DNA from: Candidatus Hodarchaeota archaeon
Lineage (GTDB): Archaea; Asgardarchaeota; Lokiarchaeia; Sigyniarchaeales; SOKP01
Assembly: GCA_048887225.1 (NCBI GenBank)
Contig: JBHLJY010000037.1
Coordinates: forward strand, 1-16,273
DNA: 16,273 nucleotides
Direction of reading: 5' to 3'
The notes under the pieces were generated by a model that saw only the letters and a list, made by a program, of their open reading frames with translations, was not told where the DNA came from and did not search any database. Positions within the stretch are counted from its first letter, which is position 1. Each line of letters starts with the position of its first letter. Shown here in pieces: positions 1-16,273 of the stretch. Position numbers and translations under genes: made by a program.

Positions 1-1
1 T

Positions 2-271
2 GCCAATAACAACGATAGGGGGATATATTTATTGTGGAGTAGTAGCAACTATATTTCTGGAAACACTTTAAATAACAACGATTTTGGGATAAATTTATTG
101 GTTAGTAATGATAACATCATCTCAGAAAACACCGCAAATAACAACGATTATGGTATATATTTGGAGTATAGTAATGATAACACTGGCACCGGAAACATTC
201 TTAGTGACAACGGGGCTGGTCCATATTATGAGGGACCGAATTGCGACGGCAATGATATAAGTTATTCTTAA
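2..271 (+). CDS. 3' end of parallel beta-helix repeat (NosD/CASH, pectin-lyase-like fold) protein, truncated by the window start
   Basis: The frame is open from position 2 (ANNNDRGIYLLWSSSNYISGNTLNNNDFGINLLVSNDNIISENTANNNDYGIYLEYSNDN...). It has 22-aa GIxL-xxS-xxN-xI-xxN repeats typical of PbH/NosD proteins. The TTG at 32 is not the real start. Confidence 0.88.
   Translation, partial: ANNNDRGIYLLWSSSNYISGNTLNNNDFGINLLVSNDNIISENTANNNDYGIYLEYSNDNTGTGNILSDNGAGPYYEGPNCDGNDISYS
5..202 (+). repeat. Three degenerate 66-bp tandem coding repeats (beta-helix coils)
   Basis: AATAACAACGAT recurs at 5, 71 and 137 (exact 66-nt period), followed by GGnATA(T/A)ATTT and AGTA(A/G)T in each unit. Confidence 0.85.
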
Positions 272-341
272 TAACGGCAGTTTAAACGACGATAATGATA
301 TCCAATTAACGAATTATTCCTAATACAATCAAATTTAACAA

Positions 342-351
342 TTTTTTTTTT
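342..351 (+). terminator. T10 tract, candidate archaeal terminator for the beta-helix gene
   Basis: Ten consecutive T about 70 nt after the stop at 271. U-tracts are the usual archaeal intrinsic termination signal. Confidence 0.45.
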
Positions 352-387
352 ATATCGTTTATAGAATAAACACTATTCCTATAAAAA

Positions 388-516
388 ATGAAAATTCTCC
401 AAAAAAATAAGGAAAAATTATTCTCTTATAATCCTTTTATTATAATTGGTATTTTTGCTATTATTTCAGTGATTTTAATTAAAAAAAGGAATCTTTTCCA
501 AAAGTCTAGAATTTAA
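388..516 (+). CDS. 42-aa micro-ORF or gene remnant resembling a Loki-CTERM-type C-terminal sorting signal
   Basis: Manual translation gives MKILQKNKEKLFSYNPFIIIGIFAIISVILIKKRNLFQKSRI*: an S-Y-N motif, a hydrophobic helix of about 15 aa, then a KKR basic cluster. It is below the ORF-track size cutoff. Confidence 0.55.
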   Translation: MKILQKNKEKLFSYNPFIIIGIFAIISVILIKKRNLFQKSRI

Positions 517-651
517 AACATTTTGTTTTATTTCTATCAATGATGTTCTATAATAGAAGTATGAAAAAATGCTTATTTTATTCTGATATATGATTCTTGT
601 ATGACAAACGACAACCAAAAACTAAATAATCAAGCAATGATATAAAATTAA

Positions 652-657
652 TATAAA
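652..657 (+). promoter_or_regulatory. Candidate TATA box for a leaderless or short-leader transcript of the 561-aa gene
   Basis: TATAAA lies at -31 to -26 from the ATG at 683. The AT-rich background makes this weak. Confidence 0.35.
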
Positions 658-682
658 GGAGTTATAATAGAGAGTTCGAATA

Positions 683-2368
683 ATGGAACAAGTTGCACCA
701 ATATTAGAAAACTTTATTCAGTTATTTAAAGATGATATTTTTAATTTTTACAATAGAAGTTATGGCTATATAAAAGATATTTTAGTTGAGAGAGAGATCA
801 ATTTAAAAAAAAAAACATCGCTAGATAGTGATAAAACGCGCCGTAAAACTATAGAAACGATGTTAGATGCAATTAAATTAGCATTTGTGACTATAGGTGT
901 TCCAAAAAATAAATTATTAGAAGATTTAAAACAATTTAATAATCTTGGGGAAAAAAAAGGTGATGATTATCCTGATTATAATTCTTATATTAAAAGAGAT
1001 TTAAAAGATTATATTGATCAGGTTCTTCTTAATATTTTAATCGAATACTTGATTGATATTAATACCATAAAAATAAAGAATCTAGATCTTTTTGACCTTT
1101 TACCTCGAGGATTTATCAATCGTTTAAAACAATTTAAAAAGGATAAAATTACTTCTTCTGAAATTAAAGATTCCATTAAAGGTTTAATGGTAGAAATAAA
1201 AGATGTTGTTATCCCCAAAGATTTTTTAATTAAGAAAGAAGTAATCGCCGTTAGAGAAGAAAAGGTCGTAAAAATTGGAACTCCAGAGGTAATAAAGCGA
1301 TTTATTAAAAAGAAAAAACTACCCGAAAAAAAGGTGACTCTCCGAGAAGTAGTTGCCCCAAAAGCAACTCCTTCAGAAATAAAAAAGCCCCCTTCAAAAA
1401 AGAAAGTTTTAGTTCAAGAATTAAAACCTCAAAAATTAAGATTTATTGTTCCAGAGAAACCAAAACTTTTCCTTGATTATATTGGAAGGATTTCCCCTAT
1501 TAATTACGATATAATCAATGAATTTAATGTTAAAAAAGATAATTTAATAAATTCAGTGGATGCCAACACCAAATTTCTTAATTTAGAAAATTTATTCTAC
1601 TATATTACTATCTTGAGATTGCTAAATATTGAATTACCTTTAAATTCAAGTGAAATTATTGATATTGCTAAAAACTTCATAAATGGTAAAATTTTTAGCG
1701 CTTCGAAAGATTCTACCCCAGATCCAATTAATAATTTTTTCGGTCTTGCAATTCTTTCAGAATTAAATCTTTTGTATAATAAAAAGATTAAATTCATAGA
1801 TTTTAGAAAAACTCAAATGTTTCTTGAATCCGAATTAAAAGATTTTATACCAGAGAAACTTCATCTAAATTTCTTCACTATATTATGCCTTAAACTACTA
1901 GAAAAAGGTGGGGGTATAATCACAGCTAAAAATCATCTTATAAATCCGATTTTAAGTTTGGATATTTTATCCAGTTTAAAAAATAAAAAAGAGTACAATT
2001 CAATATTTGATATATTCGAACACTTAGCCTGTATAAAACTGCTTGATAAAAATGCTGATCTTAGTCATTTCAAATCATTATATATGAGTGAAATAAAAAA
2101 ATTGAAAGGCTCTAGTGGATTAATTAATGATACAATAACAGACTCAGCTCGAGCTCTTTTAATAATAGATTTACTTGCGTTAAAAAAGGAAGAATTCGCC
2201 ACCTGTCAACATTTACTCAATTATATTATAAAAACAAGATATTTTAATTCAGAGGATCTTAAAAATAAGTTTAATTGGAAGGAAGATAAATTAGCATATA
2301 CTATAGAATTGCGCATGTTATTCTGGAGTCTGCTTGCATGCTCTCAATATAAATTAATTAAAGTTTAA
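683..2368 (+). CDS. Hypothetical protein: helical N-domain, Lys/Pro-rich linker, C-terminal alpha-alpha toroid-like (prenyltransferase-repeat-like) domain
   Basis: 561-aa ORF with a low-complexity KKKKLPEKK...PKATPSEIKKPPSKKK linker. C-terminal segments GKIFSASKDSTPDPINNFFGLAILSEL and SSGLINDTITDSARALLIIDLL resemble degenerate prenyltransferase/squalene-cyclase repeats. The CDS is confident, the domain call tentative. Confidence 0.75.
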   Translation: MEQVAPILENFIQLFKDDIFNFYNRSYGYIKDILVEREINLKKKTSLDSDKTRRKTIETMLDAIKLAFVTIGVPKNKLLEDLKQFNNLGEKKGDDYPDYNSYIKRDLKDYIDQVLLNILIEYLIDINTIKIKNLDLFDLLPRGFINRLKQFKKDKITSSEIKDSIKGLMVEIKDVVIPKDFLIKKEVIAVREEKVVKIGTPEVIKRFIKKKKLPEKKVTLREVVAPKATPSEIKKPPSKKKVLVQELKPQKLRFIVPEKPKLFLDYIGRISPINYDIINEFNVKKDNLINSVDANTKFLNLENLFYYITILRLLNIELPLNSSEIIDIAKNFINGKIFSASKDSTPDPINNFFGLAILSELNLLYNKKIKFIDFRKTQMFLESELKDFIPEKLHLNFFTILCLKLLEKGGGIITAKNHLINPILSLDILSSLKNKKEYNSIFDIFEHLACIKLLDKNADLSHFKSLYMSEIKKLKGSSGLINDTITDSARALLIIDLLALKKEEFATCQHLLNYIIKTRYFNSEDLKNKFNWKEDKLAYTIELRMLFWSLLACSQYKLIKV

Positions 2369-3015
2369 ACAAAATTAAATGGATCTTTTTCTTCTAAATT
2401 AAAAATTGTTAATAGAATATTTCTTACTGTAGGAGTAATTTGACCATTTTTTACAGCATTATTCCATTTCTCTACAAAAATATAATTATTGTTCAAAGAT
2501 TCAATAGTTTTTACACCCAATTGAATCCATTCCTTTTCGTTAATAAGAGGCATATCGACAGCAATTCCAGGACAATATTGCTTTCCTTTTTCTGTATAAC
2601 CCATTTTTATTATGGATTTACTTTTATCTGTTTTATTTAAGAAAATTCTAAATGTAAATGGGAAGGTTCGACAAAAATTTGGTCTTAAATCGTAGATTTT
2701 ACATCTTTTATATTCTTCGTCGTAAAAAATACATGTTCCTGAATCTCTCTTAATGAGTCCTATAAATGCTAATCCCTTTTCTGTTCTTATAGGTGAAACC
2801 ACCATCTTATTAAGATCTTCTGCTTTAGGTTCTTTATCGTAAAGATAAAATCCTAAAATTTCAATAATTTCTTCGAGTGTTAGATTTAAGCCTTTTCCAA
2901 TTCTCAAAATATCTGAATAAGTAACATTCACTAAGGTTTTCTTATCAGTGCAACAATTGCCGCACCGTATACACTTAAATCGAAATTCTTTAGGAGTTTT
3001 TCCTAAATCTTCCAC
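2365..3015 (-). CDS. YkgJ family cysteine-cluster (CxxCxxCC, putative Zn/Fe-chelating) protein
   Basis: FKCIRCGNCC, CIFYD...CKIYDLRPNFCRTFPF and CPGI motifs. GTG at 3015 is preferred as start over TTG at 3036, whose extension is low-complexity YFFYFF. Confidence 0.9.
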   Translation of the reverse strand: MEDLGKTPKEFRFKCIRCGNCCTDKKTLVNVTYSDILRIGKGLNLTLEEIIEILGFYLYDKEPKAEDLNKMVVSPIRTEKGLAFIGLIKRDSGTCIFYDEEYKRCKIYDLRPNFCRTFPFTFRIFLNKTDKSKSIIKMGYTEKGKQYCPGIAVDMPLINEKEWIQLGVKTIESLNNNYIFVEKWNNAVKNGQITPTVRNILLTIFNLEEKDPFNFV

Positions 3016-3099
3016 AAAAAAATAAAAGAAGTACAAATATATTTTATTTTTTAAAAAGTGAATAAATAAATCATGATAAAAGTTAGTGAAATTAGAAAA

Positions 3100-4104
3100 T
3101 TACAGACCTTCTAATTCTTGAGGGAGGTATTTATAAGTCTGTAGAAAACGCTTTCTTATATCTTCAAGAAAATAACTCTGGGTTTGAGCTCCACTAGTTT
3201 CAATAACAAACGAGCCGATTACGGAACCCAAGCGACAAGAATCTAATAAGGTCATATTTAAGGATAAGCCTGTCAAGATACCTGCCCTATAGCCATCCCC
3301 AGCGCCAGTTGTATCCACTATTTTTTCTGGTTTACTAATTGGTATATCAACTCTATAGATGTTATCTTTCTCATCTTTATAGATTAATTCTGAACCAGCT
3401 GATCCTTTAGTTATAATTATTGCTTTCATAAATTTTAATAGCTCTTCTTCTGACATTTCAGTTTTATTCTTTACTTGTTCATTTTCGTATTTATTACCAA
3501 TTAATATATCTGTTTTTTTGATAATGTCAATTAGTAATTCTTTAGGGAATAGTGGGGTCACTTGTCCAGGATCAAATATCTGTGGAATCTTCAAATCATA
3601 TAACTGATGAGCGAAATTGACCATAGCATCTACGCTTTGTGTTGAATTAATCGCATAAATGTAATTTTCCGGATCTCTAATTTTTTCCCTTAAATCAATA
3701 TCCTTACATCTATCCATTGCCCCGCCATGGAAAATAATCATTTGATTAGATTTAACATCGTTTACTATGTAGCATGCTGCTGTAAACAAGTCATCATACA
3801 CATCAACTCCTAAATCTATATTCTCAAACTTCTCAATATGTTCTTTGTATCCTAAACTTTCAAAATCTTTTCCAACAGAACCTAATAAATGAATTTCAGC
3901 AAGATTCAATAAGCCAAGATTATAAGCTATATTACCTGCCGTACCACCAAAATACTGAAAACGACTATCTGCTGTAACGGTACTTTGATATTCTTCTTTT
4001 ACGTGATCAATTGAAACAGCATTAACAAAATTCTCAGCAAATCCCATTATATAATCAAAAGCAATAGAGCCAAGAACTATAACTTTCCGTTTTTGAGGAT
4101 TCAT
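3100..4104 (-). CDS. PfkB/ribokinase family kinase, probably a nucleoside kinase (MJ0406/mycobacterial adenosine kinase-like)
   Basis: GSIAFDYI, FGGTAGNIA, GSVGKDF, FDPGQ, NxxE, TKGSAGS and DTTGAGDGYRAG (PfkB signature 2 with the catalytic Asp). Confidence 0.9.
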   Translation of the reverse strand: MNPQKRKVIVLGSIAFDYIMGFAENFVNAVSIDHVKEEYQSTVTADSRFQYFGGTAGNIAYNLGLLNLAEIHLLGSVGKDFESLGYKEHIEKFENIDLGVDVYDDLFTAACYIVNDVKSNQMIIFHGGAMDRCKDIDLREKIRDPENYIYAINSTQSVDAMVNFAHQLYDLKIPQIFDPGQVTPLFPKELLIDIIKKTDILIGNKYENEQVKNKTEMSEEELLKFMKAIIITKGSAGSELIYKDEKDNIYRVDIPISKPEKIVDTTGAGDGYRAGILTGLSLNMTLLDSCRLGSVIGSFVIETSGAQTQSYFLEDIRKRFLQTYKYLPQELEGL

Positions 4105-4241
4105 ACAAAAACACTTTTTGTTGAGAAATATAATTTAAAATAAAATAAAATCCATTAAATTTATTTTGGGGGGGATAATTAGATAATTTGTTTTAAGCTT
4201 ATACTATTTAATAATCTTTATTTTAAATTTTGCTTCATTTA

Positions 4242-4877
4242 ATGCAAAATATGAAGGATTTATTAGGCTCACTTAAAAATCTCAAAAACAGTGATATAAA
4301 AAATCTAGTTGACTCACGAATAAAGGAATTTGCTAAGATTAAAAACCAATCTATTAATGATATTTTCAAGGAACTTTGTTTCTGCATTATGACCGCCAAT
4401 TGTAGCGCTGATAAGTGTATAGAAATACACGAATGCTTTGAAGATGGTTTCCTGAACCTAAAAGAGTTACAATTAGCGAATAGACTCAAGGATCTCGGTT
4501 ATAGATTTCCAAATGTAAGAGCAAAATATATCGTAAAAGCAAGAAATAATATGAAAGATTTAAAAAATAAAATAAAATCAAACGAAGAAGAGAAACAATT
4601 AAGAGAGTGGTTTGTTAAAAATATAAAAGGATTAGGATATAAGGAAGCCAGTCATTTTCTTAGAAATATAGGCTATAAGAATTATGCTATCATAGATTTT
4701 CATATTGTGGACCTCCTAGCGAGATATAACTTAATTAATAAACCAAAAGTAATGTCAAAAAAGAAATATTTGGAAATTGAAGAATTATTGAAAGATATAG
4801 CAGAAAAATCAGGAATTAATTTAGCCGAGCTCGATCTATATTTATGGTTTTTAGAAACAGGTAAGATTTTAAAATAA
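4242..4877 (+). CDS. ogg: 8-oxoguanine DNA glycosylase/AP lyase (Ogg2, HhH superfamily)
   Basis: ELCFCIMTAN, GYRFPNVRAKYI, HhH motif IKGLGYKEASHFLRNIG with catalytic Lys, AIIDFH catalytic Asp, and C-terminal LDLYLW..ETGKILK ending in the conserved Lys. Start is ATG 4242 or 4251. Confidence 0.93.
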   Translation: MQNMKDLLGSLKNLKNSDIKNLVDSRIKEFAKIKNQSINDIFKELCFCIMTANCSADKCIEIHECFEDGFLNLKELQLANRLKDLGYRFPNVRAKYIVKARNNMKDLKNKIKSNEEEKQLREWFVKNIKGLGYKEASHFLRNIGYKNYAIIDFHIVDLLARYNLINKPKVMSKKKYLEIEELLKDIAEKSGINLAELDLYLWFLETGKILK

Positions 4878-4901
4878 TAGTTTAATATTAAAAAGAGTGT
4901 T

Positions 4902-5186
4902 TTATTTATTGCTTTGAAAAAACTTGTTAATTTGGGTATTTTTACTTTTCTCAGATTCCCGCAACTTATTTTTTAATTGTTTTATCCCGTTGTCGTTCAT
5001 AATTAGGTCTATAACATTTTGATATAGAACGATTATATTATCTTGAGCTAATTTAAAATAAATATCGTTTTCAGAAGGATTACTTATTCTCACAATGTCC
5101 AACAATCCTTTAAGAGCTTTTTTTATGTTATCATAGCTTTTAACTGCTTTTTCAATTGATTCATCGATAGAATTAGGCTTCATCAT
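4902..5186 (-). CDS. Small helical hypothetical protein
   Basis: 94-aa ORF with ATG start preceded by an SD-like GAGGTGG. It fills the gap between convergent ogg and the next gene. Confidence 0.75.
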   Translation of the reverse strand: MMKPNSIDESIEKAVKSYDNIKKALKGLLDIVRISNPSENDIYFKLAQDNIIVLYQNVIDLIMNDNGIKQLKNKLRESEKSKNTQINKFFQSNK

Positions 5187-5194
5187 TTCTTATA

Positions 5195-5201
5195 CCACCT
5201 C
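5195..5201 (-). promoter_or_regulatory. Shine-Dalgarno-like site
   Basis: GAGGTGG on the minus strand, 8 nt upstream of the ATG at 5186, in an otherwise very AT-rich context. Confidence 0.6.
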
Positions 5202-5636
5202 TAGTAGGGAATAAAAGAATAAACTAATAAATTATACCTTATTTTTGCTTTTTTGTTATGATATTACGAAATAAGTTTTTTAGAAAAACTTAAAATCTAA
5301 TACCTGAAAAAAATAGTAAATTTCATATAGAAATAATGACTCTCTCGGTATTTTTATGTATCATTATCGGCAGAAAATAGTCATAATAATTTGCTTAGAT
5401 GTCTGAAAAGGGAAGCTCTTTTAAGAATGGGGATTTTGATATGTAAAACTAGAAATAAGAAATGAACAAATTCGATCATTTTCTGAACTTTTTATGACTT
5501 TTTTAACTGTTTGTATAAAATTAGATTATAAAAATTGGATTATAATAGATTTAAATAATTATTCAAAAATATATTTCCTAAGATTTTATATCATTTTTTA
5601 TTTCAAAGTATAAACCATTAAAAATGATGAGTAAAA

Positions 5637-6134
5637 ATGAGAGATTTCCCAACCTTAGAAATAAAAACAGATGTCAATAGAAATGAATTATTTGCTAATA
5701 TTAATAAAGTAATTCAATTTAACGTACTTGTAAAAAATTTGGGCTCAAAACAAATGCCTAGAGTCTATATCACGCTAAATGGCCCTCCAGAAGTTAAATT
5801 AATCCCAAAAAGAAGAAGTATAGGATCCATACCGCGTGGGAAATTAAGGAAAATGCCTTTTAAAATAAAATCAAGAGTAAATGGTTTATATTGCTTAGAA
5901 GTAGTTGTTACAAGAAATCAAGATGAAATAGCTAAGATTCCTATTGCATTGCTAGTAGGAACTGAAATCCAAGAATCAAAACCTGAACAATCGGTTCAAC
6001 AACCTCAATTGGTATATGATAATCTTGAAACTCAACAAAATCCTCAAGAAGGTTCAAAATTTTGTCCTTTGTGTTTTGCCGAGCTTAACGTAGATGCAAA
6101 AACTTGTACCGTTTGTAAAAGTGAAATCAATTAA
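5637..6134 (+). CDS. Ig-like (CARDB/NEW3-like) domain plus C-terminal zinc-ribbon protein
   Basis: The beta-sandwich pattern FNVLVKNLGS...VYITL...IGSIPRG...FKIK...GLYCLEVVV is followed by a Q/P-rich linker and CPLC-x10-CTVC. Confidence 0.8.
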   Translation: MRDFPTLEIKTDVNRNELFANINKVIQFNVLVKNLGSKQMPRVYITLNGPPEVKLIPKRRSIGSIPRGKLRKMPFKIKSRVNGLYCLEVVVTRNQDEIAKIPIALLVGTEIQESKPEQSVQQPQLVYDNLETQQNPQEGSKFCPLCFAELNVDAKTCTVCKSEIN

Positions 6135-6221
6135 ATACTAAATTAGAGTTAAAAATATCTTCTTTCTTAATTAAAATCTAATAAAAGCAAGTAATAGAAA
6201 AAATTTGTTTAAAAATATTTG

Positions 6222-7286
6222 TTATTTCAATAATAGATCCCAGTTAATAAATTTATCAACAAAATCTAAGACTAAATGTATTTCGTCTTTTTGAATTCCC
6301 GGCTTTAATCTTTCCATATTTCTTATGGTCGTATATGTGTCGGAAGGCGATAGAATGATAGGTATATTCTTTTCATTCGCAGCAGTAATAACGCTAAGAT
6401 CAGGTTGAATATACCCTGTTAAAATTAAACACGAAACTTCTTGGTTTAATGCGGCTAAAGCTAAATCTACACGGTCACCCCCTGTAACAACAGCAGCTTT
6501 TTTAACTTGTCGCAGATATTTTAACGCTGCTTGAGGATTCATAGCACCTATGATATATGTTTCGACTCTATTATCTAGACCTGACGCTGCTGCATCATTT
6601 ATAAATTCACCCCCAATAGATTCTTTGATTTCAGATACGCGTGGTGAAAATAATTCAAGGCTTTGTTCTATTATTCCAATAACGGGTATATTATATCTTC
6701 TAATGTGATTTTCTTCTAATTCTTCAATTCGAGCAATGTAATCAAATTGTATCATATTAAAAAGGACTCCCTTAAAATTAATATGCCTAAAATCAAAATA
6801 GTTCTTTGTAAAAAATAGGTTATCTATGCATTTGTCTGAGGATTCAATTGATATGTAAATTAAATCGTTAATTCCTAATGATTGAGCGATGGTGACATCA
6901 TCCAATCCAACTCGAATAAATTTTCTAATACTCGGTGCGCCTTCTATAATAATATATTCCATTTCTGCTGAAATTTCTGCATACGCTGCTTTTATTTTAT
7001 TTAAATGCTCTATTTTTTGGTTTGCATCGACTAAATCTACATAATAGCAATCAGGAATAGAAACAGGACTTACAATTTCGTAAGGCTTAGAAGTGATAAA
7101 TATAGTACTTAAGATAAAACCTACATCAGGGTCGGATTTGCTAGAATATGCTCCTTTCGGGATACCGATTGGTTTGAAATATGCCACTTTTTTGCCCATA
7201 TTCTGTAATTTTTGCATAATTCCTATAGAAAGAAGACTTTTTCCTACTCGTTCTCTCAGAGAACATAAATAAATTGGTATTACCAT
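6222..7286 (-). CDS. Phosphotransacetylase N-terminal-like protein (BioD-like AAA_26 plus DRTGG domains, no Pta catalytic domain)
   Basis: N-terminal VGKS P-loop, YFKPIG and IIIEGA motifs. C-terminal IGAM...AVVTGGDRVDL...LILTG...PIILSPSDTY DRTGG domain. Confidence 0.9.
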   Translation of the reverse strand: MVIPIYLCSLRERVGKSLLSIGIMQKLQNMGKKVAYFKPIGIPKGAYSSKSDPDVGFILSTIFITSKPYEIVSPVSIPDCYYVDLVDANQKIEHLNKIKAAYAEISAEMEYIIIEGAPSIRKFIRVGLDDVTIAQSLGINDLIYISIESSDKCIDNLFFTKNYFDFRHINFKGVLFNMIQFDYIARIEELEENHIRRYNIPVIGIIEQSLELFSPRVSEIKESIGGEFINDAAASGLDNRVETYIIGAMNPQAALKYLRQVKKAAVVTGGDRVDLALAALNQEVSCLILTGYIQPDLSVITAANEKNIPIILSPSDTYTTIRNMERLKPGIQKDEIHLVLDFVDKFINWDLLLK

Positions 7287-7353
7287 TTTTATTTCAATTT
7301 TTTTTTTCTTATTTTTATTTTTATTTTATCTAATTTTTTATTTTAAGAATTTT

Positions 7354-9522
7354 TTAACGTGTTATAGTTATTTTAATATCAACCGCACTATATCCTCTTA
7401 TAAACGATAGAAGCGGATTAATATCAAGCTCGACGATCTCAGGAAAATCGTTGACTAATTGAGAAAGTCGTAGCAATACTTCTATGATAGCATTAATATC
7501 GGATTGACTTTCTCCTCTCACACCTTCTAAAAGACTATAAATTTTAGTTTTTTGTAGCATCTCGTTAGCATCTTTCTCTGTAAATTTATACGATAATCCA
7601 AAAGCCACATCTTTCATAAAATTGGCGTAAATCCCTCCTGTTCCAATCATTAATATTGGCCCAAAAATAGGATCTTTGGACATCCCAATAATTAACTCGT
7701 TTACTTTTTCCTCCTTTTTAAAGTCTATCATTTCTTGGACTTCTACACCATAAATTCGAGAATTTTGCGGACCAAATTTTTTAACGTTGTTAACAATTTG
7801 AATATAAGCCTCAAATGCATCTTGAGGAGTTTCAATATTTAAGGCAATCCCCCCAACATCAGTTTTATGAATTATTTGCGGACTTACTATTTTCATCACT
7901 GATTTTCCAATTTCCTCTTGTAATTCAGTTGCGTCTCTTGGCGTTCTGGCCAATCTTGATTTAGGTGATACAATTCCGTAGCACTCAAAAATTTCACTGG
8001 TTTCATAGCTTAAAAGAACAATACGACTGTCAGCTCTAGCACTATCAAATATTTCTTTAACTCTTTCTTTATTTACATCAAATTTTGGAATAAACCTTTC
8101 CTCTAATGGAGTAGAATTTAGATATTCACGATATTTTGTTAGAGTTTTAAGCGAATGAGCCGCTCTATCGGGAAAATGATAGCAAGGGATATGATTTTGT
8201 TTTAAATAATTTCTCCCTTCTGCTATTGATTTTTCGCCTATAAAAGAACATACAATTGGCTTTCCTTGTTTTCTCAAATGATTAGATGAAAGTTCGTGAA
8301 TTAACTTAGCAACTTCGGTTGGTCTTGTTTGAGCTTGAGGTGTAACTATTATTAAGGCTCCCTCTGTGGTGATATCTTGGTTAGTTTCGCTTTTTTCATT
8401 AACACCAAATACAGTTTGAATCGTAAATTTGTATCTATCTGGTGTAGCATCTCCTACAATATCAATAGGATTAAAAATAGCTGCTTCCAATGGCAAATTT
8501 TCTCTTAACTTATGAAGAATCCCTTCGGAAAAACCAGCAAATTTTAAATCTTCACGCTCAAATGCATCAGTTGCTACAATACCAGGCCCTCCAGCATTTG
8601 TAATTATCGTAAAAGAATTAAGTTTTGGAATAGGTTGATAAAGAAAAATTTCTCCATAATCAAAAAGATCCTCAATCGTTTTTGCTCTAACAACCCCGCA
8701 TTTCTCAAATGCTAGATCATATGCGATATCAGCTCCAGCTAACGCACCAGTATGACTCGAAGCTGCTCTTGCGCCTGCTTCACTCACTCCTGATTTTAAT
8801 ATTATAACTGGTTTTTTTCTAGTCGCTTTAGGTAGCAACTCTAAAAATCTATCACCGTCCTTTATACTTTCCAAGTAACATAGAATAACTTTTGTTTCAT
8901 CGTCGTTTGCTAGATAATCTATAAAATCTACAGCGCCCAGATCTGCTTTATTTCCCAAACTTATATTGCATGAAAATCCAAAGGCTTGTGTCATTGAATA
9001 ATCCATCATCCCGGTTAGCATTGCTCCTGATTGAGAGATCATTGCAATATAACCTTTTTTAGGAGTTTCTGCCGCAAACGAACCGTTATAATATAAACCT
9101 AAGAATCCGAGACAATTTGGGCCTAAAATTCTCATGTCGTATTTTTTTCCAATCTCAATCAACTGTTCTTCACGGTCAACGCCTTCACCTCCAATTTCTT
9201 TAAAGCCAGCAGATATAATAATTAGGCCTTTAACACCCTTTTTGCCACACTCTTCTGCTACTGAAGCTACGAATTTTGCTGGTATCACGAAAATAGCAAT
9301 ATCGATCTCATCGTGAACATCCAAAACGCTTTTATATGCTTTATGCCCAAGTATTTCATTAGCTTTAGGATTAATAGGATAAATTTTTCCATCATATCCA
9401 GAGTTAATAATATTGTTTAAAACTGTATTACCGACTTTTCCAGTAGTTGGGGTTGCTCCAATAACAGCTATAGATTTTGGGTTAAAAAAATAGGAAAGAG
9501 GTGATGATTGATTATCTGCCAT
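7354..9522 (-). CDS. acd: ADP-forming acetate/acyl-CoA ligase, fused alpha-beta (ACD)
   Basis: FNPKSIAVIGA CoA-binding domain, GPNCLG, SQSGA, SLGNKAD, ASSHTGALAG phospho-His, TNAGGPG, NPIDIVGDA, and an ATP-grasp with KIVSPQIIHKTDVGG and ELDINPL. There is no GNAT domain. Confidence 0.93.
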   Translation of the reverse strand: MADNQSSPLSYFFNPKSIAVIGATPTTGKVGNTVLNNIINSGYDGKIYPINPKANEILGHKAYKSVLDVHDEIDIAIFVIPAKFVASVAEECGKKGVKGLIIISAGFKEIGGEGVDREEQLIEIGKKYDMRILGPNCLGFLGLYYNGSFAAETPKKGYIAMISQSGAMLTGMMDYSMTQAFGFSCNISLGNKADLGAVDFIDYLANDDETKVILCYLESIKDGDRFLELLPKATRKKPVIILKSGVSEAGARAASSHTGALAGADIAYDLAFEKCGVVRAKTIEDLFDYGEIFLYQPIPKLNSFTIITNAGGPGIVATDAFEREDLKFAGFSEGILHKLRENLPLEAAIFNPIDIVGDATPDRYKFTIQTVFGVNEKSETNQDITTEGALIIVTPQAQTRPTEVAKLIHELSSNHLRKQGKPIVCSFIGEKSIAEGRNYLKQNHIPCYHFPDRAAHSLKTLTKYREYLNSTPLEERFIPKFDVNKERVKEIFDSARADSRIVLLSYETSEIFECYGIVSPKSRLARTPRDATELQEEIGKSVMKIVSPQIIHKTDVGGIALNIETPQDAFEAYIQIVNNVKKFGPQNSRIYGVEVQEMIDFKKEEKVNELIIGMSKDPIFGPILMIGTGGIYANFMKDVAFGLSYKFTEKDANEMLQKTKIYSLLEGVRGESQSDINAIIEVLLRLSQLVNDFPEIVELDINPLLSFIRGYSAVDIKITITR

Positions 9523-9729
9523 TTTTTAATCTATCGCAAATATACTTTTTGTAAGGAGTATAAAACTTTATAACTCTGATTATTTTTAAAGTTTTCATAT
9601 AAAAGAAAATTCATGTAGGAAGTACGTTTTATGCAATATTCAATGGTTTTATGATGCAATAGTGATTTTTTTATTAGTTGTATATAATTAAATCTGAATG
9701 CTTTTAAAAGAATCAAACTTATCATTCTT

Positions 9730-10206
9730 ATGACTAAAACTGTTATAGTTACTAATAAAGGGGACATTAATATGAATTTGTTTGACGATGATGCCCCAAT
9801 GACTGTTGCTAGCTTCTTATTTTTAATTAAGCAAGGTTTTTATAGTGGGATCGTTTTCCATAGAGTTATTGCAGACTTTATGATTCAAGCAGGATGCCCG
9901 TTTGCTAAAGGATATGGAGGACCTAAAGATAAGGGTATCCTTTCTTTTCCCTTTCAAGGGAAGAATATTAGCTATCCTTTTGTTGACGAATTTCAGAGCG
10001 GGAGAACATTTAATAAACCAGGATTATTAGCAATGGCAAATGCTGGGGCAAATACAAATGGATCCCAATTTTTTATCACGCACGTCCCAACTCCGCACCT
10101 TAACAATTCTCATACTATTTTCGGAGAAGTGATAAGCGAAGCAGATCAAATAGTTGTAAACTCTATTCAACAAGGGGACCAAATAATAGAGATAAAAATA
10201 CTTTAG
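9730..10206 (+). CDS. ppiB: Cyclophilin-type peptidyl-prolyl cis-trans isomerase
   Basis: APMTV..F, FYSGIVFHRVIADFMIQ, LAMANAGANTNGSQFFIT and HLNNSHTIFGEV motifs. Confidence 0.93.
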   Translation: MTKTVIVTNKGDINMNLFDDDAPMTVASFLFLIKQGFYSGIVFHRVIADFMIQAGCPFAKGYGGPKDKGILSFPFQGKNISYPFVDEFQSGRTFNKPGLLAMANAGANTNGSQFFITHVPTPHLNNSHTIFGEVISEADQIVVNSIQQGDQIIEIKIL

Positions 10207-10330
10207 AAATTTCAATATCGAATTTCTTTAGAATAAACAATATTATTTTTTTAAATAAATTTATTAGAACGTAGAGTTATATTATCTAAGTAGGAAGTTA
10301 ATATTTTAAATAACTAGTTATAGAAGCAGT

Positions 10331-12034
10331 ATGAGAAAAGATTTAAAAAATCTAATTGATTCAGTTGAAGATCAAGAAACAGAAAAGTCCGACTATGAAC
10401 AAATAATAGAAAATTTAAAAGAAAAAATAAATAAACTAAATTTTTCTTTAAATGAGCAAAAATTACTAATTAAAGAGCAAGAAAAAAAACTGAATAAAAG
10501 AGAAGATTTAGATATCCCTGAAGAGTTCCAGATTTTAAAAGATATGGTTATATCACAGAGACAAGACTTGAAAAAGAAAGATAAAGATATTGAGATTTTA
10601 GAAGAAAGAATCGATGAATTATTGGCTCAATTAGATAACAGCGCTAAGTCTGGAGATGAAATGACTAATAATCAAGAATTAATTAAAGCCAAAAAATTAG
10701 TTGTGCAATTAACTGAAGAAAATGAGACTTATAAACAGAATGAAAATAATACTAAAGAACTTATTGAAAATTTAAAAAAAGAAAACGAAACATATCGTTT
10801 AGAGAATGAAACCCTTAAAAATCAGCTTCAAATTTTTGAATCTGAAGCCTTTGAAAAAAGCTTAGGAGAAATTAATTCAGAAGAAATAGAGAGTGAATCT
10901 CTTAGTGCAGAAAATTTAAAATTAGAAGTTAAAGATTTGAAAAGTAAGATTATTCATTTAAAACAAAAACTAGAAACAACGAAATCTCCTTCTGAAGAAG
11001 ATATAATACTTCCTGACCAACCTGATGGAATTATTGAGAATCTATTAACTCTTGAGAAAGAAAATAATAAGCTAAAGAAAGATCTTGATACAGCAAATAT
11101 TACAATTGATAATTTAGTTGAAGAAATAAATGGTAAAATGAAAGAGATTTCTAATCAAGAAAAGGAAATTAGAGAGAAAAATATTAAAATAAGTGCGTTA
11201 ACCGAAAAATTTGACAGTACAAAGCGCCGAAATATAGAGCTACAAAAAGAATTAGAAGAATTTTCAGAAGATTCGGGGCTGTCTAAAGATAAACTCGAAT
11301 ATTATGAATTTGAACTTCAAGAATCTGAAAAAACAATAAATCAATTGAAAAATGAAAATATTCGCTTAAATAATTTGGTTTCAGAATTAAATGATAGCAA
11401 ATTATTTCCTGATAAAAAATTGGAAACACAAACACCTTATGATAAAGAGTTAGAGGAAATGATTGATTATTTGGAAAAAGAAAATCACCAATTAAAAAAA
11501 TCAATCATAGAATTGAGGGAGAAAGAATCCAGTTCATCTGTCAAATTAGAAACAAGTGAATCTTCTTATAAAGATATTCTAGACACAAATAAAAATCTGA
11601 GAGCGGAGAATGAACGGTTAAACAATTTGATTTTAGATTTAAAAAAAATCAAGACTATTACATCTGATGATAATATATCAGTTGCTCCTAAACTCTATCA
11701 AAATTTACTTTTTATGAGATTGTTTAATAACTTAGATAAATATAGAAGGGAATTATTAATTGATTCACTAATCCAGGATCTCGTTAATTCAAAGAGTTTA
11801 GATATTAAAAGATACATCATAGACATAGTAAGCGAAATTAAGGGCGAGGTAAGAATCCGTGATACTTTAATAGATATGATTAATAACGAGGATTGGTTAA
11901 TTAGGTTGTATTTAGTTAAAGCGCTCAGTAAATTTGATACTGAAGATACAAAAGATGCTTTAGAAGAACTCCTTAATGATACTGATATAGACGTAAGAGA
12001 GGCAGCAAAAAAAGCGTTAAAAAGAATTTCATAA
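10331..12034 (+). CDS. Long coiled-coil protein with C-terminal HEAT repeats
   Basis: About 440 aa of E/K/N/L-rich heptad sequence, then LIQDL..DIKRYIIDIVSEI, LIDMINNEDWLIRLYLVKALSKF and LEELLNDTDIDVREAAKKAL (HEAT/PBS-lyase type). Confidence 0.85.
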   Translation: MRKDLKNLIDSVEDQETEKSDYEQIIENLKEKINKLNFSLNEQKLLIKEQEKKLNKREDLDIPEEFQILKDMVISQRQDLKKKDKDIEILEERIDELLAQLDNSAKSGDEMTNNQELIKAKKLVVQLTEENETYKQNENNTKELIENLKKENETYRLENETLKNQLQIFESEAFEKSLGEINSEEIESESLSAENLKLEVKDLKSKIIHLKQKLETTKSPSEEDIILPDQPDGIIENLLTLEKENNKLKKDLDTANITIDNLVEEINGKMKEISNQEKEIREKNIKISALTEKFDSTKRRNIELQKELEEFSEDSGLSKDKLEYYEFELQESEKTINQLKNENIRLNNLVSELNDSKLFPDKKLETQTPYDKELEEMIDYLEKENHQLKKSIIELREKESSSSVKLETSESSYKDILDTNKNLRAENERLNNLILDLKKIKTITSDDNISVAPKLYQNLLFMRLFNNLDKYRRELLIDSLIQDLVNSKSLDIKRYIIDIVSEIKGEVRIRDTLIDMINNEDWLIRLYLVKALSKFDTEDTKDALEELLNDTDIDVREAAKKALKRIS

Positions 12035-12068
12035 TAAAGTAATATCGCTACAGATATAAGTGTAGAAA

Positions 12069-12326
12069 ATGAGAAAATATGCCCTTGACAGATGGAACTT
12101 TTCAGATAAAACTGGCAAATGGGTATATGTCACTAAAGATAAAAATGGTATACGGAAATATATTTATCAACTTAAGCCACCTCAAGAATTTATAGAGCTT
12201 AGTTTTAAAATAAATGAAATTAATGAAAAAATACTCGCTACAGAGGACCAAAAAGAAATTAAAAGACTCTACATGGAAATGATGAAAATTTCGAAAAAAA
12301 TGCAAGCAATGAGAAGAAATAAATAA
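12069..12326 (+). CDS. Small hypothetical protein (aromatic beta-meander plus helical hairpin)
   Basis: 85-aa ORF with ATG start 34 nt after the coiled-coil gene on the same strand, followed by a T-rich tract. Confidence 0.72.
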   Translation: MRKYALDRWNFSDKTGKWVYVTKDKNGIRKYIYQLKPPQEFIELSFKINEINEKILATEDQKEIKRLYMEMMKISKKMQAMRRNK

Positions 12327-12359
12327 TAATTAGTTTTTCTTTTATTCTCTATTAAAAAA

Positions 12360-12668
12360 TTATTTATGAGAATAACTTTTTTTAAAAGACGATTCAATTG
12401 TTTCTTGTATTAAATCGTCAATTTCCTTTAGACCGAAAAATTTTTCGTAAGAATCTTTAACATGTACGATTCCTTGTTCTAAAAAATCGCATTCTGGATT
12501 TGAACAAAAATTTACCGCCTTATGAGTGATACCAATTTTTTTTACACCCTTGAATTTATTTTCATCAATTTTTAATCTTTTTAAATATAGTTTAGCCTTA
12601 CATAGAGGACATTTCTGATTTGATTTTATTGCATTACAATCTTTAAATGCTTCTTGTAATGTACTCAT
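12360..12668 (-). CDS. Small zinc-ribbon protein
   Basis: 102-aa ORF with CPLC...FCSNPEC four-Cys zinc-ribbon pattern. Confidence 0.75.
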   Translation of the reverse strand: MSTLQEAFKDCNAIKSNQKCPLCKAKLYLKRLKIDENKFKGVKKIGITHKAVNFCSNPECDFLEQGIVHVKDSYEKFFGLKEIDDLIQETIESSFKKSYSHK

Positions 12669-12808
12669 ATGGCGTTTTTTTTGTATTGTAATTCGGTTTA
12701 AACTTTTTAATAGTTAAAAATTCTCTCCTAACACAAGTTAAAAAAAGCTATTATTACGTGGATATTATTGATATTTTAGAAAAAAAATCAAATATACGCT
12801 AAATTATC

Positions 12809-13528
12809 CTAAGATCGAATAAAAGAATTTAATTTTTGCTTTAAAATCCTCATCATTTTTAAGTTTAATTTAAGGAATACGTCCATAGCAGACTTAAGGG
12901 ATATGTTATTTCCAACGGAAATATAAAAGTATCTTTTAGAACCGATTTTAGGAATAGCATAACCAAGTATGCGATCTTGATAATAAATCTCTGAAAATTT
13001 TATGTTTTTTTTGGTTTCTTTAAGTTCTCCGAAGAGTAACTTTTTGGTATAACCAATAACAGGAATATTGATTTTTAATCCAAAATCACAAGCACAACCG
13101 TACAAAAATGGATGGATTTGCCCGCTAGAGTTAACAATATAACAATCTGGTACGATTTTTGAATCACAAATCAAATCCATATAAACATCTGTTTGATTTA
13201 AAAATAATATAGACGATAAATATTTTGTAAATATTGGTTTAAATGATTTAAAACTTATATTGACAATCTCATTATCGGAAATATTATAGATTAATAAACC
13301 AGAATATGCCAAACCTTCTAAAAATCTAATTTTAATCAATCCTATTAGATTATATTCTGTGTTTTTATCTATTAAAGATACTTTTTTCGCATTTTCTTTC
13401 TGGAATTCGCGAACTTCCTCTAATGTCGAGAATGGAGTATTTATCAGATATGGTTGAACACATTCAGGACATACATAATAATATTCAATAGAGTGGACTT
13501 TACATCTATCAGTTTTAATAAAAAACAA
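12809..13528 (-). CDS. Endonuclease V homolog, predicted catalytically inactive, with N-terminal CxxH-x7-CxxC motif
   Basis: EEVREFQ, PDCYIVNSSGQIHPFLYGCACDFG, IPVIGYTKKLLFG and YISVGNNISL match EndoV motifs. The catalytic Asp/Glu/Asp align to K66/Q112/N133. The start is TTG. Confidence 0.85.
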   Translation of the reverse strand: MFFIKTDRCKVHSIEYYYVCPECVQPYLINTPFSTLEEVREFQKENAKKVSLIDKNTEYNLIGLIKIRFLEGLAYSGLLIYNISDNEIVNISFKSFKPIFTKYLSSILFLNQTDVYMDLICDSKIVPDCYIVNSSGQIHPFLYGCACDFGLKINIPVIGYTKKLLFGELKETKKNIKFSEIYYQDRILGYAIPKIGSKRYFYISVGNNISLKSAMDVFLKLNLKMMRILKQKLNSFIRS

Positions 13529-13651
13529 CCTTGCTTATTTATGTATCATATTAACAAGAATTAATGGGTTATAAATTATTAGTAAAATTTCTTATAAAAG
13601 TTAATTAAATGTAAAGATTTAATTTATCTTAAAAAATATATCACAAAGATT

Positions 13652-14455
13652 ATGAAAATCGCAGTTTCTGGCAAAGGAGGAGTAGGTAAAACTTTAATAG
13701 CGGGGACATTAGCAAGAATGTTTGCTAAAGATGGTTTTAGAGTTTTAGCTATTGATAATGATTCTGCTATGAATTTAAGTTATACTTTAGGAATAAATAA
13801 TGAAGTAAAATCGAAAATAGTTCCCATCTCAGAAATGAAAAAGCTGATTGAAGAGCGTACGACAATTGAAGGTGGTGGTCCAGGCGTATATAACATTAAT
13901 CCAGAAGTTTCTGACATCCCTGATAGATTCAAGGTTCTTGGCCCAGATGGATTGCAATTGCTCGTGCTAGGTAGTATCGAAGAACCCGCAACCGGATGTC
14001 TCTGTCCTGAAAACGCTTTAATTAGAACTTTATTATATAATTTATTCGTTAAAAGAGATGAAATCGTAATTGTTGATTTTGAAGCAGGCTTAGAACATTT
14101 AGGAAGAGGCACGGCTAAGGGTATTGATGTGATGTTAGTTGTAACTGAACCCTCTCAAAAATCGTTAGATTTATGCTCCAAAATTATAGAATTATCCAAA
14201 AAATTAGGAATTATTAATATTTATTTAATTGCAAATAAAATAATAGACAACTCACAGATAGATGCGATCATTCAAAGAATTAAAGATTGGGAAGTACCCC
14301 TTTATCACACAATGCCCTTTGATTACGAGATTGGAAAGGCTGATTTAAGCGGCATTTCTCCCTTAGATTTTAACCCAAATTCAAATGGAGTAAAAGCAAT
14401 TGAGAATTTATATTTAAAATTAAAACAATTAAAAATAGAACTATTTGATTTATAA
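13652..14455 (+). CDS. cooC: CO dehydrogenase/acetyl-CoA synthase nickel-insertion ATPase (CooC/AcsF)
   Basis: MKIAVSGKGGVGKT deviant Walker A, GCLCPEN Ni-binding CxC and DFEAGLEHLGRGTAKGID motifs. Confidence 0.93.
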   Translation: MKIAVSGKGGVGKTLIAGTLARMFAKDGFRVLAIDNDSAMNLSYTLGINNEVKSKIVPISEMKKLIEERTTIEGGGPGVYNINPEVSDIPDRFKVLGPDGLQLLVLGSIEEPATGCLCPENALIRTLLYNLFVKRDEIVIVDFEAGLEHLGRGTAKGIDVMLVVTEPSQKSLDLCSKIIELSKKLGIINIYLIANKIIDNSQIDAIIQRIKDWEVPLYHTMPFDYEIGKADLSGISPLDFNPNSNGVKAIENLYLKLKQLKIELFDL

Positions 14456-14692
14456 CATATTAGCGAGATCCATATCTTGGTCTTCTGCTATTTCCCGCCA
14501 TTGCTCTATTGCTTCCATAGCTTCCTTTTCGTTTATCTGTTCAATCGCATAGCCTGCATGAACTATTACATATCTGCCTATCTCTGGATTTTGAATTAAT
14601 GCAATGATTACGTTCTGTTTTATCCCATCGAAATCCACTAATGCAGAATTGCCACTAATTTCTAAAATTTTTCCTGGAATTGCAAGACACAT
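14450..14692 (-). CDS. hypC: [NiFe]-hydrogenase maturation chaperone HypC/HupF
   Basis: MCLAIPGKI N-terminus with Cys2, VDFDG and YVIVHAGYAI motifs. Confidence 0.95.
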   Translation of the reverse strand: MCLAIPGKILEISGNSALVDFDGIKQNVIIALIQNPEIGRYVIVHAGYAIEQINEKEAMEAIEQWREIAEDQDMDLANML

Positions 14693-14863
14693 AATGATTA
14701 TATAAATTGTGTAAATACCGCTGCAATTTATAATATAGAGATGTAAATAAAATTATCTCTTAAATAAGATAAATGGAGCAAAAATTTGAAAGCCTTATTA
14801 ACAAATAGAGGAAAACAATAATTATAATAAAATTAATATATTTGAAATTTGATTTCTAATAAG

Positions 14864-15424
14864 ATGTTGAAAATAATTATAGAAAAATTGAAAGAATTTC
14901 CAAAGCAAAAAGTATTAGCAATAATCACGATAGTTGCTTTTATTGGTTTTTTAATATTAACATTGATAATGCAATCAATTGAGAGAGAATTAAAAGGTTC
15001 TACTGGATATGGTGTTATGGAATTTGAGTTTGCATGGACTCCTGAAATGATAAGGAAAATATTTAATGCTTGGGGTTCGGCTGGAAAGAAAAAAGAAGCA
15101 ACAGCAATATATTGGGATTTTTTATATGTCCCTAGCTATGGGCTTTTTATCGCAGGATGTATTTTACTAGTTACTCGTAAATTAGAAGGAAAACTCCATA
15201 ATTATGGATTATATATAACTATAACTCCATTTATTGCCGGTATTTTTGATGTAATCGAAAATATTAGTCTTCTCTTGATGTTGGGGAACGATGCAACCAT
15301 TGATATGGGTTTTCCCTTTATTGCTTCCTTATGTGCTTTGATTAAATTTATTTTATTATTCATAGGAATATGTTTCTTTATTATAGCTTTAATTACGTTA
15401 ATAATTAATAAAATAAGAAAATAA
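14864..15424 (+). CDS. Uncharacterised membrane protein with about 4 TM helices
   Basis: Four hydrophobic segments with embedded polar motifs DFLYVPSY, AGIFDVIEN and LIKF. Start is ATG 14864 or TTG 14849. Confidence 0.8.
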   Translation: MLKIIIEKLKEFPKQKVLAIITIVAFIGFLILTLIMQSIERELKGSTGYGVMEFEFAWTPEMIRKIFNAWGSAGKKKEATAIYWDFLYVPSYGLFIAGCILLVTRKLEGKLHNYGLYITITPFIAGIFDVIENISLLLMLGNDATIDMGFPFIASLCALIKFILLFIGICFFIIALITLIINKIRK

Positions 15425-15434
15425 AAAAAAAAAA
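15423..15434 (-). terminator. U12 tract on the minus strand, candidate terminator for hdrB
   Basis: A12 on the plus strand about 24 nt past the hdrB stop, between convergent genes. Confidence 0.5.
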
Positions 15435-15457
15435 TTAAAATATTGAATCATTTGTCA

Positions 15458-16273
15458 TTAGAGATTTTCTATAGCAGTATTTCGTCTTACTCGATGATTT
15501 TTAATCCCAATATCTTCAGCACTTACTCCCATAGCTAAAGCTAATAATTCCGTTATATAAAGAACAGGAATGTTATACTCTGTTTCATATTTCTTCGAAA
15601 GATCCCTTTGTGATGTGTCAAATCGTTGGAAGCAGGCGGGACAGTTTACAACAATTACATCAGCACCAACTTTTTTAATAGAATCTAATTTCTGCTTTAG
15701 AATTGCATCGCCATGTTCTGGATATGGCCCAGACACAGCATTTCCACAACATAGTGCTAACTCGTCATAATCAACTACATTAGCACCAGTGGCAGCAACA
15801 ATCTCCTTCAAATTTTCAGGACGCATTGGATCATCAATATCACCCATCCACTCAACAGGACGCATGTAATGGCACCCAGGATGAGCAGCGACTTTTAAAC
15901 TGCTCATTTGTTTAGTAATAACACCTTTTACTGCACCTAAGTTTTCTTTTAAAACATCAACAAAATGTTTTACATCAATAGTACCTTTATACTCCTTTCC
16001 AATTTTAGCTAATTCTTTATTGATAGCCTCCTTTTTATTGGAATCGTGCTTTAATTGGTATTTTACTCCACGAAGCGTATTAGCACATCCATTACAAAGT
16101 GAGATAATATCTTTACCTTCTGCTTCAGCTAAACATAGGTTTCGAGCGCCTAATGCAAGCCAAGCTGTAGTATCAAAGCATTTCACTCCAGTAGGGTCTG
16201 GACAACATGCAAAAGGAGCTTGTGATGTCTGGACTCCAATTTTATCAAGAACCTTTCTGGAAGATGCTTCTAT
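15458..16273 (-). CDS. hdrB: Heterodisulfide reductase subunit B (CCG domains), 5' end outside the window
   Basis: The frame is open to the window end (IEASSRKVLDKIG...FACCPDPTGVK). Motifs CCP, ARNL, LCNGC, HPGCHY.RP, LCCG, NCPACF..FD and IPVLYITELLALAMG are present. Confidence 0.93.
   Translation of the reverse strand: MEASSRKVLDKIGVQTSQAPFACCPDPTGVKCFDTTAWLALGARNLCLAEAEGKDIISLCNGCANTLRGVKYQLKHDSNKKEAINKELAKIGKEYKGTIDVKHFVDVLKENLGAVKGVITKQMSSLKVAAHPGCHYMRPVEWMGDIDDPMRPENLKEIVAATGANVVDYDELALCCGNAVSGPYPEHGDAILKQKLDSIKKVGADVIVVNCPACFQRFDTSQRDLSKKYETEYNIPVLYITELLALAMGVSAEDIGIKNHRVRRNTAIENL

Follow-up and report, generated by a model that had tools for sequence, protein, structure and literature searches.

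The window analysed here (the whole stretch of 16,273 nucleotides) carries on its minus strand the gene of a protein derived from endonuclease V (EndoV). This gene is part of a variable cassette between conserved flanking genes. The following features were assigned (window numbering, strand in brackets); residue numbers of the former metal ligands refer to the enzyme from Thermotoga maritima (Tm EndoV).

10331–12034 (+): protein of 567 residues with a long coiled coil rich in Glu and Lys, and with HEAT repeats at the C-terminus
12069–12326 (+): protein of 85 residues, conserved flank identified by synteny
12338–13605 (no strand): variable cassette; in a blastn comparison with locus L086 the DNA homology to genome G138 ends at 13606 and resumes at 12337
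12360–12668 (−): Cys-rich ORF of 102 residues (CxxC...CxxC), in the cassette downstream of the EndoV-like gene
12809–13528 (−): ORF encoding the EndoV-derived protein; 239 codons including the stop when read from TTG; 236 residues from the likely start ATT at 13519–13517
12812–13441 (−): EndoV (RNase H-like) domain, residues 30–239, from VIA-align, Foldseek and Pfam PF04493
13130–13132 (−): codon AAC (13132–13130) of N133, the site of metal ligand D110, from the phmmer alignment
13193–13195 (−): codon CAA (13195–13193) of Q112, the site of E89, from the phmmer alignment
13331–13333 (−): codon AAA (13333–13331) of K66, the site of metal ligand D43, from the phmmer alignment
13460–13504 (−): putative zinc knuckle C9-x2-H12-x7-C20-x2-C23, predicted to form a beta hairpin and the start of a helix; absent from canonical EndoV
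13652–14455 (+): P-loop ATPase of the CooC/MinD type, conserved flank identified by synteny
14450–14692 (−): HypC, beyond the ATPase gene, flank identified by synteny

The ORF at 12809–13528 (−) is open throughout from the TTG, with no stop codon. Translation probably starts at the ATT (13519–13517) rather than at the TTG at 13528. At six orthologous loci (among L073–L079) the codons of the zinc knuckle are kept in frame, yet there is no ATG, GTG or TTG upstream of the knuckle. Common to these loci is an ATT or, alternatively, an ATA that lies a few codons ahead of the first Cys and is preceded by a purine-rich motif resembling AAGGTTG or GATGAT. The TTG of the window falls within the purine-rich motif in front of the ATT, and an indel has removed the in-frame TTG from the closest relative, which is 84% identical. 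Because the orthologs share the ATT/ATA, lack an alternative upstream start, and the relative has lost the TTG, we infer a start at ATT. Miscalling of this non-canonical start would also explain why many database entries have a length of 190–222 residues and lack the knuckle.

The protein matches Pfam PF04493 (Endonuclease_5) with residues 47–222 and a score of 79.1 bits, compared to a curated cut-off of 23.4; this is the sole Pfam family reported at E-values up to 1. The scores for the NCBIfam equivalogs NF041102 and NF008629 (71 vs 300 and 62.9 vs 230) are far below the respective cut-offs. In a phmmer comparison with the PDB, residues 37–223 align with residues 14–201 of Tm EndoV. The best matches are the engineered crystallisation mutants D110N and E89Q of EndoV, which the natural sequence thus resembles. 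An AF2 model computed from 57 relatives has a pLDDT of 92.6 and a pTM of 0.90. Foldseek aligns this model to solved EndoV structures with TM values of 0.74–0.82, and VIA-align superposes model residues 30–239 on residues 8–223 of the Tm EndoV chain with a Z-score of 26.9 and an rmsd of 2.6 Å over 208 residues. By homology, with a profile score above the curated cut-off, and by fold, the protein is therefore a member of the EndoV family. By the defining catalytic feature, it is no endonuclease V enzyme. Proteins of this kind, for which loss of nuclease activity is predicted, are referred to as the dead type below.

As an enzyme, EndoV (deoxyinosine 3'-endonuclease) cleaves the second phosphodiester 3' of inosine. 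In Tm EndoV, Mg2+ is bound by D43, E89 and D110, and the phosphate is locked by K139 and H214 (PMC4650699). A column-by-column phmmer alignment places K66, Q112 and N133 at the positions of the three acidic ligands. The catalytic set of an EndoV enzyme (D43, E89, D110 and H214, or Asp in its place) is present neither in this protein nor in the clade of the dead type. The C-terminal R-x-PEP-x-R-x-A-H motif is missing as sequence, a deletion that includes H214 and R205 of motif VII. The C-terminal helix is nevertheless still predicted by the model, which aligns structurally up to Tm residue 223. The equivalent of R118 is lost, too.

The replaced positions differ in their conservation. N133 is invariant in 86 of 86 relatives. 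Position 66 contains Lys in 53 of them, Asn in 11, and Tyr, Asp or Met in one each. Position 112 contains Gln (70), His (8), Tyr (2), Arg (2), or Leu, Trp or Asn (one each), and an acidic residue in none. These counts show that the pattern did not arise by chance. Ranked by conservation, positions 66 and 112 are only 89th and 97th among 235 columns. Conserved acidic residues that lie near the old site in sequence are position 114 (Asp or Glu in 88%) and D148 (100%). D128 is conserved in the catalytic EndoVs as well and is therefore no new ligand. A subclade from genus g4 has the combination K/D/N, i.e. an Asp at the position of E89, and still contains a RIPEP motif.

An earlier note, written from the letters of the window alone, had proposed the three ligand replacements and the retention of Y103, H139 and K162; alignment and codons agree with it in every detail. 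The absence of the RxPEPxRxAH214 segment, which it had also noticed, holds at the level of sequence, the helix being still modelled. The EndoV fold, whose motifs it had described as kept, is borne out by the Pfam alignment and by the superposition on Tm EndoV. As for the conservation of K/Q/N in Asgard orthologs, which it had proposed as a check, N133 is invariant; positions 66 and 112 drift among mostly non-acidic residues.

Compared to the metal site, the residues for nucleic acid recognition are well preserved. According to the phmmer alignment, Y80, H116 and K139 of Tm EndoV correspond to Y103, H139 and K162. In the clade, these three residues are invariant or nearly so, as are Q43 (=Q20), L108 (=L85), G136 (=G113), G144 (=G121), G159 (=G136) and L165 (=L142). 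The roles of the corresponding Tm EndoV residues in lesion recognition have been described (PMC3025561, PMC4650699); for example, the hypoxanthine pocket consists of G83, L85, G111, G113, G121 and L142 (PMC4650699). The strand-separating wedge Tyr is Y103, found in 84 of 84 relatives. It is embedded in K-Y-L-S in the window and mostly in x-Y-F-P in the clade, compared to P-Y-I-P in EndoV. The pocket residues L108, G136, G144 and L165 are near-invariant, and the same holds for H139, which together with K162 (80 of 86) represents the contacts to phosphate and lesion. Ser residues (S106 and S134) occupy the two remaining Gly positions of the pocket, where catalytic Asgard EndoVs contain Thr/Ser and Ala/Ser. 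The protein is basic, with a median pI of 9.3 in the dead type, similar to that of the catalytic counterpart. The invariance of the recognition residues, combined with the drift of positions 66 and 112, argues that recognition is under selection and that catalysis has been given up.

The N-terminus contributes the most conserved novelty. All four ligands of the CHCC motif are invariant in every relative that includes the N-terminal region (30–31 of 30–31). In the AF2 model, this region consists of strands at residues 6–8 and 15–17 and a helix at residues 21–28, with a pLDDT of about 90; residues 1–29 lie outside the structural alignment to any solved EndoV. Ligand spacing, hairpin and helix start correspond to a zinc knuckle or treble-clef-like module, for which metal binding is predicted. 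The knuckle directly precedes helix 1, which bears the equivalent of the DNA-contacting Q20.

A search of 5.8 billion proteins yielded 86 relatives with 45–83% identity, and every one that has a source name is labelled as originating from Asgard archaea. An exhaustive profile search of 1.84 billion representatives clustered at 50% identity assigned no more than three full-length clusters and three fragments to the dead type, after which the score drops from 237 bits (146 for a fragment) to 113 before the ordinary EndoVs begin. The dead type is thus a small family of its own. The dead type is monophyletic (SH-aLRT 98) in an unrooted tree of 63 Asgard EndoV-fold proteins. It stands outside the catalytic clade of the family (support 100), and both groups are located on long stems. 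Across 21 genomes from six genera, the gene contains neither stops nor frameshifts. Its dN/dS is 0.28–0.32 in four close pairs (about 0.29), compared to 0.09–0.18 for neighbouring housekeeping genes and approximately 0.17–0.21 for the catalytic EndoV of the family, the latter determined at larger distances; note that dS is saturated for distant pairs. These genomic comparisons support a selected loss of the canonical metal site and not decay. The g4 subclade, with its K/D/N combination, has the RIPEP motif in common with the ordinary archaeal DEDH type, which suggests that the dead type may descend from the native archaeal EndoV.

Among 400 sampled genomes of the phylum, the dead type is limited to the family of the window, where it occurs in 21 of 135 genomes from six genera. 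The distribution of the two types was determined by a PF04493 search of all 135 family genomes. The 21 genomes contain only the low-scoring type (57–115 bits). Ninety genomes contain only a high-scoring type, which reaches at least about 124 bits (mostly 160–200) and keeps D/E/D, and the remaining 24 have no EndoV-fold gene of either type. The two types occur together in none of the 135 genomes, although genus g1 and genus g2 each include both. All counts refer to species representatives, many of them incomplete MAGs, and related genomes are non-independent samples. The genome of the window, which is 98% complete, contains no second PF04493 gene.

A D/E/D EndoV was found in the same slot between the same flanks in at least four genomes from three genera (G138, G258, G334 and G262). 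The corresponding gene of G138, which belongs to the same genus as the window, is located as follows:

L086:5878–6624: catalytic EndoV of G138, with counterparts at L087–L092

The flanking proteins of the window and of G138 are 85–88% identical, compared to about 25% for the EndoV-fold proteins. The cassette comprises 1.27 kb in the window vs 0.98 kb in G138. Because the two types never share a genome and occupy the same slot between the same genes, they are, as judged from these genome comparisons, alternative cassettes for one and the same locus of this Asgard family. The g4 copy of the dead type resides in a different, unrelated genomic context.

No conserved partner gene was found at the locus; the flanks are metabolic and housekeeping genes that are common to the loci of the catalytic type. 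Likewise, PADLOC, PHROGs and Rfam gave no link to defence systems, viruses or RNA families. The Cys-rich ORF of 102 residues, which shows a weak, sub-threshold match to Zn_ribbon_Top1 and has a dN/dS of 0.31, was considered as a general partner. It was ruled out by its presence at only two of 20 compared loci, namely those of the window and of its closest relative G247. The coiled-coil/HEAT protein is conserved in position and fast-evolving in sequence; its identity is 28–41% in most other genomes of the family, compared to 70–88% for its neighbours. In G138, approximately 1 kb of extra DNA (L086:3752–4761) lies between the genes of HypC and the CooC-like protein, which is absent from the window (14451–14488).

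The dead type was compared with known systems. With Tm EndoV (PDB 2W35/2W36 and 6OZF/6OZG) it shares the fold, the wedge Tyr, the Leu and Gly residues of the base pocket, and the equivalents of H116, K139 and Q20. It differs by K/Q/N, by the loss of H214, R118 and R205, and by the extra N-terminal CHCC knuckle. The catalytic EndoV of the family (for example that of G138, L086) has the chromosomal slot, the fold family and a similar pI in common with the dead type. In contrast, it is only about 24–30% identical, forms a separate clade, keeps D/E/D and has no zinc knuckle. As a further characteristic, the fourth ligand of this catalytic EndoV is an Asp ('PEPLYLAD') and not a His; it also contains 'GY' in place of 'GH' and has acquired or kept two insertions. 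In the PDB it matches best the EndoVs from B. subtilis and Streptomyces, which likewise have a fourth Asp, followed closely by mouse EndoV. Possibly, this catalytic EndoV is a xenolog by which the native archaeal type was displaced.

A further reference is DUF99/Endo_dU (PF01949; A. fulgidus 2QH9), which occurs in Asgard archaea and has an RNase H fold resembling that of EndoV; its DEDD tetrad is incomplete, too. Two residues that matter for activity, the first Asp and the C-terminal His, are retained in Endo_dU (PMC11585767) and are both missing from the dead type. Cleavage at dU was demonstrated for Endo_dU (PMC11585767), whereas for the dead EndoV a loss of cleavage is predicted. Its identification as a DUF99 protein was rejected; there is no PF01949 match at E-values up to 1, the structural Z-score is only 12.7, and the genome encodes a separate Endo_dU at another site. 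The latter is found at G000:C2:45896–46429 (−), locus L099, and scores 158 bits against PF01949.

The inactive PIWI domains of short Argonautes have lost their catalytic tetrad and serve to bind nucleic acid. Short prokaryotic Argonaute PIWI domains (SPARTA/SPARDA) and the A. fulgidus PIWI protein have a related RNase H-like fold (Z 9–10); the comparison is a functional analogy only. They belong to another family, and the dead EndoV has no guide-binding MID domain and no effector gene at its locus. As an analogy of function, the inactive PIWI domain is nevertheless the nearest one to the dead EndoV.

On balance, the protein is most likely a non-cleaving binder of deaminated bases or of structured nucleic acid. 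The EndoV-derived protein has kept the fold and the lesion-recognition apparatus, i.e. the Tyr wedge, the base pocket, and the equivalents of H116 and K139. All four residues of its metal-dependent active site have been lost by the exchanges D43K, E89Q and D110N and by deletion of the H214 motif, and a putative zinc knuckle has been added. A flipped-out deaminated base such as inosine, or a distorted nucleic acid, would then be bound and not cut. The Lys at the position of D43 would repel a metal ion; together with the Asn, it may contact the phosphate once held via Mg2+. Located in front of the DNA-contacting helix 1, the zinc knuckle may extend the binding surface. Homology, fold, residue exchanges, conservation across the clade, purifying selection, the common locus and the mutual exclusion are shown by the comparisons above, from which the loss of cleavage, the retention of binding and the nature of the ligand are deduced. 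A more specific version is put forward tentatively: the protein could be a 'bind, do not cut' EndoV that reads inosine or other deaminated bases, in DNA or in RNA, without the need for a metal ion. With a cutting EndoV as the alternative cassette, such sites would be cleaved in some strains and only bound and protected in related ones.

It is rather unlikely, but worth considering, that the protein is still a nuclease, which would use a non-canonical chemistry and fulfil the function of the replaced EndoV in repair or RNA processing. Since Endo_dU, with its EndoV-like fold, cuts at dU despite an incomplete tetrad (PMC11585767), missing ligands alone are no proof of inactivity. Furthermore, only D43 mutants of Tm EndoV are fully dead; mutants of E89, D110 and H214 still cut with Mn (PMC3025561). 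A site could have been rebuilt from N133, D148, D/E114, H139 and K66/K162, or Lys and His could catalyze a metal-independent reaction. Both N133 and D148 are invariant or almost invariant, 88% of the sequences have an acidic residue at position 114, and a metal could still be bound by N133. D/E/N variants of otherwise canonical EndoVs are common; they make up 19 of the 149 cluster representatives nearest to the dead type (P0092–P0235). That dead and catalytic EndoVs exclude each other at one locus is what is expected of functional equivalents, and the g4 subclade has retained an Asp at the E89 position as well as the RIPEP motif. However, it is the key residue D43, whose mutation to Ala, Cys or His abolishes inosine cleavage of Tm EndoV even with Mn (PMC3025561), that has been replaced by a cation. 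This position is itself variable (Lys 53, Asn 11) and thus no new catalytic residue; position 112 varies, too (Q/H/Y/R/L/W). The deletion of H214 and R205, and the fact that D128 is shared with the catalytic EndoVs, likewise argue against a nuclease.

We regard it as improbable that the fold was kept and that the role moved away from lesion recognition, towards a protein-binding scaffold or a zinc-knuckle regulator. Such a change would agree with the conservation of the knuckle, with the loss of R118 and of the C-terminal DNA-contact motif (R205..H214), and with neighbouring genes that give no repair context. A pure scaffold would however have no need for the near-invariant wedge Tyr, the Leu and Gly residues of the pocket, and the equivalents of H116, K139 and Q20, and the protein is still strongly basic.

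A decaying or relaxed copy, i.e. a lineage-specific degeneration, or a silent partner of an active EndoV paralog is most improbable and is refuted as far as sequence data allow: the dN/dS of about 0.29 exceeds that of the neighbouring housekeeping genes but is well below 1, the apparently truncated database entries are gene-calling artefacts of the non-canonical start, the intact genes form a monophyletic clade with invariant motifs, and a paralog is absent from the genome of the window and from every other carrier. The earlier note had regarded the ORF as intact and the loss of catalysis as selected, and both views are upheld, the former for 239 codons and now for all 21 genomes, the latter by the monophyly, the dN/dS values and the invariant binding residues. 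In contrast, its suggestion of an inactive partner of an active paralog fails, as 0 of 21 carriers have a catalytic EndoV. Close orthologs with D/E/D, which it would have read as a sign of lineage-specific decay, exist only in part: counterparts at the same locus (G138 and others) do keep D/E/D, but they constitute a diverged lineage of about 25% identity and are no close orthologs.

To our knowledge, EndoV has been treated as a uniformly catalytic and universally conserved enzyme, whose role in vivo is still debated. Neither an EndoV lineage that is naturally devoid of catalysis nor Asgard variants of EndoV came up in full-text searches of the literature. The genomic evidence presented here establishes a real, selected and narrowly distributed pseudo-nuclease, the loss of nuclease activity being predicted, which combines a novel zinc module with an unusual either/or relation to its catalytic counterpart. 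If it binds inosine without cutting, it would represent a new class of proteins that read modifications or lesions of nucleic acids, found in those archaea that are closest to eukaryotes. In that case, the dead EndoV could also serve as a practical reagent; at present, inosine is captured by means of wild-type EndoV blocked with Ca2+, which permits binding without cleavage (PMC4650699). The either/or cassette constitutes a clean natural experiment on the purpose of EndoV.

A second, independent-looking group of degenerate EndoVs was observed in genus g35 of family f22 (L043–L045, L093–L095, L098). These proteins contain Thr, Ser or Ala at the position of D43, Asn at E89 and Glu at D110; in some of them K139 is replaced by Gln, and the knuckle is missing. 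Other genomes of genus g35 have a D/E/D EndoV, with one type per genome in the sample; no common flanks were found that would indicate a shared locus of the degenerate and the catalytic EndoVs of f22. Finally, the first Asp is absent from about 20 of the 149 nearest representatives, which contain for example ARE, ANE, SEN, KEN, YEN, GEN, QED or NGN at the ligand positions. This suggests that dead EndoVs could be a more general phenomenon, so far left unstudied.
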